A stretch of 63,973 nucleotides of DNA, filler included, from Trichosphaerium sp. ATCC 40318 (taxonomy: Eukaryota > Protista > Tubulinea): the NCBI GenBank assembly GCA_038496445.1. It is 3 parts of 3 records of this genome, joined end to end, with 100 filler letters (N's around TTAATTAATTAA, not from the genome) between each part and the next. Parts side by side here need not be neighbours in the genome. Positions count along the whole stretch, not along the records: positions 1 to 23,571 come from JALMLS010000080.1; 2 more parts are not named here. One strand, 5' to 3'. Shown in pieces: positions 1-63,973 of the stretch. The position numbers were made by a program, and so were the translations under genes. Below the pieces are notes generated by a model. That model had not been told where the DNA came from. It did no database searches and saw nothing but the letters and a program-made list of their open reading frames with translations. How positions within the stretch are numbered: the stretch's first letter is position 1; each line of letters opens with the position of its first letter.

Positions 1-202
1 TTTAACATTTACAACAACACAAGAAAAAAACTCGTGGGGTACTCTAGCTACTAAGGAACTAGGTATTCCGAAAATTCAGGAACATTGTACGTCCCCTACG
101 AAATCAAGTTGTTTCAAAAACCAAGACAATTGAAAACAATGTCCAAGTAAGAAAAGAGACAAAAACTCTATCTTGTAATTGGATTGTGTTTCTATTGTTT
201 AT

Positions 203-1746
203 TTAATATACGTCTCCGTTGTTGTACTCTGAGTGAACTTTGCCATCATAAGCAGATAGTACATACGAGTCACTTTTATCACCAACCACAGGACGCCATG
301 CTTTCAAGTCATATTCTCCTTCATTGTATACTTTATCGACTGCTATGCCTTTGACAATTAATGGTTTTTCATGAACACATTCTATTTGTAGGGTAAGATT
401 ATATTCATGATGTATACTAATTGTACAAACAAAAAATCGGAAAAATTATTGTGTACGTTCTGCTGTATGGTCAATAGTTGTGAAGTAGCAAGCATTTCTA
501 CCTCCCCCTTGTACACTAATTTTACCATGTCCGTACTTATCTACTGAAACCTAATACACGGTGAGAAGCGTAGCAAAAAACAAAAATTATCTGAAAAATG
601 GTGCTAAGAACATTGACTACTCACAGCTGTACGCTCATCACATGCAATACCATAAACGCGTTCTTGGTAATATGTAAGAGTTGCTATAGATAAGAATGCG
701 AGATATCGCCCCATACGATCACATGCATGAAAGTGTGTATCAGTCACAGTTCGTCTTAATAGTTTAATATCAAGCATGCTTTTGTTTAGTGTCATATCCT
801 AGCTCTGTTAATAACAGCATCAATAAAACCTCTAATGGAATACTTACTTCATTTAATGGATCCTTAAGTGCCTCCTTAGATGTAGCACTTGCACGTAGTG
901 CAGTATAAGAGTAGCTAAATGACGGTTTAGTACAAAGATAATTGCTTCAAAGAAAGAATGTGAAAACACGTACCCTGCTAGAATGGCCATACCAGCACTT
1001 GTACCAGCTACCACAAGATCACGGTTATCTATTCCATACTGTATTGCATTCATTAACCTTGAACCATTCCAATTTCTAAAGTACACAGCTTGATCACCTT
1101 GAATGGGACATTAAACTTTTTTTGTAAATCAACAATGTTAAACTGACACTAACCTCCTGCGATAAAGACACCACTAGCATTGTTTATAACATCAATGACA
1201 AAATCATCATAAGCAGCTTCACTCTTTGTTAATAGAACTAAGCGCGTTTGTCAGTAAAACCATACAATACACCTGACTTCGAAAACAAAGTTTCAAGCTG
1301 AAGCATTTTCCATGTCATGACATGATCAATTGAACATTCCTTTACTTTGTAGACGTACATGTTGAAGCTGATTCAGCTCCAAAGCCATAAGCATAATCAT
1401 TCAGCTCGTTATGCTGCGTAGCACGTATTACAACAATATTACCACGTCCTGCTTGTGAAACGAACCACTTGTTTGGTATTTTAATTGGCTGTCATATGTG
1501 TCACTTTCTACTTACCTTCCAGGCTCCATCTGAGGACGTACTGCCTCCTTGAAGGAAAAACCCTCCTTTAGGCGCAGAACAACTTTTACACGCTCCTGCA
1601 CACCTTCCCTACGCGTATTAAGTCAATTTGAGTACGTTATAGGTTGTTTGTACCTTACACCAATATTCCCAGCCGTCTCCCTTCTTATGGTCATCTGCAA
1701 CTACTGCAACGACTGCCACCACGAGTACAAGTACTAAATAACGCAT
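203..1746 (-). CDS. Secreted cyanophycinase-like serine peptidase (peptidase family S51), multi-exon
   Basis: ATG at 1746 gives a hydrophobic signal peptide (MRYLVLVLVVAVVAVVA). Exons give GGSTS..WFVSQAGRGNIVVIRA, VFIAGGDQ, nucleophile motif VAGTSAGMAIL, TDTHFHACDRMGR and GIACDERTA. Stop TAA at 205-203. Confidence 0.85.
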
Positions 1747-1981
1747 TTTGCAAGTTGTTGCCACACCAGAGATAAAAAACTTACGAGAAATACGGCTTTT
1801 ATTACCTTTTCTGTTTAAGACCTTTTGCTAGCCATCCATCTGTTCAAACCATGCTCTATGTAGAAGATTTACTTTCGCGACCTCATTTTACAAGCCACGT
1901 GCTCATTCCAACCCAAAAAAACAGTTGGAAAAGTGATCACAATGTAAATGGTCTGTGACAGTCAATACAACCCGCCTACGC

Positions 1982-4553
<2,572 letters not shown>

Positions 4554-5075
4554 ACTGAGAAAATAAACAACAGTTTGATAACCATACCCTTTACCTATTA
4601 CACGATTCATCAATAGTCAATATTAGGACGAAGACACCAATGTCTCTTTAGCATAGCCCTTGATATTTACTGACCTGTCAGTTCCATCCACGGCCACATA
4701 GTACTATTAGCAAAATTACCACATCGATATGTGAGTGTTATTTATCAACGTAAACTCGTCCATGAACAACTATGTTATTAGCTTCGTTGCCCATTTTTTT
4801 TTCTTTGCAGTGCAAAGCCAGAAAAAGATTGTTTTAAAATTTCCACAGGCTTGCAGGAGAATAGAAACAAAACACAACTTTTTTACACTAATTCTTGTTA
4901 TTTTCTTACATACTTGAACAACCAGTCTTTATCAACTTCCTTATACTGTCTTTGCTAGCAAGTAATCAAAGAGCTGGTTACCATAATATTTGAACACCAC
5001 TATTAAGATTTGAAACGCTTATGTGGTAGTAACCTGTACGTATTATTCTGTATTTCAACTCACCATCGAACTTCG

Positions 5076-6109
5076 CTATGGAAAATATAAATTGTTGGCA
5101 TACTCATCAAATGGATTCGCATGAGAAGTATATTGAACAGCATCATTAAATTCCTGTCGTGATCTACCACATTTGACTTTAGTTCCCGCAACATAAATAA
5201 TATTAGCTCCAATGAGAGATTTTACGCCTTCATTTGAAACGTCAGTGAATTGTAGGTCAATGGTATGAACACCAGAAAGCGCTTTGATGCCTTCATCTGT
5301 GACTTTAGTATATGCAAGGTCAATGGTATGAACACCAGCAAGTGATTTGATGCCTTCATCTGCCACTATAGTGTGTTGTAGGTTAATGGCATGGACCCCA
5401 GCTAGCGCTTTGACACCTTCATCTGTGACTGAAGTACAACGAAGGTTAATGGTATGAACACCAGCAAGTGCCTTTATGCCTTCATCTGTTACTTCAGTAC
5501 CCTGAAGATCGATTATGTGAACTCCAGCAAGCGCCTTAATACCTTCATCGGTAATCCCAATCTCTTCAAGGTTAATAGTATGAACTCCAGCAAGTGCTTT
5601 GACTCCTTCATCTGTTACTGACGTCTCCTGAAGGTTAATAGTATGAACACCAGCAAGCGCCTTAAGGCCTTTGTCAGTTACTCTAGTACATCGAAGGCTG
5701 ATGGTATGAACTCCAGCAAGTGCTGCTATATGTTCATCAGTGACGTATACGCCACCAAGGTGAATAGTGTGAACGCCAGCAAACTCGTTTACTACACTCC
5801 GACCAAATAATGCGTGTAAATGTATTATGGTGTGCCTTAGAACACCAGAATGTTGTGTAACTGCTTTTACATCTTTTTGGCCTATTTTAACTCTAAAGTA
5901 CCCAATAATGTCATGAATAATAGAAGCAAATGTACGGCAGGTTTGACAAATAGCAAATCGAGTTGTTGTTGTTTTAGATACTATTAAAGCTAAAATCTCT
6001 GTAGGCAACTCCAATATACTTCTGATCTCGCTTTCAATACTGTTAGAACATGCAAACATACACTAATCGCTGTTTACCGTTTATTTCGAATATCTACGCC
6101 AATAGACAT
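5076..6109 (-). CDS. F-box + leucine-rich-repeat protein (21-aa LAGVHTINL..T.VTDEGIKA repeats)
   Basis: F-box-like ILELPTEILALIV...VCRTF-type segment, then about 9 tandem 21-aa LRRs. The likely true start is ATG 6109, with a 38-nt GT-AG intron at 6077-6040 (MSIGVDIRNKR|IESEIRSILELP). Confidence 0.85.
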
Positions 6110-7239
6110 CAATACAGTAGTTTGTAGTTAATAGCTACAATCAATGAAGCTACGTTTGTAGCTAAGAAAACTTCTTCATATTAAAGACTTAGCATGTTAA
6201 GTTAGGCTAAGTAGTCATCTGTAGCACAACACGGAGTACAAATTTTTGTCACGTGATATTTGTAATTTACAGTCTTTGCTAAAAACCTTTTTGATTGCGC
6301 CCGGCTTAATACCTGAGTATGGATAATTCAATTTACTCCCTTACAATCCATGCTGTCAGAACCTCCAACGCATATTTTTTCTTGACCGTATAAACAAAAG
6401 GTATACAAGCAACCATGGTTGTGAAATTGACACTTCATTTGGGAACACGTGGATTTGATTTAGGGAGACTGTACTTGACCGTTTAACTTAGGCGCACCTT
6501 GAAAAAACTCAAACGAAGCAGTATCGATGGGAAATAGGTTTGTTATGTTCACTTTTAATATAAACCGAGTTAAGACCCATAAACATGCTTACACATGATT
6601 TAGAAGTGTAAAGCTGGGAAAACCCTCCAACTGCGTCGAAAGCACCTCTGCCCCTTTTCTGACACTTCCTAATGAAATAATAACATTGATCGCCCAAATA
6701 TCTACCGATGATATCTCTGTGCGCTGAATAGGCTACAAGTCCTTTTTATGAGCCCCACACTGTCTCAACGAATATTTTTACACAATGTGATGCTATACAG
6801 AACGGTTTGAGGTTAAACAGATGGCCACATTGTGTTGTAGGGTTTTCTGTAAAAGTCCGAAAACTCATATTTTTTTTGTGCACTATAGCGTAAATAACAT
6901 AATTCTCCACGCAAACGAGTAATTATTACATCTTTGGCAATGAGCGCACGCTACGATACTTACGGTATGTTTTAATACAGCAATAATTAAGTACAGCCTC
7001 AACCTGCTTTAAAAGCACCTACCAGGCGTTAATAGCGCTGTTGTATTTATTTGCGATAGTTTTTTCACCCAACACAGGTTAAATAGAAGAAGCATACGCA
7101 AATGGTGTGCGTAGTGTAGATTTGATATCTGTGCGCAGCAAGACAAGCTCTTGTCGTGGCTAGAACTCTTTTTTTTTTCTTCAATTTCAATCACGTGATT
7201 TTCTGTTTGAAGAAACCCAAACATGCTAATGTAGTCGTA

Positions 7240-10200
7240 GGAAACTTGAAACCCCACGCATGTTGGAAATAATCCAGCTGTCCCTGGGATGCTGTTTTCA
7301 CTAGTTTACAGTTTGTTAGTGATATTTGCGTATGTGTTGTTCTATACACAAGTACTAAGAAAGTTTAGGTGATTCCCAACAACCCGACAGTACTCACATC
7401 TAACAACATAGATGGAAGTAGAAACACATTTATTCAGTTGTTTTTACAGCATTGCTACACAAAATATCCAAAGAGGAGGAAGGAAATAGAACATAACTAT
7501 GAGGAGCATCGCTGTGGAAAATATAGCCCTGATTTTAGTGTCTGTGAAATTCACAGCTACGTTAGAAGTGTTTGTGTTTCATTTCATGCATTTTCTAACT
7601 ATAACAGCGGTTGCAAATGTGAAGGTGAGCATAATAAACTATTGCCATCCGTGCTTCTCACACATCCAGATTACAGAGTGTTGCATCAGTTGTGCATTTT
7701 TGGAGAGCAAGATATTGAAGCAAAAATATGCAACTGGCTTAATAAACGTCTTTCAGTTTCAAACAACTGTCTGACTTGCAGTGAGGGAGGGTTTAAGGCT
7801 GCTAAGGTATGTAGCTTTATATTATTTTGAAAACAACCTAATTTGATAAAGAGTGTGACATTACCGGCTTTGATTACAGTGTATCCAAATCCCAATGTTG
7901 TTCAGGACATGGCCAAATTACCTAAGACTTTAAACTCCATGGAAGGTATGTAAAGACAGTTAGCGTTTGCACTTACATAAGCAGAACTTGGGAGGCAGCT
8001 TACATTTTGATGTGGCAGCCTAAACCGCATCCACATTTCGCAACATATGTGAATAACAATGGAACTTGGTGGTTTATTGATTGTATAACATCACTTCCTG
8101 TGCTATATTCAAAGCCTTTAACTAACACATTGAAAGGAAATGCCTCTAGGGCCCACAATAGTATGTGGAAAATACAGGTGGTTGTCTACAGAGGATCACA
8201 ACACACTGTATCATGTAAAGAACTGTACAAATTGCGCCCAGAGGCAAGTAATACGAATTGACCTGATAAGTGAAAGTGACAGTTTCAGGTATGTAAATGT
8301 TGTTCCATTGCTTACAAACATCAAACAGTGACTATATCTTCAGTGACGCTGATAGTGACGCTGATAGTGACGGGAGTATTCAATCAGATGTGTCTGGCAA
8401 TAGTGTTGAGTTGGCATTTACTTCCCAAAATCAAATGGAATTGCCACGGAATATAGAATCTTTTGGGCCAAATGCAGGTGTTCAAATTGTTCAAATATTG
8501 AACAAACAAACAGCGACAGAAGCAAAAAGAAACAAAAATGGCAATCACAAGTGGCTTCTTGAAGCAACAGTAAACACAAAAAAGGGTTCTCGTAGGTGTT
8601 TTGTGTGGGAATGCTATAGGTAAGTAATCTATTTTTTAAACCTCACATCTTGTTTTTCTAACCAACAATAGGTTTTAACAAAAAGTTATCTTGTAAGCTG
8701 TTAAAAAGACACCACTCATTGGCAAACAAATTTCCAATATCTGAAACACCTATAGTTACAACTATAAAAGGGCCAACTAAACTTCCAAGGCTTGTTGTAC
8801 AACGTACAATGTTAAAAATGAGGCACCAAGTACAATGGCCAACAAAAAAAGGTTCAAGACAGAAGGATTACTGTTGATGATACATTGTCTTAACTTCTGT
8901 CACAGAAACACCTTCTACAAGCTCATCAACCACTGCTTCACAGCCAACTGTTGCACCAACAACGGATGCTCCAACTATTGCTGCACACAACAACAGATGC
9001 ACCTAACTGGTACTTGCTTGATATTTTTTAGCTTTCTTTCTAACTGTGATAGATGCGCCAACTACACCTACAACTGCAGCCCCTACCACAGCCACACCAA
9101 CAACTGATGCTCTTACTGCAAGTACTCCAACAATAGAACTGCTAACAACAGCTTCAACTACAGATGCTCCTATCACCAAAACCCAGCTCCAACCGCCAAT
9201 GTACCTATGACTGAAGCTCCAACAACAAAAGCATCAACCACAATTTTACTTTTCTCCTAACAGTGATAGATGCACCAACAACGGAGGCTCCAACCACAGA
9301 GGTTCCTACAACTCCTGCGCCAACAACAGAAGCGCCAACAACACAGCATCCAACTACAATGCCACCAATGACGCCTCCACCAACTACAGAAGCACCTACA
9401 ACTGAAACTCCAACTACTGAGGCACCAACAACTGGTACTTGATTTATATTGTTATCTTTTTCCATCTAACAGTAATGAATGCACTAACTACACAAGCACC
9501 AAGCACAGAAGCACCAACAACTGCAACCCCTACCACTGATGCGCTAACAACGGAGGCTCCTACAACTGCAGCCCCTACTACTGAGGCTCCAACAACTGAG
9601 GCTCCTACAACTGCAACCCCTACAACTGTAGCACCTACTACTGGCTCCAACTACAGAAGCACCAACTACTGAGGTACCTACCACTGAAGCTCCTACAACT
9701 GTAGCACCTACTACTGAAGCCCCTACTACGGAGGCTCCAACTACAGGAGCTCCTACAACCGAAGCTCCAACTGCTGCTCCTACCACGGATGCACCTACAA
9801 CCGAAGCTCCAACGACAGAAGCACCAACTACAGAGGTTCCAACAACATTGGCGCCAACGACAGAGGCACCAACAACTGACGCACCAACAACTGAAGCACC
9901 TACAACTGTAGCGCCTACCACTGAAGCACCTACAACTGTAGCACCTACTACATTGGCGCCTACTACGGAGGTTCCCACGACTGAGGCACCAACTACAGTA
10001 GCTCCTACGACTGAAGCTCCAACGACAGAAGCACCAACGACTGAGGCTCCAACCACTGTAGTGCCTACTACAGATGCACCAACAACTGATGCACCAGTGA
10101 CAGATGCTCCAACAACTGAAGCCCCAACAACTGAAGCTCCAACAACAGAAGCACTAACGACTGAGGCTCCAACTACAGAAGCACCTACAACTGTAGCACC

Positions 10201-11990
10201 AACAAGTGGTACTTTGTATTTTACTTTCTAAAGCAACTAACTTTCTTTGTAGATGCTCCTACAACTGAAGTGCCTACGACAGAACCACCAACAACGGAGG
10301 CACCAACTACAGAAGTGAAGCTCCAACAACTGAAGCGCCAACCACTGAAGCTCCAACTACAGAGGCTCCAACAACGGAGGCTTCAACTACAGAAGCGCCA
10401 ACCACTGAGGCACCAACAACTGAAGCACCAACAACTGTAGCACCTACTACAGCAGCTCCAACAGCAGAAGCCCCAACTACAGAGTCGCCTACAACTGATG
10501 CACCAACAACAGAGTCACCAACTACAGCTACTCCTACAACAGCAGCACCAACAACTGAAGCTCCTACCACTGCAACCCCTACAACTGACGCTCCAACTAC
10601 TGAATCTCCAACTACAGAGGCTCCTACAACTGAAGCTCCAACTACGGAACCTCCAACGACTGAAGCACCAACTACTGATACTCCAACTACTGATGCTCCT
10701 ACAACTGAAACACCAACTACTGACGCTCCAACTGATGCACCAACTACAGAGGCTCCTACAACTGTAGCACCAACAACTGAAGTGCCAACAACTGAAGCTC
10801 CAACCACAGATGCACCTACTACTGAAGCACCAACAACCGTAGCACCAACTACAGATGCTCCAACCACCGAATCGCCAACTACTGAGGCTCCAACAACTGA
10901 ACCACCTACAACTGATGCGCCTACAACTGAAACTCCAACTACTGAAGCACCTACAACTGTAGCACCAACAACTGGTACTTTGTATTTTACTTTCCAAAGC
11001 AACTAACTTTCTTTGTAGATGCACCAACTACAGATGCCCCAACAACTGTTGCACCAACAACCGAAGCACCGACTACTGAAGTCCCTACTACAGAATCGCC
11101 TACAACTGATGCGCCAACAACAGAGGCTCCTACCACTGATGCTCCTACAACTGCTACCCCAACAACTGCGGCTCCAACAACGGAGGCACCAACTACTGAA
11201 ACTCCAACGACAGAGTCTCCAACAACAGAAGTGCCTACAACAGATGCTCCAACAACAGAAGCTCCAACTACTGAAGCTCCAACGACAGAGTCTCCAGCAA
11301 CAGAAGCACCTACAACAGATGCACCTACGACTGAAGTTCCAACTACTGAAGCACCTACAACTATAGCGCCAACAACTGGTACTTTGTCGTTTACTTTCTA
11401 TATGGGAACTTACCTTATTTGTAGAAGCACCAACAACAGCTACTCCAACGACTGACGCACCGACTACAGAGGCACCAACAACTGCTGCTCCTACCACTGA
11501 AGCTCCAACCACAGATGCGCCAACAACTGAGGCTCCAACAACAAACGCTCCTACCACTGTAGCGCCTACTACAGATGCACCAACAACAGAGGCTCCTACA
11601 ACGGAAGCGCCAACAACTGAAGCGCCAACTACTGAAGCTCCAACCACCGAATCGCCAACTACTGAGGCTCCAACAACTGAACCACCTACAACAGATGTCC
11701 CTATGACTGAAGCTCCAACTACTGATACACCTGCAACTACAACTGAAGCTCCTACTAAATCTCCAACTACAAAGGCTCAATAAATGGTACTTCCAACTTT
11801 ACTTTCTAGAACTAACTTTATTTACGGAGGCAACTACAATAGTACCTTCAAGTGCTTCATCAACTGCTGAGGTACCTTGTACAGATGCATCTACAACTGA
11901 TGCTTGGCTTCAACTAAATAAACTACACCAAAGACGCCTACTGCATCCAAAGAAGCTCCAAGGCTTTTACAAGGCACTATTTTTATGGCT
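7240..11990 (+). pseudogene. Degenerate spliced cargo gene: USP-like cysteine-peptidase domain followed by a long Thr/Pro mucin-like (APTTE)n region
   Basis: Cys-box-like WK*SSCPWDAVFTSLQ (~7264-7310), CxC/CxxC pairs, LPALITV..LPKTL, His-box-like PHFATYVNNNGTWWFID (~8030-8080), terminal IQVVVYR. Then pentapeptide repeats 8950-11780 with GT-AG introns. In-frame stops and frameshifts are present. Confidence 0.55.
8950..11780 (+). repeat. 15-bp tandem repeat array encoding APTT(E/D/V/A), interrupted by re-duplicated introns
   Basis: Repeating GCNCCNACNACNGAR units. Closely related introns (GTACTTTGT..TTTACTTTC..TTTGTAG) at 10209-10252, 10975-11018 and 11379-11424, with more diverged copies at 9010, 9435 and 11787. 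Confidence 0.95.
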
Positions 11991-13401
11991 ACTAAAAAAG
12001 CAATTTGCTAATTAAGATGATGCCGAAGATGGGTGTATTTATGTATTGTTTTAAGTGTAATTGTATATTTACATACTCGTTGGAGCCCTTTGTACATGGG
12101 TACCCAATATGGAAAGTGTGTTGGACGTGTAACATTGTCCGAAAATAAAATATGGTTTCTGTGAACACGAAAAAAACGCTGCGGATGCTGCTCAAATTTG
12201 TTTAAGATTGTGTACGAAAATAGGAGCGCTATGGACCAGTTAACATAGTCGCCTGGGTGTGGAGAGCAGGTTTAGACAAGTTTTAGACCAATTACTAAGA
12301 CTGGCGACTATTCAGCGCATGGAGATATACGATACAAGATAGTACAATTAAGTCACCTCTTCTCGGATATTATTCACGATAATGTTGGCTACATCAAAGC
12401 CACAATAACAACACGATTGGATGTTGACACGATATCACAATATGCAGGTGTTCTGAGACATACAAATATTGTTTATCTGTTACAAGAAGGAGAGCCTTTG
12501 GCTAAACTCTCAGGTGTTCATACGATAAAACTTGAGCAATGCAAACGTAACAGATGTTTCAGCTTTGGCTGGTGTACACACAATTAATTTGGCTGATACA
12601 AAAGTAAGCTGTGTTTCAGCTTTGGCTGGTGTTCACACCATAAACGTCAGTTACACAAAAGTAACAGACTCAAGTGTTTCGGATCTTGCTGGTGTACATA
12701 CAATCAATCTGGCAGGTATTAATGTACATGACTCTACATTAATAGCGCTTGCTGGTGTACACTCAATAAATCTCACATCATGTGACAGTATAACTGGAAA
12801 AGGCATTAGAGCGCTTGCTGGAGTCCATACTATAGATCTAAGCAATTGCCGTCCTCAAGACCCAAGTTCATATCAGTCATTGGCTGGTGTTCACACAATC
12901 TATTTGAGTAATACCAATATAAGGGATGATGACTTAAAAGCATTCTCAGGTGTACATGCCATAAGTCTTCATCTATGTAGTCAAATCTCAGATGATGGAG
13001 TTAAACATCTTTCAGGTATTCATACTATTTACCTTGGTGGTACTGGAGTAACAGATGAAGGGCTCAAAGCTCTCGAAGGTGTTCATACTATTTACTTATT
13101 TGACATGCCATTGGAACATAAAATCACCGATAAAGGGATAAAATGTTTGGCTGGAGTTCATACAATCCTAATCTCAGGCCTAAGTAAAGTAACAAATAAG
13201 GACATTGCAGCTCTTGTTGGTGTTCATGAGATTACAATAGAAAAAATGCCTAAAATAACAGAGAGTGGAGTTAGTGTATTGAAAGATGCAATTATCAATT
13301 TACAAGATCATTAATTGTCACTACATGTACCACGTGTCTTGCCTTATTCACACTTGTTCTCGGATACTCGTCAATAATTTCATGTGTTAATTGTTCAGTT
13401 A

Positions 13402-14440
13402 CAGGGCTGAAACTCAGCTAGGCATTGCCTTAAAAAATGATGCATATTCCTAACATTTGGCATTAGATGGCAAAATCAAGGCATTTGCATTTGGCAATGC
13501 CCAATAAAATAAGGCATTTTTACAAAAAGGCAATGCCTTCATCAAAAAGGCATTGATACCAGGCATTTTTGGGCATCTTTTGGCATTGCATAAAATCAGG
13601 TAATGCCTTGTATTGCATTTTTTGGCATTGCATAAAATCAAGTAATGCCCTGTATTGCAAGTACTTTATGCCTTTATTATGCCTTATTTTTTTAAGCAAT
13701 ATATGCCTTGTATTTTAATTCATATATAAGGCATTGCCTATACTATATCATAGGACTGATCACATTAAGGAAGTGGTTTAAGGTAAGTAACAGTCAAACA
13801 ACTTTTACACTTTTTTTTTCACATCACCTACTGACGTTTTATATAGACAGGCACCTAGCGCTCTTAGTAATTCATGAAATTAGACGAAACCACCGCCAAA
13901 CGAACCGCAGCACCCTATTTCATCTACAACAGTAGTAGGAGTGAACTCCGCGATATTTCCAGGACCGCGGAATTCTAACACTACAAGGTAAGTTTTTTTT
14001 TTTTTTTTTTCTACACCATCTCATATTTTCTTTAAGGTTTTTTCAAATGTGGACTTAGGAGTTTTGTGTATTGTATGTGTACTGTATTATAAAATAAATA
14101 ATTGTGTTATTACCTGAAAATGCCCTGGTTTATTAGGCACTGTAGACTATGATAATGCTTCCTTTTTGCCTTCAAAATAAGGCATTGATGCATGAGTTAT
14201 GCCCTAATTTGAAGGGCATAATTCTTAAAAATATGCAGGCAAAACCATTGCAATCTTGTGTACCAGATGCAGGCATTTTTCATCAAATATAAGGCATTTT
14301 TGGAGCAAAAAATAAGGCATTGCCCTGTATTTGCCTTTTTGAATGAGGCAAAAACTAGGCATTTTTGTAAAAAATAAGGCATTATTTGGATGAAAATGCC
14401 TAGGCATTGTCCAAAAATGCCTTGTTGAGTTTCAGCCCTG
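13402..14440. mobile_element. Non-autonomous TIR DNA transposon (MITE-like), CAGGGCTGAAAC termini, copy A
   Basis: TIR CAGGGCTGAAACTCA...TGAGTTTCAGCCCTG, TTA on both flanks, dense subterminal AGGCAT(T)/AATGCCT motifs, no transposase ORF. Confidence 0.92.
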
Positions 14441-14479
14441 TTATAGTCCTTGATTATTCGAGAAGACTACATAACAATT

Positions 14480-15582
14480 CAGGGCTGAAACTAAACAAGG
14501 CTTTGCCTTAAATATGAAGGCATTTTTTTAAAATCAGGCATTGATGGCAAAAATCAGGCATTTAAAAATGGCAATGCCTGATCTTGCAAAGGCAATGGCA
14601 ACAAAGGCAAAAATCAGGCATTGAAATAAGGCTTTGTTGGGCATTGCCTTAATTGTTGCAAAGCCTTGTTTTTTTTAGGCAATGCCTGCCCTAGTTTTTT
14701 TATGCATTGCCAGCCTTAAATTTACAGGCACCAATTAGGCATTGGTTGTGTACACATTGTACATTAAGGATACATTGGTTTAAGGTAAGTTTCCACCACA
14801 CCAACACTTCCTAAACATTTTTTTCCATTTACTACTGACGTTTTATATAGACAGCGTCACCATGCGCTTAGTATTTTATGGATTCTAACGAAACCGCCGC
14901 CATTCGAACCGCAGCACCCAAATGCACCTACAACAGGAGTAGAGGTACTTTAAACCATTTTTCCAGTCCACGAAAATTATACCAATAATTTGTTAATTTT
15001 TTTTTCTAGCTAAAGGTTTTTTTTCACATGGAGGCCATTGAAGTTTTTTGTGTTTTGTGTACTGTACTTTAATAAATGAATCACTATTGTATGCCTATAT
15101 AAAGCCTTGTTTTATGAGTATATGGTGCCTGAGTTATGCCCAAAAATTGAGGGCAAAAATGCCTCATTGTTGCATTAAAAATGAGGCATTATTGGACCAA
15201 CAATGCAGGCTATTTTAAGGCTAATTAGTGAACCAGTTGCTTGCTATTTGGCCCAAATATGAGGCTCTAAAGCCCAAAATTACAAGGCAATGCCTCATAT
15301 TTGCTCATTTTTTTTGGCAAAAACAAGGCAATTTGGTGAAAAATAAGGCTGGCAATGCATAAAAAAACTAGGGCAGGCATTGCCTAAAAAAAACAAGGCA
15401 TTGCAACAATTAAGGCATGGCCCAACAAAGCCTTATTTCAATGCCTGATTTTTGCCTTTTTTGCCATTGCCTTTGCAAAATCAGGCATTGCCATTTTTGC
15501 ATGCCTGATTTTTGCCATCAATGCCTGATTTTAAAAAAATGCCTTCATATTTAAGGCAAAGCCTTATTTAGTTTCAGCCCTG
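14480..15582. mobile_element. Non-autonomous TIR DNA transposon with ~238-bp TIRs, CAGGGCTGAAAC termini, copy B
   Basis: 14480-14718 and 15344-15582 are near-perfect inverted repeats. Same 13-bp tip and AGGCAT motifs as copy A, and a homologous core. Confidence 0.95.
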
Positions 15583-15754
15583 ATACGAGAGATCAAGGCT
15601 GGCAAGAGTATATGACTGTTATATGGTTGTATTGTTTCAATCACTAATGGATTACATACCAAGATGTGATGATGGAATAACAATGACTCTGTCACTGTCG
15701 TCTATTGTTAATTGGACAAGAAATCTTGAAAGGAAAAAAGAAACAAACCATATT

Positions 15755-16697
15755 CAGGGGTAAAAATATTCTCAGCAAATAAATAGCATTTGCCAGCAAA
15801 ATTTACTGGCAAATCATAAGATTTTGCTGGCAAAAAAATCCATTAAATTCAGGGTTTTTGCTGGTTTTTTTGGCAAACATTACTTGCAAATATCGTCATT
15901 TGCCAGCAAATATCCATGGTATTTGCTGAAAATACACAGTAAAAAAAAACACATTTGACAATAAAACCAGTCAGGAGTTTCAATCAATGCACAAGTTATT
16001 TTATTTAAATCACATGCACAAATACAAAATCACATTACAATGTACATAGAGTGTTTTTCTGTTGGGTGATTGGAATATTTCGCCATATGATTCTATACCA
16101 TGTACCCCCCTGTAAAATGGTGCTGCGCATCTAATGCAAGTGGTTTCATCAAAATCCGTGTATTACTAAGAGCTACAGAAGTATGTAAATATAAATCGCT
16201 CGAAAATAAATAAATTAATACTTACATACCTCCGGACGCCTGCGGAAGGCAGGTACTTCCATAATACTTTTGTTGTTAATGTAAATTGGTCTTGCGGTCA
16301 CAGGGAGCTTCGTTTGGTTAAATTCCATCAATTACTAAGAACGCTACATACCTTTTAATAGTGATCATCCAAAATCGTTTTGGGCTCACATTGAAAAAGT
16401 ATGTCAAGTCAAAGAGTTTTTTCTTGGGAATATTATAGCTGGTGTTTTTTGGCCAACTCAGCAAAACCATGGCATTTGCCAGCAAATGGCAAATATTTGG
16501 ATTTGCTGGCAAATGACAGTTCTTGTTAATTTGCAAAATGGCAAAACCATGGCATTTGCCAACAAACAGCAAATATCAAGATTTGCCATCAAATGACAGT
16601 TTTTGCCATTTCAGTAAAAATGGCAAAACTCAGCATTTGCCAGCAAGTGGCAAATATCAAAATTTGCCAGCAATTGCCATAGATATTTTTACCCCTG
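15755..16697. mobile_element. Non-autonomous TIR DNA transposon, CAGGGGTAAAAATAT termini, copy C
   Basis: TIR CAGGGGTAAAAATAT...ATATTTTTACCCCTG. 2-bp TT duplication; removing the element plus TT restores CAT ATT GTT GTT GTA. Subterminal TTTGCCAGCAAA repeats. Confidence 0.92.
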
Positions 16698-17061
16698 TTG
16701 TTGTTGTACTGGAAGAATTAGAAGAATTCAAAGAAAGTATAAAGAAAGTTCCTCTAAAGACTGACTTTCCTAAATATGAAGGTACCCTTCATACTGATTA
16801 ATAGCTCTCAATAATAAGTAAATTTATAGGTGGAGATGACTTTAATAAGGCTATACAGTATATTAAAGAACAGTTTACATGGCAAAGTGGAAAGATTGAT
16901 GTTATACTTGAAACATCTTTTGGATGGAACGAAGCACGTCTGTTTGTTAGTAGGGGATATGGTCCTTTGTTATTTTAAAATTGGAATGAGCCTTCGATTG
17001 ATAGCAAGACTCGTCTGTAATTGATAGATTTTAGTGATGTAGGTAACTAGTAAAGTCAAGT

Positions 17062-18551
17062 TTAAAGACTCTGAGAATCAGTCCAACTCTCTGATCCAGA
17101 ATTATCAAAAAATGATACTGTGTTTTGTTCAGGCTCGCCAAGACCAAGATCATCTACTGTAGGTAAATCATCTACAGCGGAAGGAGCACTCTTTTTCTTA
17201 GAGGTCTCGCTAGACTTTTTCCTTTTGCTCTTTTTCTCCACAGCAGCCTATATTACCAAAATTAAGAAAATAATGAGATTTGAACAAAGTTGTCTACAAA
17301 GTCAAGGAAAGTTGTTTCATTTTCAAAGTTTACGCACTTTTTTAGCGTTTCTTTCGGCACGTTTTTCCCTTCGCTTTTTCTTGTCTTCTTTTATTGCTTG
17401 CTTATCCTTTGAGGCACGTTCTTTTTTAACTTTTTCAATTTTTTTCTTATTCGCTCTTTGTTGTGTTGGTGTCTTTGCTACTTTTTGATCAAGTTTACCA
17501 TAAACTAAACGGTATGAATTAGATGTAAAATATGTAAGTAATAGTATAATAACAGGAATATCCACGAGTTAAGAAATTTGCAAAGAAACAAACGTTTCCA
17601 ACCAAACAAAAAAAAAAAGAAATGGTGTCACGACTAACCTTCAATAGCCTTTGATTTTTCGGTTTCCTGTACAAGTTCATCATTTAGAGTAATGAGACTA
17701 TGTAATCGAGAGATTGTGTACAACCTAAAAGCACCATGAACACAACGAAATAACAATCGCGCATTTTCCTGTCGCTGAGAGCAAAAAAAAAAAAAAAGAA
17801 AGTAAAAACACGTGTTTATTTTATTGCTCCAAAACTGGTAAATTCTGTTTCGTTGCAGTGTGGGCAAGGCAAAAATACACGTATATTGGGAAGTAGATAC
17901 ACGATAAAAAAAATATGCAAAAAAAACGTGATGCTTTCTGGGTACCTAAAATCACTATACTGCTTCGGTGAGCCTCCATTCATGTAGTTAGGGCATGCCT
18001 CGTTACCCAACATACTTAGGTGTTCAATATAAGGACAACTAGTAACGAGGGTATCGATGAAAGCGACCAAGTTGTCAATTTCGTTTTTGTTAACCCTCTC
18101 GTAGCGTTAGTACCGCCTAACAGTTGAACTAGATATGGTACGGCAAAAATACATGAAGAATACACGAAATATGCGAAATTCGCAACAAATCAAATCTACA
18201 AAATAAGAAAAGGCGCGTACCACAGTGTTTTAAGCTTTGGGAGCGGTGGGAAGAGTGAGAAGGCGGTCAAGCAATTGCTATCCGCAACAAGTGTCTCTAA
18301 TTCCACAAAGCTGCGAAGAGCCGATAAATTGCTATTGACGCTCGTTTTAGAAGGAAAGCAGCAATATTACCAATACCTTATGTTATTATCTGTCAAATCG
18401 AGAGTTCGAACATACCGAGCATATAATTGTACTAAAACGTATCAGCCAGAGGCTTCTTAACAATCGTACTAATTTTCAATGGAATATCATCAATGTTATT
18501 AAAAGCGAGGCTTAAGCGATCACCCTTTAATGGTGACTTTGGACCACTCAT
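17062..18551 (-). CDS. LRR protein resembling LRMDA/C10orf11, with a Lys-rich C-terminal tail
   Basis: RLSLAFNNI, LWVNKNEIDNLVAFIDTL..IEHLSMLGNEACPNY..YSDFRLYTISRLHSLITLND (LRR plus LRRcap as in LRMDA). ATG 18551, TAA 17064-17062. Confidence 0.7.
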
Positions 18552-18734
18552 TGTGACATGTCCTGTTTTCTCGTGTCAAAAACCAGAAGCAATGAAAATC
18601 AGAGCGAAAATCGTTTGGTCTTCAACAGTAATACAGACACTTCTCACTGAGGACCGAGTCATATAACAAGCTCTTTGGTAGTGTACAAATGCTTCAAGAG
18701 CGCTATAAAGCATTTTAGATAACTACAGATCTGA

Positions 18735-21144
18735 ATGTCTTTTTTACTTGATGACCAGCAAGTACGTGCTCTGTGTATCACCGCAGTATTATTTACACGC
18801 GCTTTGCTATATAATTTGGGTTATATTGCACTATTCATATAATAAATGTTTTTAGGATGATATAAGAGGCCAATTGCTACAAGAGAGAAAGCTTAGACAG
18901 AAAGCAGAGCAAAAATATACAAAACTACTTGAACGCGTTAAAAAAGCACAAGCACTACCAACAGAGATAATAGAGGAAGTGGAAGTATCAGTACCATCCT
19001 CACCAGTACGTCGGAGGCTTGTACGCTTTATTTTTTTATTAACTTGTTTTTGCAAAAAAAGGTTGTCGAACACTCTCAAGGAGACCCTGGTTTAGTAGCT
19101 TTGTACTCCCCAAGCTTCCCAAGATCGAAAAAAGTATGAAATGTTTTCTTTTTTCTTTATAACTTAATCTTATTATATTATAGCCTGAAGACACTTATTT
19201 ATCGTCAGCACGCGTTGACAAGTACGTTTGATTTTTTTTGTACCAGTGAAACGGAGCACCAATGCTATTCCTGATTTTTGGAGAATTTGATAATCATTGA
19301 TTTCCTTCTTCATTCATTGTCACAAAACTGATTATCATAGACTTCTGTCAGAATCTAGTAATGCAAAGGCTGATTTCTCAACTGAAACGGTTACTACAAA
19401 CAATGCAAACGATCAACAATTGGCAGAATTGAAGCGGTTAAATGAAGAATGCCAAAAATTAAAAGCAGAAAGAACAGATTTACAAAAACAACTGTTAGAT
19501 CAATCGGAAGCTATTAGGATTGTACAAGTACGTTTTCTTTGAATACGCGGTATAGTAGAAATGTCATCTTTGATGCAAAAAAAATTGTTGAGATGAGATA
19601 AGCACGCAACAAGCTTGTTGCAAAATTTATTTGTTTACTTTTTATAGCTTATTTTGTGTTGCTTACTTCTACTTTTTTAGAAAGGTAAAGCAGTATCAGA
19701 TACCACCCTGGATGTTACTAGAGATTTAACTATTAAACTCAAGGACGCACTGGAAGCTAAAATGGAAGAGGTTCGTTGAAAAACTTGACATGAGATCTTT
19801 TGAAAGAATTCCTTCTTTGTTCGCTTAACATGATGACATGCATGTATCTCTTTCTAACTTATTAATCAAGATAATTAAATTAAAACAAGAGATCGAAGAG
19901 CTCAAGAAACATGACCAGCGGTATAAGCTTGTGTGCAACGAAAAACTGTACGTCCTCTCGACTTTTTTAGTTTTAGTCAAAGAACAACTGTTTATCTTTA
20001 TGCTAATTTTTTGTGACACAGACAGCTGGAAGTTGATAAAGTTACATGGGGATCAAAGTACACTATGATAAACGAGGAAAAGAATAAACTAGCAGCACTT
20101 TGTAGAGAAAAGTAAGTTGTCAGCTAAACAGAGAAAAAAAACCATAAAAAAAACACGTCGCCGCTGGAGCAAATCTGTTTTCTTCTCTCTGTCTTTTTTT
20201 TGGTTTTCCTTCTCTGTTATGCTTCCAGTTATACGTTATGTTAATATTATTCTGTTTAGGGATGAAACTATACAAGGTTTAGAGAGTTTAATAGAGTCTA
20301 AAGATGATACTATTGAAAAAATGGCAAGAAAGTTGCTTAACTTAAAAAATCGAATAGATAATGTAGAAGTGCAAATGTGTAAGTTCTTCGTAAAGAAAGT
20401 ATACAAATTCTTCTACACAAACACTGATGCCACTGTACGTATACACTCATTTCTGAAAATTACAAAAAAGAATTTCTAAAAACAAGCCAATTTTCTTGTG
20501 TTCAAAGAAACCAAACTGTCTTGCCGGGTGTTGTATTTTTTTCAGTTCTACTGTTCTACAAACTTCTTTGTATATCTTACTAACTTGAATTTATAGTTGG
20601 TTGTATCAAAAGCACCTACTACTGCTGTTTATAGCTTGGATATTTTTACAAATGGAAAACGAACAACTCATCCATTTGACACAATACAGTCAATTTTAAA
20701 ACATACAGACTCTACTACACGATTCACAATACAGTATACGGTACGGTTTTAAACTATTTTATGTGTTAAAAAGATACTTGTTATTGACAAACCAAAAAAC
20801 GAAAAAAACAAGAAAAAGTGCCAGTAGATTTATTTTTGAAAGAATTTTTGGTTTTGGATTTTTTGCTTTTGCTTTGACTTAGTTTCATCTAGGATGCTGG
20901 TCATACCGATGTATTCGAGTCAGCTATTAGGGAAGAAGTATTAAACGCCTTATATGGGTACTATAAGAAACATACAAAGACAGCAAAAAAGAAAAAAGAG
21001 CTTCAAGAGCGAAAAGGAAAAAAAGAGTCACCTACAAAATCAAGGCCTCCTTCATCACCTAAAAAGGATATTAATGGGAAAGGAAATGATGCTGATGCCA
21101 AAAAAAGTGGTAAAAAAGTTAGTAATAGCCCTACAAAGGCTTGA
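18735..21144 (+). CDS. Coiled-coil protein with a possible C-terminal PH-like domain
   Basis: MSFLLDDQQ|DDIRGQLLQERKL..; several heptad-rich exons; terminal globular segment CKFFVKKVYKFF..RFTIQYT..FESAIREEVLNAL. TGA at 21142-21144. Confidence 0.6.
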
Positions 21145-22460
21145 TTTTTCGAAGAAAAAAAAATTAAGGAAAAAAAAAAGTTTTAAGATCTGTTGTAAAT
21201 AAAAATTAAGAATAATCCTTCAGCCAGTACTGCTAGTAACACAGCGACATTAAAGAACGACCAAGAAACGACATCTCTCATCTCCATATTTTTTGACAAG
21301 ATAGCTCAATTGAACTCTAAGCCCTTATCACCGTAACACTTAGAAATTTACCTGCAAGTTTCGTATAAATTGTTAGTAGAACCAGTTCCCTATATTGAGA
21401 TATTAATACGCAAATATTCTGGCTATACAATAGAGTGTACTACGTTTATCAGGCTGAGAAAACTCTTCTCATAGGATATTGGACGGTTGGGCTCAGCGAA
21501 CATGTGAACTTCAAATACATTGCTCAACAAAGTCGTGACTATTGTGGCTGTAGTTATAAAGCACGTGATTAGGTACAGTAATGACAAACAGTTAATTTTA
21601 TTGTTGGACAAGAACTTGCAGTAACGTCTAATGGTTCTATTACTATTTTCTAGAGCTACAATTTACGTAGACTAAACATTTGCTACAACGACTGCTTTCT
21701 ACATTTGCACAAACTCCAACAAATATAACTTTCGACGCACAATTCTATACTTTCCATGGATAACACCTAACTTGCTTTGGTACCATAAAATATTCTTGTT
21801 GGAGCTATAGCAAAGCTAGTTAAACGTTTTGACGTATGTAAACGTATTGGTAATGTTGAATATCAAAAATATGGGAAGAACGCACTACAAACAAAATCCT
21901 GGGTAAAACCCAACTTCTTTTATGCTACATATCACGTGGAGCCTATTTTTTGGTCGTCCCTTTTTTGTCCCTTGTCATAAAAATCGTTACTTACCATAAT
22001 CTTCCCAAAAACCAAATCTAAGGTGCTGTAGCCCTCATCCAGCGACTAAGCACCTCCAGATTTTCCAAAGCTTCCAGATTTACCCCGTTCCCATCAATAT
22101 TTAAGAAAACCCGAACTGAAAATTTTTCGTTTAGGAACATGACTTTTTTTTGTTGTTCTACATGTTAATTTAGTCTCAAAGGGTCGTTGACTCTACCAAT
22201 GTAGCCAGATTTCTGTTAAAAACTGGCACAAAATTGTGAAACGATAATTTCGAAATGAATACAAACCCTATCTCTTCACATGTAGGTCACTTACATACAA
22301 AATAAAGTAGAAAAAAAAAGGAAAAATACTTGTGACCTTTTTTTTTTCGGGTATGATCAATAATCTTCTTCCCAGGATTTTTCTCCATTTTTCTGACTAA
22401 GAATACAAGTGTTGACATTTTCAACCGATGCATTTACCATTAATAGCAACAAAGAAGACA

Positions 22461-23571
22461 ATGATTAGCAACATTAGACTATTTGTTCTTGTGTTCATTG
22501 CAATACATCTATGTACAACTGTAAACGGAGCTTTCAACCCTTCAGACTACACCAACAGTAAGGAGATCGTATCTGGAAAGTACACAGTGTATTGGAGAGT
22601 TGACGAAGCTAATAATGATATCTATCTGGCATTCAAAGCGGAGACATTAGGATACGTCGCTTTTGGTATCGGCGAACCCACAAGCGGAAGGTACAGAACA
22701 GACTAGCCTTTGTTTTAGCTGTCCTAAGTCACAACAATCCAAATAAAACTAAATGTTATCTCTAGTATGGGTGGTTCTGATATTGTGTATGGATTTGTAG
22801 ACGGTAAGCAAGCACAAACAAAATGATCAAGATTTCGGGTTTGGTGGTTTTGTTTCTGAACTTTTTTTTTGTTGTTTGTATGAAACTGTACCAAGGCTTA
22901 CTCTTGTATAGATATCACTGGAAGGAAAGAAGTTAACGATATGTACAGTACAAAGGTACACTCACAAATTCATTGGGAAATGGTCTCACTCTCTGTGGGT
23001 GGTTTTTTTTGGCTATGTACCACTACATCTATCTCAAATATGCTCCGTTTTCTTTACTGTTCCACGAAAACTACTGTTTTTTCGTAACTGACGCTTGATT
23101 TATCTAGACCGGCTTAACACCATTGAGAGATGATTGCCAGCATTGGAAAATAGTAGAAGCTGAACAAACTGCCACTGAAACGATTATCGAAGTACAAAGG
23201 AAGCTTGAAACACAAGATCAAAATGTGCGTATAGTCAATCAAACAGCTGCACTGCTCACTCACTTTATAGGATCGTGCTATCACACCTGGAGTCAATAGA
23301 GTAGTAGTTGCTTGGGGTAGTTCTGATACATTCTCTTACCATGGAGAAAATAGAGGTGCGGTAGCTTGCCATGCTTCTCTTTTGTTATGTTTGATTCACG
23401 TACATTCCGAGGACATCTTTCTTCTCATACCTTTTGTAGTTGCTACTGCCATTGTATTCTTTGGAGATTCACCTCTAGATCCACCACCTGGAACAACGTT
23501 TCAGGCTGTCAACATGAAGAGTACGTCTATTGTTTTTTTTTTACAAAGTGTTTATTTTCTTTTAGATTACA
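22461..23571 (+). CDS. Secreted DOMON-domain protein (DBH-like monooxygenase type), truncated at the assembly gap
   Basis: Signal peptide, then YTVYWRV..IYLAFKAETLGYVAFG..MGGSDIV..RKLETQD..DRAI..RVVVAWG..SYHGENR. Confidence 0.85.
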
Positions 23572-23671
23572 NNNNNNNNNNNNNNNNNNNNNNNNNNNNN
23601 NNNNNNNNNNNNNNNTTAATTAATTAANNNNNNNNNNNNNNNNNNNNNNNNNNNNNNNNNNNNNNNNNNNN
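23572..23671. other. Artificial 100-nt contig linker (N44-TTAATTAATTAA-N44)
   Basis: Six-frame-stop palindrome flanked by N runs; identical to the linker at 50854-50953. Confidence 0.97.
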
Positions 23672-24768
23672 CAAACCTGTCAAATCAATCATTGAGTTTG
23701 CTTCAAGTGCCTCAAATCATCCATCACTGACAAGTCTTTACCTTGAGTTCAGATTTGGAGTGGTTCTAAAGAATGAAAAAGGTAAAAATACTTTTACTTT
23801 TGTATCCACGTGCAAAAACACGTGCCATTTGGGTTTTATCAAAACTTACTAACCCGTTGTTTTACACAGTGATGAAAGCTTTGTCACATATTGTCCAGAA
23901 TGCAGGACTCTCATTGTTTTCTCTTGAAGTCAAGACTACTCCAGTGTTATCTCAATACGCACATTTGCTTGAAAAGGATTAGGAGAAAACACAACAATAC
24001 AGAATTACGAGGTTCTCAATGTTGCTTCAGAGTCCCTGGCCCTTGTTATAGCAAAAGCATTAAAGACGAATAATACCCTAAAGTATTTGAAACTAAGTCA
24101 CCTCATAGACGATGAAGGCACGCAAATCTTTGCATTGTTTAAAATTTCGTTTTCTTTAGATAGATTTTTTACCCTTCTCAGTGTTAATTTATTAGGATCT
24201 TATGCGCTAGCACAAGCGTTTGAAGAATCCGATACCCTCAAGAATCTAGACATTAGTAGGAACCAGTTGGCAAACAATAAAGCCTTGAAGCAAATAAAGG
24301 ATACAAATAACAGTAGAACGAAAAAAAAACAAGATGGGGTAAAATGAAGGGCTCTCACTTGAGAAGTGCTAAAGCGAAAAAAGAGCCAGTAAGCAGTTTG
24401 TCCTTTAGCGAGTCAGCTTCTGTAGAACAAGAAGATCATGTTACCAACATTATAAAGGCTGAATGTAAAGGAACAAAGGATACTGCTGAGAGCAAGAAGG
24501 TAAAAGATGAAAGCTTGAGTGCTAGTACAGTATCAAAGAAAGAAGAGAGTTATTCATCACACAACAATAGAACTAATTCAGTTGCAGACTACGAAACTGT
24601 TTCACCTTACCTTGAAGCTAATGAACAAAGTGTGATTAGTAAGATGCAGGATAGGATAAATAACTTGGAATCACAAGTTCAATCATTGGCCAAACTAAGT
24701 ATGAACCTTCAAGAACAATGCACAGAATTAAATGAGAAATTAAAAGTTTGATGGAAGAAAGGGATTAA
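23672..24768 (+). pseudogene. 3' part of an RNI-like LRR/coiled-coil gene; inverted paralogue of 26464-28559, with frameshifts
   Basis: KPVKSIIEFASSASNHPSLTSLYLEFRFG and KKEESYSSHNNRTNSVADYE..MQDRINNLESQVQSLAKL are shared with the minus-strand copy, including intron positions. Frameshifts at ~23978, ~24325 and ~24748. Confidence 0.75.
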
Positions 24769-24909
24769 TAAATATTAATTTAATTTTAATATTTGCACGT
24801 GTGCTACGCTGTGTGATTTGTACAAAAATTGTTTCGTTCTCACTCGACCTGTCCTCAGTACCTTCAAGACGGTATTGGCTACTATAACAGTCCCTGTTAC
24901 GTTATCTGA

Positions 24910-26069
<1,160 letters not shown>

Positions 26070-26463
26070 TTTTATTTGAAAACAAACAAAATAATTAATA
26101 AAAAAAATGTCATACAAGTATACTCCTCTGTCTTGTTGTGACTTTCTACTCCAACCATCACGCGAAATAATCAATAAAAATACATCTACAGGCCAGCTTG
26201 GGTACTCTACTAGAGCTACCTATCCTCACAAAGCATCTCAAAACCTGCTTTTGGGCTAGGAACTACAACTTTGTTTCAAGTCAAACCTAGAACTTGACGC
26301 CTAGGTTTTCGAATAATCTTAAACTCAATGCTTGTATTCTGGTCGGTATTGACATGCAACAGAACAAATGGGAACTACAGCTAACTTTTATTATCTAATT
26401 TTATGCCGCACTTTTATAAGGTGAGCGGTCTTTGCCAATTAGAAAAAAACCTGTTAAGAATTC

Positions 26464-28559
26464 TTATTGATCCCTTTCCGCCATTAACAACTCTACTTTT
26501 TCTTGAAGGTTCATACTTAGTTTGGCTAATGATTGAACTTGTGATTCCAAGTTATTTATCCTATCCTGCATCTTACTAATCACGCTTTGTTCATTAGCTT
26601 CAAGGTAAGGTGAAGCAGCTTCGTAGTCTGCAACTGAATTAGTTCTATTGTTGTGTGATGAATAACTCTCTTCTTTCTTTGATAATGGACTAGCACTCAA
26701 GCTTTCATCTGATAATGGACTAGCACTCAAGCTTTCATCTTTTGCCCTCTTGCTCTCAGCAGCTTCCTTTTTGAGTGCTTCACGAAATTCTTTGGCCTTT
26801 TTTAAGGCATCAAGTTCATCCCTTCTAATTCTAGCCGCTTGTTCTTCATCCACAGATTCACTTGACGAAGATGCGGACATGCGAAATTTTTTTTTCGACT
26901 TTACATCACTAGTTTTCTTGCCCTTTAGAGCCCACGTAGTTTTTTTCTCTCGGTTATTATTTGTCACCCTGATTCGATCCAAGGCTTTATTGTTTGCCAG
27001 TTCATTCTGTGTAATATCTACATTCTTGAGGGTCTCGGATTCCTCAAATACTTTCGCTAGTGCAAAAGAACCTAATATTAAAAACAATAAGTCAACGTTT
27101 AGGTTGAAAACTAACTATCAAAACAAAGCAGAGATTTGCGTGCCTTCATCGTCTATGAGACGATTTAGTTTCAGATACCTTAGGGTATTATTCGTCTTTA
27201 ATGCTTTTGCTATAACCAGAGCCAAATACTCTGAAGCAACATTGAGAACTTCGAAATTCTGTATTGTTGTGTTTTCTGCTAGAGCTTGTCCAAGCAAGTG
27301 TATATGTCGACATAATATTGGATTCATCTTGACTTCAAGAGAAAACAATAATAGCCCTGCATTCTGGACAATATGTGATAAAGCTTTCATCACTGTGTAA
27401 AACAACACGGTTAGCAAGTTTTGATAAAAACCAAAATGACACGTGTTTTTGCACGTGGATACAAAAAGTAAAGTATTTACCTTTTTCATTCTTTAAAACC
27501 ACTCCAAATCTGAACTCAAGGTAAAGACTTGTCAGTGATGGATGATTTGAGGCACTTGAAGCAAACTCAATGATTGATTTGACAGGTTTGTCATAAATGT
27601 AAAACACTTCACCAGGGTATGTCCTTCCAGTGTGAGAAATAGATAAAGTCTCAAGTTTCGAGAATCCAGGAGATGCAAGAAGCTCTGCAATATGAAAGAA
27701 ACCGTCTCCTTCAACACCCTCAAGTGTCAACCGCTTGAGTTTGGGACACTTTGCTGTAGCAAACATTTTCAAATGGTTTTTGGTGATGATTGGTTTATCA
27801 CGTGCTTTGGCCAAGAAGTGCAGATCTTTTAGCTTTGGAGGGAAGTTATTTCCAAGTACTAAGAATAGATTGTAAGGGCAAGCAAGTAAAATAAGCTCTG
27901 AATATTCAAAACAACAAAAACAAAAACTCTTTCCAAAAAGAAACTATAACGTGCTCTAGTTAGTTGTCACGTGCCTTCAAATAGTTTGTTGAGATTACAA
28001 TGTTTGTCCAATTCAATGAGTGATAGAGATTTGAGTCTGCTGTGTAGATTATTGACTAAGAGGTCCAAACAAGGCTAACAGAAGTAAGAAACAAAGAAGA
28101 AGACTCTTTTAAAACGAATTAAGAGAAAGCACAAAAACAATACCATATACGTGACATTCCATCCATACGATCGTCCTAAGCCTGATGGGTGTATTACTAC
28201 ATCGTCTACTCTACTTTCACCCTAGTTTTGGTTTAATTTTCTGTTGTAATGTGTAGAACCACTACTGGCGGTCGTGATAGCGCATGTTATCGCGTAAGAA
28301 AGCTGTTACAGCTTGTCAAAAACTGGAAATCAAGCAAACTGTTTTAACGCGCTTTAAAAACGCCTGTATATCAATAAATACAACTTACCAGAGCTTTGAT
28401 AAACTGTTCGCGCTGTTTTGAGGTGCTCGTTCCAACAAAGCAACGAATTTCCTGTGGTACACCTCTCTTTGTGTTAATCGACGTGATTTCGCCTTGAGTG
28501 AGCATTCGACACAGTTTCTGGCATCTTCTTTTGTTTACTTGCTTGTATGACTCAGCCAT
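26464..28559 (-). CDS. RNI-like leucine-rich-repeat protein with a C-terminal coiled coil
   Basis: LKRLTLEG, LETLSIS, LTSLYLE, ALAENTTIQ, ALKTNNTLRYLKL..IDDEG|SFALAKVFEESETLKNVDITQNEL. A 30-bp tandem duplication at 26681-26740 encodes DESLSASPLS twice. Confidence 0.8.
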
Positions 28560-29363
28560 TCACGTTATACAGCCTGTGGTATTGTGCTTTTTGTTTTAAA
28601 CGGGTTTTAAACCCGAAAAAGCAATTGGAAGTTCTTGTTGACACTTGTTCACTAAATACCCGCTTTCAGTTAACCTCGCTTTCTCATTTTTAGCCAAGGA
28701 GGTTTGCAAACGACGTGGACCAAGTAGCAAGTACGCACGTGTTGTCAAACGACTGGGCAGTATTAATACAACACGTGAATAAACTCGCTGTTTTTTTTTG
28801 GAGAATAATTATTTTACGTGGAGGCTTGCTGTTCCTCAGTCTACTCATAGGCTAAGTGTCACAAGGAAAATCTTAATATAACAATCAAAGACAGTGTTAG
28901 CTGGACAATAGTGTTGAAATATTTTACAAAAACTGTTGCTGAGTACAGTGTAAAACAACATTGACCCAATTTCGAAAGTAGTAAGAAAACGTTACAAACC
29001 AAATATCCACCAGTTTCCCGTGTACATGGTCAGCGATTTCAAGCTGAACTTTAGATGTTGGTGATTTGTTCCAAAGTGACTGACTAGTATCATTAAAAAG
29101 CATATTTTTGAACAAACCAAATTATCCTCGATATCCATTTCGTCATCACTCATAGCCCTAAACCATTTCCATACCTCGTGTAGCTGGCTATTCTCCTTTG
29201 GCTATCTAATTCTCTGACGCATGTTTTTTAGTTATTAAAGGAGTGCATCTTCTAGTTCAACTTTGAAAAGGTCGACGGCCGTTTAAAGTCAGTGAAAAAC
29301 GGTGACTTATAAAATAAATTTCCGTAAAATAATACGATAGCTTTATTCATTGCTTTGCAACTA

Positions 29364-31801
29364 ATGAACTTTTTTACTGCAACTATACTACTTGTATTAT
29401 TACAAGTTTCCCTTGTCATTGGTACAGTTTAAACTTACTTGTTATGTAAGTATTCGTAGTTGCTAACCAATAATATTAAGGTCAAGCCAATTGGCAAGAT
29501 GTGCGTACTTTGGGCACTGTTGAAACAATATTAAACAGCACAGCTGCAGAAGGAATATTTGACCCGCAAATTGCTACGGGATTCATTGTACCAAACGCTG
29601 GTCCTTCTGTGTGCATGTTTTTCGCTATTAGAGGACTGTCGGGTGAAAATGGAAAGCGCTCACCAATTGGAGTAGTTGATACTGTAGCTGCAGGCGTAGC
29701 AATTAGTACGTATAACTATGTGACAGGAAAAAAGGAAACAAACGAAAACCGCTCCTAAATGTCGACTTCCACTTAACCGTTTCCGCCTCTGTACGGGCTT
29801 TACGTGCGTAGAAGGGCCAAGGTCGATTACTTGTATGCGTTTCAGGAGGGTTGTGAGGCAAAAAAGCCGAAAACGGCACAATATTCGGCTTTTTTGCCGC
29901 GCAAAGTGGAACAGTTTAAGTGGTAGTCGACAAGAAAAAAAAAGTTCCTCAAACCATTTAATACTTTTACTTTAACCAGTTTTGGGTTTCAATTGTACTT
30001 ACCTTTTTTGGGCAAAGTTGCTTGTATATTTTCATGAGTCTTTATTTACTGTTTTTTCTCTAAGCTTTCCAGACTTCCATTCGACCTATCAGGTTTATGG
30101 ATTCTAGTGGCAACCCTCCTTTGCCAATTGATATAGTGGCTGGACCTAACGAGTTTGCTTTACTTTATTGCGAAGATCCTGATATTATTCTAAAGAAACG
30201 AGGAGAGGAACCACGTTTTACTTGTGAAATGCGGTTTATAACTGGTAATTTAACTGTATGTTTTCTCTTTCTCGTTGATGACTTTACAACTTTACTTACT
30301 TGTTCACGTGTTGTAGGGTTTCGTATTGTCAGATGCATTGGTGCTTAATACTACATCTTTGTTGGGTGATGGTATTGCTTATGATGCAGGTACACGATTT
30401 GTACTGTATATACAACAGCCAACTCAGTCTGACTGACTTTTTTTTTTTGAAAGCACAACTTTATTTTCCATACTTGTTTGATTATGTTCCCTATTAACTT
30501 TCTTTCTTTTTTTGTCGTATAGAGTCCAATGCATACATTGTTAATTACATAGATGATAGTCGTACTTTATTTTCTCTATCAGTTGATGCAGTTACTAAAA
30601 ATGTGACATACCTCCCATTCAACTGTACTATTCTTTTTATCGTACTTTTTTCTTCTTTTTACTAACACTTTTTTTCTTTTGTTTAGATACTTCTGATTCG
30701 ATTCGTTCTGACTTTGCAATTGGTAATGACCATTGTATTGTATCATCTTTTGTACAAGATGCAAGTGACCAAATTATTAAACTCTCAGCAATCAAAAACG
30801 GGATAACTGTACTTAACATATATTTCATTCTATTCAAGCAACTAAAACCATTTTTCTTTAGTACCTTTACGAGCATACTCTTGTCAACATTACAAGTGGT
30901 AGTACTAACTTCATTTCTATGGCATACGATGAAATCTCAGAGCTATTTGCTGTTGTTTATACAGTACAAACAGACACTGAAAAACGAGTGAAAACAATTA
31001 TGTTTGAACTAGCTTGTGAAGAGAATCCAACCGTGAATGTCATTGGCATAGTTGATTATAATACAACAACAGCAGATCCTGCTATCATATCCACACCATC
31101 TTCAACAAATTCTTTTCTCGTGTCATGGCAATTAAATCAGAGTTTTTATGCAGCTTCATTGTCCGATTCGAATCAAGTCACCTCAAGTGTTCTTCCTGCG
31201 CTTCCTTTTGTTAATCACTTTTCCCTTCAAATGACATGGATAGATTTATCAAACGCAACTATTGGAGGTTGTGGTTCAGCTGGAGTACGTAACAATAGCA
31301 CCTAGCCTAAAAATCTCAGATTGTTGAAACGCTGTTTCTTTGCTTATTGTTTATTTATTCCCTTTGTAGATTGTAGTGAAAAGTGACAGGTCCCTTCCTA
31401 TGAATTGCAACTCTACTCTTTTATTTTTAAACGCTAATCCAGATTTCAACTTTATTGAATGTCCTGCTACAGCTCCACCAACGACAAGCCCGCCGACAAC
31501 TGCCATGCCAACCATGACAACAGTACCAACAACTAGTGCTCCAGCAAACCCTACTACAAGCATGCCAACCGCAACTCCAACAACTAGCTCGCCAACTACT
31601 GCTACGCCAACTGTGCCAACAGTACCAACAACTAGTGCTCCGACTACTGTTGCGCCACCAACGGCACCTGTTGCAACCTTAGCGCCAACTGAGACACCCA
31701 CAAGTACTACTACTGACAGTCCAACTGTACGCTCAGGAACTACTCAAACACTATGGAACTTTGCAGTGTTTGTGTGCTCTTTTGTAATCTTTGCTGTATA
31801 A
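29364..31801 (+). CDS. Cell-surface protein: signal peptide, beta-rich ectodomain, Pro/Thr stalk, hydrophobic (GPI- or TM-like) C-terminus
   Basis: MNFFTATILLVLLQVSLVIG start; multiple short-intron exons; PATAPPTTSPPTT.. stalk; ends LWNFAVFVCSFVIFAV*. Confidence 0.7.
29760..29932. repeat. Intronic foldback element (MITE relic or structured RNA)
   Basis: TGTCGACTTCCACTTAACCGTTTCC / GGAACAGTTTAAGTGGTAGTCGACA imperfect 25-bp terminal inverted repeat, plus an internal perfect 15-bp stem (29857-29871 with 29884-29898). Confidence 0.75.
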
Positions 31802-32190
31802 CTACAAGCTTGGAAATAAAAGGTCTCAAAACGTATAATGCGCATCTTTTAAAAAACCAAAAAAACTCAGTTTTACAAAAAAGAGCTACCGTTAAATATT
31901 AGCATAGAAAGGTTCTTTTTGTATATGGCAGCAAATTCGCTTGGTCCAGACCGACTAACATAGTGCCAAAATCACAAGTATCCTGAAACTTGTCTTATGG
32001 AAATATTCGTATTTCTATTGGTCTTTGTACCCACGTTTTGCTACTTTCCAAAATACCTCAAAGTCGTTTACACGTGTTATACACATAGAAGCAATTTAGA
32101 GTCTTATTACGTGACCATGAGAATAACACTGACAAAAACGTTAGCCTTTTTTGTGTAGCTGAAAAAAAAGTCACAGCCCATTCAATAGCC

Positions 32191-33187
32191 ATGCAACAAG
32201 TACTAATCGCGCTACTACTGCTTTCATGCTATACTAGCTAAAAGCGAGTTTATTGAAGCGTTACCAAGGTACTTATTAATTTAATGTCGTTGCTGACGTG
32301 TGAGACAAAAGGTTAACGTGGTCAAACCACTCTGCGCTTGATCCTACAGCATGGCCATGTTCTATTGATAAAGTAGATAATATTGGAATACAGACATTCC
32401 TAACAACCTACAAAGAAAAGCTACCGGTGATAATAACCGGCTCATCGAATAATTCGCAGTTTGTACAGTCATGTCAAAGAAATAACCTTATTGAGCGCTA
32501 TGGTGACGCTACAGTAAGACTATCAACAGCGAATAGCTATTCGTACGAAAAAAGAGACGAAAAGCTACGTACATACGTAGAAGAGATGATGTTCCCTCAA
32601 AACGTACCAAATGAGTTACAAATACGCTGTTATTAATCAAACAACGTTTAGCTGGACACTCCAGGAGATAAAACGTACTACCACTTTGGTGACAACAACC
32701 ACAAAGAGTTTGAAGACTTGTTCAATGAATACGTCCTACCCAAGTATCTTGATAAGGATAAACCATATGCTATTAGTTTCGGCTTAGCAGGAGATGGTTC
32801 TGGCGTACCTTTTCATTTTCATGGTGCAGTATGGGCCGGTAAGTCGTCATTGACATTTTTTTTTTCAAATTGTTTTTTTACTTCGTTAACGGTTTCACTT
32901 TTAGAGGTAGTTCATGGATACAAGCTTTGGTTGCTTTATCCACCTTCGCCTAAACCTGTTTTTGAACCTAATGAAACAACACTCAAGTGGATACAAACAC
33001 GTTATAGGCACATGTCAGGTGCTGAAAAACCGATAGGTAGAGCTCGTAAATATTTTTAGTTCGTGTCATTCTAAACAAGATTGTAGTTTGTGTGTTGCCA
33101 CCTGGAGAGTTATTGTACATACCCAATGGTTGGTATCATGCTACACTAAACATGGGAGAGTCTGTCTTCATCTCAGTATTTGTTTAA
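32191..33187 (+). CDS. JMJD8: JmjC-domain protein, JMJD8-like
   Basis: YGDATVRLSTANSYSY, YHFGDNN, SFGLAGDGSGVPFHFHG, EVVHGYKLWLLYPP..FEPNETTLKW, PGELLYIPNGWYHATLN. The signal peptide needs a 1-nt correction in the TTT at ~32222. Confidence 0.88.
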
Positions 33188-33583
33188 CCTCAAGAACAGC
33201 AAAAAACAAAAGAAAACAGAGTTTTGTTTACCTTGGCTATACAACACGAGTAATAGAAATTAGCATGGATTGAAACCTGTCACGAACATAGCAAGTACAG
33301 AAAGAATCCACAAACCCGCAAAAACGAATAAATCACACCCAGCAGCTAGAAAGCGAAATAAAAAAAAAAAGACACTCAAAAAAATATCCAAAAAGTTGTT
33401 TGCACGTGATGTCCTGTAGATAATGGTATTCCATTCAGGAAACTAAAACCGTAAATGAGCACATGAGTACTAAAGTGGTGACTGTAAAACTCGAGTATGA
33501 AGAGGGTTCCTTAACGATCTTCAAATGCTCGCTTAGCTGTAAATTGAGTTGCTCAACGCTCGTCGCAATGGATGGCTAAATAA

Positions 33584-35554
33584 ATGAGTAAACGAAAGAC
33601 TACAGGCACTGGTTAGTATAGCACGATTTTGTGTTTTTAACAGCAGATTAATTTTAAACAATACTCTAGGCACTGCCAGACCGCCTAAGAAGCGAAAAAC
33701 GAATGCAAAATTTGATCCAATTGTTCTGTATGATATGTTAAGCGATCGGAACGAGCAGCTCGCTCAATGGACCTCAGACGATAGTTTTCGTTTAGAATAC
33801 AGCAAAAAAGGTACATTAATTAAATTATAACAACGACACGCGCTTTCCTTACGTAAATATCCTCTAAAGCTAACGTTAGTAGTTCCTGGGTCAGCTCCTC
33901 TCTCACAATTGATTGGTGGTGCTAAAAATCTTTCGTACTACGGATTCAGTAAGATAGAAGGACGAGACGACTGGTAACGCCTTTATTTGCTTTACAGAGT
34001 CTTTGTTTTTAACAATTGTAACATAAATTATTTCTAAGTTTGTTAAAAGGTTTCATCTGCTCGTAGAGAAGGACACAGGAAAGCGTGTATTCCGTCAGCA
34101 TAACAGAGATGATATAGGTGCAAAGGTAAACGACATTTTGGAGTTTTCTTTGAAATTTAAAAAATTTTACGCCTAACACTTTTTAAACAAGATACAACGT
34201 GCAGCTATGAAACACTATGAACCTGCTGGGTACGTTTACAATAAATACATTAAGATAAAATGCAATGACTTGTCAAATTACAAAAGTTTTCTTCTAATTT
34301 TTTTTTTGATGATGTTCACGTTTGTTACAATGTATTATTTCTTACTCGATTTTTAGCACTATAATTGAAGAAAAATATAGCGCTTATGATCCGTTACAGT
34401 ATTTATCTATTACACATTCTAGTAATCTTGTCGCTGGGATGCATGTTAACGCAAACGATGGCGATGTTTTAACGCTTCGGATGAAAATAAATAACCTTGA
34501 AGGAGAACTTAATACAGTAAAGGCTAAGCTTGCCAAGAAGGAGAGTGAGGTTGATATTTGGAAAGATCAGTGTTATGCGCTACTTCGCAAAAATAATGAC
34601 ACAAACGGCACACAACAAGTGAGTATACAATCATGATTTGTTTCACAAAAAAATTTTCCTTTTTGTAATTTTTTTTTTTAGAACGGACTTGCAAATACTG
34701 GTGAGTCAATTGCATTACCTGACGCGAAAGTATCCTTAGCCCCTGAAGATAATATATATGAATGCCCTATTTGTTGTGATATGACACATCTTAACGAACT
34801 TCGCGGATTTGGTTGTGGTCATCACTGTACGTTTAAGAAAATCAAAAAAAAATTTTGAAAACTCTCCACGTTTCGAAGAAAAGTAAGGCTCGCTGTTCAG
34901 GGACTGGAGTCTTTTTTGAATTTTTTTAAATTATGCTTACACGTGCTTTTTAATAAATAGGTTGCCGATCGTGCTTGAAGACTTACATTTCAAAACAAAT
35001 CGCAAATCGAGCTATTCCTATTAGATGCCCTTTCCCTTGTGATCACGAAATTCAACAAGGTGAAATCACATGCCATATTGATCCACAACAATATAAACAA
35101 TATATGGCCGCTGTACACGACTCATTGGTTATGCGTAGTGATGACCTAGTGTACGTACAAACAAATCAAAAATTATTACCAAAAGCTTACCATGTTACTA
35201 AACAGGTATTGTCCTACTCCTGATTGTGACCAAGTTGTTCAATGGGATAAAGATCGCAACCCACGACTTCAATGCCAAAAATGTTGCAACACATGGTGCC
35301 TCCTATGCAAAGTACCTTGGCATGATGGTCTCACATGTCAAGAGTATCAAGCTTTCTCGTTTCCTCCACCATTAGATCCAGAACCACTTGATCTTAATAT
35401 CGGTGATGGTGGGTTTGTTACTTGTGCTTGTGGTACTTGGTTGGAGTATACATCTGGCTGTTATGTTGTCACTTGTATTTGTGGTAGAAGAGTTTGTGGC
35501 AAGTGTGGTAAGGTTGTCGAGCCTGGAAACACTTGCTCTCACACCACGTGGTGA
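33584..35554 (+). CDS. HSF-type DNA-binding domain + coiled coil + RBR (RING1-IBR-RING2) E3 ubiquitin ligase
   Basis: NLS-like PPKKRK; LYDMLSD..AQWTSDDSFRL..NLSYYGFSKI..VFRQHNRDDIGAKIQR; coiled coil LRMKINNLEGEL..; CPICC..CGHHCCRSC..IRCPFPC; YCPTPDC..CQKC..WCLLCKVPWHDGLTC; CACGTWLEYTSGCYVVTCICG..CGKC. All splice junctions checked stay in frame. Confidence 0.8.
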
Positions 35555-35760
35555 TTTTCTCGAAAAAAACGGGAATGGATGATGTAAGAGTAATATTCGG
35601 ATATTTGTAAATTTTTTTTAAAATAACTTGTAAAAAGAGAAATAGAAACCAATTGGTTTAAAATTATGACGTGTTTCTGTAAATGCGAAAAAATAGAAAA
35701 GTGCGCTTAATGAATTTTTTGGTTAAGTTGTTTGAAGTTTTTTTGTTTTATTTGTGTACT

Positions 35761-37599
35761 ATGTCTGTGGAAGTGCAGCATAAGATAGTAGTTATTGGAG
35801 CAGGTGTAGTAGGTCTTTCGACAGCAGTTGTTTTGTCGGAATGTTCAAAACTCGACAACAGCACAATACAGATTATTGATAAGGTATTACCACCAGGAAA
35901 CCAAGCTTCTGCTTTATCTTCAGGATTGGTAAGCTAATTGTTTATTTAAACACGCATTCCAACCATATACAGGTATACTACCCAGCGCTATTGAGCGAAA
36001 AACACGGGCGAAGCACAATTGAACGGTTTAAGCAATTATCCACCAACAGCGAAGAAACAGGTACAAGCACATTAAACTAACGGCATTATGTGTTCTAATG
36101 GTAACCATTTTTAGGCGTTGTAATTACACCATCCGTCATTTTGCGCCGAACAGACGAAGGAGGCGTTATAACAAAGCCAGCTGACTTTACTGCTGAAACA
36201 TTAACCAAACTCCAAGAACTCGATCCAAGCTTTCGAAAAGCAACTACAGAGGAGCTCAAAGGTGCGTCACATCGAGGTAAACATTCTAAAGGCATAACAA
36301 GTTCCATAGGAGCACCTAATGGCATGTTTGGACCTCAGCCCGTAATTGCAATGCCAACGTACTTGCAGTATTTAAAAAACAAATTGGATAGTCACAAACG
36401 CGTCAGCTTTGAGCAAGCCAACATATCAAGCCTACAAGAAGTGTTTCAAAAAACAAATGCGTCAGTTATTATAAATGCTGCTGGAATTGGTGCTGGAACA
36501 CTGACAGGAGAATCTGTAACTTCACTAAGTACGTTTGAAGCAAAAAGGGATGATTTTCGGATGTTAATCCCTTTTTAATGATTTTCGGGGTTTTGTTCTT
36601 GCTAGCGATGACGTGTAGTTATACTGGCGAACCGTAAAGCGGTTTTTTGACAAAAACGGCATTAATTTCCCACAATTGATTTCGCTGATTTACCTCTATT
36701 CGCGTTTAACTATTCGCTTAGGTAGCCATATGATGCTTTTAAAGCATACTGGTAAAACACTCGCACGATCGTACTACGACGAAACTAACCCCTCTGGTAA
36801 CACCTACTACTTTCCACGTCAAGATGGGTGCATTTTAGGCAAGTTAATACTAAATTTATTGAAATCGTGATTTATACTGTCGATTCCGAAGGAATAGTCC
36901 AATACACAATTTTATAACGTATTTACGGAGCTTTTTTTCTGTTTTGTTCCAAAAAAAACCGATCGGTTGAAAAGTTTTTTTGCGATGTGCCTTTGTTTAA
37001 CGTCTTTTAAATAGGCGGTACAGACACTACAGCTATTGGTAATAATGTTGATGATACAGTTATAACTAATATACTCGCTCGTGTTGATTTAATGTTACCA
37101 GAGTTGAGCTTAAAAGACGCACAGATAGAACGTACTTGGGTACACATTCGATACCCTTCTTTTCATCAACTTCTAACTTTTTTTTTTTCCTTTCTTATTT
37201 TCTTGTAATTAATCTGTTTAAAGGTTGGTTCACGCCCTATACGTGCTAGTGGTGTTAGATTAGAAGTAGAAGAAACAAATGAAGGACCTGTAGTACACAA
37301 CTATGGCCACGGTACTGATATTTTTCTAAAATACAAAAACCTGTTTTTTTGGGTTTTTTTTTTACAAACAAAAAATTATCATCCCTCAATAAAGTAAACT
37401 AGCAGGCTTGGGCATAACAACATCTTGGACGTCTGCAGAAACAGCTGTAGAGCTTGTTATAAAACGATTGAACTATTTTTCTTCCTTGGAGGATTCAAGC
37501 TTAAAGAGGCCGTTCGAGGGTGCTGGTGATGGTGAAGATGATCAATCACCTAAAAAAAGACGTCGTATACAAAGTACAGACAAGAATGTTGAAGAATGA
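35761..37599 (+). CDS. D-amino-acid oxidase / D-aspartate oxidase family FAD oxidoreductase
   Basis: KIVVIGAGVVGLSTA (Rossmann), MPTYLQYL, IINAAGIGA, TYYFPRQDGCILGGT, VGSRPIRASGVRLE, VVHNYGH.GLGITTSWTSA. Confidence 0.9.
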
Positions 37600-38328
37600 G
37601 TTGGAGGAGTTTTGTACAAAAAAAAAAAAAATAGTTGTATTTTTATGTGTGTTTAAAAACAGTTTTAAATGTGTTTGGTTTTTATTTTGATTAAGTAGAG
37701 CTTACTCAAAGCAGCGTGTATATCTCGTTCTTGTTACAGAAAAGTAATTTTGTAAAACACACATTCTCAATAGAACCTGGGATAAATACCTCAAAGTAAA
37801 ACAGTTTTCAACAAAAAAAATCCTTGTCCAGTTTTTTTTTCTTTGCAAAACAGATTATCTTAAAATCCATTTTCATCAAATATGAGGCATGGAAATTATG
37901 CGTGACGATGGACTTAAAAATGAGATTGTCGATAATCGATAATCCGGGTCAATTCCGTGGGATTGCTTTATTTTTTAGAAAGGACTCTATAGAGTGTACG
38001 TAGACGCGGTTGTGATGCCTTTCGAAATGAACTACAAAACAGGGTTCAACCCTACTTCCAAGTTAGGTAAAAATCCTTTTATGTACAGAAAAGTAAGTGT
38101 AATTTTCCTACTCAGAATGCGATTTACTAACGCCTATAACTTGCTAGACGTTTGATTGTATCAATTAAAGAAGCTTCATAACTTAGAAATAAGAAAGATG
38201 ACTGACAGAGAAAGAAATTCTCACGAAGTATCTCGGTACGGCAATTTACTAAAAAAAAGAACAATGTAAAACTATTCTAAATTAAGCCAGCCTCAGGAAA
38301 AAGCCAAAGAACTTTCACCAAAACACCA

Positions 38329-38838
38329 ATGCAACGCCTTATCATCCTTGCCGCTGTTCTATCTGTAGCCATTGCACTCACCGCTACCAGTTGCGACTTT
38401 AAATGCGCTCGCAAGCACGTAACATGCCAGAAAGCCGATATCGCTCCAGGAGTATGCTCTAACCAACAAGAACACTGTGTAAAGCAGTGCAACAACGGTC
38501 TTCCATCAACAAACGATAAACTCAACATGCTCATTAAATCCCAAGACGACCCTGACAAAGACTTGCTTTGCGTAATACCTTGTGTATTCGAAGGTTTAAT
38601 TTGTGAGCAAGCATTCAGCAGCAACAGTTCAATCTGCCGGAGAGCTTGGGGTGCATGTATTAAGTTCATGGGATGCGGAAGCGCTGTCCCAACAGTAGCA
38701 CCTGTAGAACGCATTGCTGAAGGCAACCCAAAATGCAAGCATGCTTGCCTTTTGCTAAAAGAGAAATGTATCAACCTTGGCTACAAACCAGAAGTCTGTA
38801 ACGCAGTAAAACAAACCTGTGATGAACAGTGTCTTTAA
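38329..38838 (+). CDS. Small secreted cysteine-rich protein, intronless
   Basis: 169-aa ORF with signal peptide MQRLIILAAVLSVAIALT and repeated CxxxC(x6)C(x8)C(x6)CxxxC-type modules. Confidence 0.75.
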   Translation: MQRLIILAAVLSVAIALTATSCDFKCARKHVTCQKADIAPGVCSNQQEHCVKQCNNGLPSTNDKLNMLIKSQDDPDKDLLCVIPCVFEGLICEQAFSSNSSICRRAWGACIKFMGCGSAVPTVAPVERIAEGNPKCKHACLLLKEKCINLGYKPEVCNAVKQTCDEQCL

Positions 38839-38969
38839 ATAAATCACTGTCATACCCTCATAAAGCATTTTGTTGCATTCTGTTGCGCACGTGCCGGTTC
38901 GGCACTGATGAAACCTTGAGAAAATTGTAGTAAAAGACAAGTTATTTGTACATTGTTTTGATTGTATTT

Positions 38970-41900
38970 GGAGATGTACAGAATGAAATGAATTGATTCC
39001 GAAAAAACACGAAACGTTCCGAAAAAAACACGAAATATTCCGAAACATTCCGTGTTTTTACCATCTCCAAACCATATCTCATATAGTTGAAGCAAGGTCT
39101 TTTAGTAGGTAGTTTCCAAGAGCATTGCAGTGCAGTTCGTAACAAAAAAAGTGAAGTTGATAACAGCTTTTTGCAATCGCGATAATTTAGGCAGTACTGC
39201 GACTATTTTGCGAAGTTGTCTAAAGAACAAGAAATGTCATTATAGTAAAATCGCTGGTACTCCTGATAGGTTTTGTGGAGAAGTTTTTTTCACTTAACGT
39301 TGTATACGTGACTTTCGTAGTTTCTGTGTGTTGGAAGTGCTCCTTGCTTGTGCTACAGCAACTCAAGATGGTTTTTGTGCACAACAATCACTTTGGAAGT
39401 GATACGAAACTGATATGAAAGCGCTTTATTTTCACTTCCAAATCGCTTCATAACGCCTTGGTAGAAACGCCTTAGAATCACTTGGAAAGCGGTTTGAAAG
39501 TGATTTGAAAGTGATTCCAAAGCGATTTCTACATGAGTTTTTTTATCTCTTGATGCTGTAGGTGCACCTTTTGCAATTTTGTTATTTCGCAAGTGCACCT
39601 CAGATGTATTACAACCAATACTGATGCTTTGAGGAAAAAAAGCGCTTAGAAATCACGGGTTATACTAAAATGTAGAATTTGCATGTCAAATGAATGTAGA
39701 ATTTGTGGGTACCTGGCGATCGTTTGATCTTTTATATCAACTCAGGTACTACATGAGCTCACCAAAACCTTGATTAACTATTTTATAGCAAAACAATATG
39801 GCTATCAATTTCATATTGATAGCAAGGCGTTTACATCAAAAGGAACAAGCCACTATTTTAAGTGTGCTCAGCGGTCATTGTGTGGAGCTCGTGTTATCCT
39901 CACCAAGGATAAAGAACACCATGGTATAATTAAAAACCTTCGGCAAACAAAAGGTACTTTTTTTTTTCTCAATTTCCTTTACAGTAATTTATGGCCTTAG
40001 ATCACCACTATAATTGTATGCCTACCATGGCATCTCAATTTCACATATCGAACAGCGTTAAAAAACGCGTTGAGGAAGATTTAAGAAATGGGGTACCATC
40101 ACGTTTAGTGGTAAGTATTTCTCTTTTTTTTTGCTTTTACTGTACTAACTACTCTTCTAGCGAAGAAATTTGCTTCTTCAACCAAAAGTAAATGTCTTAA
40201 ATTGTGCTCAAACACCTGATGCACGCCAATTGGAATATATTTCACGCTTGGTTCGTAGTGAGGAGAGCTTGAATGTGGAGGTACATTGGACTCTAAACAG
40301 CATTTTTTTTTTATTTTTTCGTAGGTTTTAACAAACCTAATTATGACTTTGGGGGATCAAGTCCGTGTTCAACTATCGCCTCTGGTGGTTTCTTTTGTTC
40401 CATCCAATATACAGCGCTTCTTAAAGGAGTTTGACGCCCGTACCATTTATGTAGATGGTACTCATGTGATGGGAGATATTCGAGCTCAGGTACAGATTTT
40501 TTTTATTACTGTTTTGTAGTAACTTATTTTTTGTAAGCTATTGCTGTTTTGGGTGAAGGCTGTCGGACCAACCAACTCAAAGGGTACTTGTATTTCTTGG
40601 GCTCTGTGCGAAGGTAAAAAACTGGAGCAATATGAGTACGCCTTTGGTCACCTTGGTCGCTCCATTGGCACCGTAGTGTTTAGAAGACTCATGGTTGATT
40701 GCGAATTAAATCTCGCTTACGGCACGTATTTGATAAATCCTTCTTTGTTTTTTTATCTTACCACACTTCATTTTGATTCTCTTAATGATAGTGTGAGGCG
40801 TTCCTTGGATACTAAGGAGAGCATAAACTCTTTTTTTTTGATACTCTTTTTGTAAAACTATCTGCTTACTTATTATTAAGCTGCGTTGAATGAATGGCCT
40901 TTAATCCAAGTTCATCACTGTTTCTTCCATGTAATGGACGCTTTCCGCAAATGGAGAACAAAGAACCTTTCTGGAGATTCAAAGACAGCCATCTACCAAT
41001 GGTGCAAAGCGTTCACTGATGGTATAGCGAAGGCTGAAACTCCAGATGAGTTTTATCGTATATTTTTGACGTTTTATGATGTAAGTTTTTCTCTTTATTA
41101 GTACACACTTACTTTGATTTAGGAAGCTCTTAGTAGTACTAATGTACACAAGCGATCATATGCTAAGTATGTCAATAAGAACTATGTGGGCTATGACTTG
41201 GACTCAGCGAGGTACATTTTTTGGCTATTACAATTTTGGGGTTTACTTAACATTTTTGTCAGGTACGAGCCTACAACATGGGCTAAAGCCTTTATTGCTC
41301 TTGAGTTCCGCGAGGATATGACGAACAATATCAGTGAGTCCAACAATCGAGATCTGAAGCGTTGCTTAAAGGCAACACAGACACAGAAATCTCGTTTGGA
41401 CATTCTTGCCAATCAATTGGCAATGTTTGTTGAAGAAAACTTGATTATTGGCCTAAGAATTGTTCATGGCATGTGTGCAGGGACTCGCATACGTCAGGGA
41501 GAGGCTAGTGTTGTTGGAAGTGATTTGGTTCAAGGTGCGAACCAACAATGTTTCTTGTTTATTTTCCTTACAATTTGTTTTTATAGAAACAGACATCAAT
41601 GATATGACACCTGCTCTCAGAGCTGATGTTGCCTCTGATGTTCTCTTTCCAAGTGATGCTATTGGCGATGACCTTGTCTCCACTATTGATGATGTACCTG
41701 CTGAACATGAGATGCTACTAGGCATTGATATTGATGGAGAAGCCATCCCCGTCTTGGACTACAGTGGTGATGGTGATGCTGCAGATGCAATACCTGTATC
41801 TTTGGAAGGTGGGATAGTTTCTCAAGATGCCCAAGAAATCTCTATACCACATTTAGCTAAACGTGAGTTAATTTTTTTTTTGGTTGTTTAATTTTTTTTT

Positions 41901-42827
41901 TTTCCAGGTGGAACAAACCTACCTCGGTTACTACGCCGAATGCGGTTAGATGCTAAACGTAAAAAAGAAACAGAAGAGGAAGAAACCGAAAAAGAGAAGG
42001 TACCTCAAGCCAGAAATGCTAACATGGAGCCTGCATTTGTAGGTGACGAGATTGAAGGCATTGGTAAGGATGGTACTCCTGTTTTTAAACAACGTCTTCG
42101 CCCTCGTAACCGAAAGCGCCAAACTGTACTCCCTAAACGCTATCGCAATAAATAAATATGTTTGTCTGTGTCTTTTTTTATTGTCGTACCTGCACTACGT
42201 TGTTCCTGTTCTTCGTCAATGCTGTATATACAATGGTGAACAAAATTTGACTTTGACTTTTTAGGCACTTGTTCGGCATTTTTTAGGCAAAAAGTTTTTT
42301 TTTTTGACATTTTAGGGTCACCGGAAATCACTTTGGAATCACTTTCAAATCACTTTCAAACCGCTTTCCAAGTGATTCTAGAGCGTTTCTACCAAGGCGT
42401 TATGAAGTGAAAAGAAAGCGCTTTCAAATCACTTTTGAATCACTTTGAAAGTGCTCGTTATGCACGGAAAACCATCTTGATTTGCTGTAGCACAAGCAAG
42501 GAGCACTTCCAACACACAGAAACTACGAAAGTCGTGAATACAACGCTAAATGAAAGAAAGTCAAATCACCGTATCAGTAACCACTGATTGTACTATGTCT
42601 CAGTGACACTTCTCATTCTTTCTATGTCACTTTTTGGAGCAAGAACAGCTGCTCACTACAATGCTCTTGGAACCAACCAAAAGTTCTTGCTTCAACTGTG
42701 TTAATATGTGGTTGTCCAGGGCAATCTACTTACCAGTAAAAACACGGAATGTTTCGGAATATTTCGTGTTTTTTTCGGAACGTTTCGTGTTTTTTCGGAA
42801 TCAATTCATTTCATTCTGTACATCTCC
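38970..42827. mobile_element. Mutator-like (MULE) DNA transposon with ~500-560-bp TIRs
   Basis: GGAGATGTACAGAATGAAATGAATTGATTCCG... at both ends in inverted orientation; inverted similarity extends to ~39530 and ~42325. Flanks ATTGTATTT / TTTGTTTCT (6/9, possible decayed 9-bp TSD). Internal transposase gene. Confidence 0.93.
39700..42155 (+). CDS. MULE DDE transposase, multi-intron (5' end uncertain)
   Basis: WRKY/FLYWCH-like YFKCAQRSLCGARVIL..HHYNC; catalytic IYVDGTH (D), LMVDCE (D), HHCFFHV (CxxH), TNNISESNN (E); basic C-terminus. Confidence 0.88.
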
Positions 42828-43070
42828 TTTGTTTCTTGGTTTTTTAGCCGTTAACTGCTCACAACTTACGCGATTTGCGACTACAGTCCTTGATGCCCAC
42901 TTATATATATATTCGTCCCTTATTGTATGTTGCACTTCACGGAAATATACCAGCAACGTTAAAAGAATATCTGGTTTTTTTTTCAATGAAAAAATAGTGT
43001 GTAACACGTTTTTAGCATTGCTTTTTCTTCATGGTTAAGCTTGTTTCATAAATAAGATAAACATACAGCA

Positions 43071-43776
43071 ATGACAGATCATCAAGAATTAGCTAGGGCG
43101 TTTGGTATGACAATAGATTGGGTAGACGGCGGTTTATTTCCTGATTACCAAGATAGAGACGGTACGTACCACCTTACTCGTTTGATGTGCATGTAATTAC
43201 AAAATAAGGCTAACCATGTTTTTTACAGGCGATATTGTGACGAGGGATAAATTAGAACATGCTTCACAAGTTGTTTTGAGCATTCTAAGCAACGAAGATC
43301 AAATCATGGCAGCTTTTGTCGCTGTGGCAAGTGAAAGGCCTAGAAAGAAGAGGAGGAGGAATAATAGAAGGAAAAGAGATAGAGATAGACACACTCAACC
43401 AGTACGTATCATAATCACGTGAAGAGAAAGCAATCTTTTAATGACATCCTTGAAAAACATTCATTGAAAATACTTACCTTTTTTTTAGATTACAGTCACT
43501 GTAGACTTTGCACGTGCGAGGAAAAAAGTATCACGTGTCAGATTACAACGTGTTAGACGTGGTCGCACAAATTATAATGGTGACCGTATCGAGGTATTCG
43601 GAGAGAGTGACGAAAGAACGATTTGGATCAGAGAAATAGAGATGAACGACGAGGATCTTGTAGGCACATTGCTGCATGAGGCTATACATTTCATTGGAAG
43701 ATTTAATGGTAGAGAAATGAGTGAAAGAAGAGAACATCGCGTTATGCAATTACTTGGGGAAGACTGTGAGCTCTAA
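43071..43776 (+). CDS. Small basic protein with an HExxH zincin motif (SprT/minigluzincin-like)
   Basis: Three exons; RPRKKRRRNNRRKR basic stretch; VFGESDERTIWI..DLVGTLLHEAIHF..MSEREEHRVMQLLG. TAA at 43774-43776. Confidence 0.7.
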
Positions 43777-43871
43777 TACAGACAAAAAAACAAAACAAGC
43801 GAAGATATCCAATTGTGAATAAAACCAACACCTTATTTATTAAAAAGTGACGATTAGTTTTGTCAAATTTT

Positions 43872-46800
43872 TTAGTTTGCACGTTGTTCTTTCTTTGATA
43901 TTTTTTGGTCCCAGTTGGGTATTGTGAACCTTTAAAACTCTTTATCTAATCGCAAACTAGAACACTGCATATTGAAAATAGGGATTTGAAGCAGCAGTCA
44001 ACAATAAAAAAGCGACGACAAGAGAAAACAAACAACACAAATCAAAAGAGAACTTTAACTTGATCCTTCTTTTTTTTTTTTGATTATGCTACAATATAAA
44101 CTTTATTTTACCTCTACCTATGGTACCCTTCCCCAAAAAGTTCTTTGAGGCACGTCTATCACCTGAAGGCTTTTTATAAGAATCCCATGCAGAATTAGTT
44201 CGTTTATGTCTTTTTTGCTTTTGTGGCTGAGGTGATGGTTCAGGTGCAAGTTCAGCTTCTGAAACTGACTCTTCTTCGTCCTCAATATAATCCTCGTTTT
44301 TACGAACTTTTACAATATATACAGGCAATATAAGAGAGTCTACAGAAACAGTAAGTCGCATGTCAAGTGTAGCTTCAAGAAGAAAAAAAGGCGACAAAAA
44401 AATGTATCCCATTTGGGCTTCGTATTTTGTTCTTTAGTCTCGTGGTCACCACGAAGAGTTTTTGTACTGTTTTTGAATTTTGAAAAATGTGACAAGAGCA
44501 AAACAACTCTCATCACATGGATGGAGAGTGAAAGGCGGTTAAGTCAACGTACAATCGAACATCACAATTTCGTTTGGAAGTGATTGTTTTGCCCATTTTG
44601 CTGGAAGTCCTTCTTCATTTACTACAGCATAATGTGATTGGTATCCAGCCTTTACATCAGCGCCAACCAGAGATTGTTTACCCTGTGGATCTTCCACAGC
44701 AGGATATACATTACCTGGAGCAGCATACTAAAAAAACCTGTGTTAGTTTGTCGCTTCATTTCTCAAACTAGCCGTCTTTTATAAAGCTTATAAGCTTTGT
44801 TTAGATAACGTAGTATGTGGGAAGTACGCATAACTAATTTCTTGGTATTTTGTGTAGCTGGTTTGGAAAGAGCAAAAAAAAGAAAAATCTAATTTTTTTT
44901 GGTTGATAGGTGACTTGACGGTCACTTTTGTCAACATGTAGGTTGACAAAGTGAAATAAAGTTACTTACACATATAACCATAGTATTGCAGTCACCTTCT
45001 GGAATATTTCTCTGGGCATAATTGGCAGAGGTAGTCAAGTAAACGCCTTCTCCATATGAACCTAAATAAAAAATTTCAGTATTTTGTATTGATCATCTGG
45101 TACCACCGGAAGAATCAGGTATATCAAATCCCGATTGAGCTATCTCTATAGCCATATCATAAGAGCAACAATGAACAGCAGGAAATATAGGTATATCGTA
45201 TTGACCAATATATTTGTTCCAATCCGTATTTTTTACAAGATTATCATAATTCTCCATTACTTGTTTACGACGTTCAATTATATCTGTTGGTTCTTGTTCA
45301 TTTGTTTTCCAAGTATCTAATTTAAAGAATTTTGGGAAACATCTATGACTTGTTGCCAAGTTTTGTTTCTGGAATTGAAAAAAAAGTAAGAAAAACACGT
45401 GATTTTTTTGTAAAAGTTTGGTTAGGGTGTTGTACCGCTTGTTCAAACTCTTTTAGTAAGTGTTCGTTATAAATTGCCTCAGCAGATACTATTTCTAAAC
45501 CTCTACCGCCCATGTTCTTTAGGAGACCATTTAACCTCTTGAGTTCGTAAGGTTGTTGAACCTTTATGTCCAAGTCAGTTTTTTTTGGTTCACGATGAGT
45601 AGTATGTTTTTATTTGTACCTCTTCGTCTCTTTTCACGTGACAAGTTTTATACTCATTAGTAGAATGGCCAACAACCCTCCATAGTCCATATGTGAGGAA
45701 GTTATCTGAGAATTTCCTAAATGACGTATTTGATTAGGAACTTAACTAGTTTTAGTTCAGTTTCGTTCTCGCACCATGGGAACAGTGAACTTCCTAGAGA
45801 CCACCATGGAGAACCCTTTTTAGGCTCACACTTTGCTTGTAGGGTTGTAACATATCTGGCATAATCTAAAAGGAAGAATAAGCTTTCAAAGCGAGGTAAC
45901 GTTGATGCTTTTAAACAGTACGTACTTGCTTTGAGTTTGGTTGTCTTTTCAAGTATTTTTTTATGTTCGTGTTCAGGAACAAGCATTCTCTCCAAGTCCT
46001 CTTTGCGTAGATCAAGAAATTGCAAACCGCTAATACCATTAGACAAGCCAACATCAAAAAAAAAGCTCAAGCACGTGCTGCGCATGCATTGTTTTTCGGA
46101 AAAACTGGAAAAACTTTATATCCAAAAATCTGTGAATAAATGTTTTTTCATCGTACGTAATATTGTTGCTTTGAAAAATCTTTGCAGCATTAGGAGATAT
46201 TGGTGAAACAACGCTAAAAACATCTTTAACACGCATAAAAGGAGGAGCAAGCTTCTTCCTCTTAATCTTCTTAACAGCAACTTCAACTTCAAGCTCAATA
46301 CCTCTGAACGTCTTAAGAACGCCCTTACCAACATCACGTTCCCATGAAGCATATACAGTACCCAATTTAGGTAAGTAAAGAGCACCAAAACCGTGTTGAA
46401 GGTTTGAAGCCCATTGACCTGAATACTTGATGCCATCGGAGTATTCAAAGAATCCTTGACCATGTTTGAGATCTTTAACCCATTCTCCAACATATCTAGC
46501 ACCGACTAGAAGCGTCATTGTACCATATCCATGCTTTTTATCTTGTTTCCATTTACCAACATATGTACAACCATTTGCTACTTTCAGTGTACCCTCTCCT
46601 TCACGCTTACCCATGACATAATCTCCTTTATACTCAGCGCCGTCAGGCCAAGTGAAGAGACCTTTACCATTGTACTTTCCTTGATTCCATTGTCCAGTAT
46701 ACACAGACCCATCGGCGAAACAGAATGTTCCCAAGCCGTGCCTTTTATCATGTTGGTACTGACCAACATACGAAGCACCTCTACTTCCAGTATAAGATCC

Positions 46801-49800
46801 TTCTCCATGTCGTTTACCATCAAGCCATTCTCCCAAGTAGGTTCCTCTTTGAGCGTACGCCGCTGTACCTACGCCATTAGGTTTACCATTCTTTATCTGA
46901 CCTTTGTATACCCACCACCGGTACTTGATCGTTCCGCCTCTGTTTTAAAAAATCACGTGTAAGTTCACGTGATTAAATAGGAAAAATGTACTTACGTTGC
47001 GCCTTGGAATTTCCAAACTCGTTTTGATTTTCGAAGTCTTTCTTTTTGTGCTATAACTAGTCTTGATGACTTCTGAAGTACATTCTTCTTTTTCTTTATT
47101 GTAGATGCTCTTGTCATTGTCTTTGTTATTCTGTTGTTAACGCGGCGTTCCATTGAAAGTCTATAGACCTCTCTTTGAGCCTTAAACACTGGTGAGAAGG
47201 AGAATTACTACAAACCAAATGCTTTGGCTTGTTTTCTACTAGTTGTTACCTTTACTTCATCTACCTTGCTCTTCTTCTCTTCACCCTCAGGTCTAGGTAC
47301 AGCTGCGCTTTCAAATCGTTTTCTTTCCTGTTCTTCTTGAGCCTGACGTGTTTGTTAAAAAAACAATCAAAATTTTTTAAACGAAAATGTTGTGCCTTGC
47401 GAGCTTGTTCTTTTTGTCTTTCTTGTTCTTCTCTTTCTTTTTGTTCTTGTTCTCTCCGCCGTCTCTCTTCTTCTACTCTCGCTTTTTCAGCTTCTGCCCG
47501 TTGTTTTTCTTTGGCTTTTCTTCGTTGACGCTCAGCTTCCTCTCTTCGTTGTTTCTCTTCTAGTTCTCGCTTTCTAAGAATATCTTGCCTTCGTTTTTCT
47601 TGCCTTTCCTGAAGATACATTAACGTCGGTTAAACTGTGGTTGAAATAGTACCTGAACTAGATATTCACATAACCTAACGGCAACGTATCTTCTACATAG
47701 ACTCTGAAGATATACAGAAGCGTGGTGTCGAGCAACGGCCGATTTTACTCTTTTTCTACATAGAAAACCTCTCACAACTTTTTGGATCTTGATGGCATAT
47801 GGCTCCATGCACTCTGCACGAAGCTCTTCAAGTACTTCCAGCTGTTGAGTAAAAATTAGTACATAAAGAATATTTACTTAGAGTGTTGATAGTACCGCTT
47901 CATGGCGAAGAAAAGCCTTTGTTTTACCAATCTGACAATCCTTTTTTTTCAAACCAGCAGCTTTCATTATCTTTCTGCAAGTCCTCTTTATATCCCTAGA
48001 TTTACGACTTGCAACAATACCAAACCTTTGGTAAAAGATTTAGTACGAAATACGAAAATTAGAATAATACCTGTGCGTGAAGACATCGAAATCCAAACGT
48101 ATTGGATATCCTGATTGTCTTATTTTTATTGTTTCTAAAACACCAGAACAACTTAGTTGCTCAAGCACTTGTCCACCATGAAAAACATTTGGTGCTCTGT
48201 AACGATTAGGTTTAATACACCTACGAGTATATTTAGATCACATTCTTTCACGTCAGCGAAAATTACCTGATCCAATGAGGATCTGTCTCATTAACAGTTT
48301 CCATCAAATCATCGAGTTGAAACTAGAAACAAACATTAAACAAAGAAGATATTGTCAAATATCTAAGTACCTTAAACTGTGTTCCTACTGTAATTGGTTT
48401 GCCACGTATGACTTCAGCGGTCTTTATAAGGTTTTTAATATACGGATCAGTGCTATGTCTTGTCATGGTGACAATGTCTGGCTTTAAGGCGTCTTTGTTT
48501 TTATCCAAAAAGCCTTTTGCACTGTACATTACCTTAAAAGCCAGTTAAGATAACAGAGGTTTCTGTTGGTTGAAGTTGGTACGTACACGTTCAGCATAGT
48601 GAGATATTCCAAAGTTACCATTAGATATCTTTGGAGAAAGGAAAGAGTCATGAGATTCATGTTGACCTTTAATCTTATTCAAAAAAGAAGTATCTGTTCC
48701 TTTTGGAAAAGTGCACTCCTCGTTAAGTAGTTCTAGTACACTTGCATGCTAACGTGAACAGTAAGTAATGAAGACAAAAGAGGTTCTATTATGGTTTTCA
48801 TAAAACGTACACCATGAGCAATGAGATCAAGTGTTTTTTGGTTGTCATCAAAGGGAATTGCTTGAAAATTTATGCCTTCTTTTTGACATGCTTCAAGTTC
48901 CCATTTGAAGTTATGTCGATTGTAATGTTGCTGGAAGGTCTCATTCGCGAAATTAATACAAAATTGCTCAAAACTGTTGGCCTAAAGAAGAAATCTTAGA
49001 GTCAGACATGGTCACGTCAACACAAAAAAAAAGTTGGTTGATGCAACTTACCTTGAAATTCTCGAAACCAAAAATATCCAAGAGCCCAATAAATAACTGA
49101 CTATTTGTATTATTTATAGTGTTATTAATCTTTACTACTATCCAGTCGAATAAATTACTGTACAAAGCTTTTGAAAGGACATCTCTGACATCAACAGCCT
49201 AAAACACAAGTTTAATTTTAAATCAGATTTCATTCTTTTGAAGTACTTGTGAGGCCGAGTACGGCACTATATACACTTCTTTTGCTATAACATTACGTCT
49301 TGTGAGCAAAATAGATTGAAGCTCTGTTGGATCTACACATAGTAGCTTCGCAACAATAAATACAATCTCAGGATTTTCTACTTGAGCCTAAACCAAAACT
49401 TGTAAAGTGTTGTTTCCAACGTATTTTTTTCGTACTTCCTCCTTCTCTGAAGAACCGATATTTAGATTACCCAGATGAAGGATAGCGGATAATACCCTGA
49501 AAATAAAATCCCTCTCCTCTTTTCCAATATTAATACGAGCCATAGCAGAGATGACTTGTTTCAGTTCTTTCTATTCGAGAAAAAAAAAATGAGCAAAAAA
49601 AGTCACGTGATTTAAGGACAAAGTACTTCTTCATTGCGTCCTTGAATCATCACACATCCACTACCGTTAAGGTACCGATAGTCTCCGACTCTTTTAAGGT
49701 TATATCGCATCCTTTGCTGCACGTAAGACAAAAGAATAAAGAAAAAAAAGATCTACTCACTTAAATTCAGCATCAGTTGAAGCCAACATCATATAAAAAA

Positions 49801-50853
49801 TATGATAATTACGCTCGCCATGACCTTGATTGATAACACGTGTCTAGAAGATATGGGTAAAAACAAAAAAAAACTCACAAAACAAAAAGAAAAAGTTTTT
49901 CAGCCAATCCTTCGTGTGACTGTCCCCTCCACGTGCCTACCTTTTCCAGCAAGTAATTATCAATCCTTGCACCTACCAAGCCACCCTGTCTATCAAATTG
50001 TAGTCGTATAAACTTCCCCTACAATTAAAAAAAATTGTCAACACTTTTTTTGGGTATTTAATCATTTTCACTCACAAAGCGACTGGAGTTATCGTTTTTA
50101 GCAGTCTTCGCATTACCTAAAATAGGGTTAATATATCTACATAAATATGGACCTTACCAAACGCTTCGAGTATTGGGTTTGTGCCTTGGATTTGGGCGCA
50201 TATTTTGTTTCCTTTTGAATCAGAACTGCCAACGAACGACAAGTACTTCATAGCGATTTTTGCTGTTTCGGTCTACATTGAACAACTTAGAACCCATTAC
50301 CGCGCTCTCTTTATAGTCTATCATTACCTTTCCCGCGCCAGACTCTCCACTAATCAAAATAGCTTGGGACTTTGTATCTAAATAATCTTAGCAGTGACAT
50401 TGTCGAAAACGGTGCGAACCTCTTAGTAAGTTAACGTAGCACCTATCCGCTAAAGCAAAAATGTGTGGCTTCTCTTCTCCATGTGACTTATTTCTATAAC
50501 TACAAATACAAGTTAAAACGCATTAAAACTAACCTATAAGGCGGTATACGCACGTTTTCATTGTTTTGTCATCGTACAATGGTAATTGTTTAAAAGGATT
50601 AACAGCAATTACAATACGCCCTGTGTATGTCTACAAAACGACGCTTTGAATAAGATTTTCACGTGATATGACGGTTCAGCGCACGTATATAATATCCTTT
50701 AAATATCTCTGTCTTATATTGTGTAATACAGTAGATGCATGAAGTTCTGAGAGGTACAGCATATCCTCTACGTCTCTAAGCACTGATTTGTCCAAAATTT
50801 TTCTAACATGAGCTTTTTGTACTTCTATTTTTTTCTATTCGTTTTAATCTCTT
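43872..50853 (-). CDS. Unconventional myosin: motor-IQ-charged helix-MORN repeats-SAM-PARP-like ART domain (5' end lost at the gap; last exon uncertain)
   Basis: [74 protein letters not shown]; IQ motifs IQKVVRGF; ER/K helix; 7-8 MORN repeats YxGxWxxxKxHGxG; SAM-like [17 protein letters not shown]; ART-like [32 protein letters not shown]. Confidence 0.88.
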
Positions 50854-50953
50854 NNNNNNNNNNNNNNNNNNNNNNNNNNNNNNNNNNNNNNNNNNNNTTA
50901 ATTAATTAANNNNNNNNNNNNNNNNNNNNNNNNNNNNNNNNNNNNNNNNNNNN
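50854..50953. other. Artificial 100-nt contig linker (N44-TTAATTAATTAA-N44)
   Basis: Same structure as 23572-23671. Confidence 0.97.
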
Positions 50954-51211
50954 GATAAAGGTGTTTCAGCTTTAATTGGTGTACACAAAATTGATCTATC
51001 AGGCTGCACAGGGATTACTGTTAAAGCTATGAAAAGCATTGCTGATGCTCACTCTGTTAATCTGTCACGCACTGATGTTGCGGATGATTGGCTTTCTATA
51101 CTTTATGGTGTCAAGAGACTAGCTTTGGGTGATTGTATAAATATTACAGAAAAAGGATTAGAGTCATTAAGAAATGCTGGTGTAAAAGTAGTAACTCAAT
51201 TATATTTTTAA
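50954..51211 (+). CDS. 3' end of a third GVH-type LRR gene (5' part lost at the gap)
   Basis: DKGVSALIGVHKIDLSGCTGIT..HSVNLSRTDV..ITEKGLESL; same repeat family as 5076-6109. Confidence 0.75.
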   Translation, partial: DKGVSALIGVHKIDLSGCTGITVKAMKSIADAHSVNLSRTDVADDWLSILYGVKRLALGDCINITEKGLESLRNAGVKVVTQLYF

Positions 51212-54200
51212 TGATTGATACAGCTTGCAATATCAGGTACATTTGTTGATTCTACTTCACGTCTTGAAACTACGAATGCGTACTTTGGAAGTATTTGTAT
51301 GCCTGGAAAAAAGAAAGAATAAGAACAAGATTAGTGTTGAAAAAAACAAAAAAAAAATAAAGCTGCGTACTTTGTCCTACTGATATTTCGTCAAATCCGA
51401 ACTCTGTTGTATGATATCTAGATTGATATCCTGTCTAATATTTTGGTTAATATTTTTCGTGGGTTTTGTTTGTGTGTACCTCCACAGATCCCGATTTTGG
51501 AGTCAACACCTTTGGAAAAAATAAGAAAATAATAGGAAACTCTACAACGATGACGCACAGGACGAATATTTCCCATACAAACAAAACAACATATTAAAAC
51601 AGCGTATTCGTTTCTTCCACATTTTTCCATCGCATGTGGCACGTGACTGAAACTCACTGTTAGCAAAAATATCTAACCAAAAAAAAATACTAAAAAGTAC
51701 GTTGAAAGCACAACATCAGAAATCGAAGAGTTGATGTCAAAACCAGCCATGGCATAATCTTTTAGTTTTGTATCAGGTATATTATATAATGCAGGTATGA
51801 TGTTATGCTAATGAGTATTAGAAACCAACTTTTAGACGAAGAACGGAGCGTACAGGTCCACAATTCGAAATCAATTGAGTTTTTCTCATTTTGAAATCTT
51901 CGATTACAAATCCCTTTTCGTCCGACTGTTCCTCTGTTTTCCATTCTTCGCTGCAGAAAACATGTGGCATAGTACTATTGTCGAATAAAAACGTACAAAT
52001 CAAGTACTCACTGAAGGGATTGTTGAGTAGACAACGTACTTGTGTCTTTCTTGGATAACAGTTAAATAAGTTTCGAATCTTTCCTTTTGAATAGGATTAT
52101 GAAGAAGTACTGCTTTTACCATCCTATAACTCTCTGTTGAATCCATTGTATTAAACATTTCAAAGCACTTCTCTAATTCAGCTTCTGCAGCATAGTCTCC
52201 AGGTACCGTCAAATCCAAAAGTCTGTTGAAAAAAAAATATTAAATCAAACTGCCTTTAAAATGTAAACTCGCCTGCAATCAGTTGGCTTTGATTTAATCC
52301 TCCAGTCATAGTTCCACTTCCAATTAATAGCTACGTCCAAACTCTTTTTCATACACCAAGCTCCTTGTGGTTCAGGCTCTATCAATGCATAAGCGTAAAA
52401 AATAATTGGAATGTTTCACACAAAAAAGTACTTGCCAGGAGCGCTTCTCAGAATAGAAAATATTGAGCTTTTTCCAAGTTCTGGAGGCCACATTGAATCA
52501 GGTACTTGTCCTATGACTTGTGCCTAACTATATTTAGAGTTTAAAAAATTACAAAGAAACGAAGTACCAAGGTTGTAGCGTTATCAAACATATCCAATAA
52601 TTTCTAATTTGGGTAAGAAAGAAAAAAAAGAGTCAGCTTTTTAAGCGCACCTGAGTATCTTTCTTTACTATCAACCATAACCAGTGAAACGCCAACGCTC
52701 CTTTTGATCTTAGAAAGTCTTCAAAATAAGTTGCTTTTATCTACAGCTCGTGAGTTGGATTAAAATCATGAAAGAAAAAAAATGGAGTACCAAAACATCC
52801 GGTGTAAATAAATCGTCAACTTTTTGTTCAAGGCCCTCAGGTATTGGTTCTAACCATGGAGGTGTTCCTCTGTATCCTCTAAATATTCCTTTGAGAACAT
52901 CAGGTTTTGATGCGCGAGCTACAGCAGTCTAAAAAAAAAGAATTCAGTGAAGACAAATCGAAGAAAGTTCGTACAATAAATTCCTTTGATGACAAATCTT
53001 CGCCAAGAGCGCTGACTAAAATTCTCGCTACTTCACTATGACCATTTATAGCTATTATATAATAAATTGAATAGTTTTGATCAATGGCCGATCGTACAAG
53101 CTCTCATAAGGGCAGTGAAACCTTCATCATTGCATCCTTTTAAATCTGCGTTTTTTTCAACTAATAATTCTACAATCCCAGGACTTCCAACCTCAGCTAA
53201 AAGCCTTTAATTAAAGCTATAAATAACACATTGCCGCTACCTGCTAACAATATTGGTGTGTTCTTGTTGGCATCTTTCACATTAACATCAGCACCTGCTT
53301 GTAGCAGCAAACGAGCAGACTCCGTATGTCCGTATTTCGCTAATTCTTTGTTGACAACAGTAACTAAAGTTCAAGGTTGACGTACCAGCCAAGATGAGAG
53401 GGGTATTGTTCTCCTTTGATACGTGATTAACGTTTGCTTTCTCTTCGATGAGAATGTTTATAATATCATGATTGCCGTTCTTAGCTTAGGCAGTGAGATT
53501 CTCATTTACACATTAGATTACTTACCAGCAAAAAACAATGCAGTTTGGCCTTTTTGGTCTTGGCACTCAATATCAGCTCCTGCACGTGTTAAAGCGCCTG
53601 CCATGGATACACCGCCTTTCAAAGCTAATAGTAATAATAAATATAACATTATTTCGGATTTTTGAGTGAAAGTGAAGCGATCACGTGATTTTACACAAGA
53701 GAAGGAACAAAGGTATAAACAAAATAGATTTTTTGTTTGAATGTTAATTACCAGCAAGAATAATAGGCGTATGACCGAATTCGTTAGTAATGTTAAGGTT
53801 CGCTCCGGCATCAATCATTGTCATCACCATCTCAACATCTCCTCCCCACGCTAACCAAAAAAAAAGTGTTAGAATGACACATCAAGAAACCAATGTCTTT
53901 AGCATCATTTAAGATACACTAACCTGCCAGAACAAGTGGAGAATTACCACGCTTGTTTACAACATCCAGGCTTGCTCCTGCGGTTATTAACTTGTCAACA
54001 ATAGCCATAAAACCCTTAACCGCTAAAACGAAAATAAGCACAAAATAATTTGTTCCAAAGGTTTAGTTTCGCTATCGAAGCGTTGTATGATTACCAGCTA
54101 CTATTAACGCTGTACTTCCGTATTTATTAGCAACATGTAAATCAGCACCAGCTTCAATAAGAACTAGAGCAATCTCAAGGCATTCAGCTTCGACTAATGA

Positions 54201-54648
54201 TAAAGAGAGTGAGTACAATCGAGCGGTAATAATAACAAACGTGACGTTTTAGCAAAAAAACCGAAAATACTCATTACCTGCAGTAATAAGTGCAGTGTTA
54301 CCATCTTTATCTTTTATATTCAAATCGGCGCCACCAGCGACAAGAATTTTAACAATCTTAATATTCTTTCCTCTCACTAAAAATTGTTATGTTTTATCAC
54401 GTGCTTACGCATGAAAGGTCTGATTTGTAAAAAAATACACGTGCCTGCTTTAATTAGAGCAGTACTCCCATGTTGATCTCTTACATTAATATCGGCACCT
54501 TTGTCAACGAGTAATCGAACAGTAAGCAAACTGCCCTTTTGAACTTTTGAAAAAAAGAGTGTTAGCCCGATTTTGATCGTCTTTTAACACAAAATTAAAA
54601 AGTAAGTATAGTACCGGCACTTAGAAGTGCTTGTGCAGTTCTGGACAT
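51208..54648 (-). CDS. Ankyrin-repeat protein with a degenerate C-terminal PARP-like ART domain
   Basis: About 9 ankyrin repeats (G.TALI.A...G....V..L...GAD.N), mostly one per ~99-nt exon. C-terminal MVKAVLLHNP..ERFE..ERH..P.VF..WKTEEQ..AGFD..DEISV..QILPKY is homologous to the myosin-tail ART domain. Confidence 0.8.
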
Positions 54649-54842
54649 TGTTTTAAAGATAAACAAAAACAACAGGATGAAGATATGACTTAAACGATTC
54701 GACGGTTAAGGGATGGTTTGAGTTTTGTGGGTTTCCTGACTTCAATACGCAATTTCAGTTCCCTTCATCCACCAAACTATAACTAACCTAAATTGTTCCT
54801 GTTATACGTGCGTTTTGCACGATGGTAATGATTATTTAAAAA

Positions 54843-56490
54843 ATGGCCTCCGATGAGGCTGACACGCGAATGCGGATGCCTATATGGCTTTCGCACTTTG
54901 TATCTGGTGGTATAGCCGGATGCTCCGCGAAAACAGTTGTGGCGCCGTTTGATAGGGCTAAAATACTATATCAGGTACGCCATAGCGTGCAAGGCGTATG
55001 ACACTAGTATAACCGCTCAATAGTGTATTTTTTCCTTTACCATTCTAATTCCCAAGTAGACTAACCACCCCTTTTATAAACACGCATTTACAAGCGTATT
55101 TGGTGCGTATTTTTTCAAAAAAACATGTTTTGACGTCGCGTAGAAACTATTGGACAGATTGTGCATAAAGAAGGTATCACACACCTATGGAAAGGCAATA
55201 CAGCAACAATTGCAAGGTAACATAATTTAAAACGATCAAAAAAGGCTGCGGCGTTAACAACGACGCAGAAACACATCCAATTATACGTATCACAATACTT
55301 ACAGCTGTTTTAAATAGAATATTTCCTTATGCAGCAGTACAATTCATGGCATACGAAAAATACAAACAAGTACGCACTAGTGCTTTCATTGCTAAAGCTA
55401 ATAGCGAGCAAAAACGCTTTTCACCAAAAAAAAAAATTGACGAAAACAGTTTTTGGCCCAAAACGCTCTAACATGTATAGTTTGTAATGAAAGACATTGA
55501 GGAGGGTGAAATACACTTTTTTAGACACTTATTATGTGGTTCTCTTGCTGGTATGACTGCAGTGCTTGCTACATATCCGCTTGATTTAATGCGGTACGTT
55601 TTTTCACTGGATGAAAAAAAAAAAACCGTTTAAAAAAGAAACCGAAAAGTTTTTCACTTTTGATTGTTTTACATCACCACAACGTACTTGTACGTTACTT
55701 GTATACTCTGTAAATGTTAAAGATATCATTGATATACTAATTAAAAACTCAGAGCGCGTATGGCAAGCGAAGTAGGAAAAAACCATAAATACAAAGGTAG
55801 GCCCTTTCTTGTACTTTAAAAAAAAGGTTTTTTTTTTTAACTTTGTTTCTCTTTCTTAGGTATTTATCACGGTTTCACTACCTTGGTGAGAACAGAAGGA
55901 TTCTTTTCTATATGGAAAGGACTTGGGGCATCTATACAAGGTATTGTACCTTATGCCGGAGTGTACGTACAAAAAATGATAAATATCAGTTACATTGACT
56001 CATTGTTTTTCTTTCAGAAATTTTTCAGTGTATGAAACTCTTAAGGTTTTGGCACCTAAGAATAAGGATGGTGAACTACAAACTACTTGGAGACTTATTT
56101 GTGGAGGAGCAGCTGGTGCTATAGGTCAGACAGGTACAGATTGAAATGTTGCTTGGGTTTTTTCCTTACTGTCTTTTTTACAGTTGCATATCCTTGGGAC
56201 GTTGTAAGACGTAGAAGACAGACAATGGGTTTTGCACCTGGTAGTCCAGATATTAAAGTAACAGGAACATACTCTGTTATGCTTCATATTATAAAAAAGG
56301 AGGGTCCTCGAGGTACACAAAGAAAAGACAAAATTTACATTGTAAATTGTGGTAAAGTTCTCACTTTTTTTTTTTTCACAAAGGGCTTTACCGAGGTATA
56401 ACTATAAACTATTGGAAAGTTACACCTGCTGTAAGTATTAGTTTTATGGTTTATGAATGGATGAAGGATACTCTAACACCATATACATGA
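54843..56490 (+). CDS. Mitochondrial carrier (SLC25), CoA-carrier / Graves-disease-carrier-like subfamily
   Basis: Three Px[DE]xx[KR] signatures ([23 protein letters not shown]); [37 protein letters not shown]. Confidence 0.92.
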
Positions 56491-56942
56491 TAAACAAGAC
56501 GCTATTCAACAAACAAAGACAAAACAACAAATCATCAAAAGAGAAAAAATTCCGCGAAGATTTTTTGTTCTTTTTTTTTAAAGATCGCTTTGTGTGCTTT
56601 CATACTATTGTGATCTTATGATTCCCCATTCTATTTGAGGGATAGATAACTGTAACAGATATATATTTGTACATTGTACAGCTTGAGCAAAATACATAAC
56701 AATCAGAAAATGCCGTCTTTGATTGATGTTCTTTTTGGTTACCATTGAAGCGAAAATAATAAAAAGTGACAATTACCTGTCTACGCGTAGTGCGAGAAGG
56801 TTCTGCTTGATGAAAAAAAGCGCAAAAGTTTTTCAGCGTTGACATTTTTTGACATTTCGAGGTCTTCTGACGCTTTTATGTCTGCGATTGAAACTACAAA
56901 TTTAGTTGCACACGCGTATTATTAGAAATTTGGAACGTTTAG

Positions 56943-57743
56943 ATGGCGACACAACCATCTAAAGCAAAATCTAACATAATAGAGCTTAATGTAGGTGGAA
57001 CAGCTATAACAACAACTAGACGTACTCTATGCCAAGTGGAAGGATCATTACTAGCTTCTATGTTCAGCGGAAGATGGGAAAACAAGCTTGAAGTCGACAA
57101 CAAAGGACTACTTTTCTTAGACGTAAATCCATCTCATTTTTCTATCATTTTGGACCATCTAAGATCATGGTCTTTATCAGCAACACCTTCAGATGATATA
57201 CTAAGACGTAAGTGTTCACAAGATGGATATCTAAGACTTTTGGTTGAGTACTATGGATTATTAGAACCATTCAATGATTCTTTTGGAAAAGTATCATCTA
57301 ACTTAACAATAACTGATAATGGCTTGACTGTACAACAAAGTAACGCATCACATGTATTCTCTAGTGCACTGGGAACACAACGTATATCTACAGGAAAAGT
57401 GACATGGACGCTGGATATAATAGAAGCATCATGGATGCTTATTGGTGTAAGCTCTAGTAATAACATTATTAAAGATAGCCCTCATACATCAACTTTTGTT
57501 TATGGATGGACATCAATGAAATATAGACTTTATGGTGGTTTAAGTACAAAGAATGGTAGAGGATTCAAAGGAGGTGATACTGTTCTATTAACTCTTGACT
57601 CAGATAACTGTTGTTTGAAGCTTGTTTGTGGAGAAAACACTATCGGTGATACAAATGATCTGCCAAAAGGTAAAAAATGGAGGCTTCAAGTTGCAATTTG
57701 TAAAGGAGGTTCTGTATCTCTAACATCATGTAAAATGCATTAA
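56943..57743 (+). CDS. KCTD-type BTB/POZ + SPRY-like domain protein, intronless
   Basis: IELNVGG..TTTRRTL...GSLLASMFSG..FLDVNP.HF..ILDHLR; then GKVTWTLDI..WMLIGV..YGW..GDTVLLTLD. Confidence 0.9.
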   Translation: MATQPSKAKSNIIELNVGGTAITTTRRTLCQVEGSLLASMFSGRWENKLEVDNKGLLFLDVNPSHFSIILDHLRSWSLSATPSDDILRRKCSQDGYLRLLVEYYGLLEPFNDSFGKVSSNLTITDNGLTVQQSNASHVFSSALGTQRISTGKVTWTLDIIEASWMLIGVSSSNNIIKDSPHTSTFVYGWTSMKYRLYGGLSTKNGRGFKGGDTVLLTLDSDNCCLKLVCGENTIGDTNDLPKGKKWRLQVAICKGGSVSLTSCKMH

Positions 57744-58031
57744 TCACGAACACTATTGAGTGTACTAAAAATCCTGAACAACCACAATTTTTCAGTCACG
57801 TGGTAATAAAACCTTAAGACTACGAGAATTTTTTAGGTGACTACTTTTTCATACTGACAACGCATTTACTTGTATGTAGAACTTTAATATCTAGTTACCA
57901 CTGCTCACCTTTATATTGAAGGTACATTATTTTTTAGTTTCCTATTTTTTGTGAGTAAGGCAAGACAATTGCATTTAAAAAAGTGTTGTGCAGTTTATTT
58001 ATTTTTTGGTCTTTTTTTTTTTTGAAGTGTT

Positions 58032-59741
58032 TTAAAGATCATCATGGTCATCATCATCGTCATCTTCAAAGGAATCAAGTTCCATACCATTAATATCTTC
58101 ATCACTAGCTGAAAGATATTCTAATTGCGGTGGCTTATACTTACCAGTATCATCACTAAAAAACACATCTTCTGTTAAAAGAAAATGTCCTGTATGATTA
58201 TTTGGTGCCATTTTATATGCAATAAGAGCAAGAATTAACAACAATGCTATCAACCCTTTATCATAAAATAAGTTTAAAAATGATATCATTAAAGCGAGAG
58301 GAATACTTACCTCCTACCATTGCAATAATAATAAAAATCCAAAGAATGCCTTGTGGGTCTTCGTCAGCTGTTGAAGAAAAAAAAGTTAGAAAAAATGGGT
58401 TTCAAAAGAAAAAAGTTTTTGAGCCTTAGGCTCGATTTTTTACGTGTTATTGTGAATGATTCTATAGGACGACCATTTAGCTTTTGTGTTGGACGATAAT
58501 TATTCTTTAAAGCATCGATTTTAACAAGTTTAGAAAGCTGTGAAGCAGAAATAGGTACAGCTTGTTGTAGAATAAACCATGTGACAATTTCGTCACATGA
58601 CGGTGTTGTTAAAGATCCTCTATACTTAAAATATGAACTCCCATGGACTAAATTAGCTATATAGTCCATCTAGAATAAACTGTCAGTATCACATGAAGTC
58701 TAAAACGGGAAAAACCTCGAACAACTAAAGCAACTATAGCAAAAAGTTTTGCTTCATAGCTATGTTACAGTGACACTAATTTTGTTAATAACGTACCTCT
58801 AAGCTTATACTTGATGATATATTACCATTGGGTAAGTGTGGAAGGATCTGTAAGTGGATAATGTCAACAAAAAAATCAATCTTTCCAAAAAAACCATCAA
58901 AAAAACCATCAAAAAAAAAAATCATTAAAATGATTTGTTAACATACTGAATCCAACCATGTATTTGATGTTATATTCTGATCTGGTACATTTAAAAATAT
59001 ACCAACAACAGCTAATGTATTATCCTTCACCGATTTATGTACCTAACAACAAAGTTAAAAATCGAAACTTTTTTTTTTTCGTTTTCAAGTTTTTGGGAAA
59101 ACCAGTTTAGCGTACGAGGTGTAACTCTACTGAACGCGGTTGTCCGTTTATAGTATGCTCGCTACGAGCATGAAAGTGTATTTGATGAAGTTTAAATGTC
59201 TTTTCATCATGAAGTGTATCAAGTGTCATCGTATCTGCTGTAATATCGACTATAGAAGCAGTGTTACAATTACAAGAGTGTTTAGTGAAAAGATTTGAAA
59301 AGAATTCGTAAATCTTAACGGTATTGATTGTTAACGCACTTATAACTGTGTGTCCGTTGTTGCGTATGGTTTGTAACTTTGAACCACCTTTTAAAGGTGA
59401 TATAGACTATTCGACCGTTTTAGTAAGTTGTAGTGGTATTACATATCGCTAGCAGTGCATACCAACGCCTTTAAATAATCTGGATGAGTTACAACCGCTG
59501 TATCAATGTTTATAGGTGATTGGCGTCTACCATTCGCACATACTTCTATTTGTTAGACTTTCGTGTCGTGAAATGTGATGTTTACAAGCAAACGCTCAAA
59601 CAAGCACGTACTTGGTGCGTTGCATAATGTATACCATGACAATGGTCCATTAGGACCATGGAAAGAGTAATCGCAGCTGCTCGCTTTACTCAGAGCAATC
59701 AACGCACCAACGTAAATAAAGAGCAACAAGCGAGTACTCAT
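58032..59741 (-). CDS. Membrane-anchored alpha-carbonic anhydrase
   Basis: Signal peptide; QSPINI, NNGHT, QIHFHARSEHTING, ELHLVH (Zn ligands), YRGSLTTPSCDEIVTW, NNYRPTQKLNGR; C-terminal TM helix and acidic tail. Confidence 0.95.
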
Positions 59742-60048
59742 GGAGTTGCGGCACTCCTATTCAGAAAAAAAAACGGTTTGAATGAAAAAGAAGCCAAAAA
59801 AGTTTTTTGGCGTACTAAAGTTACTACCACGTTCTACGCAATAATTACATCAGTACAACAAACTACCAAACTAGTTAGTCCAGCTGAGAAAATGGATGTT
59901 GGTGGAAGTGACACTCGCTTTTTTGCGATTTAGATATGACTGTACATGCGCTGGAGTGCGCTTGTTACGCAGTGTTCCTAGTTTGGTAGTTGTTTCTACT
60001 TTAAACAAAGAAAAGTCAATCATTTTAAGTCCGTTATGATGAAGGAGT

Positions 60049-61006
60049 ATGGAGCCACCGAATAGCAAAATATTCGACTACTTGGTTGTTTCTACGCTAA
60101 CTTCAGATGGTGGTACGCTTTTTAAGACAAATTAAATGTTTGCAAACAACAAACGCAAAATGCAAGGGGACGAACCAATTAAACCAGAAATATCGTGGAC
60201 GTTCCCTGCTCTTGAAGATATAGAAGATCCAAATGATTTGAAACCTGTGCCCGTATTTTGTTTCCCTGAGCTAGAAGAGATTAACGACCAATTCTCAGGC
60301 GCCGACAGATATCGGTACAAGTCATTACTCTCGCAATTACCTTCCTAATCTCCCTTCAAGCGAATTCGACTTTTCTTACGCTCTTACGCTTCAAAACAGT
60401 GGTACGTCGCCATACTATGACGCAAAAACCCCATTTCGCAGACAATTACGACATCGCAAAACAAAAGTTGCCTAGAAACGCCTCTTTAGTTATTTTCGTG
60501 CTTACAACACCGTCATAACACAGTACAGCGATATATTATTTTTTTTTGACACTTTACACTTAGGTAAGCGCTTTGCGTACTGTAGGCGCTACTTTGTACC
60601 TATAAAGGATGATAAAGCAAAACCAAATGCTTTTCGCGTTGAATGTATATGTTTGCTTAGCTTCAGGTGAAGTTTTCAGAACAAGAAGGAAGTTGTATTA
60701 ATTTTTTCTGTTTTTTAGGAAATCGTTCGCTCTGTTTTCCCAGATACTAGATAATGTATTGATTAGACGTGAACAAGGAGGTTATGATGCTGTTAACCTG
60801 TTCATAGATGGAGTACTCTCTCATGCCTTTCCATCGCCAGGTAAGCAACGCTTTTGGCTTTTGTTTTTGTGCTTTTAAGTGAAAGTACTTTTTTGTTTGT
60901 TTTTTGCGTTACGTTATTTTTGGTTTTAATAGGTGAGACACTCACTGTAAAGACAATGAACCAATATAAAGAAGAGAGGAATCTGAACCCTACAAAAGAT
61001 CATTAG
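60049..61006 (+). CDS. DENN-domain protein fragment (uDENN and start of cDENN), apparently truncated
   Basis: IFDYLVV, PVFCFPE, FSYALTLQNSGKRFAYCRRY, CICLLS..FALFSQILD, FPSPGETLTV, then TAG at 61004-61006. Confidence 0.7.
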
Positions 61007-61169
61007 TGACTAAATCGGATACTGGTAAAAAGAGAAAAAAACAACTAATGATAAAGCATCAGTGAAAAAAGCTGCAATATTTTATATAATTTACCTCGAA
61101 ATTCACTACTGACAGGAACACGTTGTTGCGATAACGCCACTCTCTTATCTATAGGCCATCCCAGTACTT

Positions 61170-61828
61170 CCTTTCATACTGTGAGAAGAGATAGTAGATA
61201 TTTACTGTTGTAAGTGCCTTGGGGAAATCACACCATAAAATACGAAGGTCATTAAAGATGTATCTAATTTGGCGTTGGTTGAATGGATGAACGGTTTTGA
61301 ACGTGTCCGTTACCTTTGAAATGGAGTCGTTACAATAACATCTATTATGAATCCATGCGTATCATGACCTTTCACGACGCACCAATGGCCCTTGCGTACA
61401 ATACCAACTGAAGCTTCAAGATGAAGTGCCAACTCGAACTAAGGTAATTTTTGTTAACTATTATTACAGTTGAGGCAGCTGCTTACTTGTGGTGTGCCTG
61501 TCATGTCGTTTATTGTCATAGCCGATAGTAAATCGCATAGTTCATCGCTAAGAGGGTTTGCAGGTGCGTTGTAATGTGACTGACGCTGCTTACGCGGCTT
61601 TACCGGGTTCTTTTTTGGCGCTTTTCTTACAGTTGCGCGTTTGGCGTTTTTATGCTTTGGTGCTTGTTTATAGCGCTTTTTCGACCTTTTCGCTGGTTTT
61701 TTTTGTACTGGTGTAAATTGCTGTTCTTCTTCGAACCGCATTGGCGGTTTACGCTGTCTGGTACCTAAACGCGTTATAGGTACGCGTCAAGTTTAACACA
61801 ATTTATTACTTCGACGTGTAGGCTCCAT
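61170..61828 (-). CDS. Hypothetical protein with a basic N-terminus (3' end uncertain)
   Basis: MEPTRR|STRQRKPPMRFEEEQ..KKPAKRSKKR.. with canonical short introns joining in frame; no family recognised. Confidence 0.4.
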
Positions 61829-62139
61829 GATGCTTTTGATTTAATAAAAACAGAGCTTGGGAAGGATTCGATGGTGAAGCAAGGCGTTTTGGCGCGGTTT
61901 GGCGTTATTTTGCAATCCGTTTAAGTTTCAGAACGATTGTTACTAAAACCATACTCTAAGTGATTAGGGCAGTTTATTTTTTGGGAGGTTAAGCGAAGTA
62001 TTTCGGAAAATCTTTCCGGAACAGAATTTAATTAAATGGGCAGTTAATTAACTTACAAGACCACTTATCGCACGTATGATTTTGTAACGGACTTTGGCTT
62101 CAAAGTGGAATCAGGTGAATAGGTGCAGTCCGGTTCACG

Positions 62140-63973
62140 ATGGAACAAACAATACGCCCATTGCTTGAAGTAAGTTTAAATCCGTTTTACAGATAATAAC
62201 AAAGAGCAGTTTTTTGTAGACAACGTACCCTCATGCGTTGTTATATGCGGTCTTTGCTTAAAATCTGCGTCAATTGATACGCTAGCACGCTCAATTCTAA
62301 TTTTGTTTGCCTCTCGGGCAGATGGCTTCTATCACCTTCACGACCTTTTAATACGGTACGAACAGCGTGCAAAAACTGTTCCTCATCAATTCTAGCTTGA
62401 TCACGAAAGAAATTGCAAAAACAAGTAATAAAACTATGATAGTCACCAAACTCTCATACCGTCGCTAGGTTCACAAGATCAGCTGTTTAGAGGACGTTCT
62501 ATACCAACAAGAATGCTATCCGATTTTCTGCAACTATACGGCGGACCATTCTTACACGCATTACTATCTCCAATCATTAAAAAAGTCAGTAATACCAGCA
62601 AAAAATATAACGTTGATCGGCTCAACTCCCAAGAAGACCAAGATGACATTCTAGCCTTGCAAGCATACTCGAAACTCTTGCAAACATGTTTTTAGAACTG
62701 TTGCAGAACGTCTTGTCAATATTACCAGGTATGTTAACAAACATGCGCGGTGGAAACACAGGGCACTTGCGATTGTTTGTTCAGCTGTGGCTTTTTTATA
62801 ATAATTTTCTGACGCGTACTAGGCCATTTTATCTCTTGTTTCATGAGATTTACGCACTATCTAATGTTATGTTTCCACAACAAGGTAGACAGGCCGTATG
62901 CGCTTTTTTCTTTCTGCGTTTTATATGTCCTGCCTTAACGACTCCAGAACGTTACAACTTAGTCAGAGGTACGCCATTTACTCATAGTACTATGAAGGTA
63001 TAAGTGTGGCTGGTCTAATGGAGCTATATAGAAAAATCTATCACTAAGGAAACAAGGAGAGTTTTAGTTTTGCTTGGAAAGATGATACAAAATCTTGCAA
63101 ACAATACAGCCTTTACTGAGTCTTATATGCTCAATCTTAATAATTTTATTACCGATAATCAAAGAATTATAAATGAGGTCATGCAAACACTTGTACGAAC
63201 CGAGATGGCCCAACGCGAATTGTTTCTTTTGTTTTCACTGATAAGTTGACATTTTTTTTTTTGAAAGTGACACATTGCGTGTTTCTTTTATTTGTAGTTT
63301 TTGTTCTGTCTTCTTATTTATTTATGTAGATGCAACCACTATCTGATATACATATTGCAAATCGGTTTTCTGAGCTTCATTCCCTTATAGATCAGAAGAA
63401 AGAAACTGCTCGGCACAACATTTGCAAAATATTTATTTCTAGTTATGAACGAATCTTGCAATTAAAGAACGAGCCGGCACCAATAATGACTGATGAAGAT
63501 TTTAAAACGCTTTTAAAGCTGTCTAATATATTGACTGACACGAAGCCTCACTTTAACTTTATAAATGCGAAACTTGCAGCGTACGTACCAACTACATGGA
63601 CAAGTTCAAATCACTTATTTGATGTTAAGAGGCGATTTTGATTTGCCTTCTGTTATTGCGCCAAAATCAAAAACCGGTTTGCGGCTGCCTCTCAAGCGTG
63701 TAAAGAATCACTTTAGTAGAGATCATGAAAAAAAGCCTGGTGATCGTAACACTTCCTCTCCACGACAAAAAGGCGATTCACTCAAGTACGTGAATGAAGT
63801 TGTTTTTTTCTCTTTTTACCAGTATCCGATTTAGTCACTAATGATCTTTTTGTAGGGGTTCAGATTCTCCTCTTCTTTCGCCAGTGGAAATAATTGAGAC
63901 AATAAGTATACCTGTTAAAGCATTTCAAGAAATGTTTAAGCTGGAAGTCGAAAACAAACAGAATGCTTCCGAT
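62140..63973 (+). CDS. RasGAP-domain protein (runs off the window end)
   Basis: Arginine-finger QLFRGRS, GGPFL..LSPII, AFFFLRFICPALTTPE, RRVLVLLGKMIQNLAN, ESYMLNLNNFI. Confidence 0.9.

Follow-up and report, generated by a model that had tools for sequence, protein, structure and literature searches.

A probable non-autonomous, internally deleted copy of a divergent piggyBac-like element, flanked by duplicated ATAT, interrupts an F-box/LRR coding exon in Trichosphaerium sp. ATCC 40318

The window analysed here, meaning the whole stretch of DNA (63,973 nt), comes from Trichosphaerium sp. ATCC 40318, assembly GCA_038496445.1, and consists of 3 parts joined by 100-N filler; window positions 1 to 23,571 correspond to JALMLS010000080.1. 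An F-box/LRR gene is interrupted there by a mobile unit of ~5.6 kb, with boundaries at 6715-12324, that carries the remnant of a multi-exon gene. The features of the locus are given below; the exon model of the element gene is putative.

6599..6714, plus strand: host F-box/LRR open frame, 5' part, from the continuous frame on contig C3 and the paralogue alignment
6711..6714, no strand: left ATAT target-site duplication, a single ATAT in empty sites and present at the flanks of 22/22 copies
6715..6731, plus strand: left terminal inverted repeat (TIR), CTCTGTGCGCTGAATAG, with 15/17 bases shared with the right end
6940..6964, plus strand: putative first coding exon (ATG), with donor GT at 6965 and a putative acceptor at 7239-7240
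7241..7329, plus strand: Cys-box exon, HSCPWDAV..GL....C, a motif invariant in four subfamilies
7369..7806, plus strand: large exon of the N-terminal domain with CxC and CxxC motifs, an open frame
7906..7945, plus strand: small exon, from copy alignment and translation comparison
7985..8288, plus strand: His-box exon(s), ..YILMWQP..HF.TYV..G.WWFIDC.. and ..WK.QVVVYRG.., from copy alignment and profile comparison
8329..8619, plus strand: acidic linker and conserved G.(R/H)KW...C.VWEC segment, with the deletion junction 8605-8613 inside
8672..8847, plus strand: basic exon, assigned to the C-terminal region of the transposase and found after the core in the C331 copy; boundaries putative
8904..11786, plus strand: Pro/Thr-rich (E-A-P-T-T)n region, with a TRF array at 9494-11738
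12308..12324, minus strand: right TIR, reverse complement CTCCATGCGCTGAATAG, pairing with the left end
12325..12328, no strand: right ATAT target-site duplication, from the empty-site comparison
12325..13314, plus strand: host F-box/LRR gene, 3' part, the F-box remainder followed by LRR_6 repeats (Pfam LRR_6, E 3e-11; paralogue tblastn)

The element boundaries were obtained by comparing copies, in every one of which the repeat unit, ATAT included, runs from 6711 to 12328. A previous reading of this DNA, made from the sequence only, had already recognised a mobile element here, and the multiple copies and empty sites bear this out, but it gave a length of 5.3 kb and ends at 7003 and 12270, which in every copy fall short of the true ends by 292 bp on the left and 58 bp on the right. 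The motifs CCTGCT..CCAGGCG, which had been taken for the TIRs, are internal; their best local score of 22 compares with 19.4 +/- 2.4 for shuffles and was reached by 53/300 of them. The TIRs found by copy comparison are 17 bp long and pair at 15/17 bases (19/21 with ATAT counted), and comparison of the element ends showed no significant inverted similarity beyond them. These ends are not single-copy: the TIR 21-mer, with up to 3 mismatches allowed, occurs 68 times in the genome, compared with 0-1 occurrences of the reversed control.

Two empty sites define the target. On contig C3 the empty site reads GATG-ATAT-ACGA with one ATAT, while in the filled site ATAT stands at either end of the element; a second, on C95, corresponds to the C562 copy and shows the same 4-bp overlap and single ATAT. 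The empty alleles carry one clean ATAT and were possibly never occupied. Among the complete copies inspected, drawn from at least 4 subfamilies, 22/22 have ATAT on both sides, and the DNA beyond the flanks is unrelated. An end search had been expected to yield copies and empty sites, and it did, but with ATAT rather than TTAA as target, and the flanking TCAA and TTTA once interpreted as target-site remnants are not the duplicated sequence.

Within the host gene, the insertion has split the exon coding for the F-box. Contig C442 carries it; C3, 99% identical, does not, and there one 366-codon open frame spans the insertion site and can be aligned over 314 residues to the neighbouring paralogue (E 2e-64). 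Flanking F-box/LRR genes had been correctly recognised in the previous reading; its placement of the insertion in a host intron fails, however, as the empty allele reads through the site as coding sequence. The GTATGT at 6965 that was to open a ~44-nt first intron does exist, but this donor and the acceptor near 12280 both belong to the element and are missing from the empty allele, so such a host intron is impossible.

Comparison with other copies accounts for the internal structure. The C331 copy, 7.7 kb long and of the same subfamily, is 96% identical over 6711-8613 and carries a transposase core whose insertion point coincides exactly with the window junction 8605-8613: window 8400-8613 corresponds to C331 (L032) 6498-6287, and window 8605-9003 to L032 4140-3745. 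Relative to C331, 2.1 kb are missing from the window copy, with a 9-bp overlap at the junction. Three sister subfamilies (C41/C283; C120/C349 and others; C48/C199 and others) contain the same N-terminal domain and core. Copies range from 5.1 to 8.7 kb and full-length members of the family from 5 to 7.7 kb; C331, the only core-bearing copy of the window's subfamily in the assembly, has a 2-nt frameshift. The family has been recently active; the window copy and the C589 copy are 99.8% identical over 2 kb.

The absence of a transposase core, noticed in the sequence-only reading, is confirmed by C331 and the sister subfamilies. It proposed to look for a partner transposase, and the copy on contig C331 is such a partner, sharing the ends and possessing the core that is missing here. 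The wider model of that reading placed a piggyBac-like element spanning 7003-12270, with degenerate TTAA flanks, in intron 1 of the F-box/LRR gene and assigned it to a family with a foreign protease/mucin gene in place of the transposase. The motifs it invoked exist at the coordinates it gave and the core is indeed lacking, but its inverted match scores no better than chance, all copies overrun the proposed ends, and the empty alleles, coding across the site, contain neither the host exon 1 nor the acceptor that it requires. In C331 and the three sister subfamilies, moreover, the cargo domains are joined to the core. The model is ruled out by the empty sites and copy boundaries, and next to no probability attaches to it. 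The cargo consists of the N- and C-terminal remnants of the element's own transposase gene after a 2.1-kb deletion.

The element retains what is left of a multi-exon gene with Cys- and His-containing motifs, as had been noted. The ATG and the GTATGT/GTACGT donor of the first exon are conserved across all aligned copies, in a phase matching the next exon. The window's Cys-box exon contains an in-frame TAA at 7270-7272 (WK*SSCPW, compared with WNNHSCPW in C331). The large exon is 36% identical to its homologue in the C41 subfamily (E 2e-25, dN/dS 0.29) and gave no match in Pfam, PDB, Atlas or a 5.8-billion-cluster search. The small exon lacks 1 nt near 7934 that C331, C562 and C372 have and is thereby thrown out of frame, and the His-box exon(s) (dN/dS 0.20-0.27) have lost 18 nt in frame near 8093 and 2 nt at 8239, the latter loss shifting the frame. 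Together these exons represent a conserved Cys/His domain of ~330 residues (dN/dS 0.2-0.3). Purifying selection acts on both the N-terminal domain and the core, with dN/dS between subfamilies of 0.11-0.29 at saturated synonymous sites. A chromodomain-like segment suggested at 8480-8620 was not recovered: 8333-8620 and its homologues gave no Pfam Chromo (PF00385) match, and a Chromo genome scan at E up to 10 found other loci only, none at the element linker.

The N-terminal domain is a putative peptidase. By hhalign, the His-box exon matched the GHY..W..D box in USP exons from this genome at E 0.021 (0/100 shuffles reached this score) and the Cys-box exon matched the USP GL.N.GN.C motif at E 0.091 (2/100), while swapped pairings, such as the His-box exon with the USP Cys box, were not significant. 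The USP-style boxes of the previous reading thus find weak profile signals, but UCH (PF00443) matched neither the individual pieces nor any element in a genome scan at E up to 10. Because the deubiquitinase signals are weak, a USP fold is unproven; the AlphaFold check proposed for it, carried out with AF2 for the largest exon, reached pLDDT 46.5 and no confident fold.

That the Cys/His domain is instead an unrelated zinc-binding or DNA-binding domain has a substantial chance of being right, not far short of even. In line with such a domain, PF00443 is absent, PDB profile searches with the N-terminal domain returned no match, exon 1 compared with USP finger exons stayed at chance (P 0.27; 23/100 shuffles reached the score), and the AF2 model is of low confidence. 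There are also two candidate catalytic Cys, of which only that of HSC(P/A)W is invariant; the Cys of ..SDIC is Asn in the C48 subfamily. Against it, the His-box exon pairs with the catalytic His/Asp box of the genome's USPs and not with their Cys boxes, and the Cys-box exon pairs with its own USP counterpart. The C331 His-box exon also has a sub-threshold Pfam Peptidase_C12 match (positions 162-197, E 0.04; PF01088, 14.2 bits compared with a cut-off of 27) that falls exactly on the catalytic His/Asp region. The order Cys ... CxC ... CxxC ... His ... Asp is, by eye, the thumb-fingers-palm order of USPs.

Affiliation of the core was assessed on sister copies, since the window copy lacks this domain. 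Five exon profiles of the core were compared by hhalign with a 14-sequence piggyBac (PF13843) profile. Matches were obtained to template positions 131-162 (P 0.041), 201-227, including the ..DE.. first catalytic Asp (P 0.0026), 283-314, where ATDSYYT aligns with MDNLF (P 0.0033), and 363-416, where Y..LKN.CD.FN aligns with YN..MNGVD..DQ (P 0.019). The sister subfamilies' C-terminal C..C...C..C...CF..YH matched 526-565, the piggyBac Cys-rich domain, at P 0.12; this domain was not found in the window's subfamily. The five profiles fall in the right order and cover all three catalytic motifs (Fisher combined p 8e-6), and each observed score was reached by 0-1 of 60 column shuffles. Sub-threshold Pfam matches were to DDE_Tnp_1_4 (positions 205-261, three subfamilies, E 0.007-0.14) and, in the same clan, DDE_Tnp_1_7 (positions 261-318, E 0.025).

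No core piece reached a curated Pfam threshold, and a PF13843 genome scan found other, ordinary piggyBac copies and none of these elements. PDB profile searches with the core gave no match, the profile of the second-catalytic-Asp exon found no relative among 1.84 billion representatives, and an hhalign comparison with piggyBac ORFs of this genome, in a poor profile of 6 sequences, gave no significant score. Both structure predictions, that of the large N-terminal exon included, were of low confidence (pLDDT 45-46).

These profile matches, weak but collinear, suggest a piggyBac affiliation. The earlier piggyBac-like label finds tentative support in the core of the sister copies, but neither the TTAA target nor the CC..GG-type ends on which it was based are present. 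The family could alternatively belong to another superfamily with 4-bp AT-rich target-site duplications (TSDs), such as Sola2, or to an undescribed one, its piggyBac-like motifs reflecting general DDE/RNase-H similarity. The sub-threshold curated piggyBac models, the non-TTAA target, the lack of relatives in very large searches and the TIRs and TSDs described for Sola2 chimeric elements would fit such an assignment. It is nevertheless quite unlikely, given that five exon profiles match the piggyBac profile with the expected motifs in the right order, that the sub-threshold Pfam matches are to the IS4/piggyBac group, and that 17-bp TIRs and an unvarying 4-bp palindrome as target are in keeping with piggyBac.

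Long APTT repeats had been reported in the window and were confirmed as a 15-nt unit encoding E-A-P-T-T in ~148 copies (TRF). The region varies in length among copies and contains 44-46-nt intron-like spacers at 10209-10252, 10975-11018 and 11379-11424; frame tracking located at least 3 frameshifts, near 9200, 9630 and 10310, that the spacers do not explain. It is putatively translated within the same protein as the upstream exons. A captured host gene fragment, the true cargo of the window's subfamily and not a translated transposase tail, is a rather unlikely alternative that would suit the great length of the region, its own spacers, the putative status of its in-frame translation, and the sister subfamilies, which have a Cys-rich C-terminal domain without PT repeats. 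However, the spacers belong to a larger tandem unit and so provide no evidence of a foreign gene, and exon 8672-8847 extends the homology, by eye, to the C-terminal basic region of the sister transposases. DNA matches to 9272-12328 in the genome are confined to element copies, with no separate host locus, a weak argument as the search skips simple repeats.

Overall, 6715-12324 interrupts an F-box/LRR coding exon and is probably a cut-and-paste element from a divergent piggyBac-like lineage, in a copy made non-autonomous by internal deletion and decayed further since. The family has 17-bp TIRs, inserts only at ATAT and duplicates these four bases. Its multi-exon gene would encode four parts in order. 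The first is the ~330-residue Cys/His domain, which may be a clan-CA peptidase akin to deubiquitinases; it is followed by an acidic linker that holds a small conserved segment and by a strongly diverged DDD core of piggyBac type, and the C-terminal part is Cys-rich in sister subfamilies and a long (EAPTT)n tail in the window's. The window copy goes back to a derivative from which the 2.1-kb core was deleted between 9-bp microhomologies. This core-less derivative multiplied to at least 10 copies, presumably with transposase supplied in trans. The window copy landed in the F-box coding exon and later gained a stop codon and several frameshifts.

What may be new is put forward tentatively: a piggyBac-related lineage retargeted from TTAA to ATAT, with an N-terminal USP/UCH-like fusion under purifying selection and no detectable public relatives, in one subfamily of which a ~700-residue Pro/Thr-rich repeat has replaced the DNA-binding Cys-rich tail. 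If true, a piggyBac relative with an equally strict ATAT target would give a clue to how target choice is encoded and widen the toolbox, and the fusion of a deubiquitinase-like domain with a piggyBac-type transposase would be a further link between transposases and ubiquitin-like-modifier peptidases, hinting at a shared strategy against host control. For genome annotation, the supposed novel element with cargo and the supposed host intron drop out as false, an F-box/LRR gene is disrupted on one of two near-identical contigs, and a multi-subfamily transposon family with recent activity is defined.

piggyBac elements are known for strict TTAA targeting and scarless excision and are a major genome-engineering tool. 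Like the piggyBac superfamily (PF13843; T. ni piggyBac, PGBD genes), the present family has short TIRs (17 bp, compared with about 12-19 bp) and a target of 4 bp, always the same A/T palindrome, which is duplicated on insertion and single in empty alleles. In weak profile matches the core exons are collinear with the three catalytic Asp motifs, the Cys-rich C-terminus of sister subfamilies may correspond to that of piggyBac, and non-autonomous internal-deletion derivatives exist. In contrast to piggyBac, the target is ATAT in both empty-site comparisons and all complete copies, the ends are CTC...GAG and not CCC...GGG, the gene has, in the putative exon model, many short introns and matches no curated profile at threshold, a conserved N-terminal Cys/His domain is present, and (EAPTT)n stands in place of the Cys-rich domain in the window's subfamily. 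An ATAT target has been described for piggyBac as a rare exception in single sequences (PMC5381638).

Sola2 chimeric elements, compared by description only, share 4-bp AT-rich TSDs including ATAT and 21-bp imperfect TIRs (PMC3627910), but their TSDs vary (ATAT, AAAT, ATTT) while those here are strictly ATAT. The core's weak matches are to piggyBac/IS4-type models; the resemblance to Sola2 lies in the described TSDs and TIRs.

Fusions of transposases with ubiquitin-like-modifier peptidases include Ulp1/C48 in MULEs and Zisupton and OTU in some Helitrons. As in these, a clan-CA Cys peptidase-like domain and a transposase appear to share one gene under purifying selection; unlike them, the motifs resemble USP/UCH (C19/C12), not Ulp1 or OTU, and the partner is a piggyBac-like core, a combination for which a literature search found no report. 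Finally, the window copy resembles Ac/Ds- or P-element-type derivatives in its internal deletion at short microhomologies, with both ends kept and amplification putatively in trans. It differs in superfamily and in retaining 1.9 kb of N-terminal coding sequence and the 3-kb repeat tail, and it therefore resembles a gene-carrying element.

Between two blocks that the window shares with a near-identical sister contig, C3, lies a mobile element with ATAT at both flanks. Searches of the eukaryotic genome assembly (70.3 Mb, 642 contigs; the element-bearing contig is C442) with window 1-20000 showed that window 1-6714 has a 99% match on C3, which passes from there straight into window 12324-13404. 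The intervening DNA recurs at more than 12 other genomic places, where each match begins at 6710/6711 and those of complete copies end at 12328. The left end is ATAT-CTCTGTGCGCTGAATAG and the right end the reverse complement of ATAT-CTCCATGCGCTGAATAG in 9/9 extracted copies, and the sequence outside the flanking ATAT is unrelated from copy to copy (n = 9). On C3 the unoccupied sequence is GATG-ATAT-ACGA, with a single ATAT, and a second empty site, on C95 for the copy on C562, gives an overlap of exactly four bases, ATAT. Based on the copy ends, empty sites and flanks, the element was delimited to window 6715-12324, with 17-bp TIRs (15/17 bases matching) and a 4-bp ATAT TSD. ATAT was also present at both flanks of 13 additional complete elements from other subfamilies.

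The sequence-only reading had described a piggyBac-like element with CCTGCT..CCAGGCG TIRs. The true ends are 292 and 58 bp further out than these blocks, whose inverted match is at chance: in the subterminal 370-bp regions, with the true TIR masked, inverted similarity past the 21-bp ends scored at best 22 vs 19.4 ± 2.4 for shuffles, and 53/300 shuffles reached 22. Its TCAA and TTTA flanks are not target remnants, the real TSD being ATAT, further out. A genome search of the kind that it proposed did recover repeated copies and two empty sites, each with a single ATAT and not TTAA.

The C3 sequence also identifies the interrupted gene. One 366-codon open frame crosses the insertion site uninterrupted on C3 and aligns over 314 residues (E 2e-64) with the neighbouring paralogue:
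5076-6059, minus strand, F-box/LRR paralogue (Pfam F-box-like and LRR_6)
The insertion point, in ...IAQISTDDIRYKIVQL..., is within the F-box, so that the element disrupts a coding exon of an F-box/LRR gene, not an intron. The host "exon 1" (ATG 6940, donor 6965) and acceptor (~12280), from which a first-intron location had been proposed, are internal to the element and missing from the empty allele. A second association of ATAT-element ends with F-box/LRR genes was observed at loci L028 (C38:340000-347600) and L039 (C28:1-2800). At both, long F-box/LRR open frames are immediately preceded by a left-end-like TIR plus ~110 bp 77% similar to window 6711-6820; the fetched DNA shows no right end to match.

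Four transposon insertions on C442 are missing from C3. Window 13402-14440 is an element of 1,039 bp, flanked by a TTA target duplication, whose inverted ends read CAGGGCTGAAACT...; it has more than 25 genomic copies at 97-100% identity and resembles a non-autonomous PIF/Harbinger-type element that was active recently. The insertion at 14480-15582 has 118-bp inverted ends that also start with the CAGGGCTGAAACT motif and has copies on C460, and that at 15754-16698 has CAGGGGTAAAAATAT ends and copies on C155 and C312.

The TIR 21-mer (≤3 mismatches) occurred 68 times in the genome vs 0-1 for the reversed control, and this search revealed several subfamilies with almost identical ends. Three sister subfamilies lie on the following contigs:
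C41 and C283
C120, C349, C423, C563 and C611
C48, C199 and C573
Among the TIR-bearing loci, one copy on C372 (L016) has its right end abutting the left TIR of another element, with a shared AT-rich junction, and C372 and C377 each carry two copies in opposite orientation ~10 kb apart. L029 (C47:66200-73500) holds a solitary TIR match and, ~1 kb away, an open frame of 484 codons (1497-2948) that encodes a Condensation domain of NRPS type (Pfam E 8.5e-17).

An N-terminal region of Cys-box, large and His-box exons is common to the window copy and the three sister subfamilies (tblastn, with queries taken from the C41 element), and all three have ~1.5 kb more conserved exons downstream, including those referred to here as the core. 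The extra exons are also present in a 7,675-bp copy of the window's own (mucin-type) subfamily on C331, which is 96% identical to 6711-8613. Window 8400-8613 matches 6498-6287 of the C331 locus, L032, and window 8605-9003 matches 4140-3745; the window copy thus lacks 2.1 kb, at a junction with a 9-bp overlap. Since the deletion is common to all other mucin-type copies, the deletion derivative was amplified. The N-terminal exons had been taken as cargo, which does not hold, as the same exons are joined to the core in the C331 copy and the three sister subfamilies. A search for a partner transposase with the same TIRs had also been suggested. The C331 copy, the only core-bearing member of this subfamily in the assembly, fills that place, but is frameshifted by 2 nt in the exon preceding the core. 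Another copy of the subfamily, at L031 (C228:28500-38200), is 8.7 kb long, with a probable nested insertion at the position of window 8354 that brings in ~2.2 kb of unrelated DNA.

The exon model was built only from inter-subfamily homology and splice signals; the genome's introns are 39-50 nt long with the form GTAYGT...CTAAC...AG. Between subfamilies dN/dS was 0.11-0.29, with synonymous sites saturated, for N-terminal and core exons alike. Both sets of exons encode functional portions of the element's protein. The window copy itself carries the following lesions:
7270-7272, in-frame TAA in the Cys-box exon
near 7934, 1-nt deletion
near 8093, 18-nt in-frame deletion
8239, 2-nt deletion
repeat region, at least three frameshifts
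We infer that the 2.1-kb deletion would also alter the splice phase, placing the repeat region out of frame even if the remainder were intact. Over 2 kb the window copy and the one on C589 share 99.8% identity, which, together with the absence of the insertion from C3, indicates recent movement of the window copy.

Five motifs are invariant in the N-terminal domain and follow one another as listed:
HSC(P/A)WDAV..L..V.., with Cys at the end in 3/4 subfamilies
CxC
CxxC, then GG.K
Y.LMWQ...H(F/Y)T.YV...WWF(I/V)D
W(K/R)V..V(V/I)Y(K/R)
By eye, their order resembles the USP arrangement of Cys box, then zinc-ribbon fingers, then His/Asp box. PF00443 did not match the domain in exon pieces or in a genome scan, and PDB profile searches with two N-terminal pieces returned chance matches only. 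For exon 1, the largest, nothing was found in the ESM Atlas or by profile against 5.8 billion clusters, and AF2 gave no confident fold (pLDDT 46.5). In hhalign comparisons with profiles of USP exons from the same genome, the His-box exon aligned with USP GHY..W..D (E 0.021; score reached by 0/100 shuffles) and the Cys-box exon with GL.N.GN.C (E 0.091; 2/100 shuffles). Swapped Cys/His-box pairings were not significant, nor did exon 1 align significantly with the finger or thumb exons of the USPs. The His-box exon additionally gave a sub-threshold Peptidase_C12 match in the catalytic His/Asp region (E 0.04). The USP-style boxes first seen in the sequence retain a weak hhalign signal for both boxes but gain nothing from PF00443, PDB profiles or the finger exon. 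Our best guess, at somewhat better than even odds, is that the domain is clan-CA deubiquitinase-like.

Downstream, the segment previously called chromodomain-like is a conserved G.(R/H)KW...C.(L/V)W(E/D) motif; Chromo (PF00385) matches neither this segment nor, in the genome scan, the elements. Beyond it, TRF detected a 15-nt unit (E-A-P-T-T) repeated ~148 times at 9494-11738, in an array interrupted by 44-46-nt intron-like spacers, which are themselves part of a larger tandem unit. This PT-rich region is confined to the window's subfamily, and the sister subfamilies have a Cys-rich domain in its place. The region may be a putative translated tail of the transposase, or it may be a captured fragment.

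No exon piece of the window or sister copies exceeded the Pfam threshold, and a PF13843 genome scan matched only separate, ordinary piggyBac copies and not the ATAT family. Four near-identical ordinary transposase genes passed the PF13843 cut-off (C84, C405, C65 and C124); further ordinary piggyBac genes, on C193, C397, C135 and C455, have open frames of ~690 aa, also pass it and are likewise separate from the ATAT family. PDB profile searches with three core pieces gave chance matches only, and the profile of the second-Asp exon (coreC) against 1.84 billion representatives gave one match, repetitive and false. For the first core piece, AF2 produced no confident fold (pLDDT 45.4) and the sole ESM Atlas lead was DUF8422 (score 0.75). 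Pairwise phmmer gave nothing significant, and neither did hhalign with a small profile made from piggyBac ORFs of the genome; exact look-up in the protein collection found 0/2 ORFs of this genome. Weak, sub-threshold Pfam matches, consistent with each other, were obtained to DDE_Tnp_1_4 positions 205-261 in three subfamilies (E 0.007-0.14) and to DDE_Tnp_1_7 positions 261-318 (E 0.025). All searches and folds were run per exon, and it is mainly for this reason that the core and N-terminal assignments are weak.

Each core exon profile was compared separately by hhalign with a piggyBac template of eleven PF13843 proteins (found from one ordinary piggyBac ORF) and three ORFs of the genome:
template 131-162, first core exon, P 0.041
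template 201-227, at the invariant DE, CLDE..LPG exon, P 0.0026
template 283-314, at MDNLF, ATDSYYT exon, P 0.0033
template 363-416, at YN..MNGVD..DQL, KP.PV.LYS.LKN.CD.FN exon, P 0.019
template 526-565, Cys-rich C-terminus of the C120 subfamily, P 0.12
The five matches are collinear with the template (Fisher combined p 8e-6), and for each of the four catalytic-core profiles the observed score was reached by 0-1/60 column-shuffled queries. We take the core for a DDD transposase of the piggyBac type, and a very divergent one. The piggyBac-like designation is kept for the collinear core matches, not for the ends and TTAA target first invoked. Like piggyBac, the ATAT family has short TIRs and a 4-bp palindromic target that is always the same, but it differs in using ATAT in place of the hallmark TTAA.

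Follow-up and report, generated by a model that had tools for sequence, protein, structure and literature searches.

A conserved non-coding, exon-like unit within related non-autonomous CA..TG transposons of Trichosphaerium sp. ATCC 40318

Introduction

Non-autonomous transposons are usually held to need only their ends. In CORE-, V- and Deu-SINEs, a central non-coding domain is retained while head and tail parts are exchanged or diverge, and just inside its 5′ arm, En/Spm carries a leader exon that is untranslated and precedes an intron. By analogy, a precedent for a conserved internal module is found in the CMITEs of Acropora corals, ~100-bp elements with TTAA duplications, piggyBac-type CCYT ends and a 75-bp internal core (Wang et al. 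2010; PMC2872659). Their internal region is better conserved between families than the TIRs, of which only the extreme terminal bases are shared, and a role of this region in transposition was proposed by the authors (PMC2872659). As cited in the same paper, internal non-TIR sequence boosts transposition of the Tc1/mariner-related Stowaway MITEs, which was shown experimentally. Among larger elements, 5′-CA..TG-3′ termini and 2-5-bp target duplications are the hallmark of the CMC/CMCT group (PMC12730594).

Here we describe a ~158-nt unit carried by mini-elements of Trichosphaerium sp. ATCC 40318, a eukaryote with a 70-Mb genome. As with CMITEs, the unit is better conserved between families than the arms and TIRs, but this likeness is an analogy only; CMITEs and the elements here have no sequence similarity. 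The present elements measure 0.8-1.1 kb, end in CA..TG, make 2-3-bp duplications and have long arms of subterminal repeats, and the TTAA and piggyBac features are absent. Their unit is also bordered like an exon, comes with a poly(A) signal and occurs in duplicate in two families. By likeness to Stowaway, internal sequence may affect mobilisation here too. With the SINEs the elements share a retained central non-coding segment; SINEs are Pol III retroposons shared across wide taxa, whereas these are elements of the cut-and-paste type, seen in one genome. CA..TG termini, short duplications and subterminal repeat arrays are common to the elements here and to CACTA/En-Spm, Mirage and Chapaev (CMC/CMCT) with their deletion derivatives such as dSpm, although the termini here read CAGG, not CACTA.

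Results

Motif copies in the window belong to a longer unit

The window, the whole stretch of DNA analysed, is 63,973 nt long. A first-pass annotation had reported five copies of a ~55-bp motif in it. Four of them stand as homologous copies, at 13856-13914 (+), 14862-14923 (+), 16114-16178 (-) and 16283-16348 (-). The fifth, a ‘looser’ copy in a piggyBac-like element at 12177-12231 (-), is at chance level (E ~0.8 or worse): there was no significant profile match, with E = 11 at 12222-12246 and E = 0.8 for 13 nt at 12289-12301, and the contig holding it has no piggyBac transposase domain.

Conservation within a ~158-nt unit is highest in its 5′ part, which is the motif. The window contains the following elements and units.

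Family A
13402..14440, + strand: family A element, 1039 bp, with TIR CAGGGCTGAAACT, GGCATTGCC-type subterminal repeats and TTA flanks, delimited by the TIR pair and flanks
13783..13858, + strand: predicted intron upstream of the unit, with a GTAAGT donor at 13783, a TACTGAC branch-like site and AG at 13846 or 13858
13837..13994, + strand: unit in A (nhmmer E 7e-43; cross-family profile E 7e-17)
13856-13914, + strand: motif, best-conserved part of the A unit
13863-13871, + strand: invariant core CTTAGTAAT of the A unit
13988..14036, + strand: predicted second intron, GTAAGT followed by a T18 run and the end TTTAAG
14093..14098, + strand: AATAAA signal, 230 nt past the core

Family B
14480..15582, + strand: family B element, 1103 bp, with 245-nt inverted ends, related to A
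14841..14998, + strand: unit in B (nhmmer E 1e-35; cross-family profile E 1e-11)
14867-14875, + strand: core CTTAGTATT of the B unit
15071..15076, + strand: AATAAA signal

Family C
15755..16697, - strand: family C element, 943 bp, with TIR CAGGGGTAAAAAT, TTTGCCAGCAAA-type subterminal repeats and a TT target duplication
16209..16362, - strand: unit 1, covering the copy first annotated at 16288-16346 (nhmmer E 4e-33; A/B/E-only profile E 4e-13), followed by a GTATGT donor
16040..16195, - strand: unit 2, covering the copy first annotated at 16119-16175 (nhmmer E 6e-29; A/B/E-only profile E 7e-10)
16000..16005, - strand: AATAAA signal, 165 nt past the second core

The 16-mer TAGCGYTCTTAGTAAT is exact at 13856-13871 (+) and 16331-16346 (-), has three mismatches at 16162-16177 (-), and lacks its first bases in the B copy (14862-14923). 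Its matches in the window number 4 versus 0.5 expected, one of them (656-671) being due to chance. Genome-wide, 64 matches with at most one mismatch were found versus 1 for the reversed control.

When a profile model was built and scanned, the four copies were recovered with core E values between 1e-16 and 1e-19 and, for the full 158-nt unit, between 1e-29 and 1e-43 (nhmmer). If only families A, B and E are put into the profile, it recovers the units of C and D with E between 1e-15 and 3e-3, and the converse profile, from C and D only, recovers the A, B and E units (E 7e-17 to 1e-11). Because such cross-family profiles find the units of families left out, the homology is not circular.

Conservation of the unit across families

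The carriers are ~0.8-1.1-kb non-autonomous TIR elements of five families (A to E) plus a fragment, F. Family A has at least 134 genomic candidates. Of the best 40, which were scored, 35 are full-length (94-100% identity) and the others are truncated or split copies. Among the first 100 exact matches to the pattern that were listed, ~45 are of the B type. Family C has only 4 genomic copies (94-100% identity), none longer among all 7 candidates scored. The same layout is found in families of very different age, with copy identities of 74-96% in E, 94-100% in A and 98-100% in D, and the unit starts 308-436 nt inward from the 5′ TIR in every family.

When the deep groups A/B/E, C and D are compared, the unit and the extreme termini are the sole parts still alignable. 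In pairwise blastn the unit alone aligns (e.g., C 339-588 versus D 344-593). The first-pass view of a non-coding segment kept in several transposon families is upheld, and the segment is apparently under selection. It is the sole internal stretch aligning between them. The core CTTAGTAW is invariant, as conserved as the TIR tips. C and D each carry the unit twice, a two-unit form that is an old tandem duplication, and the core is kept in all four of their units.

Unit similarity tracks family relatedness: A, B and E are closer together, and the two-unit form is common to C and D. All 60 profile matches in 270 kb of sampled loci lie inside elements, and no unit was found outside transposons, where 16-mer matches with one mismatch had no extended similarity.

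Termini and class of the carriers

All families end in 5′-CAGG...CCTG-3′, with the terminal form CAGG..T.AAA. TIR pairs agree at 13-16 of 16 bases, and the termini CAGGGCTGAAACT, CAGGGGTAAAAAT and CAGGTCTAAAAA are homologous, 10-11/15 bases being common. The target duplication is 2 bp, sometimes 3 bp; a 2-bp duplication is present in 19/26 A/B copies, where ~1.6 would be expected by chance, and comparison with the empty site for a D insertion within an A element likewise gives a TT duplication. Duplicated dinucleotides vary (TT, AA, TA, GT, CA, TG and others). Subterminal repeat arrays are present in all families. Of the different TIRs and subterminal repeats first reported for the carriers, only the repeats differ in sequence between families, while the termini are homologous with the same 2-bp duplication.

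The motif had further been described as portable across transposon families with different termini. This is not supported: the carriers share CAGG..T.AAA ends, 2-3-bp duplications, size and internal layout. Their common size, layout, termini and duplications let the sharing be explained by common descent within one group.

As in MITEs, TIRs with target duplication are combined with many homogeneous copies (e.g., at least 134 candidates for A and at least 78 for D, at 94-100% identity). The 0.8-1.1-kb elements have no ORF longer than 30-112 codons and no transposase gene. Their CA..TG termini and 2-3-bp duplications fit a CACTA/Mirage/Chapaev-like group, an assignment by terminal features alone. 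The cognate DDE transposase of that group carries C(2)C and H(3-4)H motifs; Transposase_21 and Plavaka Pfam domains had no matches in the genome, although the same searches were silent in controls too.

Other classes were considered. The Ac-like CAGGG terminus suggested hAT, whose target duplication is 8 bp (5-8 bp), but an 8-bp duplication occurred in 0/26 copies, the duplication being 2 bp; hAT dimerisation-domain matches are located elsewhere. An introner-like reading, with splice signals in the TIRs, was set aside because only 10-11 nt would be left after splicing and the elements are ten times the host intron length. ISL2EU and PIF-Harbinger elements have AT or TWA duplications and termini beginning with GG, A or G (PMC4482050), whereas the duplications here are variable dinucleotides and the termini begin with CA.

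Coding potential and RNA structure

That no reading frame is shared by all copies, as noted earlier, was confirmed by six-frame tabulation and ORF lengths. In each frame, between 3 and 9 of the 9 units tested contain stops. The best, reverse frame 0, gives ORFs of 11-62 codons, with 112 in one D unit, and its profile searched against 1.84 billion representative proteins found only spurious repeat-derived pseudo-proteins. The period-3 signal disagrees between the two halves of the conserved block. With stops in all frames, short best-frame ORFs, no real protein homologues and inconsistent period-3, a coding exon was rejected; nor is the motif the coding 3′ end of a transposase family, as no frame is open in all copies. 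Short ORFs of 34-40 codons begin past the core in A, B and one C copy; D, the youngest family, has no ORF start there.

The suggestion of a structured RNA fared no better. RNAalifold gave 0 pairs on both strands of a 10-unit alignment, and no unit matched Rfam at E up to 10, with no tRNA, 5S, 7SL or U6 match. The Rfam scan matches only palindromic subterminal repeats, e.g., MIR2646 at 16464-16685, far sub-threshold. A tRNA or Pol III unit was rejected because ARAGORN found no tRNA on the units, whose A- and B-box likeness is loose and which cannot form a T-stem. A C/D-box snoRNA, U6 or 5S RNA was rejected by eye for want of a terminal stem, a D box and Rfam support.

Exon-like signals of the unit

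Several gene-like signals are strand-specific. YAG stands directly 5′ of the core in 9/10 units, and a GTAAGT or GTATGT donor follows the unit in A, C unit 1 and F. The donor-like site of the second predicted A intron is 126 nt past the core, and C unit 2 begins directly after a CTGTAG acceptor-like site. As read from the sequence, the exon-intron-like layout upstream of the A unit recurs in B and E. AATAAA is found 162-230 nt past the last core in families A-E, which have one or two per element in total, and after the partial unit in F. Most units have an AT-rich TATA-like box ~16-27 nt ahead of the core, and T-runs (T4 to T18) occur ~125-140 nt downstream.

Some observations count against a leader exon: the donor past the unit is lost in B and E, D unit 1 lacks the TATA-like or branch-like box found in other units, and about half of the units also have legible splice-like signals on the other strand. 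AT-rich DNA yields some short signals of this kind by chance.

We tentatively favor a reading in which the unit is a non-coding leader-exon module that is inherited vertically and under selection; it would be neither a structured RNA nor a sequence moving between unrelated transposons. The motif would represent the conserved 5′ portion of this exon-like, non-coding unit of ~158 nt, itself one component of a transcription-unit-like cassette. The cassette would hold a short first exon, then an intron, one or two copies of the unit and an AATAAA signal, and would be seated between the two subterminal-repeat arms of related ~1-kb non-autonomous CA..TG transposons. The unit would have been passed by descent while families diverged and kept by selection, and it most likely serves its element in cis. 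It could form the leader exon of a Pol II transcript made from the element, much as En/Spm-type elements have an untranslated leader. The CTTAGTAW core, lying just past the predicted splice acceptor, could bind a protein or an snRNP. The homology and anatomy of the units, the kinship of their carriers and the lack of coding potential or RNA structure are shown here, whereas transcription, splicing and the cis-acting role are predictions. Because a ~160-base segment is as conserved as the transposon tips, it probably helps the elements.

Search for an autonomous source

An alternative that we regard as unlikely is that the unit is a passive relic, the 5′ leader or first coding exon of autonomous transposase genes. 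Selection would then act on the masters only, and the MITEs would be independent internal-deletion derivatives too young for unit loss. The layout of exon, intron, unit and AATAAA fits a gutted gene, the 94-100% identity of A and D copies marks them as young, and A, B and the C copy of the window have an ATG past the core. However, this ATG is not conserved, being ATT, ATC, ATA or ACG in E, D, C unit 2 and other C copies, and an in-frame stop is present in family E. This old family (74-96% identity) already shows the short layout. Moreover, the leftover of ~90-160 nt from core to AATAAA is alike in all families, which fits one ancestral short element better than repeated independent deletions.

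A source element is also missing: no longer relative was found when all 7 C candidates were scored, nor in the top 40 of at least 113 E, at least 134 A and at least 78 D candidates. None of the hAT, DDE_Tnp_4 (Harbinger) or piggyBac domain matches adjoins any listed motif match. When 290 kb of sequence was searched de novo for CAGG...CCTG pairs up to 10 kb apart, only short families and unrelated structures emerged. The latter included a large palindrome at locus L046 and a long-TIR element at locus L040. Since no autonomous unit-carrying element was found, the origin of the unit as a transposase-gene leader is only putative.

Discussion

Beside the leader-exon module that we prefer, a broader version is doubtful, namely that the unit is a dedicated cis ‘passport’ module of the whole CMC-like non-autonomous group, serving mobilisation or a spliced non-coding RNA that benefits the elements. 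It would have persisted throughout the divergence of the families, and in C and D even in two copies. It seems improbable that the unit works at the DNA level alone, as a transposition enhancer or a binding site for transposase or a host factor, a mobilisation ‘passport’ independent of transcription that every family of the group would require for efficient movement. Such a site would explain why the core is conserved like the TIR tips, the sole part known to be needed in cis, and why the unit is kept in two copies in C and D; the same pattern in coral CMITEs led to the proposal of such a role there (PMC2872659). On the other hand, the orientation of the unit is fixed relative to the AATAAA and splice-like signals in every family, which a pure DNA site would not need, no dyad symmetry spans the conserved block, and no cognate transposase is known.

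A truly portable segment, either a captured host exon (transduplication) or one spread between families by template switching in gap repair, is very unlikely. Capture of host fragments is known from DNA transposons, the CACTA type included, and the unit has exon-like borders, but its profile matches in the sampled loci all lie within elements, its similarity follows family relatedness, and pattern scans of metagenome and viral collections gave only matches limited to the pattern itself, with nothing related.

Least probable, and already weakly refuted, is a small RNA gene (Pol III or snRNA-like) or micropeptide cargo: the TATA-like boxes, T-runs and 34-40-codon ORFs would suit it, but consensus structure, Rfam match and tRNA-like fold are absent, D unit 2 has no T-run in this position, the start of the ORF is not conserved and is missing in D, and the reverse frame 0 profile reached only spurious proteins.

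Unlike the ends-only view of non-autonomous transposons, an internal, non-coding and oriented segment is conserved here as strongly as the tips across families of different age. Survival of the core in both copies of an old duplication sets the case apart, and the carriers include very young families (98-100% identical copies) without a recognisable transposase source. The elements appear recently active, so the system is tractable. If the unit is only a transposase-leader relic, the case is ordinary. If the ‘passport’ module is true, the unit would be the cut-and-paste counterpart of SINE central domains, with no autonomous partner visible in the genome. If the unit is needed in cis, it would reveal what more a parasitic mini-element must carry for its movement or expression.

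Families of elements carrying the unit

Three adjacent non-autonomous TIR elements occupy window 13402-16697. Each contains a conserved unit, which exceeds the 55 bp of the motif described in the first-pass annotation and spans ~158 nt in a multi-family alignment. The genome searched was a 70.3-Mb assembly of 642 contigs, and the region studied is contig C442. Carriers throughout are 0.8-1.1 kb long (A to E denote families, F a fragment, and L-numbers sampled loci outside the window).

Elements carrying the unit
Window 13402-14440, +: family A, at least 134 candidates, 94-100% identity
Window 14480-15582, +: family B, ~45 among the first 100 exact matches listed
Window 15755-16697, -: family C, 4 copies, 94-100% identity
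L033:3235-4294: family D, at least 78 candidates, 98-100% identity
L040:4587-5400: family E, about a dozen candidates, 74-96% identity
L041:1293-1347: F, a truncated fragment, weak match (E about 1e-3)

One D element (L037:5211-6268) is nested within an A element (L037:4411-6476), and comparison with uninterrupted A copies recovers the empty site cleanly, with a TT duplication. Thus, families A and D were active in overlapping periods.

Surroundings of the elements

The contig is eukaryotic, neither human nor viral, and has short GT..AG introns (45-100 nt) with TACTAAC-like branch sites. Its genes include F-box/LRR genes and one for a mucin-like repeat protein. Two F-box/LRR_6-type genes (window 5079-6062, -, and 12529-13311, +) may belong to an expanded gene family; a third F-box-like ORF (L041:919-1245) adjoins the truncated unit. 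The T/E/A/P-rich mucin-like protein is encoded at window 8800-11780 by an extended series of 15-nt (5-residue) repeats, interrupted by short introns, where GC reaches 47-49% with strong skew. An ORF fragment at window 3099-3431 (+) resembles the glycosyl hydrolase family 32 N-terminal domain (E 6e-15). Elements A, B and C are separated by spacers of 39 bp and 172 bp, with the LRR gene on one side and the next gene on the other; this three-family cluster at 13402-16697 looks like a local insertion hotspot.

Sampled loci contain LINE and Gypsy fragments, and LINE or Gypsy ORFs elsewhere hold many A copies. A large inverted duplication (L046:14-1568 and 5439-7024; arms ~1.5 kb, 84-98% complementarity) has no relation to the motif. 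Another repeat type (L040:1098-3320 and L033:2900-3235) has long inverted ends beginning TCAGGTCTACTAGTACG, CGTGCCCAAAACGTG repeats inside, and a 265-codon ORF with no Pfam match. Downstream of an E element, two tRNA-like stretches with GGGATTTGAACCCGGG T-arms were noticed by eye only, ~180 nt apart (L035:3700-3990, -).

Homology of the unit

Five motif copies had been claimed. Those at 13856-13914 (+), ~14862-14918 (+), 16119-16175 (-) and 16288-16346 (-) were borne out by the unit profile, three of them also by 16-mer matches; the fifth, a looser version at 12177-12231 (-) placed inside the right end of a piggyBac-like element, went undetected by the profile (E ~0.8 or worse). The 16-mer is exact at 13856 (+) and 16331 (-) and has 3 mismatches at 16162 (-); copy B keeps the motif only from CTTAGTA onwards. 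The piggyBac transposase domain has no match on this contig and 11 elsewhere in the genome.

With a profile of ten units drawn from five families, the four window copies reach E 1e-29 to 1e-43. Because these copies had trained that profile, families were left out in a retest: an A/B/E-only profile detects the C and D units (E 1e-15 to 3e-3), and a C/D-only profile detects A/B/E (E 7e-17 to 1e-11). Detection in both directions establishes that the homology is real.

Allowing up to 1 mismatch, the 16-mer has 64 matches across the genome versus 1 for the control, and a looser 28-nt pattern gives 244 versus 56. When 48 loci around these matches were read, extended matches were all inside TIR elements, and matches outside elements had the short word alone in common. 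Pattern scans of metagenome and viral collections returned matches confined to the pattern itself.

The distance from the 5′ TIR to the start of the unit is 308-436 nt in all families, and in pairwise blastn the unit is the only part aligning between the deep groups A/B/E, C and D (for example, A 455-521 with C, B 388-439 with D, C 339-588 with D 344-593, and D 322-415 with E). C and D carry tandem pairs of units; the first units of the two families resemble each other, as do the second ones, so that the duplication is older than the C/D split. The invariant core CTTAGTAW and several further fixed positions are kept in all four C/D units. That both units of an old duplication persist between arms no longer alignable is the best indication that selection acts on the sequence as such.

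Relationship of the carriers

The motif had been proposed as portable across unrelated transposon families. However, the termini of A and B (CAGGGCTGAAACT), E (CAGGGCTAAAACT), C (CAGGGGTAAAAAT) and D (CAGGTCTAAAAA) have 10-11 of the first 15 bases in common. The target duplication is 2 bp in 19/26 A/B copies and 3 bp in some others. Given these related termini and duplications, the premise of unrelated families fails, and portability is left unsupported. Every family also has 240-430-bp arms built of short subterminal repeats, whose motif differs: that of C is TTTGCCAGCAAA, that of D is GGTATATACC, and A/B/E have a GGCATTGCC-like one.

The published signature of the CACTA/Mirage/Chapaev/Transib group combines CA..TG termini and 2-5-bp duplications (PMC12730594). 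The length of the target duplication (8 bp in 0/26) rules out hAT, and ISL2EU is ruled out by the AT duplications and GG termini expected of it (PMC4482050).

RNA structure and coding potential

A structured RNA, another earlier suggestion, found no backing: RNAalifold gave 0 consensus pairs on either strand, and no known RNA family or tRNA-like fold was found on the unit. At window 16464-16685, Rfam MIR2646 matches with 46 bits, far below its gathering score of 245; a miRNA gene there was rejected, the match being caused by palindromic subterminal repeats of family C.

As a coding segment the unit fares no better. Where some units have an ATG after the core, those of E, D, C unit 2 and further C copies have ATT, ATC, ATA or ACG; an in-frame TAG is present in E, and D, the youngest family, lacks a start. 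In the reverse frame with fewest stops a 24-residue block looks conserved, yet the ORFs of that frame span only 11-62 codons (112 in one D unit), and a profile of the block against 1.84 billion proteins retrieved translated tandem repeats only. The possibility that the motif is coding sequence from the 3′ end of one transposase family therefore has no support.

Gene-like signals

The following splice- and poly(A)-like signals are all on one strand. YAG directly precedes the core in 9/10 units. The sequence leading up to it is AT/pyrimidine-rich and includes TTAAC, TTTAC or TACTGAC as a branch-like motif. Another 60-100 nt upstream, families A, B and E have a GTAAGT or GTAGGT donor after a short possible first exon. 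Three units, those of A and F and unit 1 of C, are followed by a GTAAGT or GTATGT donor, and the 56-nt inter-unit stretch of C runs from GTATGT to CTGTAG. AATAAA, present once or twice per element, follows the last core at 162-230 nt in families A to E; in F it comes after the partial unit. Read as sequence signals, this predicted layout would be a small Pol II-type cassette of exon 1, intron, unit exon(s) and poly(A) signal.

Origin of the short elements

Searches of this genome found no autonomous partner of the unit-bearing elements. The hAT (22), DDE_Tnp_4 (10) and piggyBac (11) domain matches never coincide in coordinates with the motif matches listed; Transposase_21 and Plavaka have 0 matches in the genome and likewise 0 in any control. 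Whole-element searches for longer relatives returned short copies only (C, 7/7 candidates; A, D and E, best 40 each). Separately, four near-identical piggyBac transposase copies (contig positions C84:135172, C405:9877, C65:165684 and C124:92916) share three in-frame stops, which are either introns or a defect common to all four, and identical hAT transposase matches occur in triplets, as do those of Harbinger.

The unit could be a pure relic, left over from long autonomous elements. However, the old family E is already short in layout, and the stretch from the conserved core to AATAAA is similarly short in all families (about 90-160 nt). For these reasons, one ancestral short element that later diversified is a better fit than long elements deleted independently time after time, which lowers the weight of the relic explanation.

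The closest described case is that of the coral CMITEs, MITE families in which a 75-bp internal region of unknown origin is better conserved than the TIRs and has a proposed role in transposition (PMC2872659). Unlike the elements here, CMITEs are ~100 bp and piggyBac-related, and the likeness is therefore one of analogy, not membership. The layout also resembles En/Spm-type deletion derivatives with an untranslated leader exon, and the central domains of CORE- and V-SINEs offer a conceptual parallel to the unit.

We conclude that the unit is a genuine internal module of CMC-like non-autonomous transposons, non-coding, apparently kept by selection and common to these related families by descent. 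Our best guess for its role is a putative cis-acting leader exon or binding site.

Follow-up and report, generated by a model that had tools for sequence, protein, structure and literature searches.

The window analysed here, a stretch of 63,973 nucleotides (filler included) from Trichosphaerium sp. ATCC 40318, contains on its + strand a nine-exon gene that runs from an ATG at 33584 to a stop codon ending at 35554 and is interrupted by eight GT-AG introns of 55-134 nt. The spliced ORF (1320 nt with the stop codon) encodes a product of 439 aa in which basic clusters, a region resembling the DNA-binding domain of heat-shock factors (HSF), a coiled coil and a RING1-IBR-RING2 (RBR) ubiquitin-ligase module follow one another. 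The features, all on the + strand, are as follows.

33469..35663, +, primary transcript (mRNA span); cDNA 5' end at 33469, poly(A) site near 35663
33469..33583, +, 5' UTR, containing four very short uORFs, each with its own upstream ATG (sequence reading)
33584..33611, +, exon 1 (coding part), residues 1-9, with the first basic cluster KRK (contigs)
33670..33810, +, exon 2, with the NLS PPKKRKT (33681-33701) and the beginning of the HSF-like region (helix 1, W43, SF48)
33883..33973, +, exon 3, with putative helix 2, turn and recognition helix GGAKNLSYYGFSK (contigs, alignment)
34050..34125, +, exon 4, with a putative beta-hairpin wing
34192..34229, +, exon 5, in which the HSF-like region ends (~residue 117, 34206) and a linker begins
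34357..34618, +, exon 6, linker and coiled coil (residues 162-203, 34466-34591; heptad count, weak Pfam)
34619..34681, +, intron 6, 63 nt, phase 0, GTGAGT..TTTTAG (joint 34618/34682 in X1, X3 and X4)
34682..34826, +, exon 7, linker and the half of RING1 before intron 7
34763-35040, +, RING1 (residues 240-287), split by intron 7
34961..35150, +, exon 8, the half of RING1 after intron 7, then the beginning of the IBR
35098-35338, +, IBR (residues 307-368; Pfam)
35206..35554, +, exon 9, remaining IBR, Pro-rich linker, RING2/Rcat and stop codon
35417-35542, +, RING2/Rcat (residues 395-436)
35459-35461, +, codon of the predicted catalytic Cys409

Transcript structure and strain variation

Public cDNA-like contigs (assembled contigs, not raw reads; X1 to X4 here) were aligned to positions 33000-36200. 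Unbroken contigs from three studies span all eight introns: X1 contig 1 (1392 nt) and X3 contig 10 (1443 nt) each have all eight introns spliced out within them, and the X4 and X2 contigs confirm subsets of the exon joints. Two JGI cDNA contigs, L001 and L002, which carry both 5' and 3' UTRs, align colinearly with the spliced CDS of the window, with seven substitutions and no indels, and encode the database protein P0001. This protein, recovered when the last exon was the query of an exhaustive HMMER search (100% identity over that exon), is identical to the spliced product at every one of its 439 residues. Thus, the HSF-like and RBR halves are encoded by one mRNA, as the original prediction had proposed, and not by separate transcripts. 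The neighbouring genes on both sides are represented by contigs of their own.

The intron between the two halves had been placed at 34620-34681. Consistent with that placement, it is in phase 0, is spliced out and leaves the halves in frame, but its real start lies one base earlier, giving an intron of 63 nt (34619-34681). Because intron 6 contains an in-frame TGA, its splicing is required. The acceptor of intron 2 is of the NAGNAG type (TAGTAG, 33877-33882), and all cDNA contigs skip 72 nt and not 69, which means that the distal AG is used and the product has 439 aa and not 440; use of the proximal AG would insert one Val. A GT..AT form of intron 8, which arose from an aligner placement with one mismatch, was rejected because cDNA colinearity gives GT-AG borders at 35151-35205.

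The loose 5' end of X3 contig 10 is recognisable as the 3' part of the SMART template-switch oligo, and because this oligo abuts 33469 the cDNA 5' end was assigned to that position. At the other end, a poly(A) run terminates L001 after GGTTT, near 35663. The resulting 5' UTR of 115 nt holds four uORFs of 3-5 codons each (33497-33514, 33525-33536, 33568-33579 and 33572-33583), the fourth of which stops immediately before the main ATG; judging from this arrangement, translational control through the uORFs is possible.

Between the window and other strains or runs, the CDS differs at 10 distinct positions, and all 10 differences are synonymous, including one in the codon of Leu73 within the putative recognition helix. 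Synonymous-only variation of this kind argues for purifying selection across the whole ORF. Near-identical spliced copies (at least 99%) were present in runs from at least three studies, X1 and X4 representing one common haplotype and X3 matching the window; the 3' UTR of L002 has a one-base indel compared with L001 and the window.

The RING1-IBR-RING2 module

As predicted, the C-terminal half carries the RBR order of domains. Pfam identified the IBR at residues 307-368 with an E value of 3.5e-14 and 53 bits against a cut-off of 24.3, and the last exon alone gave E 3.4e-14 in two stretches, corresponding to the IBR proper and RING2. In an alignment of 110 rows, which included 109 of the best-scoring relatives, the zinc ligands could be followed through all three domains: columns C240, C243, C257, C265 and C283 of RING1, C326, C331, C347, C350, C355, H363 and C368 of the IBR, and C397, C399, C414, C416, C421 and C424 of RING2 are invariant or nearly so. 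Upstream of the IBR, a C3HC4 set of RING1 ligands can be read from the sequence (C240, C243, C257, H259, C262, C265, C283 and C287), five of which lie in columns at least 90% conserved in the 110-row alignment; the Pfam match of RING1 to zf-RING_2 is weak (E 0.03). All RING2 ligands are present (C397, C399, C414, C416, C421, C424, C434 and H436), and the catalytic pair G408-C409 falls in columns with Gly in 106 and Cys in 104 of the 110 rows. Taken together, the C-terminal half is certainly a complete RING1-IBR-RING2 module with Cys409 as the catalytic residue.

The original prediction had also drawn attention to RING2, in which the catalytic Cys is kept (GCYVVTC) and Val411 stands at the position of the usual active-site His. 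Both observations hold, but the loss is not unusual, as His occupies this position in 72 of the 110 rows and is absent from the other 38. According to a review (PMC7458406), RBRs do not all conserve the Cys-His-Glu/Gln triad, and RNF216 has activity although it lacks the His. Because so many rows do without the His, and RNF216 is active without it, the missing His is a weak argument against activity. Two further features of this region are a first RING2 ligand pair of the form CxC, compared with the CPxC consensus of the relatives, and a short, Pro-rich linker between IBR and RING2.

When the alignment profile was compared with the PDB, it matched ARIH2, ARIH1, HOIL-1, CUL9, RNF216, HOIP and parkin (E 1e-43 to 1e-24); the last exon searched by phmmer against PDB sequences gave no RBR match at E 0.01. 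Relative to the Ariadne-type RBRs (ARIH1/HHARI and ARIH2), HOIL-1, RNF216, HOIP and parkin, the protein has the same RING1-IBR-RING2 order, the same zinc ligands and the same Cys in the GC motif of RING2, and with RNF216 it shares the missing active-site His (Val here). It differs from these RBRs in the CxC form of the first RING2 ligand pair and in having none of the Ariadne, UBA-like, RWD, Ubl and NZF accessory domains; instead, it carries an NLS, an HSF-like head and a coiled coil. RBR ligases work as RING/HECT hybrids, in which the RING2 Cys accepts ubiquitin from E2~Ub before handing it on to the substrate (PMC7458406), and by analogy the same mechanism is expected for this protein.

The N-terminal half

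The NLS of the original prediction corresponds to two basic clusters, KRK (residues 3-5) and PPKKRKT (residues 14-20). Such basic clusters follow the classical rule for an NLS, and here they make up a classical, SV40-like signal, possibly of the bipartite kind. The coiled coil that had been placed after the head is likewise found: a heptad register runs over residues ~162-203 with hydrophobic residues at 9 of the 10 a/d positions, and the segment gives weak matches to coiled-coil families in Pfam. By its register, this segment of ~40 residues is a heptad coiled coil between the HSF-like head and the RBR module.

Between the basic clusters and the coiled coil, all of the HSF-like motifs listed in the original prediction are present (LYDMLSD, W43..SF48, LSYYGFSK and, distally, I..IQR). 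With residues 1-130 and 20-125 as queries, HSF_DNA-bind was the sole family reported by Pfam (E 0.13 and 0.068, respectively; 13.2-14.1 bits), a match that falls below the Pfam gathering score of 22 bits; with the shorter query, residues 29-92 were aligned with profile positions 5-70 of 100. Translations of the single N-terminal exons, which are too short to count, were unmatched. We regard the HSF-type head as a plausible prediction: it has a single candidate family and, as described below, an alignment score above all controls, but a sub-threshold Pfam score and no independent structural match.

For comparison, an independent set of 49 uninterrupted HSF domains was fetched from metagenome contigs by the recognition-helix motif, and all 49 were HSF_DNA-bind by Pfam (best E 7e-36). 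When residues 18-128, as a single-sequence query profile, were aligned with these domains by hhalign, the probability was 85.7% and P was 5.5e-6 over 56 columns, a span that begins with helix 1 and takes in the whole recognition helix. A local rerun gave a score of 34.3, compared with a maximum of 21.7 (mean 11.4, sd 2.5) for 150 composition-preserving shuffles, 12.0 for the reversed sequence and a maximum of 21.3 for 520 windows of 111 residues cut from unrelated regions of other real proteins. Similarly, a local HSF HMM scored the N-terminus at 11.2 bits, matching it in two colinear pieces; this score was higher than those of all 5000 shuffles (best 8.5) and of all 149 other listed proteins. 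Corrected for ~25,000 families, a pairwise P of ~5e-6 corresponds to the Pfam E of ~0.07, and the HSF sequence match taken alone is only suggestive.

Relative to the HSF family (HSF1-5, Skn7 and the plant and protist HSFs; PF00447), the protein has the same order of parts, with an N-terminal DNA-binding-like domain followed by a heptad region. The residues kept are the Trp of strand 1 (Trp43), the SF of strand 2 (Ser47-Phe48) and the L-x-x-YGF-x-K pattern of the recognition helix (Leu73, Tyr76-Gly77-Phe78 and Lys80), including the Lys after YGF. Compared with the HSF pattern SFVRQLNxYGF(R/H)K, the putative recognition helix GGAKNLSYYGFSK retains the L, the YGF and the final K, whereas Arg is replaced by Lys, Gln by Asn and SF by GG. 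The helix 2 region (KKVPGSAPLSQLI) is without the conserved LPxYFKHxNF of HSFs, and neither helix 2 nor its KHxNF turn is conserved. Because the HSF Arg is a Lys here and the turn between helices 2 and 3 differs, specificity for nGAAn is not to be assumed. Further differences from HSFs lie outside the head. The coiled coil covers ~40 residues and follows a linker of 45 residues, whereas the HR-A/B of HSFs is longer than that, and the C-terminus consists of the E3 module, with no recognisable HR-C or activation domain.

A phmmer search of PDB sequences with residues 1-135 returned noise only and no HSF, and language-model feature (Atlas) searches with residues 20-125 and 1-215 returned no HSF cluster and no usable match; the whole protein retrieved RBR clusters only, all below 0.85. 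The AlphaFold2 model of the N-terminus as a single sequence was uninterpretable (pLDDT 44.7). With an HSF alignment supplied, which by construction biases the model towards the HSF fold, the pLDDT was only 52.8, and the HSF order of elements (helix 1, strands 1-2, helix 2, helix 3, strands 3-4) was followed only up to residue ~93. Foldseek matched this HSF-biased model to HSF/Skn7 DNA-binding domains with E 0.02-0.1 and TM 0.4-0.5, and ETS domains came just behind.

The NLS before the head and the coiled coil after it, an arrangement that is also that of HSFs, lend some added weight to the HSF reading, and we consider that the N-terminal domain is probably a winged helix of HSF/ETS type. We infer that residues ~24-117 make up this fold in a highly diverged form, in which helix 1, the beta hairpin and the recognition helix (AKNLSYYGFSK) would be recognisable and helix 2 would be degenerate. 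The protein should not be filed as a member of the HSF family.

The relatives of the protein are found through its RBR half. Over the last exon, the best non-self protein shares 37% identity (E 2e-16), and only 35 proteins reach E 1e-10. Among the 149 other RBR relatives listed, phmmer and a regular-expression scan detected none with the N-terminal domain. For the 109 nearest RBR relatives, 25 of the 34 Pfam families were listed; SAM, FHA, CCCH, CSD, UBA-like, kinase and RVT_3 are among these 25, and HSF_DNA-bind is not. A word-index protein search with residues 1-130, set to the length range of the full protein, and with residues 18-128 alone returned only the protein itself or no match, and a degenerate-pattern scan of metagenome contigs for the N-terminus gave 247 pattern matches and no relatives. 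Overall, from these comparisons, the gene appears to be confined to one lineage. A full-text literature search for the HSF-RBR domain combination found no paper. In agreement with the original prediction, to whose author this architecture was not known, the combination is not described for either the HSF or the RBR family.

A putative nuclear, DNA-tethered RBR ligase

RBR ligases usually reach their substrates through protein- or ubiquitin-binding accessory domains. On balance, we favour the reading that the locus is a single expressed gene for a nuclear RBR-type E3 ligase, whose diverged head of HSF/ETS type would tether it to DNA or chromatin. In such a ligase, the NLS would direct import of the protein into the nucleus, the coiled coil would oligomerise it, and the oligomerised winged-helix heads would tether it to DNA or chromatin. 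The next steps would be recruitment of E2~Ub by RING1, transfer of ubiquitin to Cys409 as a thioester and its delivery from there to lysines, either in chromatin or transcription proteins close by or in the ligase. It may also be, speculatively, that the non-catalytic part keeps the module autoinhibited until it is bound, in line with other RBRs. Going further, the protein could be a hybrid of transcription factor and ubiquitin ligase, a coiled-coil oligomer in which a head derived from HSF reads specific DNA sites and the RBR module, brought there with it, ubiquitinates chromatin or transcription proteins locally; we put this stronger form forward tentatively.

Three other explanations were weighed against a DNA-tethered ligase. 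It is very improbable that the fusion is an artefact in which a wrong gene model or a chimeric assembly has combined two adjacent genes. The evidence does consist of contigs and not raw reads, and a contig that extends over two genes is alone no proof of one transcript. However, the 1320-nt ORF is unbroken, contigs from three studies as well as both JGI cDNA contigs show its eight junctions spliced exactly, the genes on either side assemble on their own, intron 6 has an in-frame stop, and no ATG-initiated alternative is needed. We also regard as improbable a protein that acts mainly as a transcription factor or chromatin protein and whose RBR half, with little or no ligase activity, serves as a zinc scaffold or binds ubiquitin or E2. 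Val411 in place of the triad His, CxC instead of CPxC in the first RING2 pair, the short and Pro-rich linker before RING2 and the failure of the last exon to match a PDB RBR by phmmer at E 0.01 would all fit a module of reduced activity. Against this reading, Cys409 and every zinc ligand are kept, the His is also missing from more than a third of the aligned rows (38 of 110), RNF216 is active without it (PMC7458406), and the synonymous-only variation continues through the RBR exons.

The remaining explanation accepts a real RBR ligase but takes its N-terminal ~120 residues for a lineage-specific region that binds substrates or partners or is autoinhibitory, is unrelated to HSF and resembles it by chance. 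We hold this to be unlikely, although it retains appreciable weight. The sub-threshold Pfam match, with an E value of 0.07, is of a kind that about 1 random query in 15 would give; AlphaFold2 remained unconfident even when HSF sequences were supplied; neither the PDB nor Atlas offered support; and the domain is an orphan in a group of RBR proteins whose N-termini are highly varied among the nearest relatives (SAM, FHA, CCCH, CSD, kinase). On the other hand, a chance match would have had to hit a nuclear DNA-binding family that fits both the NLS and the coiled coil, and the observed match is colinear across helix 1, the hairpin and the recognition helix, with an hhalign score 13 units above the best of 670 controls. 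We therefore retain the reading of a nuclear ligase with a diverged winged-helix head.

A ligase of this design would not be the only RBR with a link to nucleic acids. One study (PMC2904391) describes the plant and protist Helicase and Plant II subfamilies, in which an RBR is combined with a nucleic-acid-related module. These subfamilies and the CCCH, cold-shock and RVT_3 relatives have in common with the present protein an RBR joined to a nucleic-acid-binding or nucleic-acid-associated module. Their modules are helicase, RNase H-like, CCCH and CSD domains, mostly for RNA or single strands, and none of these proteins has a winged-helix transcription-factor domain or N-terminal sequence similarity to the protein studied here. 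The general theme is thus already known, and it is the specific head that would be new. If the favoured reading is true, a DNA-tethered RBR would be a simple natural case of site-directed ubiquitination on chromatin, and the HSF fold would have gained a new use beyond transcription factors. For the time being the impact is limited, because the gene appears confined to one lineage, the next RBR being 37% identical and headless, and because the sequence evidence for the DNA-binding identity of the head is sub-threshold.

Several minor observations concern the surroundings of the gene. An HSE-like triple pentamer, TTCcaTTCagGAA, at 33429-33441, precedes the mapped cDNA 5' end by 28-40 bp. Across the window the HSE-like pattern is present three times where 0.48 would be expected, and a count of three is also reached in 2 of 100 shuffles; the run could be due to chance or, should the head bind GAA repeats, could be a hint of autoregulation. 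Further upstream, a + strand gene (33000-33283) ends near 33283 and has a spliced intron of 50 nt (33034-33083); the pieces of its ORF that were tried against Pfam gave no match. Downstream, another + strand gene starts ~90 bp past the poly(A) site (35751-36200 and beyond); its introns at 35928-35971 and 36059-36112 are spliced out in contigs, and its N-terminus matches Pfam DAO (FAD-dependent oxidoreductase) with E 8e-7. Elsewhere in the window, on the - strand at 46057-46836, a 260-aa ORF consists of MORN repeats, which Pfam matched in five stretches with E 5e-38.

Follow-up and report, generated by a model that had tools for sequence, protein, structure and literature searches.

The job of a myosin motor is set by its tail, and some myosins carry an enzyme there or elsewhere on the same chain: class III has a kinase, class IX a RhoGAP tail and class XVII a chitin synthase tail. 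What is known of PARP-family enzymes concerns chiefly their parts in the nucleus, in stress and in signalling. In tankyrase (PARP5a/5b), about 20 residues lie between the SAM and PARP domains. Class III myosin also works with a MORN-repeat module, MORN4/retinophilin (PMC4379085). We describe here a locus of Trichosphaerium sp. ATCC 40318 (assembly GCA_038496445.1) in which a myosin motor, MORN repeats, a SAM-like stretch and a PARP-type domain follow one another.

All positions are those of the window, by which we mean the whole stretch of DNA that was analysed (63,973 nucleotides, filler included); the piece that was read spans 43872-50853, within JALMLS010000496.1. Exon translations and Pfam place every part of the gene on the minus strand, in a genome with short introns, and the edge of the piece at 50853 truncates the 5′ end and start codon. 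An initial annotation of this DNA had proposed the order motor, IQ, ER/K, MORN, SAM-like and ART-like on one strand, and this order holds at the coordinates given below. That the motor and tail parts share a strand speaks for their fusion, and we consider it moderately probable that they form a single gene for an unconventional myosin whose tail comprises an ER/K-rich stretch, a basic linker, MORN repeats, a SAM-like stretch, an unknown segment and a PARP domain.

Our RNA evidence consists of RNA contigs, among them those from runs X1-X3, and of transcript L001 (product P0001) from JGI sample 3300016894. A splice-score matrix was built from the 14 GT-AG introns that RNA contigs confirm, and coding signal was scored as codon-usage LLR per frame, with off-frame control windows.

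The motor, its neck and the ER/K-rich stretch

The myosin motor domain (47878..50853) is divided among many short exons, ten of whose translations match Pfam Myosin_head (PF00063), together spanning positions 1-635 of the 679 in the profile. RNA contigs confirm the motor introns at 49388-49435, 48982-49051, 48323-48370, 48221-48266 and 48026-48070. The P-loop (GESGAGK/T), switch I (.../GKF) and switch II (DIFGFE), with slashes marking exon breaks, are all legible in the translations, and the motor, its ATPase motifs intact, is predicted to be a working one. In phmmer searches the exons match PDB myosin motors with E down to 1.9e-14; taken exon by exon, the best matches are scattered over myosin XI, V, VII, XV and X, with no clear winner.

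The converter end and two IQ motifs of the light-chain-binding neck follow at 47653..47877 (Pfam IQ, two stretches, E=2.9e-10), the end of this exon at 47653 being set by the RNA joint 47607/47652. Beyond the RNA-confirmed intron 47609-47652 lies the first part of an ER/K-rich stretch (47396..47608), which is 71 residues long, consists of E, R or K to 70%, and has a codon LLR of +26 in the reading frame and negative values in the two others. The second part (47250..47342), which ends ...KVDEVK, scores +18.0 in the reading frame versus -17.8 and -30, and no off-frame control window reached +18. Together the two parts comprise 102 residues with 65% E/R/K, a composition from which a single alpha-helix is the likely structure.

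The tail and its PARP-type domain

The tail begins with a basic linker exon (pre-MORN; 46996..47072, possibly extending up to 47180) that has one open frame, and an RNA contig splices its nucleotides 46996-47036 to the MORN exon over intron 46940-46995. The MORN exon (46157..46939, with RNA on 46515-46939) encodes 8 repeats and a linker of ~60 residues. It matches PF02493 in 8 stretches (E=2e-41, 137.8 bits versus a cut-off of 22.5), and the linker behind the repeats has a codon LLR of +37.8, a strong coding signal that continues right to the joint with the SAM-like exon. A word search with the MORN exon returned generic MORN proteins only, with no fragment from the same organism among them.

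One spliced mRNA carries the SAM-like exon together with every PARP exon and ends at the TAG stop codon at 44092-44094. L001 matches the tail exons at 97-100% DNA identity in 8 exons from 45996 to 44066, with a frame that is open at the 5′ side and a 3′ end (44066) where the sequence is A-rich. Its exons agree with those of spliced contigs obtained independently in runs X1-X3. P0001 is an open frame of 388 codons with one amino-acid difference, from an independent sample. Along this mRNA, the SAM-like stretch (45926..46055) is followed by a Trp-rich segment of no known fold (45620..45865; exons 45775-45865 and 45620-45716), around whose exons lie the introns 45866-45925, 45717-45774 and 45562-45619. 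The first four of the five PARP exons (44553..45561) are 45436-45561, 45107-45368 (with the His, in HCC), 44970-45061 (GEGVY and SANY) and 44553-44727 (NEIVMFD, with the Glu). The last exon (44092..44339) is attached by the RNA joint 44339/44553, present in three runs, and supplies the final PARP-fold strands and an acidic-then-basic C-terminal tail of ~65 residues. On reading of the sequence, the 3′ UTR would extend over 43836..44091, with a candidate AATAAA at 43836-43841.

The initial annotation saw a SAM domain in this tail, and that assignment stands as a lead, the weakest element of the architecture. A language-model search with the stretch led to SAM clusters at 0.91, but with 151 shared features, under the usual 170, and BLASTP gave a weak 21-residue match (E=0.014) to helices 4-5 of the true SAM domain of P0021. 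Pfam at E<=10 returned no SAM_1 or SAM_2 match for the stretch and nothing for residues 1-100 of P0001.

For the PARP-type domain, single tail exons gave chance matches only in Pfam and PDB phmmer searches, as did the whole of P0001 against PDB by phmmer. P0001 as a whole matches Pfam PARP (PF00644) over profile positions 60-198 with E=1.5e-5 and 25.1 bits, the curated cut-off being 26.7. A profile of 95 PARP domains from which the query was excluded scores it at 24.0 bits over residues 107-321, and 200 shuffles reached at most 5.5 bits; this profile replaced an hhalign comparison of P0001 with alignment A2, which was discarded as circular because A2 contains P0001. The language-model search with P0001 placed PARP clusters on top (0.96, 18 of 30 hits), and BLASTP aligned it at E=1e-4 with the PARP domain of P0099, a MORN+PARP protein, such that H, Y and E coincide.

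An AF2 model of the tail PARP domain has a pLDDT of 74.2 and a pTM of 0.74, values that must be read with the caveat that true PARP domains supplied the alignment behind the model. Foldseek matches it to PARP12/14/15/10, TNKS1/2 and TASOR with probability 1.0 and E~1e-8. By VIA it matches tankyrase-2 SAM-PARP with Z 16.6 over 164 residues at 2.4 A, within a set of tied PARP matches, PARP10/12/14 and ZC3HAV1 among them, that have Z 16-16.6 over 160-174 residues at 2.4-3.1 A. Taken with the sequence matches, this identifies the tail domain as a genuine PARP-type catalytic fold with an H-Y-E triad, and the ART fold proposed in the initial annotation is supported.

The residues singled out in that annotation, H in VHCC, Y in GVYLT and E in NEIV, are H194, Y224 and E300 of P0001, and they stand in columns that hold H in 95, Y in 95 and E in 94 of the 95 PARP domains. 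The second Tyr and the Ser of SANY are also kept. The Gly after the catalytic His, which is G in 95/95 relatives, is replaced by Cys195; Cys196 follows, where 93/95 relatives have T or S, and the loop from GxGxY to the second Tyr is 4 residues shorter than in relatives. The Gly of H-G-S/T contacts nicotinamide through its backbone (cf. PARP1 Gly863), and HCC in its place may lower or abolish the predicted enzyme activity.

A HMMER search of 1.84 billion representatives with the 87-residue His exon found no relative besides its own transcript and P0002, a 907-residue, internally repeated product that was matched in six short stretches and that we regard as spurious. A word search with P0001 over proteins of up to 679 residues likewise found no relatives. 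Consequently, no fused orthologue from these searches backs the architecture. Pfam found no ankyrin matches in the exons or in P0001.

The two critical joints and the competing readings

Both joints that are critical to the motor-tail link lie outside the RNA contigs, and we therefore infer this link rather than read it from transcripts. Within the ER/K-rich stretch, the frame must change between 47343 and 47395 because the next segment codes in a different frame. This AT-rich segment (47343..47395) probably represents an intron of 53 nt that uses a GC donor (AAG/GCACAACA ... GTCAG/GCT), which differs from the confirmed donor GTACAACA at 45435 at position +2 only; no RNA support for the candidate was seen among the contigs. 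The sole GT-AG alternative for this frame change, 47336-47382, scores -5.2/-0.8 in the splice matrix. It had been drawn by hand, together with an intron at 47189-47239, and both were rejected for their poor scores.

Between the ER/K-rich stretch and the pre-MORN exon lies a joint segment (47073..47249) with a tandem in-frame TAG TAA at 47205-47210, and none of the RNA contigs was found to cover any of 47052-47248. The preceding segment, 47250-47342, clearly codes in the frame of the pre-MORN exon, and that frame is interrupted only by the tandem stop. The stop is removable, since in-frame GT-AG introns with good donors exist: donor 47249 (6.3) or 47264 (5.3) may be paired with acceptor 47181 (1.1) or 47073 (3.2). 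The highest-scoring acceptor in this joint, 47208 (4.1), keeps the TAA in frame, and if it is used the myosin would stop at ...KVDEVK. An open in-frame path is weak evidence in itself because enumeration yields more than 50,000 in-frame GT-AG paths across 46996-47608.

At the second joint (46054..46156), the MORN frame runs into a TGA at 46054-46056, in a T9 run (46056-46064), and could be carried on by a 52-nt GT-AG intron (46105-46156) or by a one-base offset at the T9 run. The intron has good splice scores (7.1/5.2) but is disfavoured because the frame that it opens has non-coding codon usage, with an LLR of -13.6 over 46057-46104, below every true in-frame window. The offset is the alternative, and it would mean an assembly error, a broken allele or frameshifting. 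A frameshift as the sole way to join the MORN and SAM-like parts was rejected given that a canonical intron exists, and +1 ribosomal frameshifting at UUU-UGA in the T9 run is in our estimate very improbable. Nor does the downstream SAM-like frame offer a plausible start codon, given that ATG 46085 falls in a stretch that scores as non-coding; this and the strong coding signal of the linker behind the MORN repeats speak for fusion. No RNA contig was found over 45997-46460, and two metagenome scans for a transcript bridging the joint found nothing. The claim of one gene from motor to ART domain has thus held for the span from the SAM-like exon to the stop codon, which is on one mRNA; elsewhere, two joints lie beyond the RNA and the splice signals at the joint of the ER/K-rich stretch with the pre-MORN exon are ambiguous.

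The main competitor to a single gene is a pair of abutting or overlapping genes on the same strand, which we regard as the less likely of the two. A short-tailed myosin (motor, two IQ motifs and ER/K) would end at the TAG/TAA of 47205-47210, reached without splicing or behind an intron of 42 or 57 nt that ends at 47208, and a MORN-SAM-like-PARP gene would start in the open frame of the pre-MORN exon at ATG 47151 or at ATG 47106, being co-transcribed or having an internal promoter. This arrangement would make use of the best acceptor, 47208, which with donors 47249 and 47264 leaves the TAA in frame, and it fits the lack of contigs across 47052-47248 and the codon LLR of 0.4, that is, no coding signal, at 47152-47204 just upstream of ATG 47151. 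Against a single gene also stands the frame switch within the ER/K region, for which the donor must be either GC or a very weak GT. Moreover, MORN+PARP proteins with a C-terminal PARP domain exist (P0099, P0123 and P0125), and P0099 is a complete standalone ORF whose N-terminal lead of ~45 residues compares with ~52 before the first MORN repeat here; neither our searches nor the text and supplements searched of the myosin classification papers yielded a myosin-PARP protein. However, the ~54 nt from the stop to ATG 47151 could not hold a poly(A) site and a promoter together with both UTRs (3′ and 5′), and the AATAAA closest by (~47095) falls within the coding region of the second gene. The myosin would also end directly after its ER/K helix with no cargo-binding part, and the same frame is open on either side of the tandem stop.

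Two further readings concern the PARP domain rather than the gene boundary. The architecture may be as we read it and the tail an inactive pseudo-PARP that serves for binding, or the copy may be broken at the T9 run such that only the motor-to-MORN part is translated; we hold this to be quite unlikely. TASOR and ZC3HAV1/PARP13 are pseudo-PARPs, and TASOR is the top Foldseek match of the model and ZC3HAV1 is among its tied VIA matches, but because all PARP matches are tied, TASOR's first place carries no weight. The loss of the invariant Gly, the second Cys, the shortened loop and the Pfam score below the curated cut-off all suit an inactive domain, and the lack of close relatives fits fast divergence. 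Yet His, both Tyr, the Ser of SANY and Glu are all kept, unlike in TASOR or PARP13. A broken copy would account for the TGA at 46054-46056 and for an alternative intron unsupported by codon usage; against either version, the tail exons are transcribed and correctly spliced, and all 388 codons are open with a single amino-acid difference in the independent sample. That the ART-like motifs are a chance likeness within some other fold is close to refuted, and we give it almost no credence: single exons had no Pfam or PDB sequence match and a single-sequence AF2 prediction of P0001 reached a pLDDT of just 33, but the Pfam match, the query-free profile, the language-model search and the structural matches over 164-174 residues converge on a PARP domain.

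Proposed function and comparison with known systems

If the single-gene reading is correct, in-frame splicing would connect the ER/K exons with the pre-MORN exon and, further on, MORN with SAM-like, giving one polypeptide of roughly 1,700 residues. The motor would move the protein along actin or anchor it there, with the ER/K helix as a rigid spacer, and the MORN repeats would tether it to a membrane or a partner protein. The SAM-like part may self-associate in the manner of tankyrase, and the PARP domain would pass ADP-ribose from NAD+ to itself or to nearby cortical targets. A motor that bears ADP-ribosylation activity along actin, as the initial annotation proposed, is plausible though unproven. 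We put forward tentatively that one chain combines a motor active on actin, MORN repeats that anchor it, a SAM-like module for self-association and a competent H-Y-E ADP-ribosyltransferase.

Such a protein would represent a new kind of myosin that directs ADP-ribosylation to membranes or to sites rich in actin. It would also be the first case of a cytoskeletal motor carrying a PARP-family enzyme. It would add an architecture to both families, join two fields and offer a natural system for localized ADP-ribosylation at the cortex. Literature searches returned no relevant case of a myosin whose tail contains MORN, PARP or ART, the sections of large myosin surveys that were searched (text and supplements) mention neither PARP nor MORN, and a myosin-PARP fusion was found neither in the sequence databases nor in the literature searched. 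The suggestion that this architecture falls outside the described myosin classes agrees with that literature. Even if there are two genes, the MORN-SAM-like-PARP protein is a PARP that has diverged far, has no close relatives that our searches could detect, and bears the unusual HCC motif at its nicotinamide site; the MORN+PARP pairing is seen repeatedly in microbial eukaryotes, and the literature searched does not describe it.

The likeness to tankyrase drawn in the initial annotation is apt in that a SAM(-like) module precedes a C-terminal H-Y-E PARP domain; tankyrase-2 SAM-PARP is the top VIA match, tied though it is with other PARPs, and the protist PARP family used in the alignment has a tankyrase-like consensus. 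In contrast to tankyrase, MORN repeats stand in the place of ankyrin repeats and a myosin motor would be the N-terminal partner. Furthermore, the spacing from SAM-like to PARP is about 90 residues, the SAM-like stretch has no Pfam match, HGS is replaced by HCC, and a ~50-residue insertion precedes the His strand, with low pLDDT at model residues 56-67.

The MORN+PARP proteins P0099, P0123 and P0125, from public transcriptome assemblies, have MORN repeats at the N terminus and a PARP domain at the C terminus, as here, and their PARP domains align with the tail with H, Y and E matched. They are only 345-494 residues long, lack a myosin motor or SAM-like stretch, share 20-25% identity with the tail, and keep canonical HGT and SSKSDEY motifs, unlike the HCC found here.

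Among myosins, those of classes VI, VIIa and X and MyoM resemble this one in that a long stretch rich in E, R and K comes after the IQ motifs, whereas their tails (MyTH4-FERM, PH or cargo-binding domain) are absent here. In class III the MORN protein is a separate adaptor on the myosin tail and the kinase is N-terminal, whereas in our candidate the myosin chain itself would carry the MORN repeats, with the ART domain C-terminal. Classes IX and XVII share with our candidate the pairing of a motor with a catalytic tail, by which an enzyme would be brought to or anchored at actin-rich sites; the enzymes themselves differ.

Gene layout and transcript support

The gene lies on the minus strand within the piece at 23672-50853 and has the form expected of a eukaryotic gene whose exons are split by very short introns. 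When stop-free segments were translated exon by exon, positions 1-635 of the 679 in the Pfam Myosin_head profile were covered, and the motor exon translations show the P-loop, switch I and switch II outright. These exons match unconventional myosin motors of several classes in a PDB sequence search; sequence 5′ of the motor is cut away by the piece edge at 50853. Downstream of the motor, and likewise on the minus strand, are two IQ motifs (Pfam E=2.9e-10), an ER/K stretch recognized by composition (102 residues, 65% E, R or K), a basic linker, eight MORN repeats (exon 46157-46939; Pfam E=2e-41), a SAM-like stretch and, 3′ of it, an ART-like tail carrying the motifs VHCC, GVYLT..NYA and NEIV. 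All elements listed in the initial annotation are thus present on one strand and in the proposed order, the SAM-like stretch being the weakest of them.

RNA support came from contigs of public sequencing runs and from L001, a JGI transcript contig. The run contigs skip intervals ending in CT..AC on the plus strand, which read GT..AG on the gene strand, and thus represent spliced RNA. In combination with L001, they verify 14 GT-AG introns, 44-70 nt long, as well as two of 213 and 242 nt. L001 (1195 nt, 97-100% identical to the window) spans eight exons from 45996 to 44066, with a reading frame open at its 5′ end, and its 388-residue product, P0001, differs from the window's reading at one residue. 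Because this contig runs through all of them, one mRNA carries the SAM-like exon, a Trp-rich segment, the ART-like domain in full and the stop codon at 44092-44094. Farther upstream, one RNA contig joins the MORN exon to the preceding basic exon over the intron at 46940-46995, and a second connects the IQ and ER/K exons. Neither 47052-47248 nor 45997-46460 is covered by any contig from the public runs.

At 45102-45107 (minus), the donors chosen in two runs differ by 3 nt, with joints 45059|45102 in run X1 and 45059|45105 in run X2; depending on the donor, the SSGG loop immediately ahead of GEGVY in the PARP domain gains or loses one Gly. A convergent plus-strand ORF (43642-43776) has its stop at 43776, only 316 nt from that of the gene (44092, minus), and so the 3′ UTRs must be short or overlapping and the genome compact. 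Elsewhere in the piece, two stretches (23672-24718 / 26497-27590) form a large inverted duplication, truncated in its left arm by the piece edge. Its arms pair in six collinear blocks of 61-214 nt with 77-99% complementarity, and it contains, in duplicate, an ORF whose C-terminus is Ser-rich and coiled-coil-like (...SPYLEANEQSVISKMQDRINNLESQVQSLAKLSMNLQE). The plus-strand ORF at 35192-35554 matches IBR (half-RING) twice (E=4.9e-15) and probably belongs, as one exon, to a gene for an RBR-type ubiquitin ligase. The other long ORFs of the piece have no Pfam match, among them a Cys-rich, secreted-looking ORF (38329-38838) and a Thr/Pro-rich one (31376-31801).

A predicted PARP-type domain in the tail

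Searched singly, the tail exons were too short to give any match in Pfam or in a PDB sequence search. The spliced product P0001 matches Pfam PARP with E=1.5e-5 and 25.1 bits, just below the curated cut-off of 26.7, and clusters of PARP catalytic domains rank top for it in a language-model feature search (0.96, 18/30 matches). It also aligns with the PARP domain of P0099, a protein from a public transcriptome assembly (E=1e-4), with the His, Tyr and Glu residues matched. A profile search seeded with these two proteins yielded 269 matches, the best 120 of which all carry PF00644; assemblies of transcriptomes and metatranscriptomes (lgn, jgi, mmetsp and eukprot) supplied most of the 269. Trimming 95 of the matches to the domain and aligning them gave an alignment, A2. 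Against a profile of the 95 PARP domains with the query left out, P0001 scores 24.0 bits over residues 107-321, compared with a maximum of 5.5 bits among 200 shuffles.

A fold model built with A2, and thus guided by an alignment of PARP domains, has a pLDDT of 74.2 and a pTM of 0.74. Foldseek matches this model (E~1e-8) to PARP12/14/15/10, tankyrase 1/2, PARP4, ZC3HAV1 and the TASOR pseudo-PARP; in VIA all PARP matches are tied, with Z of 16.0-16.6 over 160-181 residues at 2.4-3.1 Å. Across the family alignment, in which the P0001 domain is 14-25% identical to its relatives, His, Gly, Tyr and Glu show little or no variation. P0001 retains H194, Y224 and E300, as well as the Ser and Tyr of SANY in a loop four residues shorter, and has Cys-Cys at the positions of the relatives' Gly-Thr/Ser. 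The ART-like domain first proposed from its H-Y-E order is thus supported by the sub-threshold Pfam match, the independent profile and the model, and a predicted PARP fold with this triad is established as far as computation allows. From sequence, ADP-ribosyltransferase activity of the tail is plausible but uncertain. A decayed or inactive tail, which would be compatible with the tail belonging either to the myosin gene or to a gene of its own, seems to us unlikely.

The SAM-like call fared less evenly. A 21-residue BLASTP match (E=0.014) relates the stretch, 59-63 residues long, to the SAM domain of the MORN+SAM+RING protein P0021 at helices 4-5, and SAM clusters score 0.91 in the feature search, with few shared features. 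Pfam detects a SAM domain in none of the pieces. To us a possible SAM identity is a lead and no more.

One gene or two

Whether motor and tail are fused turns on two joints. We evaluated them by scoring splice sites on a matrix derived from the 14 confirmed introns and codon usage against exons called with confidence, using cross-validated controls. At the first, between ER/K and pre-MORN, codon usage marks one frame of the ER/K exon (47396-47608) as coding (LLR +26), and a purine-rich segment (47250-47342) is clearly coding in a different one (LLR +18, with no off-frame window as high). Since the frame differs on its two sides, an intron must fall in the AT-rich interval 47343-47395. The only GT-AG option there scores badly (-5.2/-0.8). 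A candidate 53-nt GC-AG intron (47343-47395, minus) gives a seamless junction after ...QKEQARK, and its donor, GCACAACA, differs from the RNA-confirmed donor GTACAACA at 45435 by one base, at position +2; the RNA-confirmed introns of the gene are all GT-AG (14/14). Downstream, the frame of 47250-47342 runs on into the pre-MORN exon, interrupted only at 47205-47210 by TAG and TAA in tandem. The well-scoring donors 47249 and 47264 can pair in frame with acceptors at 47181 (score 1.1) or 47073 (3.2), while the best acceptor, 47208 (4.1), keeps the TAA in frame, and the myosin would stop there. More than 50,000 in-frame paths cross the region, and an open path is therefore weak as proof.

At the second joint, between MORN and the SAM-like stretch, a 52-nt intron (46105-46156) has good splice signals (7.1/5.2), but codon usage in the frame that it would open is non-coding at 46057-46104 (-13.6, below every true in-frame window). 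Otherwise the MORN frame reaches a T9 run (46056-46064), reads CUU UUU UUU UGA and stops there (46054-46064, minus); the SAM-like frame starts one base further (GAU GUU GGC..., DVGLS), and codon usage changes frame at about the T9 run. Three sources of this one-base offset are conceivable: a homopolymer length misassembled by one base, a broken allele, and +1 frameshifting at the 'shifty stop' UUU-UGA. A separate start is argued against, because the sole upstream ATG in the downstream frame sits in a stretch that scores as non-coding.

On balance we lean toward a single gene in which the motor is fused to the MORN-SAM-like-PARP tail. All parts lie on one strand, the frame is continuous to either side of the tandem stop, the myosin stop and the next ATG at 47151 would be separated by just ~54 nt, and a myosin ending after the ER/K helix would be without a cargo part. 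Two adjacent genes are the less likely arrangement. Against the fusion, RNA is absent at both joints, one joint requires a GC donor and the best acceptor ends in a stop; standalone MORN+PARP proteins with identical domain order exist, P0099 has a similar N-terminal lead, and no fused orthologue was found in the single-exon and P0001 searches.

Relatives and known myosins

Among 1.84 billion representatives, the 87-residue His exon found only its own transcript, besides P0002, which it matched in six short stretches (summed E=3.6e-10). We rejected this 907-residue protein as a relative because its approximately six near-identical repeats of ~96 residues look like a translated repeat. A word search with P0001 returned no relatives within its length limits. 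P0099, with 494 residues, was found through the MORN exon search. Other eukaryotes, too, combine MORN repeats with modules of the ADP-ribosyltransferase or SAM type. For example, three transcript products (P0099, P0123 and P0125) are MORN+PARP, P0021 is MORN+SAM_1+RING, and P0096, from the rotifer Rotaria, has an ART domain (PF01129) together with MORN.

In their text and available supplements, two large myosin surveys make no mention of MORN, PARP or ADP-ribosylation, which agrees, within that scope, with the earlier view, which recognized no described myosin class in this arrangement. If true, the fusion favored here would constitute a new myosin tail architecture and set a PARP domain in a new context. 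The sole related case in further literature searches is that of class III myosins and MORN4/retinophilin, where the interaction occurs in trans (PMC4379085).
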